Shown: positions 1-64,000 of the stretch, piece after piece | Layout of the letters: every line of letters begins with the position of its first letter | Numbering within the stretch: position 1 is the stretch's first letter | Assembly: GCF_037042905.1 (NCBI RefSeq) | Contig: NC_087251.1 | Span: 558,001 to 622,000 of the forward strand | Direction: 5' to 3' | Source: Lytechinus pictus | Taxonomy: Eukaryota | Length of the DNA stretch: 64,000 nt | Notes under the pieces: model-generated | Seen by the model: the letters and a program-made list of their open reading frames with translations, nothing else | What the model was told of the DNA's origin: nothing | Databases searched by the model: none | Program-made: the position numbers and the translations under genes

Positions 1-281
1 TTCATGCAGCGCGCGCTATCTCGAGCAGCGTTAGCGAATTTGCACCTCAATACGATCATGGAGCTATGTATTATCTGTACCGGTATAATGCAGTGGATGG
101 AGCAGAAACTAACATGGCCCTCTCGAGGGCCTACGAGCTCCCGATGCAACCAGTGGCGTAACTACGTGCCACTCCCACCCCCCCCCCCCCTTTTACTGGT
201 AAAAAATAAGGGGAGAGAGAATCAAAATGGGAAAATTTAGAATTTGATTAATCGTAATTTGCTTTGATATGGGCCTATACG

Positions 282-2340
282 CATAGGCGGATCCGGGGGA
301 GGGCCGAGGGGCCCGGCCGGGCCCCCCCCCCTATTGGTGGAGCCCTGTGGTGGAGCAAAAAAAAGAAAAAAGGGGGAAAGAAAGAAAAAAGAAAAAGAAG
401 AGAAAAGAGAGGAGAAAAAAGACGGGGAAACATAAGAGGAGGAAGACGAGTGAATAAAATGAGATGAGGGGAAGACTTAAAAAATTATCAAAAAAATATT
501 TCATGTCACTATATAAAATTTTCGCTCGCGCTTCGCGTTCGCATTGCCTTTTAGGTGATTTACATATCTTGCTCAATATGGAGCTTCAAATATCAAATTT
601 TGAAGTCAATATACAAAACATATTTCATCTCGGAAATCGAACTTTCATTATTTTGTTTGATTTACAAATTGATTTTTTAAAGTGCTCTGTAAAAATTTAT
701 GTTTTATGGTCTGAATATTTTATGGTCTGAACATTTTATGCTCGCGCTGCGCGCTCGCAAAACTTGATTTGTAAGATACCTATTATTTTCCTGTATTCCA
801 TAAAGTTCTCAAAATATCCCTATTCAGGTCAAATTGTCAAAGTGTATCAGCTAAAGCTGCACGCTCGCATTTTGATTGGTTAGTTATGTTTATCTAAATT
901 TTAATTCTAAACAAACTACTTAAAATCCCCATTTCATGACAGTTCATCAAAAATTTCCGCTCGCATTTATTGTTGAAAAGATATTAACTCATGCATCTTA
1001 TTCATAATTACTAAAATACTTTAAATGTTCAGTTTTCAGGCCATGATATCAGCAGATTTTGCGCTCTCATTAGGCTTATTAAATTAATGAATAAGATATC
1101 AATTCAATAATCTAATTGTCCCTTTTTCAGAATGTAATATCGACAAGTTAAATTTCGCTTAGGAAGAGAAATAGGAAGATAATGTCCTTATAGAATGTCC
1201 CGGTCCTATTTCAGAATTCAAAGTAATAATAATGAAACATATCAGCTCTTTTTTCTAACTGTGATCCATTTCCACCTCGCAACAGAGCTTAAATCGACAC
1301 TTTTTCCGATCGGAATATCAAATATTTCAAGCCCGCGCTTCGCGCTCGCTTTATTGATTTTCATGATAAAAAAGTTATTTAGAATACCCAAACTCCGATA
1401 CGCATCTTGTTCTCTATATAAATCATTATCCAGTTTCAGATCACAAATTATCAAAAAATTTATTATTAATGTAGGAAAATTTCCACTTACACATCCTTTC
1501 CATGATTTACAAAACCTGAATAGAGTGTCCCATTTTTAGGTGTAAATCTCAGATTTTTTCCGCTCGCGCTTCAAGCTCGCATCAATTATTTAGTTACTTA
1601 TCCTTTTCATGATTACAAAAAATGCTTAGAATTTCCATTCTTCAGGTAGAAATGTCAAAATTTGAAGCTCGCGCTTCGCGCTCGTATTGTTTGATAGTTG
1701 AAATATAAAACGTCTTCATGGCTAACAAACAGCCGTTAACAGATCCTTTTTTTATCAGATCAAAACGTATATTTAAAAAAAAATTCTACTCGCGCTTTGC
1801 GCTTGCATTATTAATAAAGATTTCCAATTACTCATCCTTTTCATGATTTATAGAGTGTCCCATTTTTAGGTGTAAATCTCGATTTCTCCGCTCGCGCTTT
1901 GCGCTCGCATCAATTATTTAGTTACTTATCCTTTTCATGATTACAAAAAGTGCTTAGAATTTCCATTCTTCAGGTAGAAATTTCAAAATTTTCAGCTCGC
2001 GCTTCGCGCTCGCATTGTTTAATAATTGGAATATGTAACGTCTTCATGGCTAACAAGCAGCCGTTACTAGATCCGTTTCTGATCATATCAAAACGTATAT
2101 AAAAATTTCTGCTCGCGCTTCGCGCTCACAGTAAGATTTAGTTGGATACACATCTCGTTTAGAATCACAAACATTGCCCACAATGTTTAAATTTTAGGAC
2201 AAAATACATGAAATAAAAAAGCTCGCGCTTCGCGCTCGCACTTTTTCAATAAACGAGTAAAGGGAGAAAAAAAAGGGAAAAGGAAAAAAAAGAAAAGAAA
2301 ACTGAAAAAGGGAAAGGTGAAAAGAAAACTATTAAATAAA
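282..2340 (+). mobile_element. Non-autonomous hAT-like family with repeated GCTCGCGCTTCGCGCTCGC motifs
   Basis: Starts CATAGGCGGATCC. Homologous segments lie at about 22400-24309, 37300-38100 (-) and 54900-55589 (-). The right boundary is approximate. Confidence 0.7.
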
Positions 2341-3076
2341 AACATTTTTTTTAAGGAAAACGGAAGGACAGCGGCAAAAGGAAGGAAAGGAGAACAGGTC
2401 CCGGAAGGAACAGGTGGGAAAGAACAAACCATCCCGAAATACTAATGCATTAGCATGATCATATGAAAAAAGATGACGAAAATGGCAAACAAAAGTGGAA
2501 AATGAAGGTAGAATGGAATGGTATGAGCCAAAAACTAAATTGGAAAATGAAGAAAAGAGACCGTCAAGAAAAAAAAAGAGAACTTAATAACACGATTGGG
2601 CTGCCGAGGATTGAAAATAAAGAACGGGAAGAAAGATGGACGGCATATAACATTGTGTATGGAGTCTATCATAGCTCAATTTTATGCAATAATGGTCGCA
2701 ATTGGTCGCAATCACCAGGCGCGGATCCAAGGGGGCCGAGCTGGCCCCGCCAGCCCCAGCCCCCCCCCCCCCCCCGGCCCAGCTATAGCAAGCTGACGTG
2801 AGCCAATGTCGACCAATATCGACCAATATCTGCCAATGTCCGTGGCCGAGTGGTCTAAGGCAGGGGCGTCGATCCATTTTTCAGATTGGGGGGGGGCAAA
2901 ATCATGAATCAACGTTCCAAAGGCGCTCAATCACACAACCCACCCACACAGGCCTATATATAAATAAATATGTATGTTAGCATGTATGTATATATATATA
3001 TATGTAAATGTATATATATATATATAAAATTGTGATGAGCAAGGACCTAAACATTGCGTGGGTGCTTCAGTGAGTA

Positions 3077-3398
3077 ATATATTGGCGAAGAAGCTAAAAA
3101 TACAATGAAGCTAGAGACGTAGCCTGGATTTCTTCAACTTTTATTATTGATTTTAATAGCTATTGGATAATCCTAATTAAACATTACCGATGTAAAACAT
3201 TTTCTTTTAAGATATACCTATATTTAGTAAATTAATCAAAATATATGCATGGTAATTGTAAAGCCATTATGTATTTTACATCTTCAGATACCTGAAGAAG
3301 GCCCAACTAAATGGCCGAAAGCTTGTACTAATAAAAGTTGAAGAAATCCAGGCTACGTCTCTAGCTTCAATGCTTTTTGAGCTTCTTCGCCAATATAT
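3077..3398 (+). mobile_element. Penelope-like pseudo-LTR fragment with inverted terminal copy, in a (TA)n tract
   Basis: About 70-bp inverted repeat (3077-3146 versus 3329-3398), with a hammerhead motif and AATAAA inside, flanked by TA microsatellite. Confidence 0.65.
3281..3344 (+). ncRNA. Minimal type I hammerhead ribozyme motif
   Basis: TAC-CTGAAGA-A-GGCC(9 nt)GGCC-GAAA-GC-TT-GTA, with distal stem I TCTTCA/TGAAGA and palindromic stem III (AAGCTT). Confidence 0.7.
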
Positions 3399-3413
3399 AT
3401 ATATATGTATATA

Positions 3414-5135
3414 CACTGTTGGTCATAAAGGTAGAATATTTTCTTTCACCAAATTTTCACAGCGTAATTATTACAACATGATTCGAATATGGCATTTATG
3501 GTGCATGATAACCACTTTACTTTATTATTCTGCCTTTTACACACGTTTGACAGTGATATTTTTCAAGTTTATGTCCTAAGCGATGGATGTCATGATCATA
3601 GAACAACAATGACGACAATATACAGTAAATTAAAGGATCATGAGATATTTAATTTCAATCTCTCTCAGTTTTCCAGATGACTTCTTTTTTGTGATGTCAT
3701 GGACAAATTTGCATCAAACTTGAGTCATTGTTCTTACTCAGTCACTAGTATCGGGTATGTCCACCCCTGGCACGAACCCGCACGAACCAGCGCATGCAGA
3801 CGTCGTGGCATGCTGTCCACTAGCTTGTTGATGACATCAACAGGCATAGCGTCCCATTCTTCCCTCAGAGCATCTGCCAACTCCTGCAGATTTTGGGGAA
3901 TGACCTCTCTGTCGTTGATGGCTCGGCCTAGGGCATCCCATGCATGCTCTATGGGGTTCATATCCGATGAACAAGCTGGCCATGGCTAGTGTCCCTGTAT
4001 AGAACACTAGCCATGGCAACTGTACGACGCCCTCTGCCTCCAGGAATTCCCTTACTGCAGCGGCCCTGTGTGGTCGATTAGCGTTAATTGTCATCCTGCA
4101 GTCGGAAATTGTGCCCATACACTCGTCTTGCATATGGAAGACAATGGAACTCCAAGATATATCCCTGTAGGCGGCGGCGTTGACGTTTCCGTCCGGAACG
4201 TACCACCAGTGGCGTTTTCCCTCCATATCGATGCCGGCCCATATCATCACTGAGCCGCCTCCGCCTTGAGTCATCTCGTGGATACATTCATCGCAAAGGT
4301 TTTCCCCGGCTAATCGACGAACTCGTTGTCTCCCATCCTTTCGGTCAAGGATGAACCGGCTCTCGTCCGTAAAGACCACATGTTGCCAATGTTCTGGATG
4401 AAGCCTTCTGTGCTCTCCCTAGCCCAAAGAAGACGAGCTACTCTGTGGAGAACAGACAGGCGTGGATATTTGGTCAACCGTCGTGCTCGGTAACCATGTT
4501 GGAGCAATCTGCGATTAACGGTTGACCGGGAAACGTTGATCCCATGATATCTCCTCCACAAGCGACGAAGACGGCTCGTGGGCAATTTCCGGTTTCTGCG
4601 GCTGAAATTCAACAGTTGGCGATCATCTCTTCTTGTGGTCAATCTGGGACGTCCTGGAGATTTCCGTGGCCGCACATTCCCCGCCTCACGTTGACGTTTC
4701 AGGGTCTTAGAGACTGCACTCTGTGATATATCCCTAGGACTTCTGCGATATCAGTCTGCTTGTTGCCCTCCTGTCGCAGTGCTACCACTCTCTCGCGTGT
4801 TGCTGTTGCCGTTGGACCAGGCATAGTCCAGGGAACGTCTCTACGGATTTTTATTTCAAACGCGGTACAAGGCCGGAACTCGAAAAAATGCAACCTTCTT
4901 ATATACAGTGCTAAATCAGGGAAAGGGACAGAATACCATATGCATAGGCTTTTATAGTCTACAACAAAAGAATTTATTACGTAATCCAAATTTCTCATGT
5001 TATGTCACCTGTGTAATGGGGAAACATTATGTAATCACTCAATTACCATTTTGTCTACGCGTAGCCTTTCAAATACCAACAAAACTGTCGATTTTTATTC
5101 AAAAATATTTTATTCCACCTTTATGACCAACAGTG
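3414..5135 (-). mobile_element. Full-length Tc1/mariner element with frameshifted transposase
   Basis: 25-bp TIRs CACTGTTGGTCATAAAGGT(A/G)GAATA, TA TSD. ORF pieces: SPGRPRLTTRRDDR (4310-4675), VFTDESRF...GGGSVMIWAGI (3837-4379), LQDDN, MNPIEHAWDAL (3734-3961). Confidence 0.95.
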
Positions 5136-5940
5136 TATATGACTCATGAGAAAGAGACACATATCCCACCAACAAATTATAATGCGAGCGCGAAGTGCGA
5201 GCTGAAATTTTTTAGTATACTGACCTGCAAACAGGAAAAAGGCACCTGTTAGGACTGTTTGTAGTAACTCATGAGGAGGATACATATCTCACAACACAGA
5301 TAATGCTAGGGCCGAGAGCGAGCTGAAATTTCTTTATACTCTGACCTGAAAGCTTGATATTCTAAGCATTTTTGGTACCAATGATTAAGATGGGTATCTA
5401 AAAGAATAATAAATGCGAGCGCGAAGCGCGTGAGCTGAAAATTTTGATATTTCGATCTAAACAAAATTGACAGCTTAATGGACTTTTTAATAAAGAACAG
5501 GATATATATCCAACAAAAGATTGTTGCTAATCGAAGCGGGAGTTCTTTTGAGGTTTAGACCTGAAAACGGGACATTCTATTCATCTTTTATTCATGAAAA
5601 GTATGGGGGGGTTGCTAAAGAAATGATGCGAGCGCGAGCTGAAAATTTTTACATTCCACTCTGAAAAACGGACATTTTGAGCACGCCTTAAATAAAGAAC
5701 GAGTTGTGTATCTCAATCTCGCTTGTAACATTACAATCATATTTTATATTTGCACATCCGGAACTATGGGGGGGGGGCAAAACGATATGTTTGACCCCTT
5801 ATATTTTCATTGGTGGGGCGATCGCCCCCCACCCCTAGATCGACGCCTCTGCTCTAAGGCGCCTGGCTATACATGGAAAGTCCAGGGTTTGATCCCCGGC
5901 CGCGGCACCTATGCCCGTGAGCAAGGCATTTAATCTACAA

Positions 5941-8150
5941 TATCCCAAAATTGATATCCAACATACATCGCGCCAACGTCACAATGTTGACAATAAGGAA
6001 AGGTTGGCAAAGTGCCGAAAAATAGTTGGGCAAACGTTGTAACTTCGACTTTTTTGTGATGTCGCAAAAGTAGTCTTGGACCAACATTAACAATAATAAT
6101 TATCGTCAGCCGTGAAACGTTGGCAAATAGTCAAAAAATAACGTTGGGCCAATCATAATTATTTAGACATAATGATGATATCGCGAAATTGATATCCGAT
6201 CAACAGCACGCCAATATCATTTTGGAAAGGTCGGAAACGTGTCAAAATATAAATGTTGAGCCGACTTTAAAATCTCGACCTTTTTTTATGTCGCAAAAAT
6301 AGTGCTGGGCAAACATTAATACGTCAACAATATCGTGCAATCTCGAAATGTTGGCATTTAATTGGTCAAAAATATAACGTTGGGCAAATGTAAATTTTAA
6401 CCTGATTATGATATCGCAAAACTTGTTATCCGTCCAACGTCATGCCAATATCACAATGTTGACAATAGGGAAGGTTGGCAACGTGTCAAAATATAAATAA
6501 TGGGTCAAAGTCAAAATCTCGATTTTTTTTTTTTAATGATGTCGCAAAAGTAGAGTTGGACCAATATCAATAAAATGTTGGGCCAATATAAATATTTGAC
6601 CTGCTAATGATATTGCGAAATTGATATCCGTCCAACGTCACGCCAACATTCCAATGTTGACAATGGGGAAAGATCGGGAAAAATAATGTCTAAATATAAA
6701 TGTTGGGCCAAGGTTAAAATCTCGACTTCTGTATGATGTCGAAAAAGTAGTGTTGGACCAACAGAGATAGAATGTCAACTATGTCGTCAATCGCGAATGT
6801 TGGCAATTGGTCAAATATATAACGTTGGGCGTCACGCCAGCATCACAATGTTGACAATTAGGGAAAGGTTGGAAAAGTATCAAAATATGAAATAATGTTG
6901 GGCAAACTTTGTAACTTTGACATGTTCGACTTCTTATGATGTCGCATAAGGTATAGTGTTGGGCCAACATCAGTACAAAGTCAACAATTTCGTCAGTTGC
7001 GAAATGTTGGCAAATTGTCAAAACACATGCAATGTTGGGCCACAGTTAAGTAAGTATTTTGACCTAATTATGATTTCACAAGATTGATGTCCGTCCAACA
7101 TCTCGCCAACATCACAATTTTGACAATAGGGAAAGGTCTGGAAAGTGTCAAAATGTAAATGTTGTGCCAACGTTAAAATCTCGATTTTTTTTTATAATGT
7201 TGCAAAAGGAAAGTTGGACCAACATCAATACAATGTCAACAATTTCTTAATCGCGAAATGTTGGCAATAGGTCAAAAATATAACATTGGACCAAATGGAA
7301 AAAAGAATTGACCTCATTATGATATCACAAATTAATAACCACCCAACGCCACACTAAAATCACAGTGTTGACAAATAGGGAGGTTGGGAAAGTGTCAAAA
7401 TATAAATGTTGGGCAAACGTTGTAACTTTTACTTCTTCACTATGTCGCAGAAGTAATGATGGGCGAACATCAATACAACGTCAACATTTTCGTCAGTCGC
7501 GAAATGTTTAATGGTCAATATTTTGGTCTAATAATTTTTGCTTGCTTTTGTAAAATTACCATATTAACTGGTCTTTATTCATTTCATTTCAAAGTAATAC
7601 ATTTTCATAATTAATTGACATTTGCCTCCATTTCTCGAGAGAATTACAGGTTTTCTAGAATTGACATTCTCTTCTATTTCAAAACGTTATTTTAACAGGT
7701 AAACCAAAAAATTAATTAGTCTTTTAATTGTTTTTTTCTCTTGGATTCATTTTCAACAAACTTTTGGAAATGGTAAAAAACACAATGTTGGGCCAAAGTA
7801 TTTTTTTACCTGGGGTGGTATTCTGAGATCCATTTTATCTCAGATAAAATAAAATATTTTAAAGATAAAATGACCTCAGAATACCGCCCCTGATTATGAT
7901 ATCGCCAAAATTGATATACACATCACAGTGTTGAAGTTTGGGAAAGGTCGGCTAAGTGTCAGAGTATCCGCAGAGTATAAATGTTGGTATCACAAAACTA
8001 TAATGTTGGGCCAACATCAATACAACCTTATAAATATCGTAATTTGCGAAATGTTGGCAAAATAACGTTGGGTCAATGCAATTACTTAGACCTCAGTGAT
8101 TATGATATGGCAAACTTGATAGGCCGGCTATTCGACGAACATCACAATAT
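5941..8150. repeat. Degenerate ~235-bp tandem array (about 9 units)
   Basis: ATATCGCGAAATTGATATCCGTCCAACGTCACGCCAA-like unit starts recur near 5941, 6178, 6411, 6610, 7073, 7322, 7898 and 8105. Confidence 0.75.
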
Positions 8151-9121
8151 AGTCCAGGATAGGCCCCATAGAAACTTGACCAAACCTTGTTTTTTTATAT
8201 ATACAATATTTTTTGATGGTTTCTTGACAATTCGAGGATGCTGATTACGAATCTGGATGATGCCACTCGTGTAACCTTGAGCATTTTCCGCAAATTGGCC
8301 GCCAAAATATGCAAATTACCCATGAAAATCATAAAATTGTCCGCACATTGGCTATGAAATACATGAAATCGTGTGGCAGGAGTGAAATACTCTCTCAAAA
8401 AATGATTTTTGAAACAATATTTATTTTCCTGATATTCAAAATGGCCGCCAAAGGCCATTGTATACTCTATTATGTACAATATGAATAGGAAAACCAATTT
8501 TCACAAAAATGAGCACTAAACTGCAAAAAATCGCGATGTATGACCGAAGTAATATATGCAAATCATCATTACTAACGAGATATATCATTTATTATGTCAT
8601 ATATGGGAACATTGCTGTATTTTGATATCTAAAATAGCCCACTGGCCCAAACAGTATTATGTACAATGGCAATTGGCCGGGGCCCAAAAAATGACAATTA
8701 AGAGTGAGCACTAAAATGTATATTATTAAGATAAAGAGTGGAATACTGACTAAAAACATAATTGTTAATATGCCATTTATGTGATAAATGCTGCATTTTT
8801 AAATTTCAAAATGGCCGCCATAGGCCCTATATTTATCATGTACAATGCGAATGGAGAAACTAATTTTCACACGAGTAAGAAACGTAAAATGCATGTAATT
8901 GTGATCTACGAGTAAAATATTGTCTGACAACATGTTTTATAGCAAGACATATCATTTCTTTTGTCATGCATGAGATAAATGCTGTATTATGAAATTCAAA
9001 ATGGCCCCTATAGGCACTAACAGTATTATCTACAATGTGAATGGGGACATATAATTTTGGCAAAAAAAAGCTGCTGAAAACTGCTGATCTAATAAAGAGA
9101 GCCAATGGAGTAAATTAGAAA

Positions 9122-9179
9122 GTCAAAAAGGGGCCTAAGCTTTCGATCCTAGCAGAATCTTCGTCGGAGGCAAAATGAC
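9122..9179 (-). ncRNA. Minimal type I hammerhead ribozyme motif, U4C core variant
   Basis: Minus strand reads GTCA-TTTT-GCCT-CCGACGA-A-GATTC(TGCTA)GGATC-GAAA-GC-TT-AGGC-CCCTTTT-TGAC. Confidence 0.6.
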
Positions 9180-10769
9180 AAACATATAAAGTGGAACAAC
9201 CATAATATAGACCACAAACAAGCTACAGCAACACTAGAAACAAGGAGACAAAAGGGGCATTAGTGAGTAGAGAAGACCAATCAGGTTAGTGAAGGGGGTG
9301 AAAGAAAAGGAGTAGGCAGACACAAAGGGAAGTTAGTGTAAGTAAGGCCAGTAAAAGACCTCAAGCTAAGAGGGATTAAGATAATGAGGCAGGCAACATC
9401 AAACAGGATCTGGAACAAAACAGTGATAATGGGATGAATAACAAGAGAATTAGTGAGAGGTGGGTCAAACAGGTTACAAAGAAAGGCATAATAAACTGGT
9501 GCATAAGAGTGGGGGAAAAAAAGGGAAAAGAATGGGGAACAACTGATAATGTGCAGAAGACATATAAGTATATATGATAAAGCATTAAACAAACTAAGAG
9601 AAGAAGGTAAGTGTAAATATGTATCTATAAGTGATATGTATATAAATATATCCAAAAAAGAAATGTATATGAAAAAATATAAATACACATATGGTGTAAG
9701 TGATATTGTAATCCGCTAGGTGTGACGGGAAAAAAAACATAAGACTATGTGATTTCTCAATCATTCCAAATAATTTGTTTTAATCAAATATTTTTTTTTT
9801 AATGGATCATTCACTGTATAAATCAAGCTTTCTGATCATGTTTATATTGTTGAAAATTATTAATATTATTAAAGGTTTACATGATTGATATTCAAGTTTT
9901 TAAATTTTAGAAGTTTGGCTAAGTTGTTTGCCATTTTCTTTTGCAAAATTGACCACATATTTTTTTGGAGAAAAAAACATTTATTGTTATTGCCATTGCC
10001 CCACATTTCAGCATTTATAGTATGCTTGTTATGTAAATCATTTTTTTTTTAATGTGAACATCAACCTTTTTATCATTTTGCCATACATTGTGCTGTAGTT
10101 TAAAATCGTTGTTATAACTTTGTTTTTAGCCTTTTTTTCATTAAAATGCAAGTTTAAAAACTTCATGTTAATTCTACTATTGTTTTCCTTCCTGTTTCAA
10201 CTCATCGTGGTGTAAACATTTACCATTCTGTTGTGTAAAAAATGACACGTTGGGATGTGGTAAGAAAAACTGGGTAAATTCTTTACCTCTTTCGGGGTAA
10301 AATTATAACACATATGTGGGCTGAATTGTTACACATCTGGTAGTGGTTAAACTTTGCACAGCATGGGGTAAAAAAGGGAACATGGTCGTTTCGGGGTAAA
10401 ATGTTACCCTACCCCGCGGTGTTAACATTTTACACATTAGATGAATTGAATTGAATTGAATTTATTAGAACTTCACTGGCAATTGCCAGTATTTTGTTCA
10501 TAACAAGAAGTACAAAATGATACAAGACAAATATACAATGCAAGGAATATAAGCAAATAAACAAAAACAAAATAAAATAGTATTTCGTCAAAAAGAAAAA
10601 TGTGTAAGATTTGTAAGAAAAGATGTGTAAAATATTACACAAGTGTCGGGTAAAATCTAACCACTCAAGGTTTGTAATTTTTTACACCACAGACGACCAT
10701 GTTCCCTTTCAACACATTTTGGTGTTATTTTTTAACACCAGTGGGGTAACTTTTTCTAAGAGTGGTTAA

Positions 10770-11030
10770 AAATCGGCGCCAGTCAAGAATAATCGGCGCC
10801 TCCTGGTTCTAAATCGGCGCCAGTCAATTATGAATTGCCGCTGCCTGAATCTTACGTGACGTCGGTAAAAATAATCATCACTACTTGTTCTAAATCGGCG
10901 CCGGTCAAGAATAATCAGCGTGCCCCATGGTTCCAATAAATAGGCACCGGTAGAATAAAGAAGAAGGGCCTATTGCCAACCAAATCTAGATCGGCGCCGG
11001 TCAAGAATGATCAGCGGCACCTAGCTGGTT
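10770..11030. repeat. Short degenerate tandem repeat (AAATCGGCGCCRGTCAAGAATAATC)
   Basis: Motif visible several times. Confidence 0.65.
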
Positions 11031-11399
11031 ATACATTTTATTGTTGAATGGTCATAACAAAGCTTATCGCATGCCCTTACAGAGTGGACTGGGGCGGGGC
11101 AGTTGCCCACAGAATGACAGATGTCATGAAATCTTTAATTTATTTAAAAAAATCCCAGAATCATACAAAAGCGTAGTGCAAATCCTTTAATTTTGATCTT
11201 ATTTTCCAATGCTTTAATAAAAAGAAGGTCAGTTACTTTTCTTCTTTACACATTCCACATTGTGGAATGTTTAAGACAGCTTCTATATAGTGTTTTATGA
11301 AGATGATTCGATATTTTAGCCCAAAACTTTGCTAAAACCCGTTGCTAGTACCGGGAGTGTATAATTATGCAACCAGTCGTATATTGAGATTGAGCTACA

Positions 11400-12116
11400 A
11401 TACTCGTTCTTTATTTAAAATCGTGCTTAAATTATCCGCTTCTCAGATTGGAATATAAAAATTTTCAGCTCGCGCTTCGCGCTCGCATCATTTCTGTAGC
11501 AAAACCCCATACTTTTCATGATTAAATAGGTGAATATAATGTCCCATTTTCGGGACTAAACGTCAAAAGAACTCCCGCTTCGATTTGCAATAATCTTTTG
11601 CTGGATATAATCTTGTTCTTTATTACAAACGTCCATTAAACTGTCATTTTTTTCAGATCGAAATATCAAAATTTTAAGCTCGCGCTTCGCGCTCGCATCT
11701 ATTGTTTTTTTTAGATACCCATCTTAATCATTGGTACCAAAAATGCATAGAATATCAAGCTTTCTGGTCAGAATATAAAGAAATTTCAGCTCGCCCTCGG
11801 CACTCGCATTATCTGCATGTATAGTGAGATATGTATCCTCCTCATGAGTTACTACAAACAGTCCTAAACAGGCACCTTTTTCCTGTTTTCAGGTCAGTAT
11901 ACTAAAAAATTTCAGCTCGCGCTTCGCGCTCGCATTAATTTGTTGGTGAGATATGTGTTTCTATCTCATGAGTCATATAAATATATATATATATATATGC
12001 ATATGTGTGTGTGTGTGTTTGTGTGAGTTTGTTTGTTTTGTGTGATATCGAGCGCCTTTGGAAAGTTGATTCATGATTTTGCCCCCCTAATCTTAAAAAA
12101 AGGATCGACGCCCCTG
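11400..12116 (-). mobile_element. Inverted copy of the 2861-5851 hAT-like family
   Basis: Ends GGATCGACGCCCCTG; the body is the reverse complement of 2861-2940 and 5140-5700. The left boundary is approximate. Confidence 0.75.
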
Positions 12117-13997
12117 TGTATATATATATATATACATATAGTAAAAAAAAACTTGTATCTCTATTAATATACAAAAGTATTGGCCTCATCGCAATAAAAG
12201 GGTTAATACACGAGATTTTGAAATCGCACATAACATACATAATTTTGTGTTACTTTTTGCTTGTTTCTTTCTTTAATAAGTTTTTCAATCTCTCTCTATA
12301 TATGTTTTAGAAAGATTATATGTTTAAATTGATGTATATTTTCTGTTATAATGAGATATGAAGTGGACTTCAGGGAATGGTCGTACGCAGCAAGGGGGAA
12401 GCACATTCGCGATCTGCTGTTGTGAAAAACTTTTTTTTTTCCTTAACATTTCATGAAAACTATGAAAAATGTGCAAATGTGAGATGTGCACCAAATTTTC
12501 GAGTCTTGCCCCCCCCCCCGGAAATATTATCTGCGTGTGGTCATGCAAAATGGCATGACTGGAAATCCTACATTTTGAAAAGAGCATTTGACAGGGTCAG
12601 ACTTTACCCCTTTTTCAACATTTTCTTTTATGGCGCCGGTGAAGTGCAAAAATATGTGCGCCGCTCGGTAGTGCGCCCCCCCCCCCCCCTTTCGCCAAAA
12701 GCTGGATCCGCCTATGTTACACAATTGCCTATTTCGAGCACGGGAAATTACAAACTTAGCAATTTTTTTAGAAAATGCTTATCAATCAATTACATTTTGT
12801 TGATTTAAGAGAGTATACTCCTGCGATCGGCGATTGAAATAGCAATTCAGAGCCGCGCGTTGAACATTCACATGCATTTTCTGCGCACTGACGTTTATTT
12901 GTGCTTGACGTTATGTAGATCAGAGTGGTCTATCAAGATCTAGATCTAGAGGCTAGAATAGACCTAAACTAAATTTATTTAGATCTAGGACTTTACGGAC
13001 TAGACCTATTAAACCAAGGCTGCCAAACCCATTGGTCTAACGTAAGTAGATCTAAACGTGTAAGTTAAAAATTAACCAGTTATAATTAAGTTAACCATTT
13101 ATAGTCGGCCGCAGGCATTAAACAGGTCCAGATTCATTGAAATAAAGGGGATAAAGTTAATGCCCTAGCCTAGGCTATATAGCAACAGCCTAGGTATAGC
13201 ATAACATTTTGTCTTGTCATTAATGGCAATTTGATAAGTGTTTAAGAATTGGATCTAGATATAGATCTAAGCGTATATATAAGGCTAGTCCTTTGCCAGG
13301 ACTGTTCTACTTTTCAGTTGATCAATAACACAATCCTCGACCTCTACGCCCGAAATGAAAACAGCCACACGATTTCCTACCCTCATGGTGAGGGGCGTGA
13401 AAGAGGGGATAGCGCGATCACTGGAGAATAAAGCAAGGGGAGAGAAATAACAAGTACACCGACGTCTAGAATCTAGACTAATATAAGGCCTCAGCTAGGC
13501 CTACAGGGTAACGGGTAGTTCATCCTAACATCGTTTACCACATAATATCACCCATAGCAACCATCACACCCAGATGTCACTCTGACAAAATAACAAAATA
13601 TACACTATTTTGGGATATAGCCTGCCGAGCTACTAGCACGTAGATACGGCATTTATTTCACATAAATTATCAACACTTTCATTTTTCAAAGTATGAAAAC
13701 AACTTCTAACAAATTCTGTCTGAGAATCATACATATATAATGTTTTTATACCTCTTAACATTAATCGTGTGAAGTCATAACTAATTAAACTGTTATGCCC
13801 TAACCCTAATTTTGCCCGGGTTTAAAAAAACAGAGATAAAACTGAATCAGCACTAAACTCTGAAAAAACCCTATGGCCACCGCAACTTTGATGTAACAAC
13901 GTCTCCTACCAATTATCATTTTTTAATTCACTCTATAAAAAGAACTCCATATTAAAAAACGTGCTAGTGTGCGGTTCTTGGAAAGCTAGAAAAGCTG

Positions 13998-14409
13998 GTT
14001 TTCGCCCAGCGTCGTACGACGTAGAACGTAAGGGTCGTGTGCAAAAATTGCCAACTTCCATGGAAACAGAGGCCCAAGCGATCTTGAGCTCAAATCACGG
14101 ACGGTTCTTCCGCAAATTAGCGGGCGTCCGCATTAGAACGTAGGATTTGTCAACAGCCGTCAACAGCCAATCAGATCGCTTGTAGAGCGAGCAAGCTGAG
14201 CTGAGCCGCGCCGACAGCCAGTTTATAGAGCGCGGGCGCGGGATTTTCCCTAGTAGTGGTGACGTCATGCAGTCTACATACTTCCGGTCGATCCGGCCGC
14301 GATCAGCGATTTGCGAAACTGCTTACAAGCGAGAGTTGAGCGCGACGGACGCACGAACCAAGAGATCGTTCTACGTCGTTGATAGCGTCGTACGACGCTG
14401 GGCGAAAAC
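13998..14409. mobile_element. CpG-rich MITE-like inverted-repeat element
   Basis: 24-bp perfect inverted repeat GTTTTCGCCCAGCGTCGTACGACG at 13998-14021 and 14386-14409. Confidence 0.7.
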
Positions 14410-14825
14410 ACACTAATGACTTCCCCTACAACACCACACCCTTATCTCGCATCCCCTCTTTTCATATTCAAATGAAACACCTTCGACGCAACGGAATTGA
14501 ATAATTCCGTCACGCATGCCGGAGAACAATTAGTGTTCACCACTTATTGCCGTATAAACAACATTTGCCAGCTATACGATGTAACGCTGGCAAATATGGA
14601 ACGCGGAAAGGCTAAAATTTGATCACTGTCACTTTTGATTTGATGGACCTCCGTACCAGCCATCATCAAATCAAGTGCAGCCATCAGTAAATCAAAAGTG
14701 GCCATCATCATATCAATTTTCAGCATCATATCCCTCTGTACCAGCCATCATCAAATCAGTTTCTAACATCAAATCAATGTTGTCCTTTCGGCGTTCCTGA
14801 TGTGCGCGCCAAAAGGACACCTGTA

Positions 14826-16160
14826 AGTTGATGGCAGCCACTTTTTATTTGATGACGGTTACTTTTGACTTGATGACGGCCACTTTTTATTTGATGACGG
14901 TTACTTTTGACTTGATGACGGCCACTTTTTACTTGCTTTTTATTTGATGACGGTTACTTTTGACTTCATGACGGCCACTTTTGACTTGATGGCGGCTGCT
15001 TTTGATTCGATGATGGCTGCTTTTGATTTGATGATGGCTGCTTTTGATTCGATAGTGGCCACTTTTGATTTGATGATGGCTGCTTCTGATTTGATGATGG
15101 TTGCTTTTGATTCGATAGTGGCCACTTTTGAACTGATGATGCCCACTTTAGATTTGATGATGGTCACTTTCAATTTTTTTATCGCTTTTCATTTGATGGT
15201 CACTTTTTATTTGATCACTTAATTTGATGGTCACTTTTTATTTGATGGTCACTTTTTATTTGATGGTCACTTTTCATTTGATGGTCACTTTTCATTTGAT
15301 GGTCGCTTTTAATTTGATGGGCACCTTTTATTTGATGATCACTTATTTGATGGTCACTTTTAATTTGATGGTCACTTTTAATTTGATGGTCACTTTTAAT
15401 TTGATCATCAATTCTTATTTGATGGTCACTTTTAATTTGATGGTCGCTTTTTATTTAATGGTCACTTTTTATTTGATGGTCACTTTAAATTTGATGGTCA
15501 CTTTTTATTTGATGGTCATTTTTAATTTGATGCTCAGTTTTTATTTGATGGTCACTTTTAATTTGATGGTCGCTTTTTTGTTGCTCACTTTTTATTTGAT
15601 GGTCACTTTTAATTTGATGGTCACTTTTTATTTGATCATCACTTTTTATCTGATGGTCGCTTTTTATTTGATGGTCAATTTTTACTTGATGGTCGCTTTT
15701 AATTTGATGGGCACCTTTTATTTGATGATCACTTATTTGATGGTCACTTTTTATTTGATGGTCACTTTTTATTTGATCATCACTTTTTATCTGATCATCA
15801 CTTCTTTGACAGTCACTTTTTATTTGATGGTCACTTTTTATTTGATGCTCACTTTTCATTTGATGCTCACTTTTTATTTGATGGTCGCTTTTTATTTGAT
15901 GGTCACTTTTTATTTGATGGTCACTTTTAATTTGATGGTCACTTTTTTGTTGGTCACTTTTTATTTGATGGTCACTTCTTCTTTGATGGTCACTTTTCTT
16001 TTGATCGTCGCTTTTCATTTGATCATCACAATTTAAGTTGATGGTTTCGGCATTCCATACATGGTCGCTTTATAATATTTGATGGTCGCTTTTCATTTGA
16101 TCGTCGCTTTTATTTGATCGGCACTTTTCATTTGGTCGTCGCTTTATTTGATCATCACTT
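14826..16160 (+). repeat. 21-bp then 18-bp minisatellite arrays in the left arm (core TTTGATGGTCACTTTT)
   Basis: Directly visible tandem units. They produce the spurious (MVTFYL)n and (KSDHQI)n ORFs. Confidence 0.95.
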
Positions 16161-16315
16161 TTTACAGTACGTGCGCGCGCATAAACGTGTCGCAGTGAGC
16201 ATGCACTGAGCAAATCCTCATGTACGTAAAGCTAGCGCGCTCTTTTTGCTTCCGAGAATTGAAGTGCAGGTGCATATATATGAATCTATTGATCGTGAAA
16301 AAATAAATCTGGAAA

Positions 16316-16381
16316 ATGGAGGGTATACTTAATAGTTTAGGGATGCCTCAATCAGTTATTAACAACTTTCAACGGGAAGGG
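16316..16381 (+). pseudogene. Candidate orphan first exon (MEGILNSLGMPQSVINNFQREG), SAM-domain-like start
   Basis: ATG in AAAATGG context, 22 codons, then the donor GGG|GTAAGT. The LxxLGMxxxxxxFxxE pattern resembles SAM helices 1-2. No downstream exon found. Confidence 0.5.
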
Positions 16382-18255
16382 GTAAGTTGAAGTTAGAATT
16401 TACTTAGATCTAGACCTACGCTTTAGATCTAACTTTGTTTGTCTATTTTGTTGGTGTGAAACGGTATAGGCCTTGGCCTAGGCCCTACTCCCTCACAACA
16501 TTGTCACTGGGGCGTTGCACTGGGGCCTATGCTCTAGTATAGACCGGCTAGGCTAGGGCCCTATCTATAAGTGTCACTAGGCCTAGTCACTAATAAGCCT
16601 AGACCAACCTGACTCCATTGTTGAGAACTGTGCTAGTAACGTAGTGTTAGAGCGCTACACACGAAACCCATGCAAATGCAGAAAAATACAGTTAGTGTTC
16701 AGTTCTTAAATATTTTCAGATCTCTAGACCCTAATAATATTAATTTTAGCTGATGATTGGCATTGCCCATTTTGCAAATGCAGCGCGGCGGGGGCAGAGG
16801 GAGGGGGTAACACTAACGAGTAACGTTGAGTCTTATCCATTGTAGTTATACACTCAAGCCTAGCGCCTATAACATACAGTTCAATTGTTACTGTTAACCC
16901 CCTACCCTCTACTCCTGCCCCCGTTGTGTTGAAGAAAACCTTTTTTTTTTTTTTTTTTTTTTTGCTATAGGCTATTCATATTTATATATATATATATAAA
17001 CAAGGCCATAGATATGAATAACAACAAACCGAGTCGCCCTTTTCCAAAACTCCCAACCCCCCTCCCCCCAGAAAATTTGTTGCGTCTATTATTGGGCTTA
17101 TTTTCTTTTTACCCAAAATTAAGGGGGGGGGGCTGCGTGCGCAACCTCCCAACCCCCTTGGCGACGGTCATGCAGTTGACCCACAGAAATTTAGAAAATT
17201 TATATTTTTCTTGCAAAAATGCATAAAATTTACAAAAAATTGTGCAACAAATCCTTCAAGTTCTGCTCGATTGCTTCGCTCCCTCACTTTCGAATAGGGT
17301 CTATTTTTGAAAATTGCAAGAGTTTTTAACAATGATGGGATGAGGATGTTTTAAACACTCTATCAAAAGTAGGTTCAATTTTGCACCTTTACCAATGTCA
17401 CACCTGGAACACATTTAATGATGCAAATTTGCACCTTTCAGAAAAATAGGTGCAATTAAGCTGTACCTTTTAAGGTGATTTCTTTTCTGAAAGGTGCAAA
17501 TTTGCATCATTAAATGTGTTCCAGGTGTGACATTGGTAAAGGTGCAAAATTGAACCTACTTTTGATAGAGTGTTTAAAACATCCTCATCCCATCATTGTT
17601 AAAAACTCTTGCAATTTTCAAAAATAGACCCTATTCGAAAGTGAGGGAGCGAAGCAATCGAGCAGAACTTGAAGGATTTGTTGCACAATTTTTTGTAAAT
17701 TTTATGCATTTTTGCAAGAAAAATATAAATTTTCTAAATTTCTGTGGGTCAACTGCATGACCGTCGCCAAGGGGGTTGGGAGGTTGCGCACGCAGCCCCC
17801 CCCCCCCTTAATTTTGGGTAAAAAGAAAATAAGCCCAATAATAGACGCAACAAATTTTCTGGGGGGAGGGGGGTTGGGAGTTTTGGAAAAGGGCGACTCG
17901 GTTTGTTGTTATTCATATCTATGGCCTTGTTTATATATATATATATAAATATGAATAGCCTATAGCAAAAAAAAAAAAAAAAAAAAAAAAGGTTTTCTTC
18001 AACACAACGGGGGCAGGAGTAGAGGGTAGGGGGTTAACAGTAACAATTGAACTGTATGTTATAGGCGCTAGGCTTGAGTGTATAACTACAATGGATAAGA
18101 CTCAACGTTACTCGTTAGTGTTACCCCCTCCCTCTGCCCCCGCCGCGCTGCATTTGCAAAATGGGCAATGCCAATCATCAGCTAAAATTAATATTATTAG
18201 GGTCTAGAGATCTGAAAATATTTAAGAACTGAACACTAACTGTATTTTTTCTGCA

Positions 18256-19756
18256 TATGAATTTGTTGTGTTCACTTAACGCGCACCGTGGCAAATCCCC
18301 TATTCCGGCGTCAAAAACTTGACAAAATAGACCCATTTTCGGCTCTTTTAACTCATATCTCAAAAACCGCTCGAGATTTTTCACGGGTTCAAACGGTTTT
18401 TTAATCTTAGACTTGTTCTTCATCTCATGATATCTGCCATTTTATATTCTGATTAAAAAAACAACCGTGTTTTTTTGACTGAAAATACACAGTTTCTCGT
18501 GTTTTTGTGTGAGAGAAGCACTTTTTGCACTGTTTTGGGCTCGATCTTCTCTTACAGCGTCTGACTTTCGTATCAAAATGTCTCAGTTCAACGACTATCA
18601 GATAGACAGGTTGTAACTCTTTCTTGTGATATAAGGTTCAACCTAATTGGTTGAAAAAAACCGCCGTGTTTTTTAGGTCAAACTTTACAATCCAATGAAC
18701 TTTTTTTGTATTTATCACGCATAATCTACGTTAATTGATTAGTCGCACTGCGCACGATTGTCTATTTTAGTATGCCTATCAACTCTTTATACTCTTTCCT
18801 CTCCTATCAAAAATTGAAAGGGGGTACAATATCCTCGTCCTAGATATAAGAAGAAGAGAACATTTCCTTTTCATTACATGTAAAATCATGCCCATTCTTG
18901 AAAAAAAAAATTCGTCACTTCTAGGTTAAACTTTACAATGCAATTAACTTTTTTGTTCTTATCATGCACAATATCCATTAATTGGTCGCACTGTGCTCGA
19001 TTGGATTTTGGTATACGATGTTCAACCTGGCAGCAGCGCGTTTTGCGTTAGATTTGGAAATCCTCGTTCCCAGACAGGGATATGTAACATGTAAGCTTTT
19101 CATACATATAAAATTCATATTGATTGATTAATATTTAGCTCCGTCAATTTTCACGTTAAATCATGCTTGTCTCATTTTAAGAAGCCAAATCCAGGGATGA
19201 ATAATGTGTGCATACACGTACCGCGCGTACCGGTGCATATACGTATACGTGCAGCGCATGAACGGTGTATACACCACACAATACGCCGAATACCTTTCTA
19301 TATCGATGCAATAATCACGTACACACACAATGCGCGCAGTAGTAAACAACGCGTCGCTAAGACAACTGAACCTGAACTCGGGAGTACATCGAGGGAAGGA
19401 GTACAGAATCAGAGAAAATTATTCTCACTTTTTGGTCAGAAGAAAACATTTCCTTATATGTCTATATCTTAACATAAACAGAAGCTGCTCCGTTATCCTT
19501 ATGTCGTACCACAGTCAATATCATAAACAAATTACAGTGATTCTATTTTGTCACAATATATAAACTTGATTAGGGCAATTTATGCACCCCCAAGAAGTAG
19601 TGTTTACGGCCCGGCCTATCTCTACCACACAGACCACACAGACTTCGCACAGTTCGGTCAAGGCGGTACGCGTATCATTAACTGCCAAATACAGCCGACC
19701 CAAGCTGAATAAAACCTTCATATTAGGTGAACAAAATAGGGGGTAACAAATTCATA
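18256..19756. mobile_element. 1.5-kb non-autonomous TIR element inserted only in the right arm of the palindrome
   Basis: TIR TATGAATTTGTT/AACAAATTCATA with TGCA duplicated on both sides. The left arm shows the empty site (about 16677-16680). The boundary is ambiguous because TGCA is palindromic. Confidence 0.85.
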
Positions 19757-19885
19757 TGCATTTGCATGGGTTTCGTGTGTAGCCTCTGGCTCTAACACTA
19801 AGTTACTAGCACAGTTCTCAACAATGGAGTCAGGTTGGTCTAGGCTTATTAGTGACTAGGCCTAGTGACACTTATAGATAGGGCC

Positions 19886-20417
19886 CCCGGGGGGGGCACT
19901 CGACCAAAAAAGTGGTAGGGGTGTGCCGCGGGCGAGACAAAAAACGGGGGCCTTGGAGCGGGCTTATTGTAAAAAGGAGGGTCCTCGGAACGGGCTTCGG
20001 AACTACAATTTTGTGAAAACGGGGGTCCTTGGAACGGATCAACAGCGTGCGAGTACGTGCGTATGTACCCCTATGGAACGGGCATGCGTGCATGATGCAG
20101 CTATACGCGGCCTCCGCTGGGTGCGCTAGCGCAGAGACGATGGTCGGACAGCGCTCGGCGGCCGCTTTTCACCAAAATTGCAGCAGATCAATGCGACCGG
20201 AACGGCGTAACGAAAAATATGCGAAGCTTTGGAGCGGATTTCTTTTTTTTTTCTCTCGATAAGAACAAAGTGCTATGCCTTGGAGCGGCTTTCTTTGTTT
20301 TTTTGTCTCGATAAGACAAAAATGCTATGCCTCGGAACGAAAATTTGAGTGTGAAAATGGGGGTCCCCTCCGCGGCACATACCCACTATGCATTATATAC
20401 TGAGTGCCCCCCCCGGG
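19886..20417. mobile_element. CCCGGG-ended MITE with 8-bp TSD, right arm only
   Basis: CCCGGGGGGGGCACTC...GAGTGCCCCCCCCGGG; TSD ATAGGGCC; empty site in the left arm near 16560. Confidence 0.9.
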
Positions 20418-20603
20418 ATAGGGCCCTAGCCTAGCCGGTCTATACTAGAGCATAGGCCCCAGTGCAACGCCCCAGTGACAATGTTGTGAGGGAGTAGGGC
20501 CTAGGCCAAGGCCTATAGTACCGTTTCACACCAACAAAATAGACAAACAAAGTTAGATCTAAAGCGTAGGTCTAGATCTAAGTAAATTCTAACTTCAACT
20601 TAC

Positions 20604-20669
20604 CCCTTCCCGTTGAAAGTTGTTAATAACTGATTGAGGCATCCCTAAACTATTAAGTATACCCTCCAT
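20604..20669 (-). pseudogene. Mirror copy of the candidate SAM-like first exon
   Basis: Reverse complement of 16316-16381 with the same GTAAGT donor. Confidence 0.5.
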
Positions 20670-20821
20670 TTTCCAGATTTATTTTTTCACGATCAATAGA
20701 TTCATATATATGCACCTGCACTTCAATTCTCGGAAGCAAAAAGAGCGCGCTAGCTATACGTACATGAGGATTTGCTCAGTGCATGCTCACTGCGACACGT
20801 TTATGCGCACGTACTGTAAAA

Positions 20822-22050
20822 AGTGATGATCAAATGAAAAGCGACGACCAAATGAAAAGTGCCGATCAAATAAAAGCGACGATCAAATGAAAAGCGACCA
20901 TCAAATATAAAGCGACCATGTATGGAATGCCGAAACCATCAACTTAAATTGTGATGATCAAATGAAAAGCGACGATCAAAAGAAAAGTGACCATCAAAGA
21001 AGAAGTGACCATCAAATAAAAAGTGACCAACAAAAAAGTGACCATCAAATTAAAAGTGACCATCAAATAAAAAGTGACCATCAAATAAAAAGCGACCATC
21101 AAATAAAAAGTGAGCATCAAATGAAAAGTGAGCATCAAATAAAAAGTGACCATCAAATAAAAAGTGACTGTCAAAGAAGTGATGATCAGATAAAAAGTGA
21201 TGATCAAATAAAAAGTGACCATCAAATAAAAAGTGACCATCAAATAAGTGATCATCAAATAAAAGGTGCCCATCAAATTAAAAGCGACCATCAAGTAAAA
21301 ATTGACCATCAAATAAAAAGCGACCATCAAATTAAAAGTGACCATCAAATAAAAACTGAGCATCAAATTAAAAATGACCATCAAATAAAAAGTGACCATC
21401 AAATTTAAAGTGACCATCAAATAAAAAGTGACCATTAAATAAAAAGCGACCATCAAATTAAAAGTGACCATCAAATAAGAATTGATGATCAAATTAAAAG
21501 TGACCATCAAATTAAAAGTGACCATCAAATAAGTGATCATCAAATAAAAGGTGCCCATCAAATTAAAAGCGACCATCAAATGAAAAGTGACCATCAAATG
21601 AAAAGTGACCATCAAATAAAAAGTGACCATCAAATAAAAAGTGACCATCAAATTAAGTGATCAAATAAAAAGTGACCATCAAATGAAAAGCGATAAAAAA
21701 ATTGAAAGTGACCATCATCAAATCTAAAGTGGCCATCATCAGTTCAAAAGTGGCCACTATCGAATCAAAAGCAACCATCATCAAATCAGAAGCAGCCATC
21801 ATCAAATCAAAAGTGGCCACTATCGAATCAAAAGCAGCCATCATCAAATCAAAAGCAGCCATCATCGAATCAAAAGCAGCCGCCATCAAGTCAAAAGTGG
21901 CCGTCATGAAGTCAAAAGTAACCGTCATCAAATAAAAAGCAAGTAAAAAGTGGCCGTCATCAAGTCAAAAGTAACCGTCATCAAATAAAAAGTGGCCGTC
22001 ATCAAGTCAAAAGTAACCGTCATCAAATAAAAAGTGGCTGCCATCAACTT
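20822..22050 (-). repeat. Mirror copy of the 18/21-bp minisatellite in the right arm, ~105 bp shorter
   Basis: Reverse complement of 14826-16160. The ORF track shows 235 aa versus 270 aa for the mirrored repeat ORFs. Confidence 0.95.
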
Positions 22051-23456
22051 ACAGGTGTCCTTTTGGCGCGCACATCAGGAACGCCGAAAGGACAACATTG
22101 ATTTGATGTTAGAAACTGATTTGATGATGGCTGGTACAGAGGGATATGATGCTGAAAATTGATATGATGATGGCCACTTTTGATTTACTGATGGCTGCAC
22201 TTGATTTGATGATGGCTGGTACGGAGGTCCATCAAATCAAAAGTGACAGTGATCAAATTTTAGCCTTTCCGCGTTCCATAGGCAAATACATTTTTAGGGT
22301 GCTGATTCATTTATGTCGTCATGCAACGCGCATGCGTAGTCTTATTCCAAAGACGAAATCATGAATATTCATATTGATGTAATAAATAATTTTGCCCCCG
22401 CCCCCCCCCCCCCCCCCCCATTGGCGAAGCAAAAAAACCCGGAAAAAATCAATAGAGGGGGAAAGAGAGGAGAAAAAAAGAAGAGGAGGAAGACGAGTGA
22501 ATAAAATAAGATGAGGGGACGACTTTGAAAATCAAAAGAATCTTTCATGTCACTATATAAAATTTTCGCTCGCGCTCGCATTATCATGTTCGTCAATATA
22601 CAAAACATATTTCACCTCGGAAATCGAACTTTCATTATTTTGTATGATTTACAAATTAATTTTTAAAAAGTGCTCTGTAAAAATATCAGTTTCATGGTTT
22701 AAATATTAACATTTTCTGCTCGCGCTGCGCGCTCGTAAAATTTTGATTTTTCAGGTACCCATTATTTTCGTGTATTCCATATTTTCAAAATATCCCTTTT
22801 CAGGTCTGATTGTCAAAACGTATCAGCTAGCGCTGCACGCTCGCATTTTGATTGGCGAGTTATTTAAGTCCCAATATTGATTATACAACAAACTACTTAA
22901 AATCCCCTTTTCATGACAGTTTATCAAACATTTTGGCTCGCGATTTGCGCTCGAATTAATGGTTAAAAATATATTAACTGATGCATTCTATTTATAATTA
23001 CAGAAGTGCTTGAAATGTCCAGTTTTCAGGCAATAATATCATCAGATTTCGCACCCTCATTAGGCATTAATGATTAAGATATCAATACATTGTTCCTTTT
23101 GTTTCATCTCGCGCTTAGCAAGAGGAAGATAGTCATCATTTTCATATGTATGTCCTAAAGATGTCCGGTCCTATATTAAAACTCATTGTTATAATAATGT
23201 GCGATCCATATCCACCTCACAATTTTCCTACAAAGTGCTTGAAATATAGAGCTGAAATTGACTCTTTTTTTCAGATCGGAATATCAAATAGTTTAGGCTC
23301 GCGCTCGCTTTGATTTTCATGATAAAAGATGTATTTAAAATGTCCAGATTCTAGGTCTAAATAAAACACGCGCGCATGTTTATTCAGATACTCAACTTGT
23401 TCTCTATTATCCAGTTTCAGATCACAATATAAAAAAAATTCTGCTCGCATTATTAA

Positions 23457-24054
23457 AGGACAAGTCCACCCCAACAAACAGTTGATTGGAATAAAAAGAT
23501 AAATATCCAACAAGCATAACACTGAAAATTTCATCAAAATCGGATGTAAAATAAGAAAGTTATGACATTTTGAAATTTCGCTTAATTTCACCTAACAGTT
23601 ATATGCACATCCTGGTCTGTATGCAAATGAGGTGACTGATGACATCACCCACTCACTATTTCTTTTGTATTCTATTATATGAAATATGACATTTTCCTAT
23701 TTTCTCCCCCTTGTCATGTGAAATCAAGTTTTATTCCTCCCTGAACATGTGGAATTCACATTTGTTTAACATTGTTGTTCAGTCAATTTTACATTGTCAA
23801 TTTTGTAAAAAATGAAATATTGTACAATTTAAACAATAAGAAACAAAAGAAATAGTGAGTGATGGACATCATCAACTCTCTCATTTGCATATCACTGAGT
23901 TGTGCATATAACTGTTTTGAGAAAAATAAACGAAACTTTAAAATGTCATAACTTTCTTATTTTACATCCGATTTTGATGAAATTTTCAGCGTTATGCTAG
24001 TTTGATTTTTCTCTATTTATTCAAATCAACATTTTTCTGGGGTGGACTTGACCT
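23457..24054. mobile_element. Kolobok-like MITE (TTAA TSD, AGG...CCT termini)
   Basis: TTAA|AGGACAAGTCCACCCC...GGGGTGGACTTGACCT|TTAA, inserted in a hAT-like copy. A degenerate relative lies at about 27160-27790. Confidence 0.85.
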
Positions 24055-25032
24055 TTAATGTAGGAAGATCCCCTATTACTCATCCTTTTCATGATTTACA
24101 AAACTTGAATAGTGTCTCGTTCAGTTATGTAGGTCTAAATCTCGAAATTTCCGCTCGTGCTCTCAATTATTTGGTTATATACCTATTGTGTTTAAGTTAC
24201 AAAAAGTGCTTAGAATTTCTATTCCTTAGGTAAAAATGTCAAAAATATGGCTGAAAAAAAATTCCTGCCCCCCCCCCCCCCCTATTGGGGAAGGCTGGAT
24301 CCGCCCCTGAATAGATCTCTTTTAATACAAAGCTTTGAAGTTCAATTATCTCCTTATTCTTTTGTCTGATTTTGATGAAACGTTTTTTCTATATTATCAA
24401 TTTTAATAAAAATTATCTTCGGCATGTTGTATCCTTCAAAATGTGTGCAACCTTTTGAGTTTGTGAGTTAATTGAATACTGCCAAATGGGAATTCTTCTT
24501 TTAATCTCCATACCTGTATATATTTCTCTATTTCTGTGAACCTTTAATATTTTTCACAAATATATGTACCTCTTATAATCCTACTGGGTATAGTGGAAGC
24601 CAGTAAACTATATAAACTTTGATTATGATTTTCATCATTGCTTACTCCGCATTAAAAATATAAGGAGAGATTTCACATGACAATATGGCCTGTATGAGGG
24701 CATTGCAAATAAGTAATTTGCAGTATAGGCCCAAGTTATTACAATGATGATTACTAGTACTCCCTTCTCTACAGAAAAACATCCACAAGCCTGGATGGAA
24801 AAAATAAATATCCGCGGTTCTTTCATAGTAATACAGACCTTGTTCTTTGAATATATCACTGCATGATCCATACCAATTAAGTGCAGGTATTCAAATACAT
24901 GTATGTGATTAATTGCAATGTAACTTAATAACAGAGTACAGAAGTGATGTCACTTTATATTATTTCATTTTTATTTTTTTAAAGAATATTTCTATGAATC
25001 TCTTAGGGGAGCATGATAGAAACATCACATCA

Positions 25033-26475
25033 AAGGCCCTGTCACATCTTTACATGCAAGCCTTGCGTGTGAGTTGTGGGTAACTATTTTCGCCGCTACC
25101 CGCAGGTCGCCTGCATTGACAGTCCGGACCTTTCGTTTGAGGACGCGCACGCTTATTTACGACGTTAGTTGATTTTGGAAGAGACTTTTTTGGGCCCGTC
25201 ATCATGGTCGTCCTGCAATGCAAATTGTGTGACATGAGATTTTTTTTTCGTTTCGCATCTGCGACGGAAACATTCAATATGCGTTTCGTGTGCAAAATTT
25301 TGATTGCTACTATGGTAACAGCGATATATCTCATTGAGGACGACTTTCCAAAGCCACATTTGACTCCTCCTAGAGCTCGAGAGGCCGCCCGGGGGGCCCA
25401 CTTCCATTGATTAGTGGATCCCAGGAGCGACCACGCGTAAAATGGGACAGAGTGGGCAGGTACGTTACGTATAGGCCTATGTAACGTTATAAGGGTGTCA
25501 AAACGATGTTTAAAATGCTGACAAAAAAGGGATATCCAATACTTGTAGGGTTTCACAAGCCAAATTCTTGTTAAGAGATGCATTTTCATAATCTGGAAAA
25601 GAATTACTTCCCAGCTTGTTTAGGGTATTTTTCGAAACCCCATGGTCGTGCCTGGTATCCACTCATTAATGGAAGTGGTCCCCCCGGAATTTGAATCTAA
25701 TCCCCATTTCTGGGGGAAGTAAAACATAATGCCCATTACATCGTGTGCGAGAGGCATATCGTTTGTGTAGAAGGAATAAACAAAAGAAACAAAAGAAACA
25801 AAAAGAAACGAGTTCAAATGTATTACATAATGGTGTGCACATATCAACTCACGCGAAATGTTCGGCTGGAGAGGTTGATCTGACCCATGAAATCAATTGC
25901 CAGTGATACACCAATAATCCACATTAAATGTAATATCGATTCGATGGACTGTAATGATCTATATCTAAGCCTTCATTCAGTAAGTTTTTCCTCACTCAAT
26001 ATGTACTCGATTTGTTTGAAAAACCACTTTCTTATCCATGTCATAATCTATTTTAGGTCTTCATTTCGAATATCTCAAACCATCAGTCGTAATATACATG
26101 CTATGTATGGTGCGAGTGTCGCAGAAAAGGATTTTGCACACGAAAAGCAGATCTGTAGGGCCTGTAACCCCCCTGTAACACAAAGTTTAGCATTGATTGT
26201 AGAGCAGTTTTCTACGTTTGATTCTATTGACTATAATGCACATTCAATCTTAAAAATCAAGTGTATGATTAAGCGTTAACTTTTGTGTTAGGGGACCCTA
26301 ATATTAGCGTCCGTGAGGATTGCGAAAGGTCCCAAGTATCTCGCATGTACCTCATACGCAGTTGCCTACAGAAGCTCATGCAAAAAAGTTTTGACAATGC
26401 TCAAAACTTTGTTGTTGCAGGCAACTACCCGCAACTCACCCAAAAGGATTGCATGAAACGATGTGAAAGAACCTT
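25033..26475. mobile_element. Degenerate Harbinger-like non-autonomous element
   Basis: Imperfect TIRs AAGGCCCTGTCACATC...GCGTGTGAGTTGTGGGTA versus TACCCGCAACTCACC...GATGTGAAAGAACCTT. Contains a CCCGGG-family fragment at about 25388-25688. Confidence 0.6.
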
Positions 26476-26489
26476 AAGAATTTGTTTAA

Positions 26490-27084
26490 AGGGGAATCCA
26501 GCCTTGGCAATAAAATGTTGTGTTGGGAAGGAGAAAAATAAATTAAACAGAATGGTGAAAGTTTGAAAGAAATCGGACATGCAATAAGAAAGTTATAGCT
26601 GCTTTAAAATTGAGATCACAAATACTATGTAGATTTCAAATTGGCAACTGAGTAAGTAAATTATGACAAGGGGCAAGGACAACTTTCCCATAGGCCATGT
26701 ACTTTATTATCAGGGATTTGTGGTTTTCTTCTAAGAACCCATTCCCCTGGGGCAGTAATCTAAATATAACCCAGGTAGTATATTGTTTTATGTCCTCATG
26801 AAAGAAAAATATAATTTGAAATAAAACTTTTGGGAAAAATGACATTTTAGCCATAATATGTATTGGAGTACATGGAAGAGTAGTCCTTGCCTTACATCAC
26901 TATGACATCCCATATGCGGCCAATTTGAAGTCTCCATGGGTATAGTGATTACCAATATTTACAACATTAAAAATTTCATAACTTTCTTGTTTTTTGTCCA
27001 ATATTGTTCAAACTTTCACCTATCAACTTGTCTGATTTTTCTTTTCCTTATAAAAACAAGTTTTTATATGGGTTGGATTCCCCT
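26490..27084. mobile_element. Kolobok-like MITE
   Basis: TTAA|AGGGGAATCCA...TGGATTCCCCT|TTAA. A second, inverted copy lies at 55859-57277. Confidence 0.85.
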
Positions 27085-28285
27085 TTAACTGGGCCTAAGA
27101 TATGCGCACATGTATGCTTAATTCGTCCAACTGAAGTAAATAGATTATTTACATGGTTCTTAAAAGTCAAGTCCACCTGAGAAAAATGTTGATTTGAGTC
27201 ATGACAAAGAAATCAAACAAGCATAAAAATTAGAATATTTTGAATTTCATATAATAAGAAACAGTGAGTGGGTGATGACATCAGTCACCTTATTTGCATA
27301 CAAGCCAGTGTGTGCATATAACTGTTTTTGTAAAATTGAAAAAGATCATAACTTTCTTATTTGCTCTGTTATTCCACCCCAGGAAAAAATATTGATTTAA
27401 ATCGAAACGGAAAAATGAAACCAGCATAACACTGGAAATTTCATCAAAATCGGATGTAAAATAAGAGTTATGACATTTTAAAGTTTCACTTATTTTTCAC
27501 AAAACAACTCTGTGATATACAAATGAGAGAGTGGATCATGTCCCTCACTCCCTATTTCTCTTGTCTTTAATTGTAATATTTCATTCTTTTTACAGATATA
27601 TGACAATAAAGACCAACTTGACTGAACCATAAAATGTTAAAACAATGGTTATTCCAAATGTTCAGGGATGAATGAAACTTTATTTCACATGACAATCAGA
27701 AATACGAATATTTCATATAATAAAATATAAAAGAAATAGTGAGTGGATGATGTGATCAGTCATTTGCATAGTAGCCAGGATGTCCTTTAAATCAGTCAAT
27801 ATTCAACACTTTAGAGGCATATTCAATGTTCTTTATTGTTTAGAACCAAATTAATAATACATGGACAGCTTCAAAACATGATTAAACTTGGACACTACTT
27901 TGGCAATCTACAGTACCAATGGCCTACATATAGGTTGCATTGATACTTACAACTGACTACATGTAGGTCAAACTCAACAATTTGTAAAAGTAACATCTCC
28001 TGATTTAGCATTTATAAGGAAGAATTTGAATATTCAGTCACAATTTTATTTGAGTCAGAGACAGAGTGATTCTTTTTTTTTTTTTAGATTTTCAAAAATA
28101 TTACATACACACATTTGTTATGGGTAAATGTGTATGTGTGTAACTTACTACATGTAATTCTGGCAAAATTGCAAACATTAAAACCAAGAAATGTAAAGAA
28201 TGTATAACAAGAAAGGAAGATTGAAATTGATAGATCAAGAATTACTCTGTTCATAACTCCCAAAAAAACCCAAATGGAATGTTAA

Positions 28286-29198
28286 AACAAGTGGAACGCC
28301 TCTGGCAGTCTTGCCTGCATTAAGCGATTCAATCTTTGAAAAAAACTTTTAAATAATTTATTCACAAAAACACAATTCATATGTTAATAAAACACTCTAT
28401 GCATTTACCCTAAATGACCTTTGACCATGATCACGTGACCCATGATTACCCTTTCAGGAACAAAATCCATGAACTTTTAGTTATGATGGCAAATCAACAA
28501 TACACCCAACATGGCTAAAGTTAATTGAGATTAAATGACTTTTGACCATGGTCATGTGACCTGAAACTCACAGAAGATGTTAAATGATATTAGATTACTC
28601 TTATTTCTAACTTTTATGAACTAGAGCCATAAACTTTCAAGGTTATGATAGCAATTCTACAATATCCCAACATGGCCAAAGTTTGTTGACCCTATATGAC
28701 CTTTGACCTTGGTCATGTGACCCCAAAATCAGGCAGGGGGTTCAGTGATACACCCTTATCCTCATTGCCAAGTTTCATGAACTCAATCCATAAACTTTCA
28801 AAGTTATTATTGCAATTCAACAATTACCCCCAACGTGACCAAAGTTCCTTGACCCTGAACGACCTTTGACCTTGGTCATGTGACCTAAAACTCAAGCAAG
28901 GTGTTAAGTGATACACCATTACCCTTATGTCCAAGTTTCATGAACTAGATCCAAAAAACTTTTAAAGTTATGACAAAATTTCGATGTTCATTCCCCAAAC
29001 ATGGTCCAAGTCTTTGACCTTGGTCATGTGATCTGAAACTCAGACAGGATGTTCGGTAAAACTTGATTACCCTTATGTCCAAGTTTCACGAACTAGGTCC
29101 ATATACTTTCTAAGTTATGATATGACATTTCAAAAACTTAATCTTGGTTAAGATTTCATGTTGACGACGCCGCTGTAAAAGCGGCGCCTATAGTGACA
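28286..29198 (+). mobile_element. Helentron/HINE-like repeat, copy 1 (3' hairpin deleted)
   Basis: AACAAGTGGAACGCCTCTGGCAGTC start; ~120-bp TGACCTTTGACC tandem units. Confidence 0.75.
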
Positions 29199-29439
29199 AA
29201 AATTACCTTAACCAAATATGGGAGACACAAATAGACAATAATAATTAGTCATACATATCATTGAAAAAGTCAGTTTTAAAAATAAGATAAAAGCTGCCTG
29301 AAGTACAGTACAGCACTAGAGAGTGCTTCAATTATCAATGTTATAAGATTAAGATACAGTGCCTACAATAATTATTTGTACACTTCATATAGCAATGCAA
29401 AATGAGAAAATAAACTATGTTGGAACCAAAAAATTCCTA

Positions 29440-30345
29440 AGTTAGCCTTCATGAAATATAATGAATTATATATCATATGAAAGAAGGAAGTATAGCAGTT
29501 GTTTTGCACCTTGTTGGAAATTGTGATCGGTAACGCATGAACGATTATGAATCATGAAATGCAATAATGAATATTTTCAGACCTTGCTATGATTATTGAA
29601 GCATAGCGCGCAATGCTTCATTGATCATGACTTATTTCCTATTTTTCTGAGAGATGAGATTATATACTTTCATTTGATATTAGAATTCTTAATATTTTAG
29701 GCGGCTGTACGGATTTCGCTAACGATTTTAAACAAAGTGATGTCTGACTCCTATTGCCTCATTGAATTTTGTAAAATGGGTGTAATTGGATTAATTTTTC
29801 ATTTCATTAAAATGGAAAACAATGCAACAATGCATATTTTCAGACCTTGCTGTGATTATTGAAACGTAGCGCGCAACGCTTTATTGATCACAACTTATTT
29901 CAATTTTACCCCGAGAGATGAGATATGCTTTCATTTGATATACAGTTCTTCATATATTTGTTGTTATTAAAGACTTCATAAACGATTTTGAATGAATTGA
30001 TGCCTGACAGCTGTTGCCCCATTGACCTTTGTACAGGGGTGTAGTTAGATTCATTTTTAATATTTCATTTCCTGTCAAAATAATAAAACAGGTGAAAGGG
30101 ATCTGAACTTTATATAAAATGAAAGCATGTCATCTCATCTCTCAGAAAAAATAAGAAATAATTCATGATCATTGAAGCATTTCGAGTTACGCTTCAATGA
30201 TCACAAAAAATATGAAGATATGCATCATCACACTTAATGAATTATAATCATTCATGTGTGACTGATAACAATTTGCAACTAGATGGAAAACAAAGACTAT
30301 ACTTTTCTCTTTCATTTGATATATTATTCATTAGAGTTTATGAAA
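29440..30345. mobile_element. Old MITE with ~220-bp imperfect TIRs
   Basis: 29460-29670 is the diverged reverse complement of 30120-30335, e.g. TTTTTCTGAGAGATGAGAT / ATCTCATCTCTCAGAAAAA. Confidence 0.6.
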
Positions 30346-30757
30346 GCCAGGTTACAATAATTACACATAAAGCTTGTAGACACTGTATGTACCGGTAGGT
30401 CTTGACTATGTACATGTAAGTAGCTTCTGAAAATCGATTTGAGTCGTAAAGCGGACCACCACACCCAATTATAGTACAAATTCTATACCGGTACATTGTT
30501 TGACAAGCGTGTAATAGACATGACAATCTTGAAATTATTTTGAGGTTGTTTGTTTGGTTGAATACAAGTCTAGTCATATGCAACCAGAAATGCATGTACT
30601 ACCATTTTAACACTGGGCAACTCCATATGAACAATGAAATTCAACTACATACCTTTTTCAAAGTTGTGTGCCTGATTTGTACCTTTAATTGCCTTCCACC
30701 AAAAAAAAAATTATACATGCATCATTATAATTTACATTTATTTATTACTAGTATAAA

Positions 30758-31326
30758 CCCGGGGGGGGGGGCCACTTACATTGACGAGTGGATACCATGC
30801 GCGACCAAAAAAACACGTAAAAAGGATGTCTTTTTCAAGATAGGGCACGTTACGTACGTAACGTGATAAGGGTGTCAAAAACACAAAAATAATGAAAAAA
30901 GGGTATCTATTTCGCTAGGAAAGCTACGTGTTTAGGGTCAAATTTGCGGGGATGATAAAACAAAATTAAAATGTTTTATAAAGGATGTCCTTTTTGCCCC
31001 AACACTACGTGTTTAGAGTCCGATTTGCGCGACTGAGGTGTGCAAGGTGGGGCCGTATAAACCAAATGGTGTAAAGGTAAAACCGACGACCGACGGACCC
31101 ATGACATAACAATGAAATATCGCTGTACTTGTTTAGGGGTTCATTTCAGGGAATACTAGCCAAGAGTATCGTTTTATTTCCAATACTTGTTAAGGGTAGG
31201 GTTTCAGACGCCAATACTTGTTAAGGGGTGCATTTTCAGAATATGGAAAATACGTGTTTAGGGTGCTTTTCGAGACCCCATGGTCGCGCATGGTATCCAC
31301 TCGTCAATGGAAGTGGCCCCCCCGGG
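30758..31326. mobile_element. CCCGGG-ended MITE with 8-bp TSD
   Basis: About 50-bp TIRs; TSD AGTATAAA on both sides. Confidence 0.9.
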
Positions 31327-31744
31327 AGTATAAAGCTTCATTCAAACGAAAAATTTCTATATTCGAGAGATAATGTGACTTATTTCATCATTAGCCTGAT
31401 GGGAGTTCTTTTTTCTTCTTCTTTAACACAAGAAGTTCAGAAGAGAGTAAACAGTAGAAATTAGAAACAAAAAATTGAAGGGGGTGGGGTCACTGATAAA
31501 ATGTTTAAAGTTGTGCAATCTGCAAACTGTCCACTTGAAAATCTAACGAATTGAGCCATTCTAGAAAATCCACAGGTCAATGCATGCATACGACTAAAAA
31601 ATAGAAAAAAATATATTGAATCTATATCCTCAAGATCCCTCAGCAGTAGGTTTCCTGCAGCTCATCTGTGTGCATCCTGTTCCATGTAATAAGATTGCAC
31701 TGAGTAAGTTTAAACTGTCCTTGGTGATCTTGTTTGATGATGGA

Positions 31745-31834
31745 TCACTTAGCCAACATTAGCCTCATTAGCTGGTTGGTAAACTTTTCCACCTTCTTCA
31801 AGTCTTGACTGTGTTCTGTTCTATATTGAAGACA
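31745..31834 (-). CDS. SRP9: SRP9 coding exon 3 ([29 protein letters not shown])
   Basis: Acceptor CTTGCAG|, 29 codons plus TGA. Resembles the SRP9 C-terminus (human [26 protein letters not shown]). The three exons splice in phase 0 to 76 aa. Confidence 0.96.
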
Positions 31835-33292
31835 CTGCAAGGTATTCAATTCAACACATATTTGGCATAAGATAAAAATCAAAGGATTACATTATCCAAG
31901 AATACCTAAGGTTTCATGGGGATTTACCAGGAAGGGGTGGGGGAATGGCAAACTAAAATTTAATGATTTACAAATATTGGATCAGAAACTTTTGTAAAAA
32001 GGGTATTATCTGTGGGTAAAGATGTCATATGCATCCATGGTGCAGTTGTGGGAAAAAACAAAACATTTACTTAAAATGCTCCATTTTTTCAGAAAAGAGG
32101 ACATATTGAGGGGAAAGGGACTGCTTCTGGAGTCTATTCATTCATTTAAAGTTTCTTTTCTGAATATTGGTCTGTATCATTTTATGCAGTCTTGATTGAA
32201 GGCATGTTAATCATGTACATTTTCTAAAATCATTTAGAGATAAATGTAAAGAGAAAACAAATGGAAATATATAAACAGTTATTTTGACAAATGAAAAATA
32301 TGTGATTAGGAGTAGTTTTGAAAAAAAAAAAACCCAAAGATTGTGTCATGCCTTCCTATGACTACACAGCATAAAGACCCCCCCTGGCAGTTTGATATCA
32401 CAAAAAAGCAGGTAAATTTAAATGTCTCGGTTAACTCAGCATATGACCTTTGATAGTACTATTGCAACATGTTACATGTTACCCCTGTTGCATCCATGAT
32501 AAAAAAAAGTTTCATTGAAAATGGAGTAATGGTTCAAAGTTTTTTGTTAGAAAGTTATTCTTGTAAGTAAACTTTAACACATGACCTAAAATGACCTTTG
32601 ACCGCATACAGGACTGTACAATGATGTCTCTCCAACTGTTATCATCCAAGTTTGATTGCCATTGGAGCAATAGTACCGTAGTCCAGTTATCGTTATTGTT
32701 ATTGTTATTATCATTATTTACTGGACCAATATAAAAAAGTACCAATCCATCACATCAGAAAAACAATAACAGTATACAAACATGCAAAGAAATATGGCAG
32801 CAGCAAGTGGGTCACAGGGCACAAAAGTAAAATTCAGCACTGTTGCCCAGAAAATTGGGAATGAAAAGGAGGGGGAGGGGGCAAAAAATCAATTGGGAAT
32901 ATTATACAAATATTGACTGCGCACAAGGATGACTGTGTAAATTATTATCCCGAGGTGCTTTTCAATTCATACAGGCCCTTCTATCACCCTCAAGGCCTTA
33001 GCCGAAGGGTGACAGAAGTCCCGGTATGAAAAGCAATGAGAAAGTGATGATTTCCACTGTCAATCGAATACAGAGCTGTCCAGATTTGTTTTATATATAT
33101 ACCTCATTGATAATCACATAGCTCTAGACCCAAGGGGCCAGGGTTCCAATTTTAGCAACACAACATGTGGCCCTACCCTCAGGGGTTGCAAATACTATCA
33201 GAGGGTTTGATAGAAGAAATTGACAGTAAGTCAAAATCCTGGCAGTTTTGATCAATCAGTGATAACAATCTTAGTATGAGGTATATAAAAAT

Positions 33293-34293
33293 AACAAGTG
33301 GAACGCCTCTGGCAGTCTCCCCTGCATTACGCAATTCGATATAGCAGCAGAGCTTCCTTTGAAAACAGCCAATGAATAATTATTCACAGAAGAAAACACT
33401 AATATGATCATAAAATATTATATCCATTGGCCCCAAAATGATCTTATGATCATGTGACCTAAGACATGTGCAAAACAACCATTCATACTTGATGTCGATG
33501 ATTCATGAGCTAGATCCATAAACTTCTTAAGTTGTGATGCCAATTCAACACATACTCCCAACACGGCCAAAGTTCATTGACCTTTAAATGACCTTTGATC
33601 TTGGCCATGTTCCTGAAAAGCACACAGGGTATTCAGGGCTACATTGCTGCTCTTATATCCAAGTTTCATGAACTAGATCCATAGACTTTTAAAGTTATGA
33701 TGACAACTCCACAAATACCCCCAACATTACCAAAGTTTGTTGACCCTAAATGACCTTTGAACTTGGTCATGTGACCTGAAACTAGCACAAGATGTTCAAG
33801 GATACTTGATTGCTCTTATGCACAAGTTTCATGAACTAGATCCATAAAATTTCTAAGTTATGATGACAATTCTTCAAATCCCCCCAATATGGCCAAAGTT
33901 CGTTGACCCTAAGTGACCTTTGACCTTGGTCATGTGACCTGAAACTCGCACATGATATTCAGGGATACATGGTTGCTCTTATGTCCAAGTTTCATGAACT
34001 AGATCCATAAATTTTAAAGTTATGATGACAATTCCTCAAATTACCCCAACATGGCCAAAGTTCGTTGACCCTAAGTGACCTTTGACCTAAATCATGTGAC
34101 CTGAAACTCTGGCAGGATCTTCAGCGATACACTATTACCCATATGTCCAAATTTCATGAACTAGGTCCATATACTGTCTAAGTTATGACATTTCAAAAAC
34201 TTAACCTTGGTTAAGATTTCAATGTTGACGACGCCGCCGTCACCGTCGGAAAAGCGTCGCCTATAGTCTCGCTCTGCTATGCAGGCAAGACAA
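33293..34293 (+). mobile_element. Helentron/HINE-like repeat, copy 2 (SRP9 intron 2)
   Basis: 5' subterminal GTCTCCCCTGCA, 3' hairpin GTCTCGC...GCAAGAC, no TSD, A-rich site. Confidence 0.8.
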
Positions 34294-34656
34294 AAATTAC
34301 CACTGCAAAAAATATATAATATAAGGAACTTAGTAAATAAAAACAGCATCTCAGTGCTGGACAGTAGTATATTCATTGCATTACATCTAACTATTACAAT
34401 GGGTATCATTCTGGTCACGAATAGGATTAAGAAAGATCGATAAGAAAGAAAAGTATAGGAGTTATGAGCCATAAAGAGATTATTGAAGATAAACACTAAC
34501 GTTTGAAATGAAACGACCTTTGACCTTACCATGTGTCAGCTAATGCCATTGAAAAATAAGGGTCCCAAAATACATCACCCAAATTTATTTGGAAAGGGAG
34601 TGAATCCTGCTTTCCTGCTTGCAAATCCTAAATATGAAGAACCTGAAAGCACTTAC

Positions 34657-34725
34657 CACTTGATCGTCTGTAACTTTCACTGACAATTTGGAATTACAGT
34701 GTCTGTACTTTGTAACGATTCGGAC
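34657..34725 (-). CDS. SRP9: SRP9 coding exon 2 (VRIVTKYRHCNSKLSVKVTDDQV)
   Basis: Acceptor TTCATAG|, 69 nt in frame, donor GTG|GTAAGT. Contains the SRP9 motifs KYRH and KVTDD. Confidence 0.96.
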
Positions 34726-35160
34726 CTATGAACCAAAACACAATATTAAAAAGAAACAAAAAAAACATTTAACAATAAACCAGAACATGAACAAGATTTT
34801 TCAAAAGTGTATTTAATATACAGTACATCCCAGAAAAAAAAAACGAAACCATAATTCATTTGTACTCTTTTGCCATCATTATCATAAATTTGCTTCATGA
34901 GATGTACATCAATGGAAAGATATGCTTCTCTTCTTTCATTTGAAGCCCATCTCAACATTCATAATGTACGCATGACTGAGTTAGCTACAATGGAAAGTGG
35001 TGAGCATACCAAATCTCCATTTGCATGGGCAAATTATGATTTTGATTGAGTTTTTCTGGCTTTTACTGCTATATTCTTAAGACAAAGTTCATAACTCAAA
35101 TATCTATCTTTTCTTCTTTTATATGAGACCTTATACATATGAAATATTGCATAGAATAAT

Positions 35161-35703
35161 CGGGGGGATGGGGCACTTACATTGACAAGTGGATACCATG
35201 CACGACCCCAAAAACACGTAAAAAGGATGTCTTTCGGACGTAACGTAATAAGGATGTCAAAAACACTAAAATAATGAAAAAACGGTATCTATTTCGCTAG
35301 AAAAGCTATGTATTTAGGGTCAAATTTGCGAGGGTAAAAAGACCAAAATGTTATATAAAGGATGTACTTTTTGCCCCAACAGTCAATACGTGTTTAGACT
35401 AGAGTCCGATTTGCGAGAGGTGTGGGAGGTGGGGGCCGTACTAAGTCCAATGATTACTAAAGGTAAAACCGACGTCCATGACTATCGCTGTACTTGTTTA
35501 GGTGTTCAATTCAGGGAATACTTGCCAAGGGTATCGTTCATTGTTTCCAATACTTGTTAAGGGTAGGGTTTCACATGCCAATACTTGTTAAGGGGTGCAT
35601 TTTCAGGATATAGAAAATACTTGTTTAGGGTGCTTTTCGGGACCCCATGGTCACGCATGGTATCCACTCCTCAATGGAAGTGCCCCCCCCCCCCCCCCCC
35701 GGG
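35161..35703. mobile_element. CCCGGG-family MITE, second copy
   Basis: Homologous to 30758-31326; TSD AGAATAAT. Confidence 0.85.
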
Positions 35704-35748
35704 AGAATAATGAAGCCACACATGTAAATAACAAGGAATATGCATTAA

Positions 35749-36330
35749 AGGAAAATGAAACCTTTGGAACAAGATAGCTTGTGTGAAAACAGACAAATCA
35801 AAGACACAGATCAACGAAAGTTTTATAAAAACTGAATGAATATAAGAAAGTTATGAGCATTTGAAGTTTAGATCATTATTGTAATGTAGATCCTTCCATT
35901 GGCAATGCGACAAAGATGTGTGATATCACATGTGAACAACTTTCCCATTGCTTTTGTATATATTTCACTTAAAATGCCTCTTTTATCACATCTATTAGTA
36001 ATTCATTAATTTGTTCTATAGGAGGGCTTTTAATACAGATTTGCAAAGAATATATTATGGATAAAGAGTTTGTATCTCCTTAAGAAAGAGCATAAAGAAA
36101 CATTTTGGGGGTATTTTATAGTCCATCAAAGGGAAAGTTGTTCACATGTGACATCACACATATCTGTTGCATTGCCAATGTGAGGATCTCCACAGCATTA
36201 GTGATCGCAATATTCAAATGCTCATAACTTTCTCATTATTTGTCCGATCTTTCTCAAACTTGCTTTGATCTTATTCTTTGATTTTTCTCTTTCCACACAA
36301 ACCCACTTGTTCCAAGGGTTTCGTTCCCCT
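35749..36330. mobile_element. Kolobok-like MITE
   Basis: TTAA|AGGAAAATGAAACCTTTGGAACAAG...CTTGTTCCAAGGGTTTCGTTCCCCT|TTAA. Confidence 0.8.
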
Positions 36331-36484
36331 TTAACTATTTCTATTGACCTAACTAAAGCTTTTAATGTATTTTTTTGCACCTTGGGCACTCTGCAGAGTG
36401 GATTTGGCGCATTACAAATCCCATCTATTATTATTTTATTATAGATCATTCAATTTCACTTTAACTATTATGGTATAAGGGGCA

Positions 36485-37283
36485 TAGCAGTAGTGCTGAC
36501 TTTGAAAACTACTATAAAATAATTATTCACAAAAAACACTATTCATATAATGATACAATACTACGTTCATTGACAATAAATGACATTTGACCTTGATCAT
36601 GCGACCCAAGACTCGTGAGTGATACTTGATCACCCCTACATGTATATCCACATTTTATAAACGATATCTATGAACTTTGAAAGTTATGATAGCAATCTAA
36701 TAATTACCTCCAAAATGGCCAAAGTTCAATTACCTTAAATGACCTTTGACTTTGGTCATGTGACCTGAAACTTGCATGAGATGTTCAGTGATACTTGATT
36801 ACTCTTATGTCCAATTTTTTTTAAAACTAGATCCATACACTTTCAGAGTTATGATGGGTTATTCAACAAATACCCCTAACATGGCCAAAGTCCATTGACC
36901 TTTGACTTTGGTCATATGACCTGAAACTCGCACAGAATGTTCAGTGATACTTGATTACTCTTATGTCCAAGTTTCATGAATCAGATCCATAAACTTTCAA
37001 AGTTATGATGGTAATTCAACAGATACCCCCAACATGGCCAAATTCATTGACCTTTGACATCGGTCATGTGACCTGAAACTCACACAGGATGTTCAGTGAT
37101 ACTTGATTACTCTTATGTCCAAGTTATATGAATCAGATCCATAAACTCTCAAAGTAATGATGGTAATTCAACGAATACTCCCAACTTGGTCAAAGTTAAT
37201 TGACCCTAAATAGCCTTTGACCTTGGTCTGTCGCCGTCAGATAAGCGGCGCCTGAAGTCTCACTCTGCTGTGCAGGTGAGACA
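36485..37283 (+). mobile_element. Helentron/HINE-like repeat, copy 3 (5'-truncated)
   Basis: Same tandem units and 3' hairpin GTCTCAC...GTGAGAC. Confidence 0.75.
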
Positions 37284-38765
37284 AAAATCTCATAAGCCTT
37301 ATTTAAATAGTGCGAGCACGAAGCGCGAGCTGTATTTTTTATTTCATGTATTATGTCCTAAAATCTAAACATTCTGGGCAATGTTTGTGATCCTAAACGA
37401 AATGTGTATCCAACTACTCTATAAAAAAAATTGGGTAAAAATGCTCCATGAGGGTATTTATGTGTCCAACCAACATTGGGCATTTCTTTCGTTTATTTAT
37501 CGAGTGTGATGAAAATTTTGCCCATTTCTAAAGTAATTGCTGTTTATTTTTCACCTTTGTTAGAGAATTAATATTGAGATACATACATATCAAAATGCAA
37601 TCGTGCAGTGCTAGCTGATCCATTTTGACAATATGATCTGAATAGGGACATTTTGAGAACTTTATGGAATAGATCTACAGGAAAATAGATACCTGACAAA
37701 TCAAATTTAGTGAGCGCATGGCGCGGGCAGAAAATGTTAATATTCAGACCATAAATCAGAGATTTTTACAGAGCACTTTTTAAAAATCAATTTGTAAATC
37801 AAACAAAATAATGAAACTGAAAGTTCGATATCCGAGCTGAAATATGTCTTGTATATTGACTTTAAAATTTGATATTTCAAAAAGCTCCATATTGAGCAAG
37901 ATATGTAAATCACCTGAAATGCAATGCGAGCGCGAGCAAAAATTTTATATATTGACATGAAAGATTGTTAAAATTATTTTCCAAGTCTTCCCCTTTATTA
38001 TTTTATTCACTCGGCTTCCTCTACTTAATGTTTCCCCTTCTTTTTTCTCCTCTCTTTTCCCTTCTGTTTCTTTTTTTTGCTCCGCCAATGGGGGCGGGGC
38101 GGAGCTCCCTGGGTTAAAGTAGATCTAGACGGCTTGTTGCAGTTGATGGGTTAAAGTAGATCACCCTGGGCTACGGCCTGAACCCAGGACTCGTCCGTGT
38201 AATACTAGTCAAACATCATGAACATATACTCTCCAAAATGGGGTAGAATGTGGTCACAATAGCATTCCAAATAAAAGGGGAAAAAATAATAAATGCACTT
38301 ACCTCGATTATATGGATGGTCTATCATGAGAAACTAATCCTGACATCGAGGCACAAACTGGACCCTCAAAAAAAGGAAAATTTAGACGTCTATGTCGCGT
38401 TTGTTTTGGTATCGATCAGCCATTTTGTTTTCAATTTTGACAGGAGAACGAACGAGACAGAACTTTTCCTTTTTTTGAGGGTCCAGTTTGTTTTTCCCCT
38501 TTTAAGTTTTTTTTCCCCCGTTTTGGTGCATTTCAGGCCAAAGAGGGGTAAAAAAAACTTAAAAGGGGAAAAACAGTGGCTTACCTTATGCTTAGGCTGT
38601 CACGCAACTTCACTTCCCTGTTTAAATGTTTATCTGAACTTAATACAAGTCATAAACATATCCCTGTACAGATCGAGCTAGAACTTTGGTCTCTGTATTT
38701 GGTGAGTGGAGCCAACGGAGTTCAGCGGAACAACCAACATAACAGAGACCAAAGCTTTTGGTCTA

Positions 38766-40442
38766 ATACCCCCATCTCACTAGATGGCGAATCCGCTGCG
38801 ATCATCAAAAATCGACAAAGCGTGGTATAACGTAGCTTGATCGTGGCTTGATCTTTTCAATCTTCTCCGTCGTACCTTGATCTTTTCTGAAGCGGCAAGG
38901 ATCGCCACCATCTTCCTGGTCGCCACAAAATTTTGAACATGTTCAAAACTTAAGTAGCAAGAGCGCGGAGGTGCTAAAGCGCTCCACAATCGAGTCATGA
39001 GCGTATTACAAACGACATATTCGTAGCTGTAACGGAGCTCCAACACATAAAGCTAAGTAAAAACGCATTAAAAGCGGCACCTATCGCCCGTGTTTTCAGG
39101 CCCGTTCCCAAGACAATACTGCTACGCTGCTTCCGTTTACAAGGCGACTGCCTTGCGCTCGACACGCTTCACACCGTTTCAACCGCGACGCTTTCTTCTT
39201 TGGGTGGCATGTGGCACACGTTCTCAGCCCGCTGCAGGCATTTGCGTTGCGCTTTTGCTGCGCCGCTGATGACTGGGCAGCGATTGCGCAACGGCCGTCC
39301 GCGCTGCTATAAAACGCCGTGCCAATGGTGGCGGATTATCACATTTGCAACAGATTATGAGGCGACACCACAACGTTTTTAAACATACCTCCCAGAAAAA
39401 GGACAAAAAAAAGGGAAAGCTGCCCAAGCTACCCCTGTTATGCCGGCGGTCCAAGAGGAAGAACAAGAGGTTATGGTGGTGGTAGAGGAAGAGGAGGAGG
39501 GGGTACAGGAGGATGAAAATCTTACTGCTGAGCCAGCTGGAAAGAGAAAAAAGACGCTCACATGTCTTGATGACGAAATGGGTTACCTCTGCAAAAATAT
39601 ATAAATTGACTGTTCTAAAAATAGATTGAATTCTAACCACAGTGACAGTAGACAATATCAAATTTTGTTAATGATTCGATCACTAATGTATTGATTGGGA
39701 AAGGCACTCTTTAGGGAGATTCTGGCATTGTGCCCCCCTCCCTTTTTTTATGAGTGCTCTCACATCAGTAGACTACTTGTCAGCAAATTTGAAAGGAATT
39801 TACCAAACAATTTTGAGTGACAAACTTTTGTGGTAAAAAATAAACAGAATATCAAAGATTTTTATGCTCTTTTATGAAATTCTGGATGCATCCCTCAGGC
39901 TCATCGACATCTTTTGAATGAAATTTTAATAAGTGACAGCCAGGATCGGACCCAGTATCTCTTTGGCCTCCTCCTTCTCCTGTCCTCGTATTCAACTTCG
40001 AACTGATGTTGTTGTTGAATGCTAAGATGTATAAGTCCAACCAAATTCTGGACATCCTTCTTGGTCGGCAATCGACTGAAGAATGTCTCATGTGCCGCGA
40101 TTAATATGCCGATTGCTTAAAATCGTTTCAAGAGCCCATCATGAACGTAAACACAATCGCTCCATTCGTAGCACCACCGTACTGAGGTCCTAATAGGCGT
40201 ATGAGCCTCGTTGTACGGTCGCTTTGATCGCAGAAGCAGCGCATCACATCTGCCTTGAATCGTGGCAAGAGAGTGGCATCGTCGTACTATCAGCGTATTA
40301 CCATCGCCTTCAGCGCAGGTCGGTCGCAGAGAAGTTGCACATGCACTGCAATCGCCTCGCAGGCTTAAAATAGAATTCGAGGAAGAATCTGCTACGCTTT
40401 GCGGGATTTACACAGATCGCCTTCCTAGTGAGATGGGGGCCT
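38766..40442. mobile_element. Internally deleted PIF/Harbinger element with remnants of both genes
   Basis: TIR CCCCCATCTCACTAG/CTAGTGAGATGGGGG. Minus strand about 39935-40020 reads QQQHQFEVEYEDRRRRRPKRYWVRSWLS (Harbinger transposase N-terminal style). Plus strand about 39395-39580 reads the basic/acidic PRKRTKKKGK...EEEEE...KRKK. Confidence 0.7.
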
Positions 40443-40934
40443 AAGCGGAACCTATACTATACTAGTATAGTTATACGAATCATCGCTCGAGGTACTCCAG
40501 CCCTAGACAGCTGGCAGCCGTCTGTTTCGAGGATTTTTTTTTATTTTTTAATTTTTTTTATTTCTCCTCGTACACAGACGGCTCGCTATCGTGCAGCTAC
40601 CATTAGGGGACTTACAATGCAAAATCCCCCCGTCGGGGCTCTTCAATTTTTGTCTTTAATGAATCAAACTTTTGAAAATTAACGCGTCCGAAATGCAAAT
40701 TAATATTCCCTCTTGGCATTAATTGCCAAATAACGGGGAAAATCAAGTTAAAAGGAACAAAAACAGTGACTTACCTCGGCTGTCGCGCAACTTCACCTCC
40801 CTGTTTTATCCGAACTTAGTTATAATACCGGGTAGGCCTATATATAATAAATATAGGGCCTACATAAACATATGGCCATTGAGTCCCCTGTACAGATCGC
40901 GCTAGAACTTCGGTCTCTGTATTTGGCGAGTGAA

Positions 40935-41876
40935 AGTGTAGTTTCGCACCTCCCCGTTTAATGGTTTTCAAACATGTACAATCTCATCCTAAATAATTCA
41001 CAACCTAAAATACTTGCATCTGGGCCTCCAAAGTCCAGTAGAAGTTGAATATTTGCCGTTTTGACACTTTTTTACAAAGTTTTAACGTTACACCTATTTC
41101 AGAATCACTCGGTCGCTTGATCAAGCTCAGCGCTGCACATAAGCAGTTGGTACGCGTACAGTACGTACCACCTAGTGAAGTGCAAAAAGAGCGAGTTTTT
41201 CTATGGTATCTTCAAAAAGATTTTTTCCCCTCTTTCAGCTTGCACCTAGTATTACGGTAGTGGTTTTTCACATTTCTTATTTCATTCAAACAAGCACACA
41301 CATGCACACCCCACACACACCTTCACACAACAAACATCAACCACTCTGCACAACCACTACCGTAATACTTGGTGCAAGCTGAAAGAGGGGAAAAAAATCT
41401 TTTTGAAGATACCATAGAAAAACTCGCTCTTCTTGCACTTCTTAAACTGGGCGTTGTGGCGTGCGCCTATAATCCAAGCTGTGTGGGGAAGTTACAAATT
41501 GATGCAGAGGTTCGGGGTTCGAGCCCTGGTCACGTCTTTCGGATGGTGACGTTAAAGGTCGGTCCCAGACGTAAATAATCATATCTGATTGATACACGTC
41601 TGACAAAACTCAAATACACACACTTCACTAGGTGGTACGTACCGGTACTGTACGCGTACCGACTGCTTCTGTGCAGCGCTGAGCTTCAAGCGACCGAGTG
41701 ATTCCGAAATAGGTGTAAAACTTTGTTTAAAAAAGTGTCAAAACGGCAAATATTCAACTTCTAGTCTACTGGACTTTGCTTTGGAGGCTCAGATGCAAGT
41801 ATTTAGGTTGTGAATTATTTAGGGTGAGATTGTACATGTTTGAAAACCATTAAACGGGGAGGTGCGAAACTACACT
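40935..41876. mobile_element. Fold-back MITE with ~330-bp arms, host of the 7SL-like SINE
   Basis: AGTGTAGTTTCGCACCTCCCCGTTTAATGG (40935) mirrors CCATTAAACGGGGAGGTGCGAAACTACACT (41876). Arms continue inward to about 41264 and 41352 around a CA-rich loop. Confidence 0.85.
41442..41620 (+). mobile_element. Chimeric SINE-like insertion with 7SL RNA/Alu-domain-like head, B box, Deu-domain-like body and (CA)n tail
   Basis: 41446-41480 ACTGGGCGTTGTGGCGTGCGCCTATAATCCAAGCT aligns 26/35 by hand to the human 7SL 5' end. B box GGTTCGAGCCC at 41516-41526. GTCTTTCGGATGGTGACGTTAAA from 41534. TSD CACTTC at 41436-41441 and 41621-41626. The insert is absent from the mirrored arm of the host MITE. Confidence 0.8.
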
Positions 41877-42125
41877 AGCGCCGCCAACGGAGTTCAGCTG
41901 AACCAACATAACAGAGACCGAAGCTTTTGGTCTACTCCAGCCCATGCCAAGATACCGGTACCGACTTACAGGAGCTCCGGCGCCGACACGTCGGCGAAGC
42001 TCTCTCTGAGTACCGACTACCGGTACCGTATGCCACATCACATGCCAGCTGTCAAAATGGTATCGGTGATAACCAGCCTAAGTTTTTGCGTTTGGGGAAA
42101 GTTATGCTGGGCCTTTTCAAATTAC

Positions 42126-42197
42126 CTTGCTTGGATCTGAAAGATATAATCTCTCCGCAGCTTTTACGAACTCCTCCCATGAATTTATGTAGGTCAT
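42126..42197 (-). CDS. SRP9: SRP9 coding exon 1 (MTYINSWEEFVKAAERLYLSDPSK)
   Basis: Manual minus-strand translation: ATG at 42197, 72 nt, followed by the donor AAG|GTAATT (phase 0). Resembles the SRP9 N-terminus (human WEEFSRAAEKLYLADPMK). Confidence 0.96.
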
Positions 42198-42879
42198 CTT
42201 GTTAGATTAATGGTTTAACACTCCAAAGTTAGTTTCCCCTGTCCTATCTATGCGCCGGCCCTGATCCTCATCACATTGGTATATTATACCTATATACCGC
42301 GTACATATGTACACGGTAAATCATATCCAATCGATCGCCGGCCGCCGGCGCCGCGCCAGCTAGAGGGCAGCAACACACAAGCGTTTGGAAAAGGCTAATA
42401 CGCAAATGAAGAGAAAAGAAAGAAAGAAAAAACAAACAGAATAAAAAGAGAGACGATCGTTAACAAGAAAAAAAAAGAACAACAAAAGAAAAGAAAAAGA
42501 AAAAAAGAAAAGGAAAAAATGAAAAGAAAAAAGAAGAAAAAAAAGAAATGAAAAGAAGACAGATACAGAAAACAGGGGCGGATCCAGCTCCCGCCAATAG
42601 GGGGGGGGGGCCGACATTTTTTTCAGCCATATTTTCCCCGATCGGCCGCTCAAAGTTGATTTTTGTTTGTTTCTTTGAATGGGTTGTGTTAGTGGCGTAA
42701 TGAGCCAAAAAATTTGAGGGGGCTTGATCGGCATATGGCATAAAATTAATAAGAAGTTGCGAGCGAGCGAAGCGAGCGAGCAAAATATTTGACATTTTAA
42801 TTACAAAAATCAAAGTTTGTGGTAGATTTTGATATAACCTGATAACATTTGAAAAATTAAGGCCTATATGTCACTTATC

Positions 42880-43400
42880 CCTTTCCGACGTGCTACTGTT
42901 TGGAGATTCCATGTTGAAGAACATTTGATGGTCGTCGCCTGGCAAGCAAAATGAAAGTGAGATGTCGATCGTTCCGTTCCCGGTGCCAGGTCCGAAGACA
43001 TACCATGTCTATCCAACGAGCGTGCCGACCCCTGTGCCGACGGTACCGTTATTGTGCATGTCGGTACAAACTACACCAAGGATGGCCTCAATTGTCTGCA
43101 CAACAAGATCGTGGACGTATATAGGAAATATAATTGCTGCTAGCAAGGGGCTGAAGGTCATCCTATCTGGCATCATCCACAGACGATGGGAGTCGCGGCA
43201 CCATGCAATGAGAGGAGGATCGACTTCGTCAACTCCAACCTAAGGGATACTGCGAGGCGAAACTCATGGGGTTTCGTCATCAATGACAACATCGGCGAGC
43301 AGCACCTAGGTCGTGATGCGATGGGGTCCACCTTACATCCGCCGTGTCTTACCAAACCAGAAGCATATATAACGACGTCCAAACTTCTTTGATGGAAGGT
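42880..43400 (+). pseudogene. LINE ORF1 remnant, SGNH/GDSL esterase-like
   Basis: Frameshifted motifs VLLFGDSMLKNI, PGARSED, VIVHVGTN, KVILSGIIHR and DGVHL occur in SGNH block order. Confidence 0.75.
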
Positions 43401-43645
43401 CCTATGCTGACGTAGCTGCTCCTACGACCAACATACACGGAGATGTCAGAAGGCATGCATGGTGAGACAACCAGATCGAGGACTTCGACAAGAGAGTGGC
43501 AGGACTATTTACTGTTAGTGAGATCATTACTTAATGGTTTAACACATGTATCTCCATATATATTTGATTGATGAATGAATATGATACTATGATGGCAAAG
43601 ATGGAAATTGGAAATTTTGATGTATATAACAGATCACTTGACCTG

Positions 43646-45480
43646 CCCAGGACCAAAATCCAATTGAAACCAGTTGGATTTCCAACTGGTTTCAATTGGT
43701 TTCAATTGGTTTCAACTGGTTTCAATTGGTTTTAACTGGAATTTAACAATTTCCAGTTGAAACCAATTGAAACCAGTTGGGCAACTGGAAATCCTAACTG
43801 GAACCAGTTGGGTAACTGGAAATGACTTCCAATTGGGAATGATTTCTAACTGGAACCAGTTGAGTAACTGGAAATCCCAACTGGAACCAGTTGGGCAACT
43901 GGAAATCCTAACTGGAACCAGTTGGGTAACTGCATGGAAATGACTTCCAATTGGAAATGATTTCTTACTGCTGGAACCAGTTGAGTAACTGGAAATCCCA
44001 ACTGGAACCAGTTGGGCAACTGGAAATCCTAACTGGAACCAGTTGGGTAACTGGAAATGACTTCCAATTGGAAATGATTTCTAACTGGAACCAGTTGGGC
44101 AACTGGAAATCATAACTGGAACCAGTTGGGTAACTGGAAATGACTTCCAACTGGAAATGATTTCTAACTGGAACCAGTTGAGTAACTGGAAATCCCAACT
44201 GGAACCAGTTGGGCAACTGGAAATCCTAACTGGAACCAGTTGGGTAACTGGAAATGACTTCCAATTGGAAATGATTTCTTACTGGAACCAGTTGAGTAAC
44301 TGGAAATCCCAACTGGAACCAGTTGGGCAACTAGAAATCCTAACTGGAACCAGTTGGGTAACTGGAAATGACTTCCAATTGGAAATGATTTCTAACTGGA
44401 ACCAGTTGGGCAACTGGAAATCCTAACTGAAACCAGTTGGGTAACTGGAAATGACTTCCAACTGGAAATGATTTCTAACTGGAACCAGTTGGGTAACTGG
44501 AAATCCTAACTTGAACCATGCATTCAGTTGTGTAACTGGAAATCCTAACTGGTACCAATTGGGTAACTGAGATGACTTCTAACTGGAAAGATGGGTAACT
44601 GGAAATGAATTCTAATTGGAACCAGTTGGGTAACTGGAAATTATTTCCAATTGGTTTCCAATTGGAAATTTTCCAGTTACCCAACTGGATCCAATTGAAA
44701 CCAGTTAATTTGCATATTATTTGCCAGTGTGCACAGATTAATGTTTTATGAGATTAATCATCATTAACAATGTATCTATTTAATTCTTTACAATTTCAAG
44801 TACCACACTTTTTAAAGATTAGTATTTAGAATACTTAGCAGTGAAAACCATGTTCATAAATGTTATAGATTATAATTAAAACAGATTAAAGGATAATTAG
44901 TACACCACTAACTGTTACCAAATTACATCAAATAAAAGTACATATATTTGAAGATCTTCCATATAAATATATATACATGGAAGTCTGTATTTTATCAATG
45001 CCCTTTACATTGGTATTAATAGACATATAACACTGCTTCTGTGTTGGCATGATAAATAGTTACTGCAAATGCTAATTAATTTGTAACTAATTAAGTTCGT
45101 TCCAACTGGAAGTTCCAATTGGATCCAGTTGGAAACCAATTGGTTTCAACTGGTTCCAGTTGAAACCAGTTGCCTCCAATTGGTTTCAACTGGAACCAAT
45201 TGAAACCAGTTGCCTCCAATTGGATTCAATTGGTTTTAATAGGGAAATTGGAACAACTGGAACGTACCAATTGACAACAATTGCCAACTGGTTCCAGTTG
45301 CCCAATTGGTTTTAACTGGAACCAATTGGCAACTGGTTTTCAATTGGTTTTTAACTGGAACCAATTGGCAACTGGTTTTCAATTGGAACCAGTTGTTCCA
45401 ATTTCCCTATTGAAACCAGTTGGCCAACTGGTTTCAATTGGTTTTGCCCTAATTGGTTTTAACTGGATTTTGGTCCTGGG
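43646..45480. mobile_element. EnSpm/CACTA-like non-autonomous element with palindromic AACTGGAACCAGTT arrays
   Basis: CCCAGGACCAAAATCCA...TGGATTTTGGTCCTGGG; 2-bp TSD TG; inserted between LINE ORF1 and ORF2. Confidence 0.8.
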
Positions 45481-46178
45481 TGGTGAGTTCTGTGTTCTAT
45501 ATGCACGACTTTACCTGCAAAACGATTTGTTATGAAAAAATAAACTTAAGAATGATATATCCCAAATTGTACATTTATTATTTTCAAAACAAATGGATCC
45601 CTTCCATAGAATTAATGAATAGGGAAGTGACCAAAATCATTGTTTTCTTTCTCCTATTATTGTCCGGGGATATTGAATCAAACCCAGGCCCACAATTTAA
45701 GTTTCCATGTGGAAACTGCGAAAAACCAGTAATCAAATCAGTGCGGCCTTCTTTGTTCCACTTGTAAAAGATGGTAAGATATTCACTGTCAAGAAATACG
45801 CCTGGAAATATATTCAAATTTATATTTGAGCCCCGATGTCGAATGGTTTTGTTCAAACTGTTTTTACCATCTTTCTGTCAATCTTTATTTGACGACTACA
45901 ATAATACTATTGTAAACTGTGAGAAAGAAATTCGGGTACCCGAAAACATTCCAGAGCCAAATTTACAACAACAAAAATCGAAGGATTCAAGTTTACTTTA
46001 TCAAGATTTTGAAAACATATTTGCTGTAAAAGGTCTTCACTTTGTACATCTAAATGTTAGATCTATTCTACCAAAAAATTCAGAACTTCGAATTCTGTTT
46101 AAGAGAAAGAATCTTGCAGTCATTGCTTTCACAGAAACATGGCTAAATGACTCGGTGAATGATGAAGAAATCAATATA
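45481..46178 (+). pseudogene. LINE ORF2 5' part: SGDIESNPGP, PHD-like finger, start of the APE endonuclease
   Basis: LLLLSGDIESNPGPQFKFPCGNCEKPV; KGLHFVHLNVRSIL...IAFTETWL. Confidence 0.9.
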
Positions 46179-46382
46179 TAGACGGATCAATATATAGTTT
46201 GACCCGGAACAAATTGCAACAAATGATTTTCAACTGTTTCTGGCAGTATTTGACCTCAGGAAAAACATACTAAAAATCTACCAAAATCCGCACATGGGAA
46301 AGTGGTTATTTTCAAGATGGCGTCCAAGATAACCGCCATTCACTGAAAATGGATATAAGTCACTCATTATCCACCCTATAGA

Positions 46383-46920
46383 TTTTTATTTATTTATTTA
46401 TTTTGTTTTATTTATTTTATACTGCAGGGTAGGCCTGTTCAGTTCTTAAAACTGTTTTACAAAGGCGCCCTGCAGTTTAAAATACATGTCAAGATAACTA
46501 TGAACAACAACAACAAACAACATCAAAAATACAAAATACAAAATATCTAACATCAGAAACAATTAACACCAAAATATAGAGTGGGAAGTGACAATTTAAA
46601 CATACATAGCATTGTAAATCAATGGAATATCATTTCGCTCTTTATCAATTCGTATGAAAGGCTTTGCATAATTTTTTAAAAACTAACAAGGAGGTACAAA
46701 CTTGTAAATTTGAAGGAAGTGCATTAAATAATTTGGGTCCGACATATGCGAAAGATTTTCTTTTATGTTCAATTCTAGCTTTGGGAAGCTGAAGGGGGCA
46801 TCGTAAAGAATACCGTGTCCTGTATTTCACGGGCCGTTTACATACTAAAGGTTTTAAATAATTTGGAACTAAATCATTCATTATTTTATATACAAGAACA
46901 CAATACTGATATTTTATACG
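46383..46920 (-). pseudogene. 5'-truncated L2/CR1-group LINE 3' end nested in the fold-back arm
   Basis: ORF 46645-46881 (KSFAYVGPKLFNALP...FKK) is a typical ORF2 C-terminus; (TAAA)n-like tail at about 46383-46420. Confidence 0.8.
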
Positions 46921-47005
46921 CTAGAATCCTATTTGATTTCATATTCCATGGTACAGTGGGTAAACGAATTTGTTGAAACAAGTTAAAGTGAATATTAGCA
47001 ATCTA

Positions 47006-47237
47006 CACTCTAAATTACAGGGATTTAAAATAAGTCCAGATGGACTGTAGCTAGGGACCAATCGATTTCTGAATTTAGTTTTAATCCTAACGACTTAAAT
47101 TTAAATCTCAAATGATTTAAATTTAAATCTTTCGAGATTTAAAAATGAATCTTAAGGATTCAAACTAAATCCGGAATTCGATTGGTCCCTAACTACAGTC
47201 CATGTGGACTTGTTTTAAATCCCTGTAATTTAGAGTG
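47006..47237. mobile_element. Small palindromic CAC-ended MITE, TA flanks
   Basis: TA|CACTCTAAATTACAGGGATTTAAAA...TTTTAAATCCCTGTAATTTAGAGTG|TA. Confidence 0.85.
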
Positions 47238-49432
47238 TAGGGTACCAGAAAAATCCAAGATGGCGCCCCGCAAATGGCTGCTGTAGGCTAAAAAATCCTT
47301 ACCTACTTACTTAAGTGGCTTTAATTTGGTATCTTTTTAATGGTTTTACTGGCGAAGTAGTACATCGGGACAAGTTACAAGGATAGTCAGTGGTCTGGTG
47401 TGTCAAAAAATCCAAGATGGCTTCCAAAAATTGAGTTTAAAATGGCTGTTAATGCTTAAAATGGACATAGCTCATATCACATCCACCTGAGAGATATGAT
47501 TTTGGTGTCTAGACCATGGTTTCAATGGTCAAATAATACACTGGGATAAGTTACAAGGACAGTCAGTGGTCCGATATGTTAAAAAATGCAAGATGGCTTC
47601 CAAAAATGGAGTAAAAAAATGATGTTGCTACTTTAAAAAACAAACATAGTTTTTTCATTATCCGGGAATATGATTTTGTGCCTATAGGCTATACCAAGGT
47701 TAAATTGGTCAAATAATACATTGGGATAAGTTGCAAGGACGATGGGTGGTCAAGTATGTCCAAAAGTCCACGGTGGCTTTAAAAAATAGTATAAATTAGC
47801 CGCGCTGGTATTTACAAAATGGACAGAGTTCATGTAATATCCGTCAAGGGCATATGATATTTATGACTAATCCATGGTTTTAAAGTCAGAAAATTAGTTA
47901 CAATGACAGTCAGTTGACTAGTATGTCAAAAATCCTAGATGGCTTCCAAAAATCGGAATTTTAAAATCACCGCTTCTACTTTAAATAGACATACTTCATT
48001 TAAAATCCACCAAGGAAATATAATTTCGGTGTCCACACTATGGTTTCATGGTTAAAATAATACGTTTGGACTGGTTGCATTGATATGCAGTTGTCCATTT
48101 TGCCTAAATATCCAAGAGGGTTTTCAAAAAAGGCATCTGAAACGACTCATATCACTCAATAGTGGTAAGAGTTCTACAATATCTACATGTATCTGTATGA
48201 AATAATGTTGGTGTCTAAATTGTGGTAGGAAAGGTCAAATAATACATTCGAACAAGAAACAATGATGGTTACTATTCCATTTTGTCAATATGATAACTTA
48301 TCCCTATGTATTTAGGTGTAGGCACCAATATTATTTCTCACAAGTGGATATTGTAGGAACTAATATGTCCATTTTTAAGTAACAGCAGTCACTTTAGAAC
48401 CCATTTTTTTAAGCTAACTTGGATTTCAAGGCAAAATGGATAACTGCATATCATGGTAACCAGTCCCAAAGTATTCTTTGACCCTTGAAACCCTAGTGTA
48501 GAACAAAAATAATATCCCCAAGGTGTATTTGTAATGTTCTATATCCACTTTTAAGTAACAACAGTCATTTAAGACCCCAATTTTTAAAGCCATCTTCGAT
48601 TTTTGGACATACCTGACACATGACTGTCCTTTCAACTTAACCAAAATGTATTACTTAACCCTTTAAACTCTAGTGTAGACAGCAAAATCATACCTCCAAG
48701 ATGTATTTCTAATAAACTATGTATACTTTTAAGTAACAACAGTCAATTTACACCCCATTTTTTTAAAAGTCATCTTAGATTTTTTAACAAACACACATTT
48801 GACTGGTCTTGTAACTTACCCTAGTGTATTACCTGACCCTTTATACCAAGGTTTAGATATCAAATTCGTATTCCCCAGACAGATATTGAACAAACTATGT
48901 CCTTTTATAAGTAACATCATACATTTTTTACTCCATTTTTGGACGCCATCTTGTAATTGTGAACATACTAGACCACTGACTGTCATTGTAACTTGACCTA
49001 AATTATAATTTGACCCTTATAACCATAGTTTAGACACCGGAAATCATATATCACAGGCGGATATAAAATGAGCTATGCCATTTTTAAGTATCAGCAGCCA
49101 TTTTAGAATCAATTTTTGGAAGCCATATTTGATTTTTGGTCATACCAGGCCACCGACTGTCCTTGTAACTTGCCCAAATATATTAATTGATCCTTGAAAC
49201 CAGTGGTTTAGACACGGAAATCACATCTCCCAGGCCGATATGAAATGAGCTATGTCCGCTTTAAGTATTAGCAGCCATTTCAGAATCAATCTTTGGAATC
49301 CATCGGAGATTTTTGCATATACCAGACCACTGACTTTCCTTGTAACTTGTCTCAATGTAATATTTGACCACTTTAACCATGGTATAGATACAAAAATCAG
49401 ATTTCTGGATATTGAGTAATTTATGTCGGTTT

Positions 49433-50669
49433 TAGTCTCGCCTGCATAGCAGAGTGAGACTATAGGCGCCGCTTTTCCGACGGCGGCGGCGGCGTCAACA
49501 TCAAATCATAACCTAAGGTTAAGTTTTTGAAATGACATCATAACTTAGAAAGTATATGGACCTAGTTCATGAAACTTGGACATAAGGTTAATCAAGTATT
49601 ACTGAACATCCTTCTTGAGTTTCAGGTCACATGACCAAGGTCAAAGGTCATTTAGGGTCAATGAACTTAGACCATGTTGGGAAAATTATTTTCAAAATCT
49701 TAACCGAAGGTTAAGTTTTTGAAATGACATCATAACTTAGAAAGTATATGGACCTAGCTAGTTCATGAAACTTAGGCATAAGGTTGATCAAGTATTAGTG
49801 AACATCCTGCTCGAGTTTCAGGTCACGTGACCAAGGTCAAAGGTCATTTAGGGTCAATGAACTTTGGTCAAGTTGGGGGTATTTGTTGAATTACTATTAT
49901 AACTTTGAAAATTTTTGGATCTAGTCCATGAAATTTGGACATAAGGTTAATCAAGTATTAGTGAACATCCTGCCTGAGTTTCAGGTCACATGACCAAGGT
50001 CAAAGGTCATTTAGGGTCAATGAACTTTGGCCAAGTTGGGGGTATATGTTAAATTACCATCCTAGCTCTGAAAGTTTATGTATCTAGTTCATAAAACTTG
50101 GACATAAGAGTAATCAAGTATCACTGAACATCCCCTGTGAGTTTCAGGTCACAAAACCAAGTCAAAGGTCAGTTGAGGTCAATAAACTTAGGCCATGTTG
50201 GGGTAATTGTTGAAGTGCCATCATAACTTTGAAAGTTTAGTAGTAGTAGTAGTAGTATTTATTTCCGTATTAAAAAGCACAATTATATACAATAAAATAC
50301 GGTGGATAGCCCACATTCAGCGTGACTGGCACAGTAGCGCTGGTCTTCCGTGGGGTCCATAACATATAACATTAACGTATAATTTAGATACAATAAACCA
50401 CATTAGAATAACAGATGTACAGAAGATAAATGAAAATGTAAATAAATAAATAAAGTTTATGGATAGAGTGAATGAAATGTGGACATGGGTGTAGTTGACA
50501 GTCTTAAGTCTCCGTTCAAATGTCATATATGGTCAATGAACGTGGTATTATGTCATTATATGAATGATGTTTTTGTGAATGATTATTTTATAGTAGTTTT
50601 CAAAGTTAGCACTGCTGCTATATTAAATTGCGTAATGCAGGCGAGACTGCCAGAGGCGTTCCACATGTT
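49433..50669 (-). mobile_element. Helentron/HINE-like repeat, copy 4, containing a short LINE tail (~50240-50451)
   Basis: Reverse complement of the copy 2/6 structure. The inner insert has a (TAG)n tail and a probable TSD AAAGTTTA. Confidence 0.8.
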
Positions 50670-51352
50670 TTTAAGTAGCAACAGCAATTTTAGACTCCAT
50701 TTTTTAAGCTATCTTGGATTTTTGAACACACTGGACCACTGACTGTCCTTGCAATTTGTCCCAATGTCTTATTTGACCATTGACATCATTGTCTAGACAC
50801 CAAAATCATTATGTCCCAGGCGGATATAAAACGAACTATGTCCATTTTAATTATCAACAGCCATTCTAAACTCCCTTTTTGGAAGCCATCTTGGATTTTT
50901 GGACACACCAGACCACTGGCTGTCCTTGTAACTTGTTCCATTGTACTACTTCACCCATAAAACCATTGAATAAAAACCAAAATTAAAGCCACTTAGATGA
51001 ATTGTGGATTTTCAGTCTACGGCATCCATTTTGGGCGCCATTTTGGATTTTGCAGGTACACTGGAGGGCATATAATTCACTCTAGCCTGTATCAACAATG
51101 TTTGTACCCCCTAGACCATGAAATATGAACCGAAATAGGATCTAGGGTGGATAAAGTTTCAGTTGTATCCATATTTAGTGATGGCAGCCATCTTGGACGC
51201 CATCTTGAAAATAACCACTTTCCCGGATGCGGATTTTGGTAGATTTTTAATATGTTGTTCCAGAGGTAAAATAGTACAAAACACCCTTGAAAAATCATTT
51301 GTTGCAATTTGTTCCGGGTAAGGGTATTTTTGGTCGTATATTGACCCGTCTA

Positions 51353-53874
51353 TATTCGAGAAAGAAATGTGGCGTATAAAAAATGAAGAAAAATCTAAGC
51401 GATGAGGATTATGACACGCTTTCCAAAAGATACAAGAAATTAAGAAATATGGTTCAAAGAGAGGTGAAAAAGGCCAAATTAGAATACCTACAAAATAAAA
51501 TAGAAGAAAATAAAAATTATTCTAAAAGACTTTGGCAGAATCTAAAAAGTTTGGGATTAAAAAAGAAAAATGGAAAGGACCAAGAATTAGTCGTTTCAAT
51601 TGACGGAAAATTATGTCATGATAAGATATTTCCTATGAATTCAATTCCTATTTCAAATGTCGCAGCTACGTTGGTAGATAAACTTCCATCTTGCAAAGAC
51701 ATTTTCAGTGCAGACAGTGAGAACATTCGTGAATTTTATGAAAAAAAAGGTATAAGCCAAGATAAATTTGAATTATTACCCGTTAGTGATCAATTCATTT
51801 TTAATGAGTTGCGTAAATTAAATGTATCAAAAAGCACTGGGTTAGATTTGATCCCTGCTAAATTTCTAAAAGAAGGAGCAAAGAATTTGTACAAACCATT
51901 AAATTTCTTGATAAATCTATCTATCTTTACTAGCACTTTCCCAGAGGATATGAAAATTGCCAAAGTAACTCCTATTCATAAGAAGAAAGATAAAACTGCT
52001 GTTGAAAACTATAGACCTACCAGTGTTTTAAGCATAGTATCCAAAATTCTAGAAAAGGCGGTATGTGTTTAGATCGAAAAATATTTTAAAGAAAATGATA
52101 TGATTTACGAATATCAGTCTGGTTTTCGACATGACTATTCGACTGAGACATGCCTTATTCACTTGACTGATTATCTGAGAACTAATACTTCTAAGGGACA
52201 ATTCGTTGGGATGGTACTCCTAGATCTTCAAAAAGCATTTGATACAGTTAATCATGGCATCTTATTGAAAAAATTGCAAATAATGGGTTTTAACCAGGCT
52301 ACTGTAGCATGGTTCGAATCCTACTTGTCGAATCGACATCAAGTAGTGGCTATTCGCGATATTCGTTCCAAAATTATGCCTATAACGTGTGGAGTTCCAC
52401 AGGGAAGTATTTTAGGCCCAATTCTATTTTCAACTCATATCAATGACATGTCTATTTGTATAAAAGCTGACTGTAAATTATTATTGTATGCAGATGATAG
52501 CGTACTACTTTGTTCAAATTCCAACCCAAAATTTGTTGAGGAAACACTTAGCGAACAGCTGTCTACATGTGTCGATTGGATGACTGATAATAGATTACAC
52601 TTAGGCAAAACCGAGAGCATTGTGTTTTGTTCTAAAAGTAATTATAAAACTTCATTTGAATTTGAAGTATCATACAATAATAAGACAATTCAGAGGAAAG
52701 AATCTGTAAAGTATTTAGGCATTGAGTTGACTAGCTCCCTTTCATTTTCATCTTTAGTAGAATCAATCGTGAACAAGGCGAATGCCTGTTTGAAATTTCT
52801 GTACAGGTATCAAAGTTGTATGGATCAAAAAGCAAGGCGTATTCTCTGTTTTGCTCTTATATAGAGTTTATTTGACTATGCTAACCCTGCTTGGTTTAGT
52901 GGAATAAGCGAACTCGATAAAAAGAAGTTGAAAATGAAACAGAATAAAATGGTTAGACCCATTAACTGTTCTGGTCCCAGAACCCATGTTGGCTACACCG
53001 AACTCTCTGGAGCAGGTTTTCTTGAAGTCAACAAAAGATCAAAACAGCTTATTTTGCACCACGTGCATAAAATCTATCACAATAGATCGAATCATTACAT
53101 TGGATCAAACTTTAATCTAGTTACCGAATTACATAACTATACAAGAAACAGCCATTTCAACTTTTGCTTACCAGAAAGGGTAGGTATAGTATTGGTAACT
53201 CCTTTTATTACAATGCTATAAAACATTGGAATTCCCTTCCCAATGATATAAAGGAAATAGGAAACTTTTCGCATTTTAAGAGGAAATTGAAAGAATATCT
53301 TTCACTTGAGAGTCAAAGAGAAGATGCAAATGTATGTTATACGGTTGATTTAGCATGAATACAGACCACGTTCTTTTCTCTTCTCTACCAGGAATTATTA
53401 TTTAGTTTACATAGTTTGATTGAAGCTTCGATATTTCCTTTCTTCTATTCTTTCTATTTCTTTTATCTCTTCCTTCTATTCTCCTCTTCGTGTTGTTATT
53501 GTTGTCGCCGTTTTTGCCGTTGTTCTTCTTCTTATTTTTCTTCCTCCTCCTTTTCTTCCGTCTCCTTCTCCTTCTTCTCCCCTTTCTTCTATTCCTCCTC
53601 CTTCTTTTCTTCTTCTTCTTCGTTATATTCTTGTATATATTATCTATATATCTTATTTATTGGTAATAGTAAATTCTGATTTTTTTTCTTCATTTTTTAA
53701 ATATGTAAATAGTATAATTTTACCATTTTATTATCTTAATTCTGTATGTCGAGGACCCCACTGGAAACAAGCTTTCGAGCTTTCGTGGGTCATCATGTGC
53801 AAGCCTGTTGTTTTAATGCTACTGTATTATAAATTATGTTATGGTGACTTGCCAAATAAAATCAATCAATCAAT
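51353..53874 (+). pseudogene. LINE (CR1/L2 group) reverse transcriptase and 3' UTR
   Basis: NYRPTSVL, QSGFR, LDLQKAFDTVNH, GVPQGSILGP, YADD and KYLG, broken by stops and frameshifts. 3' end AATAAA(ATCA)n at 53855-53874. Confidence 0.95.
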
Positions 53875-55858
53875 TCATTTTCTCCCCATTTTCGTGGAGA
53901 ATGGGGGGGGGGGGGGGGGGCAGCGGCGTAACAGGGGTCGGTGGCCAGGGGGGGCAAGAGCCAAAAATTTCCCGGTCTTATCATGGTATGAACTCACAGG
54001 CGTAATGGTGTAATGAGGCGACAATTTTGAGAAGGCCAGATATTGCGTATCTTATCTTTAAAAACAGTTGCGAGCGAGCGAAGCGAGCGAGCAAAAATTT
54101 GGACCTTTTTAATACAAAAATCCAATTTTGTGATAGATTTTGACACGATATCCAGAAAACAATATATTTCACTTTTCTCTCTTCAGATTCCTTTTTTTGT
54201 GGTCTGTACGATACGCCACTGTGAACAGGATTCTTTGTGGCATTAGCGTGAAGAGTAAAAAAAGAAGAAAAAAAAACAGGGGAGCAGTATAGCACATGTG
54301 CTAAAAAGCTGCTTTATATAAGCCCCGAGCGAGCGAAGCGAGCGAGAAAAAAAATCACCTTTTCATGAGAATCTAACCTTGAGCTATTTTTTGACATTAT
54401 ATTCAGTAAATAAAATCATATCCTACACTTTTCCTTTGCTTTTATGTCCTCCTTTTTTTAAATTCTTGTTTGTAGAACTTTTTGGGGCCATGGCCCAACC
54501 CTTCCATACGCAGTGCTGTGCGGTTGGGGTCCGGGCGGAACCCCCGAAACTTCTTGATATCAAAGCCATTTAAACCTCGCAGATTGCCGCTATTTTAATC
54601 AAATCGCGGTCATATACAGAATATAGCTTTTACACAACACATTTATTCAACCCGGTTGCATAATGAACCAAATATTTTTAAGGGGCAAAACATAGCAATG
54701 TGGGAAAATTTGTAAAAAAAGTCGCCAGCATGCAAAGCGAGCTGGAAAAAAATTGCCAATTGAAATTAAATTCTAATTAGGGCCTATGTGATAGCTTTTT
54801 CCATTATATTCAGCAAATAACGCATTTTATTGTTTCCATTCATTTACAATTTCCTACAATTTCTTTTATTTTCTCTTGGGTGTGGAACCAGACCCCCCCC
54901 CCCCCGCGCCTGTATGCCAGTGATTGATTGTGATTGAACGGGGGGCGTTATAGAGCCATTTGAAGGTTATGAATGAAGAGCCCCTACTGCGTGGGGTCTG
55001 GGGCAAAGCCCCGGTAGCTTATTTGCATAAAATTTAGCAAGCTTATAGCACAATGTTGTATGCAGTCATTTTTGTAATTTCATGTATTTTGTCTGAAAAT
55101 TGAATATTCTGGGCAATGTTTGTGAACCTGAACAAGATGCGTATGTTAATTTCTGCGAGCGCGAAGCGCGAGTAGAAATTTTTAATATGGGTTCTGGCTC
55201 ATCGGATCGAATAGGGATCTGTTAAGGACGATTAAATGATACATATTTCAACTTTTAGATAATGTGAGCGCGAGCGGAAAATATTCGATATTCCGGTATG
55301 AAAAGGCTGAATTTAAGCACTATCTAAAGCACTGTGTAGGAAAAGTGTGAAGTGTATGTGGATAGCATTTAATAAAGTGACATGAAATATATATTTTTTA
55401 ATCATTTTCCTAGTCTTCCCCTGACCTTATAGTTTATTCACTCGTCTCCCTCCTCTTATTTTACTTTTCTTTTTCCTCCTTTCTTTCCCCTTCTTTTTCT
55501 TTTTTTTTCTTTCTTTCCCCTTTTCCTTTTTTTTTGCTCCGCCAAAAGGGGTGGGGCCCCCGGGCCCCCTCCCCCTGGATCCGCCTATGGAAACAAGGGG
55601 AAAAAGACAAAGAAGATAAAAGAAAAGATGGACAAACTAATAAAGAAGAGGAAAAGGAAGTAAAATATAAAAATGGATGAAGGGATCGTAGAAGCTATCC
55701 TCTCAAATTAAAAAAAAAACTCTTGGCAAAATAAGTTACTTTTTGACTATTTGCCAACACCACACGCTAGAAGAAAAAGATAAGGCGCTTATTTTTTATT
55801 GCTCAAATAGTTATAATTTTTTTATAGAAGCCTAAATTATTTTATGAAAATGTTTTAA

Positions 55859-57277
55859 AGGGGAATCCAACCCAAATAAAAACTTGTTTTTGGAGGAAAA
55901 AGAAAAATCAGACAAGTTGATAAGTGAAAGTTTGAACAATATCGGACAAACAATGAGAAAATTATGATTTTTTAAAAGTTGTAAATATTGGTAATCACTA
56001 TATACCCATGGAGACTTCAAATTGGCCGCATATGTGATGTCATAGTGATGTAAGGCAAGGACTACTTTTCCATGTACTCCAATACATAAAATGACTAAAA
56101 TGACATTTTTCAAAAAAGTTTTACTTCAAATCATATTTTTCTTTCATGAGGACATACTGCCTGAGTTATAGTTGTCCTTGCCCCTTGTCATAATTTACTT
56201 ACCCAGTTGCCAATTTGAAATCTACATAGTACGTCTTAGGGATCTTAAACTGTCACCATTCTGTTTTATTAATTTTTGTCTCACCTGCATAGCAGAGTGA
56301 GACTATAGGCGCCGCTTTTCCGACGGCGACGGCGGCGGCGGCGGCGTCAACACCAAATCTTAACCTGAGGTTAAGTTTTTGAAATGACCGCATAACTTAG
56401 AAAGTATATGAACCTAGTTCATGAAACTTGGCCATAAGGTTAATCAAGTATTACTGAACATCCTGCCTGAGTTTCATGTCACATGACCAAGGTCAAAGGT
56501 CATTTAGGGTCAATGAACTTAGACCATGTTGGGGGAATCAACATCAAAATCTTAACCTAAGGTTAAGTTTTTGAAATGTCATCATAACTTAGAAAATATA
56601 TAGACCTAGTTCATGAAACTTATACATAAAGTTAATCAAGTATCACTGAACATCCTGCATGAGTTTCACGTCACATGACCAAGGTCAAAGGTCATTTAGG
56701 GTCAATGAACTTTGGCCGAATTGGGGGTATCTGTTGAATTACCATCATAACTTTGAAAGTTTATGGATCTGATTCATGAAACCTGGATATAATAGTAATC
56801 AAGTATTACTGAACATCCTGTGCAAGTTTCAGGTCACATGATCAAGGTCAAAGGTCATTTAGGGTCAATGAACTTTGGCCAAATTGGGGTATTTGTTGAA
56901 TTACAGCCATAAATTTGAAAGTGTGTTGGTCTAGTTCATAAAACTTGGACATAAGAGTAATCAAGTATCACTGAACATCCTGTGCGAGTTTCAGGTCACA
57001 TGATCAAGGTCAAAGGTCATGTAAGGTCAAAGAACTTTGGCCACGTTGGGGGTATTTGTTGAATTGCCATCATATCTCTATAAGTGTATTGGTCTAGTTC
57101 ATAAAACGTGGAAATAAGAGTAACCAAGTATCACTGAACATCTTGTGCGAGTTATAGTAGTTTTCAAAATCAGCACTGCTGCTATATTGAATCGCGTGAT
57201 GCAGGTGAGACGGCCAGAGGCATTCCACTTGTTCTCCTTTCCAATACAAAACTTTATGACCAAGGCTGGATTCCCCT
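55859..57277. mobile_element. Kolobok-like MITE interrupted by HINE-like copy 5
   Basis: TTAA|AGGGGAATCCA...TGGATTCCCCT|TTAA; homologous to 26490-27084. Confidence 0.85.
56276..57233 (-). mobile_element. Helentron/HINE-like repeat, copy 5
   Basis: Full structure, inserted into a T-rich site without a TSD. Confidence 0.8.
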
Positions 57278-57478
57278 TTAATATCTCATCAAATTGTGTA
57301 AATAAAGCTAGCCGGCGAAAAACTTGTTTAGGGGGTTATTTTGCACAAATTAATGAGAGAAAAAAAAACTCGTTTAGGGGGTGTTTGGAAATAATTTGAT
57401 CACACAATGTGTACAGCAATATACATCCCCGGGGGATAAACAACCATGCAATGTCTTTTCCTTCAAACAATATTTTAA

Positions 57479-58500
57479 AACAAGTGGAACGCCTCTGGCA
57501 GTCTCGCCTGCATTACGCGATTTAATATATCAGCAGTGCTAACTTTGAAAACTACTATAAAATAATCATTCACAAAAACACCATTCATATAATGACATAA
57601 TACCACATGCATTGACCATAAATGACATTTGAACAGTGACTTAAGACTTGTCAACTACACCCATGTCCACATTTCATTCACTCTATCCATAAACTTTCAA
57701 AGTTATGATGGCAATTCAACAATTACTCCAACATGGCCTCAGTTTATTGACCTTAACTGACCTTTGACCTTGGTTTTGTGACCTGAAACTCACAGGGGAT
57801 GTTCAGTGATACTTGATTACTCTTATATCCCAAGTTTTATGAACTAGATAAACCATAAACTTTCAGAGTTAGGATGGTAATTTAACAAATACCCCCAACA
57901 CGGCCAAAGTTCATTGACCTTAAATGACCATTGACCATGGTCATGTGACCTGAAACTCGCACAGGATATTCATTGGTACTTGATTAACCTTATGTCCAAG
58001 TTTCATGAACTAGATCCATAAATTTTCAAAGTTATGATGGTAATTCAACAAATACCCCCAACTTGGCCAAAGTACATTGACCCTAAATGACCTTTGACCT
58101 TGGTCATGTGACCTGAAACTCAGGCAGGATGTTCACTAATACTTGATTAACCTTATGTCTAAGTTTCATGAACTAGATCCATATACTTTCTAAGTTATGA
58201 TGTCATTTCAAAAACTTAACCTTCGGTTAAGATTTTGAAAATAATTCTCCCAACATGGTCTAAGTTCATTGACCCTAAATGACCTTTGACCTTGATCATG
58301 TGACCTGAAACTCAGGCAGGATGTTTAGTAATACTTGATCAACCTTATGTCCAAGTTTCATGAACTAGGTCTATATACTTTCTAAGTTATGATGTCATTT
58401 CAAAAACTTAACCTTAGGTTAAGATTTGATGTTGACGCCGCCGCCGTCGCCGCCGGAAAAGCGGCGCCTATAGTCTCGCTTTGCTATGCAGGCGAGACAA
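57479..58500 (+). mobile_element. Helentron/HINE-like repeat, copy 6
   Basis: 5' GTCTCGCCTGCA is the inverse of 3' TGCAGGCGAGAC; terminal hairpin GTCTCGC...GCGAGAC. Confidence 0.85.
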
Positions 58501-60234
58501 AAAACGGGACAGTTTTGAAAAGTCTATAAAAAAATTTGTTTCAAATTATGATATCTATTTTTTTATGTTAATAGATGCTCTGAAATCTTATCTTTGAAAT
58601 GTAAGTTAAAAAAATAAATTTTGATCATGATTGAGCGAACACGGGACGTTTTTGTCGGGGGTTCAAAAAGAGGCTTGCGCCAGAATGGCAGAATATGAGT
58701 AATATGATGATCAGACTTCTTGCTAATCAGCAGACTTCCTCTTAACCTTTTCATTATCTGTGCCATAATTTTCGAATTATGCTGTCAAATTTTATTTACA
58801 AATTCATTTATTTGCTTGAATCATTTTGTTATTTCATTTAAACGTCTTTTACCTTTGAATTTTCCTTCATAAGTAAGAAAAGAAGACTTTTTGTCATAAA
58901 AGCAAAAAGATTTGCATTATTAATTGGGAAAATTTGTAATTATTCAAATCCTTTTATTATGTGAAACAAATTATGTTACGGTACCTATAAAAGACATGAA
59001 TCCTATTTTCAAGGGGTTATTGGAATCCTTCAAGTTTAATTATGTGCTTGGCAGGACAAACAGGAAAGGAATCATATCTTTCAACGGCAATGGTGTAACC
59101 TATTGAGTCGATTTTGAAGGAGCAAGATAAGGCAGATCGGGTAAAATGTATTAAAAAGTTGTGAAGCGAGCAAGCAAAACATTTCCACTTTTTTAAATTA
59201 AAATATACAATTTTGTGATTGTGACATAATATTCAGAAAATTATATCATATTTCAGTTTCTATGTTTTCTGTGATTTTCCTTTTCACTTTTTTTGGGAAA
59301 ACTCATAGTTATTCAAATCCTTTTATTATGTGAAACAAATTATGTTATGGTACCTTTAAAAGACATGAATCAATTTTTCAAGGGGTTATTGATTTCTTGA
59401 CCAAGTTTAATTATATGCTTGACAGGACAAACAGGAAGGGATTCATGTCTTTCAACATGTTCAGTGGCAATGGTGTATTGAGTCAATTTTGAAGGAGCTA
59501 CATGCATGTAGATATGGCAGATCGGGTAAAATGTATTAAAAAGTGAGCGAGCGAAGTGAGCACGCATACGTTCCCACTTTTTTATTACGATATCAAATTT
59601 TGTGATAGATTTTGACATAATATTCAGAAAATAATATCATATTTTACTTTCTATCTTTCCTTTTATTTCCTTTCCACTTTATTTCTTGGTCATGATTTGT
59701 TTTTAATTGAGGGGGGAGCATCCCCGAGCCCCCCATCTGTATGGCACTGTTCAAAAGGCACCATAAACTTTGTAGCACACAATGAAAGGATTTTAAAAAA
59801 TTACACCACTCTCCCATACTCTGTTTAAAAAAAAAAAAATTTGCTTGAAGAAGGAATATTCAAAGCTAAAAGAGAACATATTAAAAATAAACAACAGAAC
59901 AATTCAAGCAAATAAATAGATTTGAAAATGAATTTTGACCGCATAATTTGAAAATTATGGCCAAGATAACGAAAAGGTTAAGAGGAAGTCTTCTGATTAG
60001 GAAGAAGTCCGACCATCACATTTATCATTTTATGCCATTTTGGCGCAAGCCTCCTTTTTAACCCAGACAAAAACATTCCGTGTTCGCTCAAGCATGAACG
60101 AAACTAAATATTTTTAATGGCATTTGAAAGATAAGAGTTCAGAGCACCTATTAACACCAAAATATAGACATCATAATTTGAAACAAAAATTTTATAGACT
60201 TTTCAAATCTGTCCCGTTTTTTTTATACGCACTG
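58501..60234. mobile_element. Tc1/mariner-type MITE with ~330-bp TIRs; extreme left terminus missing
   Basis: AAAACGGGACAG..TTGAAAAGTCTATAAAAA mirrors 60190-60220. The right end is ATACGCACTG|TA. Internal direct duplication about 58945-59260 versus 59308-59660. Confidence 0.7.
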
Positions 60235-60299
60235 TAGAGTCCTACAAGTGTGACACCACTTCCCTTTTTCCTAAGTTTTACTCTTCTTGCCCTTTTTAG

Positions 60300-62815
60300 T
60301 AGAGCGGATAAGCTCCAAAAATCACAACAATTGTGCAAATTTTGACTAAAGCATGAAACTTTCACAAGTATTAGTATATGCCGTAAGATTTATTTTAAAG
60401 ATGGGAGGTAAATTTATAAATGCCATCTTCGGCCGTTGCCATGGCAACGTACTAATTTCTCCAAAATAACATACATTCCCATGTAAATGGTAAATAAACA
60501 TGATATACAGTGTGTATAAAAAAAAAGTTTACACTTAGAAAAAATCCTGTAAAATTATACATTTGTAATATCCTGAAGATTTTTCCATATTTTAACATTG
60601 GTACAGATCCATTTAAGCAAATGACGAAATAACTGTCGAAAAATATTTCCGCTTGAGTGAGCACCACTTTTGAAAAGTTAGTGAAAATGATTTGCGCAGA
60701 ATTTTGAAATAGTTATGCGAATAATAGTAAACCTTAATCATGAAGAACACGTTGAATTTAGCTAGTAAAATTGATTTGAAGATATCTTTTACCTTTTTAA
60801 CTTGTTTCCTTGCCCAAAACACTTTGAAGAGTGCATTGCGCCCCACCCCACTCCCCCACACACCGAGGTTATCGTGACGATATTTGCTTTACACTGAGCT
60901 GTGATTTACATGAAATGGCTTAGGCTTGATTTTCATTTTGTTATTCATTGTCAAGCTTGGAAAGGGTGTGGAGAAACAAGTATTAAATAAAAAATGAAAT
61001 GTAAACCCACTTTAAATGATAAAAACTTAGTCAAAAAATGCTAGATGTGTCTGATATAAACTTTTGTTCAGATTTAGTTATGTCCTCAGATCCAGCTGGC
61101 ACAAAAAGGGTAAAGGTTGTGCTTACTAAGTGTTGTAATTTCAAATTGGGTGGCAAAATTATTACAAAATGCTTGAATGTATCTGTTTTATTTCAATTGA
61201 CTAAAAGTGCAAGGGAAATGTTTGAGAAATGTTTCGCAGGGTTAATTTTATTTCGCCCTTTCCCCTTGACACAGCGTGAAAACGAGCATTTCTGCGCAAA
61301 CAGATTTCTGCGAGCTTTACAAAAATGGACAGTGCTCACTCAAGTGTAACATTTTGTCAAAACTTTTACTTTCATTGGATAGATGAGACCCAAACCTAAG
61401 ATTATATGTGAAAGAATTACCCACATGTTGTATACTTTTTAATTTCCAGGGCTTTTTCAAAGTGTAAACTTTTTTTTGATACGCACTGTAGATGACCGAA
61501 ATGATAATTTTTCAGGCTCCCAATTGAATACATATGAAATTTAGAAATATTCAAGATCACCAAGATAGTTCCAATTGGTCCTTTACCATGGCAACGGCTT
61601 GTTTTTCCCCAGAAAATGCTAAATGTATAAATTACATCTCAAGCCATTACCATGGCAACCAAATAACATCTAATTTACAAAATTAACATGGTTGACAAGA
61701 CAATGGACAGGTGGAAAATACAATTGGAATTGACTTAATCTGTATGCTTAAGTTTTGACCCCCTCATTTGAACAAAAAATACAGAAAGTGTTCTGCAGGA
61801 GTTCTTTATAAAGATTAGAATTATGTTGCCTTGGTAATGCTTGAATTAAATTTAAAAAAACAATGTGGCAAAGGGCCCGTTGCCATGGCAACAGCTTATT
61901 TCCCTCTAGAAAGGTAAAAATATTGATAAAAATGTAGAATACATATAATCATCATTCCATTTTCAATAATTTTAAGGTACTAATCGAGATATGTTTGTGA
62001 CTAAATTTATAAATACAACATCTTAAGCCATTGCCATGGCAACCAGATAACATCTAATTAAAAAAAACATGGATGACAAGGTTATGGACAGGTGAAAAAT
62101 ACAATGAAAACTAACTTAATGTACATGCATAAGGTTTGACCTACTCAATTAATTTAGGGGAAATAATATACAGTGAGTGTTCTGCATGAAATAATTAGAA
62201 TGATACAGATTGATGTTGCCTTGGTAATACTTGAATTCAACGATAAATATCAATGTTGCAAATGACCTGTTGCCTTAGCAATGGCTCAAGAAAAGTACCA
62301 GTTTTGATTAGAAAAAGGACTAGAATCTGATTTTTCTTTCATTTCCCTTAATTTCAGGGTAAGAATGGATATGTTTGCTGTTAACATACAAATAACATCT
62401 AAAGCCATTGTCATGGCAACCAAATAACATCTAATTTGAAAAAATAACATGGTTGACATGATAATGGATCTAGGTGGAAAATGCAATCTATAACAATTAA
62501 CTCAAGGTTTGACCCAGTCAATTAATTTTGAACAAAGATTACAGTTTCGCATTAGTTCATTAGAATGATAAAATTTGAGGTTGCCTTGGTAATGCTTGAA
62601 TTTAATGATAAATATCAATGTTGCATATGGCCCGTTGCCATGGCAACGACTCCTTTTTACCCCAAGAAAAGTACAAAATTTGATCGAAAAACAGTTTATA
62701 ATCTGCATTTTGTCATAAATTTCCCCTAATTTTAGGATGCAAAGCATTGTTTGCTGTTGATATACAAATAACTTAAGCCATTGCCATGACAACCAAATAA
62801 CATCTAATTTCATTG
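60300..62815. repeat. Degenerate ~350-bp tandem units carrying the palindrome GTTGCCATGGCAAC
   Basis: The motif or close variants recur near 60435, 61585, 61650, 61879, 62030, 62410, 62634 and 62780. Interrupted by the 60508-61488 MITE. Confidence 0.65.
60508..61488. mobile_element. Tc1/mariner-type MITE
   Basis: TA|CAGTGTGTATAAAAAAAAAGTTTACACTT...AAGTGTAAACTTTTTTTTGATACGCACTG|TA. Confidence 0.85.
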
Positions 62816-64000
62816 GCTTAATTTGGTTTCTATGCAATGGTTTTAAGGTTGAAGTAGTACATTGGGACTAGTTACAAGGACATCCAGTGGTCTGATGTGT
62901 CCAAAACCCTAAGACGGCTTCCAAAAATGGAGTTTGAAATGGCTGTTGATATAAATGGACATAGCTCATTTCATATCCGTCTGCGATATATGATTTTGGT
63001 GTTTACACCATGGTTTCAATGGTCAAGTAATACACTATGACAAGTTACACGGACAGTCAGTTGTCCAGTATATAAAGAAAAAATCCAAGATGGCTTCCAA
63101 AATGGAGTCTAAAATTGCTGTTGCTGCATTAAAAAAATGTAGTTTGTTTATTATCCTGGAATATGTTTATGCCATGGCTAAATGGGTCAAATAATACATT
63201 AGGACAAGTTACAAGGACAGTCAGTGGTCAAGTATGTCCAAAATCCAAGGTGGCTTCCAAAAATGGAATATAAAATAGCCCCTGTTACTCACAAATGGAT
63301 TTCGTGTAATATCTGCCAAGGGCATATTATTTTGATATCTAAACCATGGTTTAAAAGTCAGTAAATACGTCATGTACATTAATTGGAACAAGTTACAAGG
63401 ACAGCTATAACAATTGGAGTCTGTTACTTAAAAATTGACATAGTTCATTTAAAATCCACCAAGGAAAAATTATTTTGGTGTTCACACTTTGGTTTCAAGG
63501 TTTAAAAAATACGTTTAGACTGGTTACAATGATATCCAGTGGTCCATTTTGCCTAAAAATCCAAGAGGGTTTTCAAAATGGCATCGAGAATGACTTCTAT
63601 CACTCAAAAATTATCAGAGTTCATACAACATCCACCTGTGAGAAACAATTTTGGTGTCTACACTGTGGTATGAAGGGACCACTATTACATTAAGACAAGT
63701 AACAAGGATGGTTAGTTTTCAATTTTGTCCAAAATCCAAGGTAGATTCTAAAATTACATCTAAAATTTCATCAAAATGGGTGCTGTTACCAACTCTTATC
63801 TGCTTGCATTTTTAATGAAGGCACCAAAATTATTTCTCACAAGTGGATATTATATCCACTTCAAAGTAACAGTTGTCATTTTAGAACCCATTTATGGATG
63901 CCATCTTGGATTTTCAGGCAAAATGGACAACTATATATCATTGTAACCAGTCCCAAAGTATCATTTGATCCTTGAAACCCTAGTGTAGACACCAAAATAA

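Follow-up and report, generated by a model that had tools for sequence, protein, structure and literature searches.

The 7.7-kb palindrome at positions 14595-22280 of the window, by which we mean the whole stretch of 64,000 nt of Lytechinus pictus DNA that was analysed, belongs to a family of 30 copies that is best explained, with a probability of roughly 0.78 for the explanation as a whole, as a very young, non-autonomous fold-back DNA transposon. The window copy is real and recently inserted, and a structure such as the one outlined in Table 1 cannot be a product of chance.

The first-pass annotation had described a palindrome with TATGG...CCATA ends, a 37-bp spacer and the hexamer GGCAAA on both sides, all of which was recovered. 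Its description of near-identical arms of ~2.85 kb is right for the left arm (2,851 bp, 14595-17445) and for the closeness of the match between the arms, but not for the length of the right arm, which spans 4,798 bp (17483-22280), the extra ~2 kb being due to two other transposons nested in it. With these removed ~2,750 bp homologous to the left arm remain, and the left arm holds the uninterrupted site for both insertions. Alignment of the two arms gave 0 mismatches and 3 gaps over 774 columns for 16676-17445 against 18256-17483, 1 mismatch and 2 gaps for 16160-16565 against 20821-20417, and 1 mismatch and 1 gap for 16556-16680 against 19886-19757. The outer domain of each arm consists of three parts, a unique end of 236 bp, an array with a 21-bp period and an array with an 18-bp period, and inward of the arrays follows 1.29 kb of unique sequence. 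The outer domains of the window copy measure 1,589 bp (left) and 1,479 bp (right) and are 115 edits apart, mostly through the right arm being shorter by six 18-bp units, while the outermost 547 bp are identical between the two ends. The hairpin at the centre folds as DNA with -33.5 kcal/mol (z -11.5).

Table 1. Features of the palindromic element and its target site, in window coordinates
Feature	Position	Strand	Remark
Target-site duplication, left copy, GGCAAA	14589..14594	.	single GGCAAA followed by TACAT in 10/10 flank-repeat paralogs
Left terminus (TATGGAACGCGG...) and unique 236-bp end domain	14595..14830	+	100% identity in 40/40 scored BLAST matches
Left subterminal array, 21-bp period, ~16 units	14828..15170	+	
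Left subterminal array, 18-bp period, 56.9 units, unit TGATGGTCACTTTTTATT	15158..16164	+	
Left inner arm, non-repetitive, non-coding	16165..17425	+	
Centre: 20-bp stem, 37-nt loop (17446-17482), 20-bp stem	17426..17502	+	hairpin module; one per arm in longer relatives
Right inner arm, first part, mirrors 16676-17425	17503..18255	-	
Nested insertion 1, foreign to the family, 1,501 bp, ends TATGAATTTGTT...AACAAATTCATA (TA..TA), duplication TGCA (or TGCAT)	18256..19756	.	empty site in left arm
Right inner arm, second part, mirrors 16556-16680	19757..19886	-	
Nested insertion 2, foreign to the family, 530-bp MITE, ends CCGGGGGGGGCACTC...GAGTGCCCCCCCCGG, 10-bp duplication GATAGGGCCC	19887..20416	.	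empty site in left arm
Right inner arm, third part, mirrors 16160-16565	20417..20816	-	
Right array, 18-bp period, 50.9 units	20817..21717	-	
Right array, 21-bp period	21705..22047	-	
Right unique end domain and terminus (...CCGCGTTCCATA)	22045..22280	-	
Target-site duplication, right copy, GGCAAA	22281..22286	.	

The two inner arms stand exactly 37 bp apart at 11 loci, spread over 7 contigs, and at every one of them the element has both ends and a 6-bp duplication of its own. Since these copies share the same 37-bp centre at different sites, the palindrome has moved as a unit, as had been proposed from the window alone, and is not an artefact of the assembly. A false inverted duplicate, as chimeric long reads or mis-joins may create, is hardly conceivable in view of these loci, and it would also have to accommodate a repeat number that differs between the window arms, two insertions with their own duplications in one arm only and a flank that, beyond the second end, continues the flank repeat exactly. 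Among the public Logan contigs none was found over the inner arms and none bridged either junction or the centre.

The left flank of the window copy is itself a repeat of ~15 copies, and in 10 of 10 retrieved paralogs of this repeat the element-free site ...GCTGGCAAA TACAT... is read once, where the window shows it split in two. An empty allele of the window site would read GCTGGCAAATACATTTTTAGGG, but searches of the genome with the flanks returned only copies of the repeat family and no second element-free copy of the window site. Contigs leaving the window at 14596 with 'CAT' were considered as an empty allele and ruled out, as they match the flank-repeat paralogs. After insertion at the window site the two unrelated transposons evidently landed in the right arm.

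A genome-wide search with the 23-nt terminus gave 59 exact matches and one with a single mismatch, all of which pair into the 30 elements, and within 3 mismatches only one further match appeared, which is unrelated. The flanks of the 30 elements are all different and in 29 of them the duplication is a perfect one of 6 bp, no element having a longer exact duplication. The termini read TA...TA at 30/30 right ends and 29/30 left ends; the remaining left end starts with GA and belongs to the copy at C2:41.61M, whose first base is G and which is without duplication. G or C was found in 23 of the 30 duplications at position 1 and likewise in 23 at position 6, while A or T stands at positions 2, 3, 4 and 5 in 25, 21, 20 and 25 of the 30, respectively, giving a target of the form S-W-W-W-W-S and a GC content of 42% for the duplication. 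The copies hardly differ from each other: the outermost 277 bp are identical across 30 arms (15 copies taken in full) and only 20 substitution sites were seen among 20 arms of ~1,330 bp.

Behind these uniform ends the middles vary. The inner arms are palindromic in 23 copies, with centres ranging from 37 bp to ~10 kb, and the remaining seven carry an unrelated middle of 5.4 kb behind identical outer domains, a module found outside the 30-copy family too, for example as a 5.3-kb stretch at C17:14981883-14987163 with 99% identity. Three copies have a common centre of 7.8 kb with 99.4-99.7% identity, which includes a reverse-transcriptase fragment, and their duplications differ (GTTTTC, GATATG and CAAAAC). 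The largest copy is a palindrome of 13.4 kb with arms of ~6.6 kb.

The longer relatives reveal where the short centre comes from. In the form with a 1.4-kb centre each arm runs through stem, 37-nt loop and stem and then ~460 bp further, and in the largest copy the middle 7.4 kb is palindromic to 98.8% about a centre of 304 bp. The 37-bp spacer is the loop of a hairpin that the longer relatives have once per arm. The window copy did not come from a fresh inverted duplication, and the earlier suggestion that an inverted duplication of one transposon end made this palindrome fails for the origin of the window copy, which instead descends from longer palindromes by deletion of their centre. That suggestion is rescued in part, since copying from arm to arm seems, judging from sequence comparison, to occur in the family. 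The two substitutions shared between arms each occur on both sides of one and the same copy, the left and right outer domains are equally long in 3 of 20 measurable copies (lengths derived from match coordinates), and when the 1.8-kb outer domains were compared arm against arm, two of the eight fully compared copies gave 0 and 1 edits, the median between copies being 286. In the other six the arms are as unlike as those of unrelated copies, with 115-630 edits. Many arm differences are homopolymer lengths and could be assembly error.

These figures also bear on a scenario in which the palindrome was made de novo, at or just before insertion, by inverted duplication of a single end, the second arm being a copy of the first. 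The near-absence of edits in two copies, the equal lengths, the paired substitutions and a hairpin with a 20-bp stem built in exactly at the centre are what it has in its favour. Even so we regard it as very unlikely, because the window outer domains, with their 115 edits and six repeat units of difference, are not fresh copies, an identical centre occurs at ten other loci, the 37 bp lie inside each arm of longer relatives and the arms of six of the eight compared copies differ as unrelated copies do. The derivation from longer palindromes by loss of the centre is thus kept. Under it the inversion of the arms would turn the hairpin stems into 20-bp direct repeats ~1.4 kb apart in the longer relatives, and either a deletion between these repeats or snap-back synthesis at the hairpin would yield exactly the observed structure, the product being the same either way. 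The short palindrome evidently kept transposing as a unit after its centre was lost.

All 30 copies are gene-less. In the window copy 15 frames gave no Pfam match above the cut-off, the longest open frames lying within the tandem arrays; no frame in the second subtype's 5.4-kb middle exceeds 85 aa, and the frames in the giant palindrome's arm are all of low complexity and give no Pfam match. The first-pass annotation had proposed that BLAST of the arm would lead to an autonomous parent, but none was found in the assembly with the inner arm, the 236-bp end or the 23-nt terminus (at most 3 mismatches), which returned only the 30 gene-less copies and matches at chance level. An exact search of the assembly with the first 12 nt likewise gave 11 additional scattered matches, compared with 14 for a reversed-pattern control, which is about what chance gives.

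Because an autonomous parent was found neither for the arm nor for the termini, the superfamily could be assigned by hallmarks only. IS3EU and GingerRoot elements are described with TA..TA termini and 6-bp duplications in the available passages of PMC10045372 and PMC6839031, and for GingerRoot the latter gives a 6-bp duplication, TA...TA ends in 72 of 77 elements, terminal inverted repeats of 100-150 bp and GC-rich duplications (61%). The ends had been read as IS3EU-like from the window, which agrees with these descriptions, while the motif 'TAYGG' is absent from the same passages on IS3EU and GingerRoot, where TA..TA only is given. Apart from termini and duplication length, the occurrence of non-autonomous families beside autonomous ones is a likeness, as far as those passages go. 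The family differs from GingerRoot as described there in its inverted repeats of 2.8-6.6 kb, which make nearly the whole element a palindrome, and in a target that is AT-rich inside, with 42% instead of 61% GC in the duplication; it also differs in that an autonomous member with these termini, encoding an IS3EU-type DDE transposase with an integrase core and no HHCC domain, was not found in the assembly.

A possible link to a transposase comes from a different element. At C7:1963246 a terminus starts with TATGGCACGC, in a longer form TATGGCACGCTAGAAGGG, of which 13 of 18 positions are identical to the 30-copy family, TATGG-ACGC being common to both. Inward of this terminus come subterminal tandem repeats with units of 15 bp, and at 8.5 kb lies a frame of 272 aa that matches Pfam rva_4 (E 1.1e-70) and is without the H2C2 zinc domain, in an element known by its start only. 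The Pfam model rva_4 has 89 matches in the genome, at least eight of them uninterrupted with E below 1e-59, and none lies near a terminus of the 30-copy family. Intact rva_4 genes stand at C8:18473867, C13:6342779, C19:4540528, C12:25431373, C11:31942349, C4:23280437 and C8:1877966, and a group of ~13 copies has frames of 308 aa. When the degenerate terminus TATGGNACGCNNNAANGG was searched, 23 matches were obtained, compared with 50 for a reversed control and thus not above chance; repeated identical 18-mers among them represent related families starting with TATGG[A/C/G]ACGC, for example TATGGCACGCCAGAAGGG, found seven times. Matches of 17 out of 18 nt to the family terminus were given by a single end at C9:23306587 and by a 139-bp mini-element at C19:3215237-3215375, without a clean duplication.

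Taken by their hallmarks the ends and duplications point to IS3EU/GingerRoot, with a putative transposase suggested by analogy with the C7:1963246 element. It is unlikely that the family is moved by another enzyme, such as one of the Ginger2/TDD type, an integrase derived from Polintons or a transposase not yet described. Duplications of 6 bp are reported for Ginger2/TDD and Maverick/Polinton too, and no transposase is tied to these exact termini in the assembly, but in the available part of the same source those groups end in TG...CA and AG...TC and not in TA...TA (PMC6839031). The sharing of TATGG-ACGC with the terminus at C7:1963246, 8.5 kb inward of which the rva_4 core lies, and the presence of more TATGG[A/C/G]ACGC families in the same genome also argue against a different superfamily.

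The window element resembles known fold-back transposons in that inverted repeats form most of it around the 37-bp centre. It shares with the FB and TU types the outer short tandem repeats (21-bp and 18-bp arrays), a non-repetitive inner domain and, over the family, heterogeneous modular middles. The TU elements of Strongylocentrotus purpuratus reportedly have long terminal inverted repeats with a short-tandem-repeat outer and a non-repetitive inner domain, are said to form a heterogeneous 'modular' family with differing middle segments and reportedly make 8-bp duplications. The 30-copy family has the same layout as the one described for TU, with inner modules of two unrelated kinds following identical outer domains, but its duplications are 6 bp and not 8 bp, the two being compared by description only. 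Among the Drosophila fold-backs Galileo belongs to the P superfamily and has 7-bp duplications, and FB has 9-bp duplications; FB, Galileo and Tetris differ from the present family in superfamily and duplication length and have no sequence similarity to it. Common to both sides, according to the available part of PMC4079207, are long inverted repeats, in FB, Galileo and Tetris (D. virilis) composed of flanking and tandem-repeat domains, and a majority of non-coding copies.

Bacterial elements of the IS3 family transpose by copy-out, paste-in, and replicative copy-out would explain the rise of 30 copies. The IS3EU core is described as integrase-like and as named after its similarity to IS3 (available passages of PMC10045372), and in an excerpt of PMC11934779 the structure and function of IS3EU are called 'largely unexplored'. 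The bacterial IS3 model NF033516 marks a difference. Among the 47 scored of 915 candidates it revealed neither an IS3-like nor an IS3EU gene, candidates for the latter coming from the Pfam model rva_4 instead, and the integrases among the five frames scanned were retro-type only (four, with H2C2 zinc domain), the fifth frame being a reverse transcriptase. Among the papers listed by a non-exhaustive literature search on IS3EU together with fold-back elements none mentioned IS3EU.

From these comparisons a mode of transposition can be proposed. A transposase acting in trans, and most probably a DDE enzyme of the IS3EU/GingerRoot type whose integrase core matches Pfam rva_4, would bind the family ends, probably at the arrays, cut at the TA...TA termini and insert the whole palindrome by a 6-bp staggered cut at S-W-W-W-W-S. 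A further and rather doubtful idea is that the palindrome rebuilds itself from one arm, the centre hairpin snapping back to prime synthesis of the partner, which would tie TU-type fold-backs to an IS3EU/GingerRoot transposase; such snap-back would occur, for example, during replicative IS3-like copy-out or during repair.

Sea urchins have been known to carry fold-back transposons since 1983, and to our knowledge the enzyme moving them has stayed unclear. The family is not unprecedented in kind. The family described here joins the fold-back architecture to IS3EU-type hallmarks, in a superfamily assignment that we infer, and with its 30 copies, identical ends and near-perfect duplications it offers a clean, very young example. 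The nested series of centre deletions, from several kb over 1.4 kb to 37 bp, indicates that long palindromes shrink and yet stay mobile, and the signs of copying between arms offer a starting point for testing how these palindromes originate and keep their symmetry. If the palindrome does rebuild itself, one half of an element would be sufficient to restore a complete mobile fold-back, with mutations reaching both arms at once, and self-rebuilding would be a specific mechanism for the origin and lasting symmetry of fold-back transposons.

When both junctions were read and an inverted-repeat search was performed, the location, the TATGG...CCATA ends, the GGCAAA pair and the 37-bp spacer reported for the fold-back palindrome in the first-pass annotation were all borne out. 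The element starts at 14595 (TATGGAACGCGGAAAGGC...) and ends at 22280 (...GCCTTTCCGCGTTCCATA) with GGCAAA immediately beyond each end, and its arms meet at the spacer (17446–17482). The near identity of the inner arms also held (at most one substitution in any block, plus a small number of homopolymer-length differences, nested insertions aside) but not the arm lengths; two 2.85-kb arms and 37 bp give 5.7 kb against 7.7 kb, because the right arm is enlarged by two nested insertions (see table), the uninterrupted target of both being kept in the left arm. The first, flanked by a duplication of either 4 bp (TGCA) or 5 bp, is matched by public-run contigs at 90–99% identity and is therefore a separate repeat family. 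The second, a 530-bp MITE, has a very high contig depth in three public runs (about 700–4,600) and is therefore probably a high-copy family; a 10-bp duplication is typical of Mutator-like elements. The outer domains of the two arms contain 56.9 and 50.9 18-bp units, respectively, and differ by 115 edits overall, chiefly those six units.

A search of the 812-Mb eukaryotic assembly (G000, with contigs C1, C2 and so on) with the 23-nt terminus gave 59 exact matches and one with one mismatch, all pairing into 30 elements of 4.4–41 kb, and at up to three mismatches only a single, unrelated match besides. The 236-bp unique end showed 100% identity in 40 of 40 scored matches. Both junctions of all 30 elements were read, revealing a perfect 6-bp duplication in 29, with different flanks each time; the only member lacking it, G000:C2:41609308-41617036, has G instead of T as its first base and has perhaps been rearranged or immobilised. 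The duplications give the target form S-W-W-W-W-S (G/C at position 1 in 23/30, A/T at positions 2–5 in 20–25/30 and G/C at position 6 in 23/30). A 139-bp mini-element (fetched stretch L074, G000:C19:3215126-3215375) carries 17-nt inverted termini as in this family (TATGGAACGCGGAAAGG), an extra left end duplicated 111 bp upstream and no clean duplication.

The inner arms lie exactly 37 bp apart at eleven loci, which are spread over seven contigs and are each bounded by a duplication of their own; this shows that the palindrome moved as one unit, as had been proposed, and excludes an assembly artefact. Contigs from public runs left the inner arms uncovered and bridged no junction. A 7.8-kb centre including a reverse-transcriptase fragment is common to three copies (99.4–99.7% identity) whose duplications differ (GTTTTC, GATATG and CAAAAC); larger versions likewise moved whole, and a fold-back in which a piece of retro-element had been captured or nested was mobilised on at least two occasions.

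In the window copy, the left flank (14425–14594) is part of a repeat with about 15 copies, and all ten fetched paralogs read ...GCTGGCAAA TACAT... with one GGCAAA and no element, a sequence that in the window is interrupted by the fold-back. These paralogs represent a paralogous empty site. Flank searches found no second copy of the insertion site itself without the element, matching only repeat-family copies. A gap of 5 bp separates the fold-back from the 3' end of the flank repeat (window 13518–14594 and 22287–22291, TACAT), which is 95–100% identical among its copies and terminates ...GGCAAATACAT; in three of the ten paralogs it runs straight into its own start (GTTCATCC...), indicating tandem copies. 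It also holds a nested repeat of its own at about 14150–14421 (188 first-look candidates).

The longest frames of the window copy are situated inside the tandem arrays, none of fifteen frames gave a Pfam match above the cut-off, and the family's longest arm showed low-complexity frames only. In seven of the 30 copies (type 2) an unrelated 5.4-kb middle, containing no frame above 85 aa, follows the same outer domain. This middle (about 5.3–5.4 kb) is also found outside the 30 elements, at 92–99% identity and at least 16 loci; it appears to be a module common to other repeat families, and its presence elsewhere makes the family modular.

According to Kojima (2023, PMC10045372) TA..TA termini are present in every complete IS3EU family and 6-bp duplications in most cases, and IS3EU and GingerRoot form a single lineage without the HHCC domain. 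Cerbin et al. (2019, PMC6839031) give a 6-bp duplication for GingerRoot, with TA...TA ends in 72 of 77 elements, and for other groups with 6-bp duplications the ends TG...CA (Ginger2) and AG...TC (Polinton). The TA...TA ends and 6-bp duplications therefore fit IS3EU/GingerRoot and no other described group, and by these hallmarks the fold-back family would be a non-autonomous member. This membership, also proposed in the first-pass annotation, is inferred from hallmarks, no transposase having been linked to the family's own ends. More families starting TATGG[A/C/G]ACGC are present in the genome, and a terminus at C7:1963246 (TATGGCACGCTAGAAGGG) agrees with the fold-back family at 13 of 18 positions and is followed by 15-bp subterminal tandem repeats. 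At 8.5 kb inward of this terminus, the one end of the element that was located, a 272-aa frame matches Pfam rva_4 (integrase core, E 1.1e-70; zinc domain absent). The genome contains 89 rva_4 matches. About 45 degenerate, stop-ridden fragments of rva_4, the IS3EU-type integrase core, on one strand within 35 kb (G000:C4:22364448-22399466) look like the decayed remains of a transposase array amplified in tandem.

A fresh inverted duplication of one end, proposed as the origin of the window copy, is contradicted by the arms of its relatives and by nested deletions of the centre. In three copies with a 1.4–1.5-kb centre each arm reads ...AATTTGCACCTTTCAGAAAA, 37 nt, TTTTCTGAAAGGTGCAAATT and then about 460 bp more. 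It follows that the 37 bp form the loop of a small hairpin that occurs once per arm (-33.5 kcal/mol when folded as single-stranded DNA, z -11.5). Since the arms are inverted, the hairpin stems constitute 20-bp direct repeats 1,424 bp apart, and a deletion between these would give exactly the centre of the window copy; snap-back priming at the hairpin is an alternative route that would yield the same product. The largest copy is C17:30955862-30969310, of 13,449 bp. A 98.8% palindrome with a 304-bp centre occupies its middle 7.4 kb and, together with arm matches and termini, implies arms of about 6.6 kb. The form with the 1.4-kb centre derives from this copy by deletion, and the family thus displays a nested deletion series removing the palindrome centre, every stage of which has stayed mobile.

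Part of the inverted-duplication idea may be rescued by hints of arm-to-arm copying. Ten copies, giving 20 arms of about 1,330 bp, show only 20 substitution sites, 18 of them singletons, and both shared substitutions sit in both arms of a copy, one in C7:25.98M alone and the other in C7:25.98M and C3:67.17M. Between copies, the median distance of the hypervariable outer domains is 286 edits; within a copy it is 0 (C3:5.09M), 1 (C14:1.11M) or 115–630 edits (six others). Of 20 copies whose outer-domain lengths could be measured from arm-match and terminus coordinates, 3 have equal lengths in both arms, and each of these has a single 37-nt loop. In a minority of copies one arm therefore seems to have been copied recently from the other; in most, the arms have separate histories and were inherited together. 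The numbers involved are small, and assembly error may account for homopolymer differences.

Features of the window copy and of related elements (window positions, or contigs of the assembly G000)
Feature	Position	Details
Nested insertion 1, right arm	18256-19756	1,501 bp, non-coding; ends TATGAATTTGTT...AACAAATTCATA, TA..TA
Nested insertion 2, right arm	19887-20416	530-bp MITE; G/C-run ends; 10-bp duplication GATAGGGCCC
Type 2 middle module	L020:1760-7040 (G000:C4:27048335-27053615)	fetched stretch L020
Type 2 middle, outside example	G000:C17:14981883-14987163	
Copies with 7.8-kb passenger	G000:C14:3084490-3098041, C17:10643251-10661138, C18:14051476-14069248	
Equal outer domains	C7:25.98M	1990/1990
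Equal outer domains	C3:5.09M	1780/1780
Equal outer domains	C14:1.11M	1813/1813

The family shares its layout, in which the outer domains are tandem repeats, the inner domains unique and the middles variable, with TU, FB and Tetris, and its architecture is that of a classic fold-back element of this kind. Of interest are the nested deletion series, the S-W-W-W-W-S target and the indications that arms may be regenerated.

What the first reader, a model, noticed from the sequence alone, without database searches (positions are those of the whole stretch)
41442..41620. Candidate 7SL/Alu-domain-derived chimeric SINE in an invertebrate
Seen: a 179-bp insert bounded by a CACTTC direct repeat, with a (CA)n tail. 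Its first ~45 nt resemble the SRP RNA Alu 5' domain (26/35 identical to human 7SL by hand). The two-hairpin fold is kept: GGGCG pairs with CGCCT, TCC with GGA, and loop TGGC can pair with loop GCTG. A B box and a segment like the Deu domain of DeuSINE/SINE3 (GTCTTTCGGATG...ACGTTAAA) follow. The mirrored arm of the host MITE reads GCACTTCACTAGG uninterrupted, so the empty site is in the window. Established: 7SL-derived SINEs are rare. I know of them from Euarchontoglires (Alu, B1) and hagfish. Inference: this may be a further independent origin in which a 7SL head was grafted onto a Deu-type SINE. Caveat: the conserved UGU(NR) turn reads UAUAA in this copy.
Basis: partly seen in the sequence, partly recalled or inferred. 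Interest (0 to 1): 0.92.

Follow-up and report, generated by a model that had tools for sequence, protein, structure and literature searches.

The report
7SL-headed SINE family in sea urchin
This is one copy of a young, roughly 1,400-copy jumping element in a sea urchin whose first 47 bases were taken from the animal's own signal-recognition-particle (7SL) RNA, an origin so far reported only for Alu-like elements of a few vertebrates.

Summary
Window 41442-41620 is a 179-nt retroposon copy flanked by a 6-bp duplication (CACTTC). It sits in one arm of a foldback repeat whose other arm is uninterrupted.

- **Copy number and age.** The head/body junction occurs at 1417 places in the 812-Mb genome. 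Sampled copies differ from the consensus by 1.7% on average.
- **Host.** The genome encodes bindin, so the host is an echinoderm, most likely a sea urchin.
- **Head.** The first 47 nt match the host's own 7SL genes: 31 of 31 identical to one paralog, and 42 of 46 over the whole head. Rfam's Metazoa_SRP model is the best hit in 4 of 4 copies tested; no tRNA or 5S hit appears. The family consensus keeps UGUAAU. The window's UAUAA is a rare variant, found at 8 places.
- **No 7SL 3' part** is present.
- **Body.** The head is followed by a tRNA-type B box, a short Deu/Nin-type core, a 3' hairpin and a (CA)n end.
- **Shared module.** In other echinoderm runs the core plus hairpin sits behind tRNA-like sequence.
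- **Not found.** The partner LINE was not identified. Pol III transcription and SRP9/14 binding are inferred, not shown.
- **Novelty.** No held paper reports a 7SL-derived SINE in an invertebrate. Repbase and Dfam could not be checked.

The parts
41436..41441 (+). left target-site duplication CACTTC
   Evidence: the right-arm piece of the host inverted repeat ends at 41441. The same hexamer recurs at 41621-41626, while the left arm has it once (41177-41182, reverse complement).
41442..41445 (+). four extra 5' bases (TTAA) ahead of the 7SL-like +1
   Evidence: several copies carry T(T)AA before ACTGGG and others do not. Either the source transcript starts a few bases early or these are untemplated bases. 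Inference.
41446..41492 (+). 7SL-derived head: 47 nt covering the SRP Alu 5' domain (helices 2, 3, 4 and the U-turn motif, which reads UAUAA in this copy)
   Evidence: 42 of 48 alignment columns match the host's C12 7SL paralog; other copies are 31/31 and 42/46. Metazoa_SRP at 25-35 bits. Coordinates.
41493..41508 (+). 16-nt linker of unknown origin between head and B box
   Evidence: no match to the rest of 7SL; weak similarity to the trailer downstream of the host's 7SL genes. Speculative.
41509..41528 (+). B-box region: canonical tRNA-type B box at 41516-41526, preceded here by a 7-nt duplicate (GGTTCGG)
   Evidence: Read from the sequence; the 7-nt duplicate is present in 6 and absent in 17 of 23 positionally sampled copies.
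41529..41566 (+). short Deu / Nin-DC-type core
   Evidence: it matches the Deu rows of BivaMD-SINE1 in the supplement of PMC4824008 (by eye); contigs of other echinoderm runs begin to match exactly at 41529, behind other upstream sequence.
41566..41602 (+). 3' hairpin: a 7-bp outer stem CAGACGU/ACGUCUG plus an inner stem. Presumed recognition element for the partner LINE's reverse transcriptase.
   Evidence: this hairpin is in both the MFE and the centroid structure; matches in other runs end at 41602. The function is inferred.
41603..41620 (+). A-rich end and short (CA)n tail
   Evidence: (CA)n length varies from copy to copy.
41621..41626 (+). right target-site duplication CACTTC
40935..41876 (.). 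host foldback / MITE-like inverted repeat into which the SINE inserted
   Evidence: ten inverted-repeat pairs, 88-100% complementary; a second copy of this repeat on contig 1 also carries a SINE at the same spot.

Best explanation
The element is one copy of a young, composite SINE family of an echinoderm (sea urchin) genome.

Modules, 5' to 3':
- 47 nt copied from the host's own 7SL RNA, covering the whole 5' half of the SRP Alu domain
- a short linker
- a tRNA-type B box
- a short Deu/Nin-type core
- a hairpin
- a (CA)n end

Proposed working, all inferred. RNA polymerase III transcribes source copies from an internal promoter. That promoter combines the 7SL region corresponding to the A box with the tRNA-type B box. 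No run of four T interrupts the unit. The 5' domain folds like the SRP Alu 5' domain and binds SRP9/14, which brings the RNA to ribosomes that are translating the partner LINE. The 3' hairpin and (CA)n end are then recognised by that LINE's reverse transcriptase. By analogy with the known sea urchin DeuSINE, the partner is probably of the CR1 group. Target-primed reverse transcription leaves short, variable target-site duplications.

Proposed origin. A 7SL 5' piece replaced the A-box half of the head of an older Deu-type SINE, or fused to a B-box-bearing sequence. This event was independent of the vertebrate 7SL SINEs.
For: Shown here:
- **Repeated unit.** 46 scored matches at 90-100% identity from 1544 first-look candidates. 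The head 27-mer occurs at 1307 places, the Deu motif at 1122 and the junction 30-mer at 1417, each against 0 for the reversed control.
- **Uniform junction.** All 43 copies aligned share the same junction. Of the first 30 Deu-motif places on contig 1, 24 have the 7SL head, 1 has a partial head, 3 are 5'-truncated and 2 are diverged with other upstream sequence.
- **Young family.** 23 sampled full copies show mean 1.7% substitutions from the consensus, range 0-4.8%.
- **Retroposon marks.** The tail (CA)n varies in length. Exact flanking repeats of 5 bp or more occur in 19 of 48 copies and of 6 bp or more in 13 of 48, all different. The window copy has an empty-site control.
- **7SL origin.** The genome has 7 full 7SL genes at 272-283 bits. 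The head is 31/31 identical to the C12 paralog and 38/40 to the others. It shares with the C12 paralog the paired helix-2 variant ACU...AGU, where the other six genes have ACC...GGU.
- **Rfam.** Metazoa_SRP is the best hit in 4 of 4 copies, with no tRNA or 5S hit at E up to 10.
- **Conserved motif.** The consensus keeps UGUAAU.
- **Module history.** In runs of other organisms, 41529-41602 is preceded by tRNA-like B-box sequence (7 contigs in X10, 12 in X16) and followed by other tails. Contigs spanning the 7SL/linker junction exist in X10 and X11, and one exists in X16.
- **Host.** Bindin scores 236.7 bits, with 0 of 14 control genomes hitting.

From papers:
- A 46-nt 5' Alu domain is necessary for Alu retrotransposition and associates with SRP9/14 (PMC11760393, abstract read).
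- The sea urchin DeuSINE SINE2-3_SP has a tRNA head and a CR1-type partner (table in PMC3747384, passage read).
- A head swap has happened before in DeuSINEs, from tRNA to 5S (passage in PMC4758252).
Against: - **No direct evidence of mechanism.** Pol III transcription, SRP9/14 binding and current mobility were not shown. The RNA-library contigs only show presence in a library.
- **No partner LINE.** Two exclusion-pattern searches for tail-only copies gave 8 and 5 places, mostly SINE copies with indels.
- **Folding gives no support.** The whole element has z = -1.36. The heads alone have z about 0, and helix 2 is not in their minimum-energy fold.
- **Short 7SL overlap.** It is only 46-48 nt, below the 60-nt overlap that SINEBase asks for (passage in PMC3531059).
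- **Many copies lack a clear TSD.** 29 of 48 copies show no exact flanking repeat of 5 bp or more.
- **U-turn may not be essential.** Three near-identical copies (window, L002, L003) carry UAUAA in place of UGUAA, so an intact U-turn may not be needed for spread.
- **No tRNA-headed sister here.** None with the same core was found in this genome.
Confidence: 0.88

Rival explanations
1. It is an ordinary tRNA-derived Deu-type SINE (SINE2), and its head only resembles 7SL by chance or by convergence on a Pol III A box.
For: There is a canonical tRNA-type B box at 41516-41526. Known sea urchin DeuSINEs have tRNA heads (PMC3747384 table). Related modules in other runs sit behind tRNA-like sequence.
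Against: The head is 31/31 identical to a host 7SL paralog and 42/46 over the whole head. It follows the SRP Alu 5' domain structure at 25-35 bits. No tRNA is detected by ARAGORN or by Rfam at E up to 10.
Confidence: 0.03
2. The copies are chimeric retropseudogenes of 7SL RNA, produced by template switching onto another SINE or LINE transcript during reverse transcription. They would then not be a self-propagating SINE family.
For: Template switching is the usual route to such chimeras and is probably how the founder arose (discussion of PMC7245038, read).
Against: Independent switching events would give different junctions. Here one junction 30-mer occurs at 1417 places. All 43 aligned copies share it. 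Subfamilies with shared diagnostic changes exist.
Confidence: 0.03
3. The family is a true 7SL-headed SINE, but the 7SL piece serves only as the A-box half of the Pol III promoter. SRP9/14 and ribosome docking play no part, and the 3' hairpin alone secures reverse transcription by a stringent-type LINE.
For: The human 7SL A box lies at 6-15, inside the retained piece (introduction of PMC7245038). A small group of near-identical copies has lost the U-turn G. Folding statistics give no support for structure. Non-L1 LINEs recognise 3' structures (introduction of PMC7245038).
Against: The retained piece ends exactly at the close of helix 2. It therefore keeps the complete 5' domain rather than only the A-box region. 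It carries the paired helix-2 variant intact. The consensus keeps UGUAAU in about 1300 copies. Its length matches the 46-nt minimal SRP9/14-binding Alu domain (abstract of PMC11760393).
Confidence: 0.2
4. The founder was born at a 7SL locus itself. An internal deletion joined the 7SL 5' domain to the B-box-bearing trailer that follows the terminator of the host's 7SL genes, and the Deu core and tail were acquired afterwards.
For: 6 of 7 host 7SL genes are followed by a T-arm-like B-box element and a second T run. The SINE linker plus B-box region aligns to the C10 trailer at 26 of 33 columns. No shuffle out of 2000 reaches that score for L035, and 13 of 2000 do for L031.
Against: Much of the score comes from the generic B box. 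Copies without the 7-nt duplicate align only over the B box, with 23-96 of 2000 shuffles reaching the score. The paralog closest to the head (C12) has no such trailer. Mononucleotide shuffles are a lenient control.
Confidence: 0.1

Closest known systems
SINE1-1_EBu of the hagfish Eptatretus burgeri (Kojima 2020, PMC7245038; abstract, introduction and discussion read)
   Same: A 7SL-derived head fused to parts of an older SINE or non-autonomous LINE. It is mobilised by a non-L1 LINE through a specific 3' region and a microsatellite-type tail. It is young, has a few thousand copies, and arose independently of Alu and B1.
   Different: The hagfish head keeps both the 5' and the 3' regions of 7SL after a central deletion; here only the first 47 nt are kept. 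The hagfish body is RTE-derived; here it is a Deu/Nin-type core. The host here is an invertebrate deuterostome.
Alu, B1, and the shrew-mole Urop family (PMC13023118; abstract and passages read)
   Same: The head derives from the host's 7SL Alu domain, and the U-turn motif and helices 3 and 4 are retained. The expected role is SRP9/14 binding.
   Different: Those families consist of 7SL sequence only (5' plus 3' ends after a deletion of about 183 nt). They end in poly(A) and use L1. This family has no 7SL 3' part, carries a tRNA-type B box and a Deu core, and ends in (CA)n.
Tu type I/II of tree shrews and GarnAlu of bushbaby (7SL-tRNA chimeras; known to me only from the introduction of PMC7245038)
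   Same: Chimeras that combine 7SL-derived and tRNA-derived SINE parts.
   Different: Those are fusions of whole SINE monomers descended from the single supraprimate 7SL SINE. Here a 47-nt 7SL piece replaces part of a head inside a single monomer.
   Same: A sea urchin SINE with a Deu/Nin core. It is probably related to the donor of the core plus hairpin module.
   Different: It is reported with a tRNA head and the partner CR1Y_SP. Whether its core and tail are homologous to this family could not be tested.
SINE3 / AmnSINE1-type DeuSINEs with a 5S rRNA head (recalled; the head take-over is summarised in PMC4758252)
   Same: A precedent for a Deu-type SINE in which another Pol III RNA was fused in front of the tRNA head and took over its role.
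   Different: The newcomer there is 5S rRNA, in vertebrates. Here it is 7SL RNA, in an echinoderm.

Membership tests
SINE (formal SINEBase definition, PMC3531059, passage read) | Short (<1 kb) interspersed, non-tandem genomic repeat | tested here: met
   The unit is 165-190 nt, on all large contigs and both strands. A few tandem arrays also exist.
SINE (formal SINEBase definition, PMC3531059, passage read) | [quoted passage not shown] | tested here: met
   1417 junction places, 1307 head places and 1122 Deu-motif places.
SINE (formal SINEBase definition, PMC3531059, passage read) | [quoted passage not shown] | tested here: not met
   Identity is 91-100%, but the overlap with 7SL is only 46-48 nt. 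The definition allows exceptions where Pol III transcription is shown, which was not done here.
SINE (formal SINEBase definition, PMC3531059, passage read) | Transcription by RNA polymerase III | not testable with these tools
   Only indirect signs: a B box is present, the region corresponding to the 7SL A box is present, and there is no internal T4 run.
SINE1 (7SL-derived SINEs) | 5' part derived from 7SL RNA | tested here: met
SINE1 (7SL-derived SINEs) | Both the 5' and 3' terminal regions of 7SL kept after a central deletion, as stated for all described families in PMC13023118 | tested here: not met
   blastn-short of a full copy against two host 7SL genes finds only nt 1-31 of the head. 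Nothing from the 3' part appears; the other hits are 7-8 nt at E above 1.
SINE1 (7SL-derived SINEs) | Alu 5'-domain fold kept (helices 2, 3, 4 and the UGUAAU turn) | tested here: met
   Infernal alignments place all three helices, with one non-standard pair in helix 3. The consensus reads UGUAAU. Energy-based folding alone is not significant.
SINE1 (7SL-derived SINEs) | Binding of SRP9/14 | not testable with these tools
   No RNA-protein assay or predictor was available.
DeuSINE superfamily | Central Deu (or its short Nin-DC part) domain | tested here: met
   41529-41566 shares GTCACG, an 11-nt exact run (TCTTTCGGATG), TTAAA and GGTCCC, in the same order, with the Deu rows of BivaMD-SINE1 in the supplement of PMC4824008. 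This was compared by eye, with no score. Only about 38 nt are present, not the 330-nt vertebrate domain.
SINE2 (tRNA-derived SINEs) | tRNA-like head with A and B boxes | tested here: not met
   There is a B box only. No tRNA is found by ARAGORN or Rfam, and the A-box position is occupied by 7SL sequence.
7SL retropseudogenes (P7SL type) | Full-length or randomly truncated 7SL followed by a tail | tested here: not met
   There is a fixed 47-nt piece with one junction at 1417 places.

The most novel reading that the evidence does not exclude
This would be the first 7SL-derived SINE lineage in an invertebrate, and a fourth independent birth of such SINEs after supraprimates, hagfish and shrew mole. 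It would also be the first that keeps only the 47-nt 5' Alu domain. That length is almost exactly the 46-nt minimal domain shown in human cells to bind SRP9/14 and to be needed for Alu mobility. If so, evolution has run the minimal-domain experiment on its own, with a non-L1, hairpin-recognising LINE as partner. That would argue that ribosome docking through SRP9/14 is a general aid to SINE spread, not a peculiarity of L1.
Probability: 0.45. Interest if true: 0.8.

Novelty: new variant of a known kind. Interest (0 to 1): 0.7.

Why it matters
Independent births of SINEs from 7SL RNA are regarded as extremely rare. A 2026 paper counts supraprimates and hagfish, plus its own new mammalian case (PMC13023118).

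A young, abundant family in a sea urchin would extend this origin outside vertebrates. It also offers a natural contrast to the known families. Here only the 5' Alu domain is kept, joined to a tRNA-type B box and to a 3' hairpin typical of SINEs that depend on stringent LINEs. That bears on two questions:
- Which part of the Alu domain helps a SINE to spread? Compare the 46-nt minimal domain of PMC11760393.
- Does that help depend on L1?

Sea urchins are tractable for embryo injection and have population data. Activity, Pol III transcription and SRP9/14 dependence could therefore be tested.

Tried and rejected
**Partner LINE.** Patterns requiring the tail but forbidding the SINE bases just upstream gave 8 places and 5 places. 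Nearly all were SINE copies shifted by indels.
- L041 looked like a tail behind foreign sequence. It proved to be a 5'-truncated copy abutting the end of another 95-97% identical repeat family.
- No tail-only hit exists in the 250 kb of loci held.
- The LINE-like ORFs in the window (45768-52864) have no related 3' end.

**Longer ancestral form.** L072 seemed to carry 167 extra bases between the B box and the core. These are a separate MITE with its own inverted ends and hundreds of copies.

**tRNA-headed sister in this genome.** A pattern forbidding the usual bases before the core gave 49 places. I fetched 5 of the 49. Three were 7SL-headed copies with small insertions, one was truncated, and one had unrecognisable upstream sequence. 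L082 and L084 are diverged copies with no recognisable head and no long ORF upstream.

**Thermodynamic folding as evidence for structure.** It was not significant.

**Literature by sequence string.** One search returned only primer-type coincidences for two motifs and no listed paper with the 19-nt head string.

**Sources not available.** The SINEBase supplements and the 1988 sea urchin retroposon paper are not held. The bioRxiv supplements were not asked for.

**RNA runs.** Contigs from RNA libraries cover parts of the element, but that does not show transcription.

**Earlier findings of this scan.** Nothing was on record.

Full report
**What is at the site.** Window 41442-41620 is a 179-nt insertion in the right arm of a long inverted repeat (arms 40935-41270 and 41347-41876).
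- The left arm is continuous across the hexamer at 41177-41182.
- The right arm is interrupted between 41441 and 41621, and CACTTC stands on both sides of the insert.
- A contig of another organism's run joins the left flank directly to 41621, which is an unfilled copy of the same site (loose end in X11).
- The insert ends in a short (CA) run. In other copies this run has up to about a dozen units.

**It is a repeat family.**
- The window is part of contig 7 of an 811.7-Mb assembly. A DNA search returned 46 scored matches at 90-100% identity out of 1544 first-look candidates, on many contigs and both strands.
- Exact-type counts are 1307 places for a 27-nt head word with up to 2 mismatches, 1122 for a degenerate Deu motif, and 1417 for a 30-nt word across the head/body junction with up to 2 mismatches. 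The reversed control gave 0 in each case.
- I checked the first 30 Deu-motif places on contig 1. Of these, 24 carry the 7SL-like head (one interrupted by an unrelated MITE), 1 has a partial head, 3 are 5'-truncated, and 2 are diverged with other upstream sequence.
- Twenty-three full copies from that positional sample differ from the consensus by 0-4.8%, mean 1.7%. The sample required an intact 21-nt motif, so it leans towards young copies.
- Flanking direct repeats differ between copies. Exact repeats of 5 bp or more at both borders occur in 19 of 48 copies, and of 6 bp or more in 13 of 48. The other 29 show none at that stringency, partly because target sites rich in CA merge with the tail.
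- A few short tandem arrays exist.

**The host.** A Pfam bindin search hits the genome at 236.7 bits, and none of 14 control genomes hits. From recall, bindin is a sperm protein of echinoderms. Runs labelled sea urchin and echinoderm share part of the element. The host is therefore an echinoderm, most likely a sea urchin. I did not try to name the species.

**The head comes from the host's own 7SL RNA.**
- The genome has seven full-length 7SL genes at 272-283 bits: three on contig 10, three on contig 1 and one on contig 12. All seven share a similar upstream motif.
- SINE heads are 31/31 identical to the contig-12 paralog and 42/46 over the whole head. They are 38/40 identical to the other paralogs.
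- The head and the contig-12 gene share the helix-2 pair variant ACU...AGU. The other six genes read ACC...GGU. The paired change is thus carried over intact.
- The similarity stops right after the 3' strand of helix 2. What follows matches no other part of 7SL, and there is no 7SL 3' segment.
- Rfam's Metazoa_SRP model is the best hit on the window copy (25.2 bits, E 6.9e-5) and on three further copies (30-34.9 bits). Helices 2, 3 and 4 are aligned, with one non-standard pair.
- The only other recurrent hit is mir-1268, which from recall is an Alu-derived family. No tRNA or 5S hit appears at E up to 10, and ARAGORN finds no tRNA in the window.
- The family consensus reads UGUAAU. The window's UAUAA occurs at only 8 exact places. 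Three of those are 99% alike (window, L002, L003), so it marks a very small subfamily.

**The rest of the element** (coordinates).
- After a 16-nt linker comes a canonical tRNA-type B box at 41516-41526. In the window copy a 7-nt duplicate precedes it; 6 of 23 sampled copies have that duplicate and 17 lack it.
- 41529-41566 matches the Deu-domain rows of the bivalve BivaMD-SINE1 printed in the supplement of the MetaSINE paper (PMC4824008). Several blocks are shared in the same order, including an 11-nt exact run. This was a comparison by eye. Only the short Nin-type part of the domain is present.
- 41566-41602 forms a two-step hairpin that appears in both the minimum-energy and the centroid folds.
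- There is no run of four T inside the unit.

**Where the body came from.** I laid contigs of four other runs on the site.
- The 7SL/linker junction is spanned in a run of organism B (X10), a run of organism C (X11), and one contig of an RNA library labelled echinoderm (X16).
- In X10, X15 and X16 many more contigs match only 41529-41602.
- Their sequence before 41529 is different. In X10 (7 contigs) and X16 (12 contigs) it ends in tRNA-like B-box sequence.
- After 41602 they continue with other tails.
- The core plus hairpin is therefore an older, more widespread module that also sits behind tRNA-type heads. This fits the tRNA-headed sea urchin DeuSINE SINE2-3_SP with a CR1-type partner, listed in PMC3747384.
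- In this genome I found no tRNA-headed sister with the same core.
- A second possible source for the linker and B box is a conserved B-box trailer that follows the terminator of 6 of the 7 host 7SL genes. The alignment is 26 of 33 columns, and 0 of 2000 shuffles reach it for one gene. It depends on the 7-nt duplicate form and on the generic B box, so I rate it low.

**How it most likely works.** All of this is inferred.
- Pol III transcribes source copies from the 7SL piece, which covers the region where the human 7SL A box lies (introduction of PMC7245038), together with the tRNA-type B box about 50-60 nt downstream.
- The 47-nt 5' domain binds SRP9/14 and brings the RNA to ribosomes.
- The 3' hairpin and (CA)n are recognised by a stringent-type LINE, probably of the CR1 group, and copied by target-primed reverse transcription.
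- The retained length is close to the 46-nt 5' Alu domain reported as necessary for Alu retrotransposition and as associating with SRP9/14 (PMC11760393, abstract).
- Against the structural part: folding energies are not better than shuffles, and a tiny subfamily without the U-turn G exists.
- The partner LINE was not found.

**Comparison with what is known.**
- Described 7SL-derived SINEs are those of supraprimates, the hagfish SINE1-1_EBu and the shrew-mole Urop. All keep both ends of 7SL after a central deletion (PMC7245038; PMC13023118).
- This family shares the 7SL origin and, like the hagfish element, a chimeric build with a non-L1-type tail.
- It differs in keeping only the 5' domain, in using a tRNA-type B box and a Deu core, and in its host.
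- It fails two formal criteria: the 60-nt overlap rule of SINEBase and the '5' plus 3' ends' architecture of SINE1.
- I therefore file it as a new variant of a known kind rather than a plain new member.
- Searches of the held library found no paper on a 7SL SINE in echinoderms or other invertebrates. The term sets were 7SL/SINE/Deu/mollusc, 7SL-derived SINEs/hagfish, 7SL/SINE/echino and 7SL/SINE/sea urchin.
- Repbase, Dfam and SINEBase themselves could not be searched, and TE tables in supplements of genome papers were not seen. The family may already be catalogued under another label.

**Verdict.** Two additions: the host's own 7SL paralog is the source, and only the minimal 5' domain is retained.

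Noticed in passing
L031, L033, L034, L035, L036, L032 (host 7SL loci), the 10-70 nt after the gene's T run: Six of the seven 7SL genes are followed by a conserved T-arm-like hairpin with a tRNA-type B box and then a second T run. This holds even where the other flanks differ; the contig-12 gene lacks it. It could be a downstream TFIIIC site or a remnant of an old tRNA-like element.
   Followed up: partly
L031:875-1044 and 1288-1457, L035:1292-1461, L036:1313-1461: An older subfamily copy of the same SINE (79-89% identical to the window copy) ends about 35-40 bp upstream of each of the three tandem 7SL genes on contig 10. It lies right next to the conserved upstream motif of those genes.
   Followed up: no
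L061:1330-1680 (contig 1) compared with window 41360-41700: A second copy of the host foldback repeat carries a SINE at the same spot. That SINE differs at several subfamily positions (no 7-nt duplicate, UGUAA) and lacks 6 bases at the 5' junction. This is either a preferred target (CAC next to the tail repeat) hit twice, or one old insertion copied along with its host.
   Followed up: partly
L021 (contig 19, about 10865247-10865951), L029, L028, L039; also contig 15, 24317224-24326797: There are short tandem arrays of two to four SINE units joined through their tails. There is also a five-fold repeat with a 2385-bp period that contains a truncated copy.
   Followed up: no
L072:1331-1497 and L090-L097: This is a 165-bp MITE family with about 18-nt terminal inverted repeats. 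It has hundreds of copies at 81-85% identity, one of them inserted inside a SINE copy.
   Followed up: partly
window 3837-4750 (- strand) and 45768-52864 (+ strand): These are open frames that look like a Tc1/mariner-type transposase remnant and a LINE endonuclease/reverse transcriptase. Neither was run against a family library.
   Followed up: no
window 15215-16069 and 20911-21660: Two inverted copies of a long repeat give open frames made of a short periodic peptide motif on both strands.
   Followed up: no
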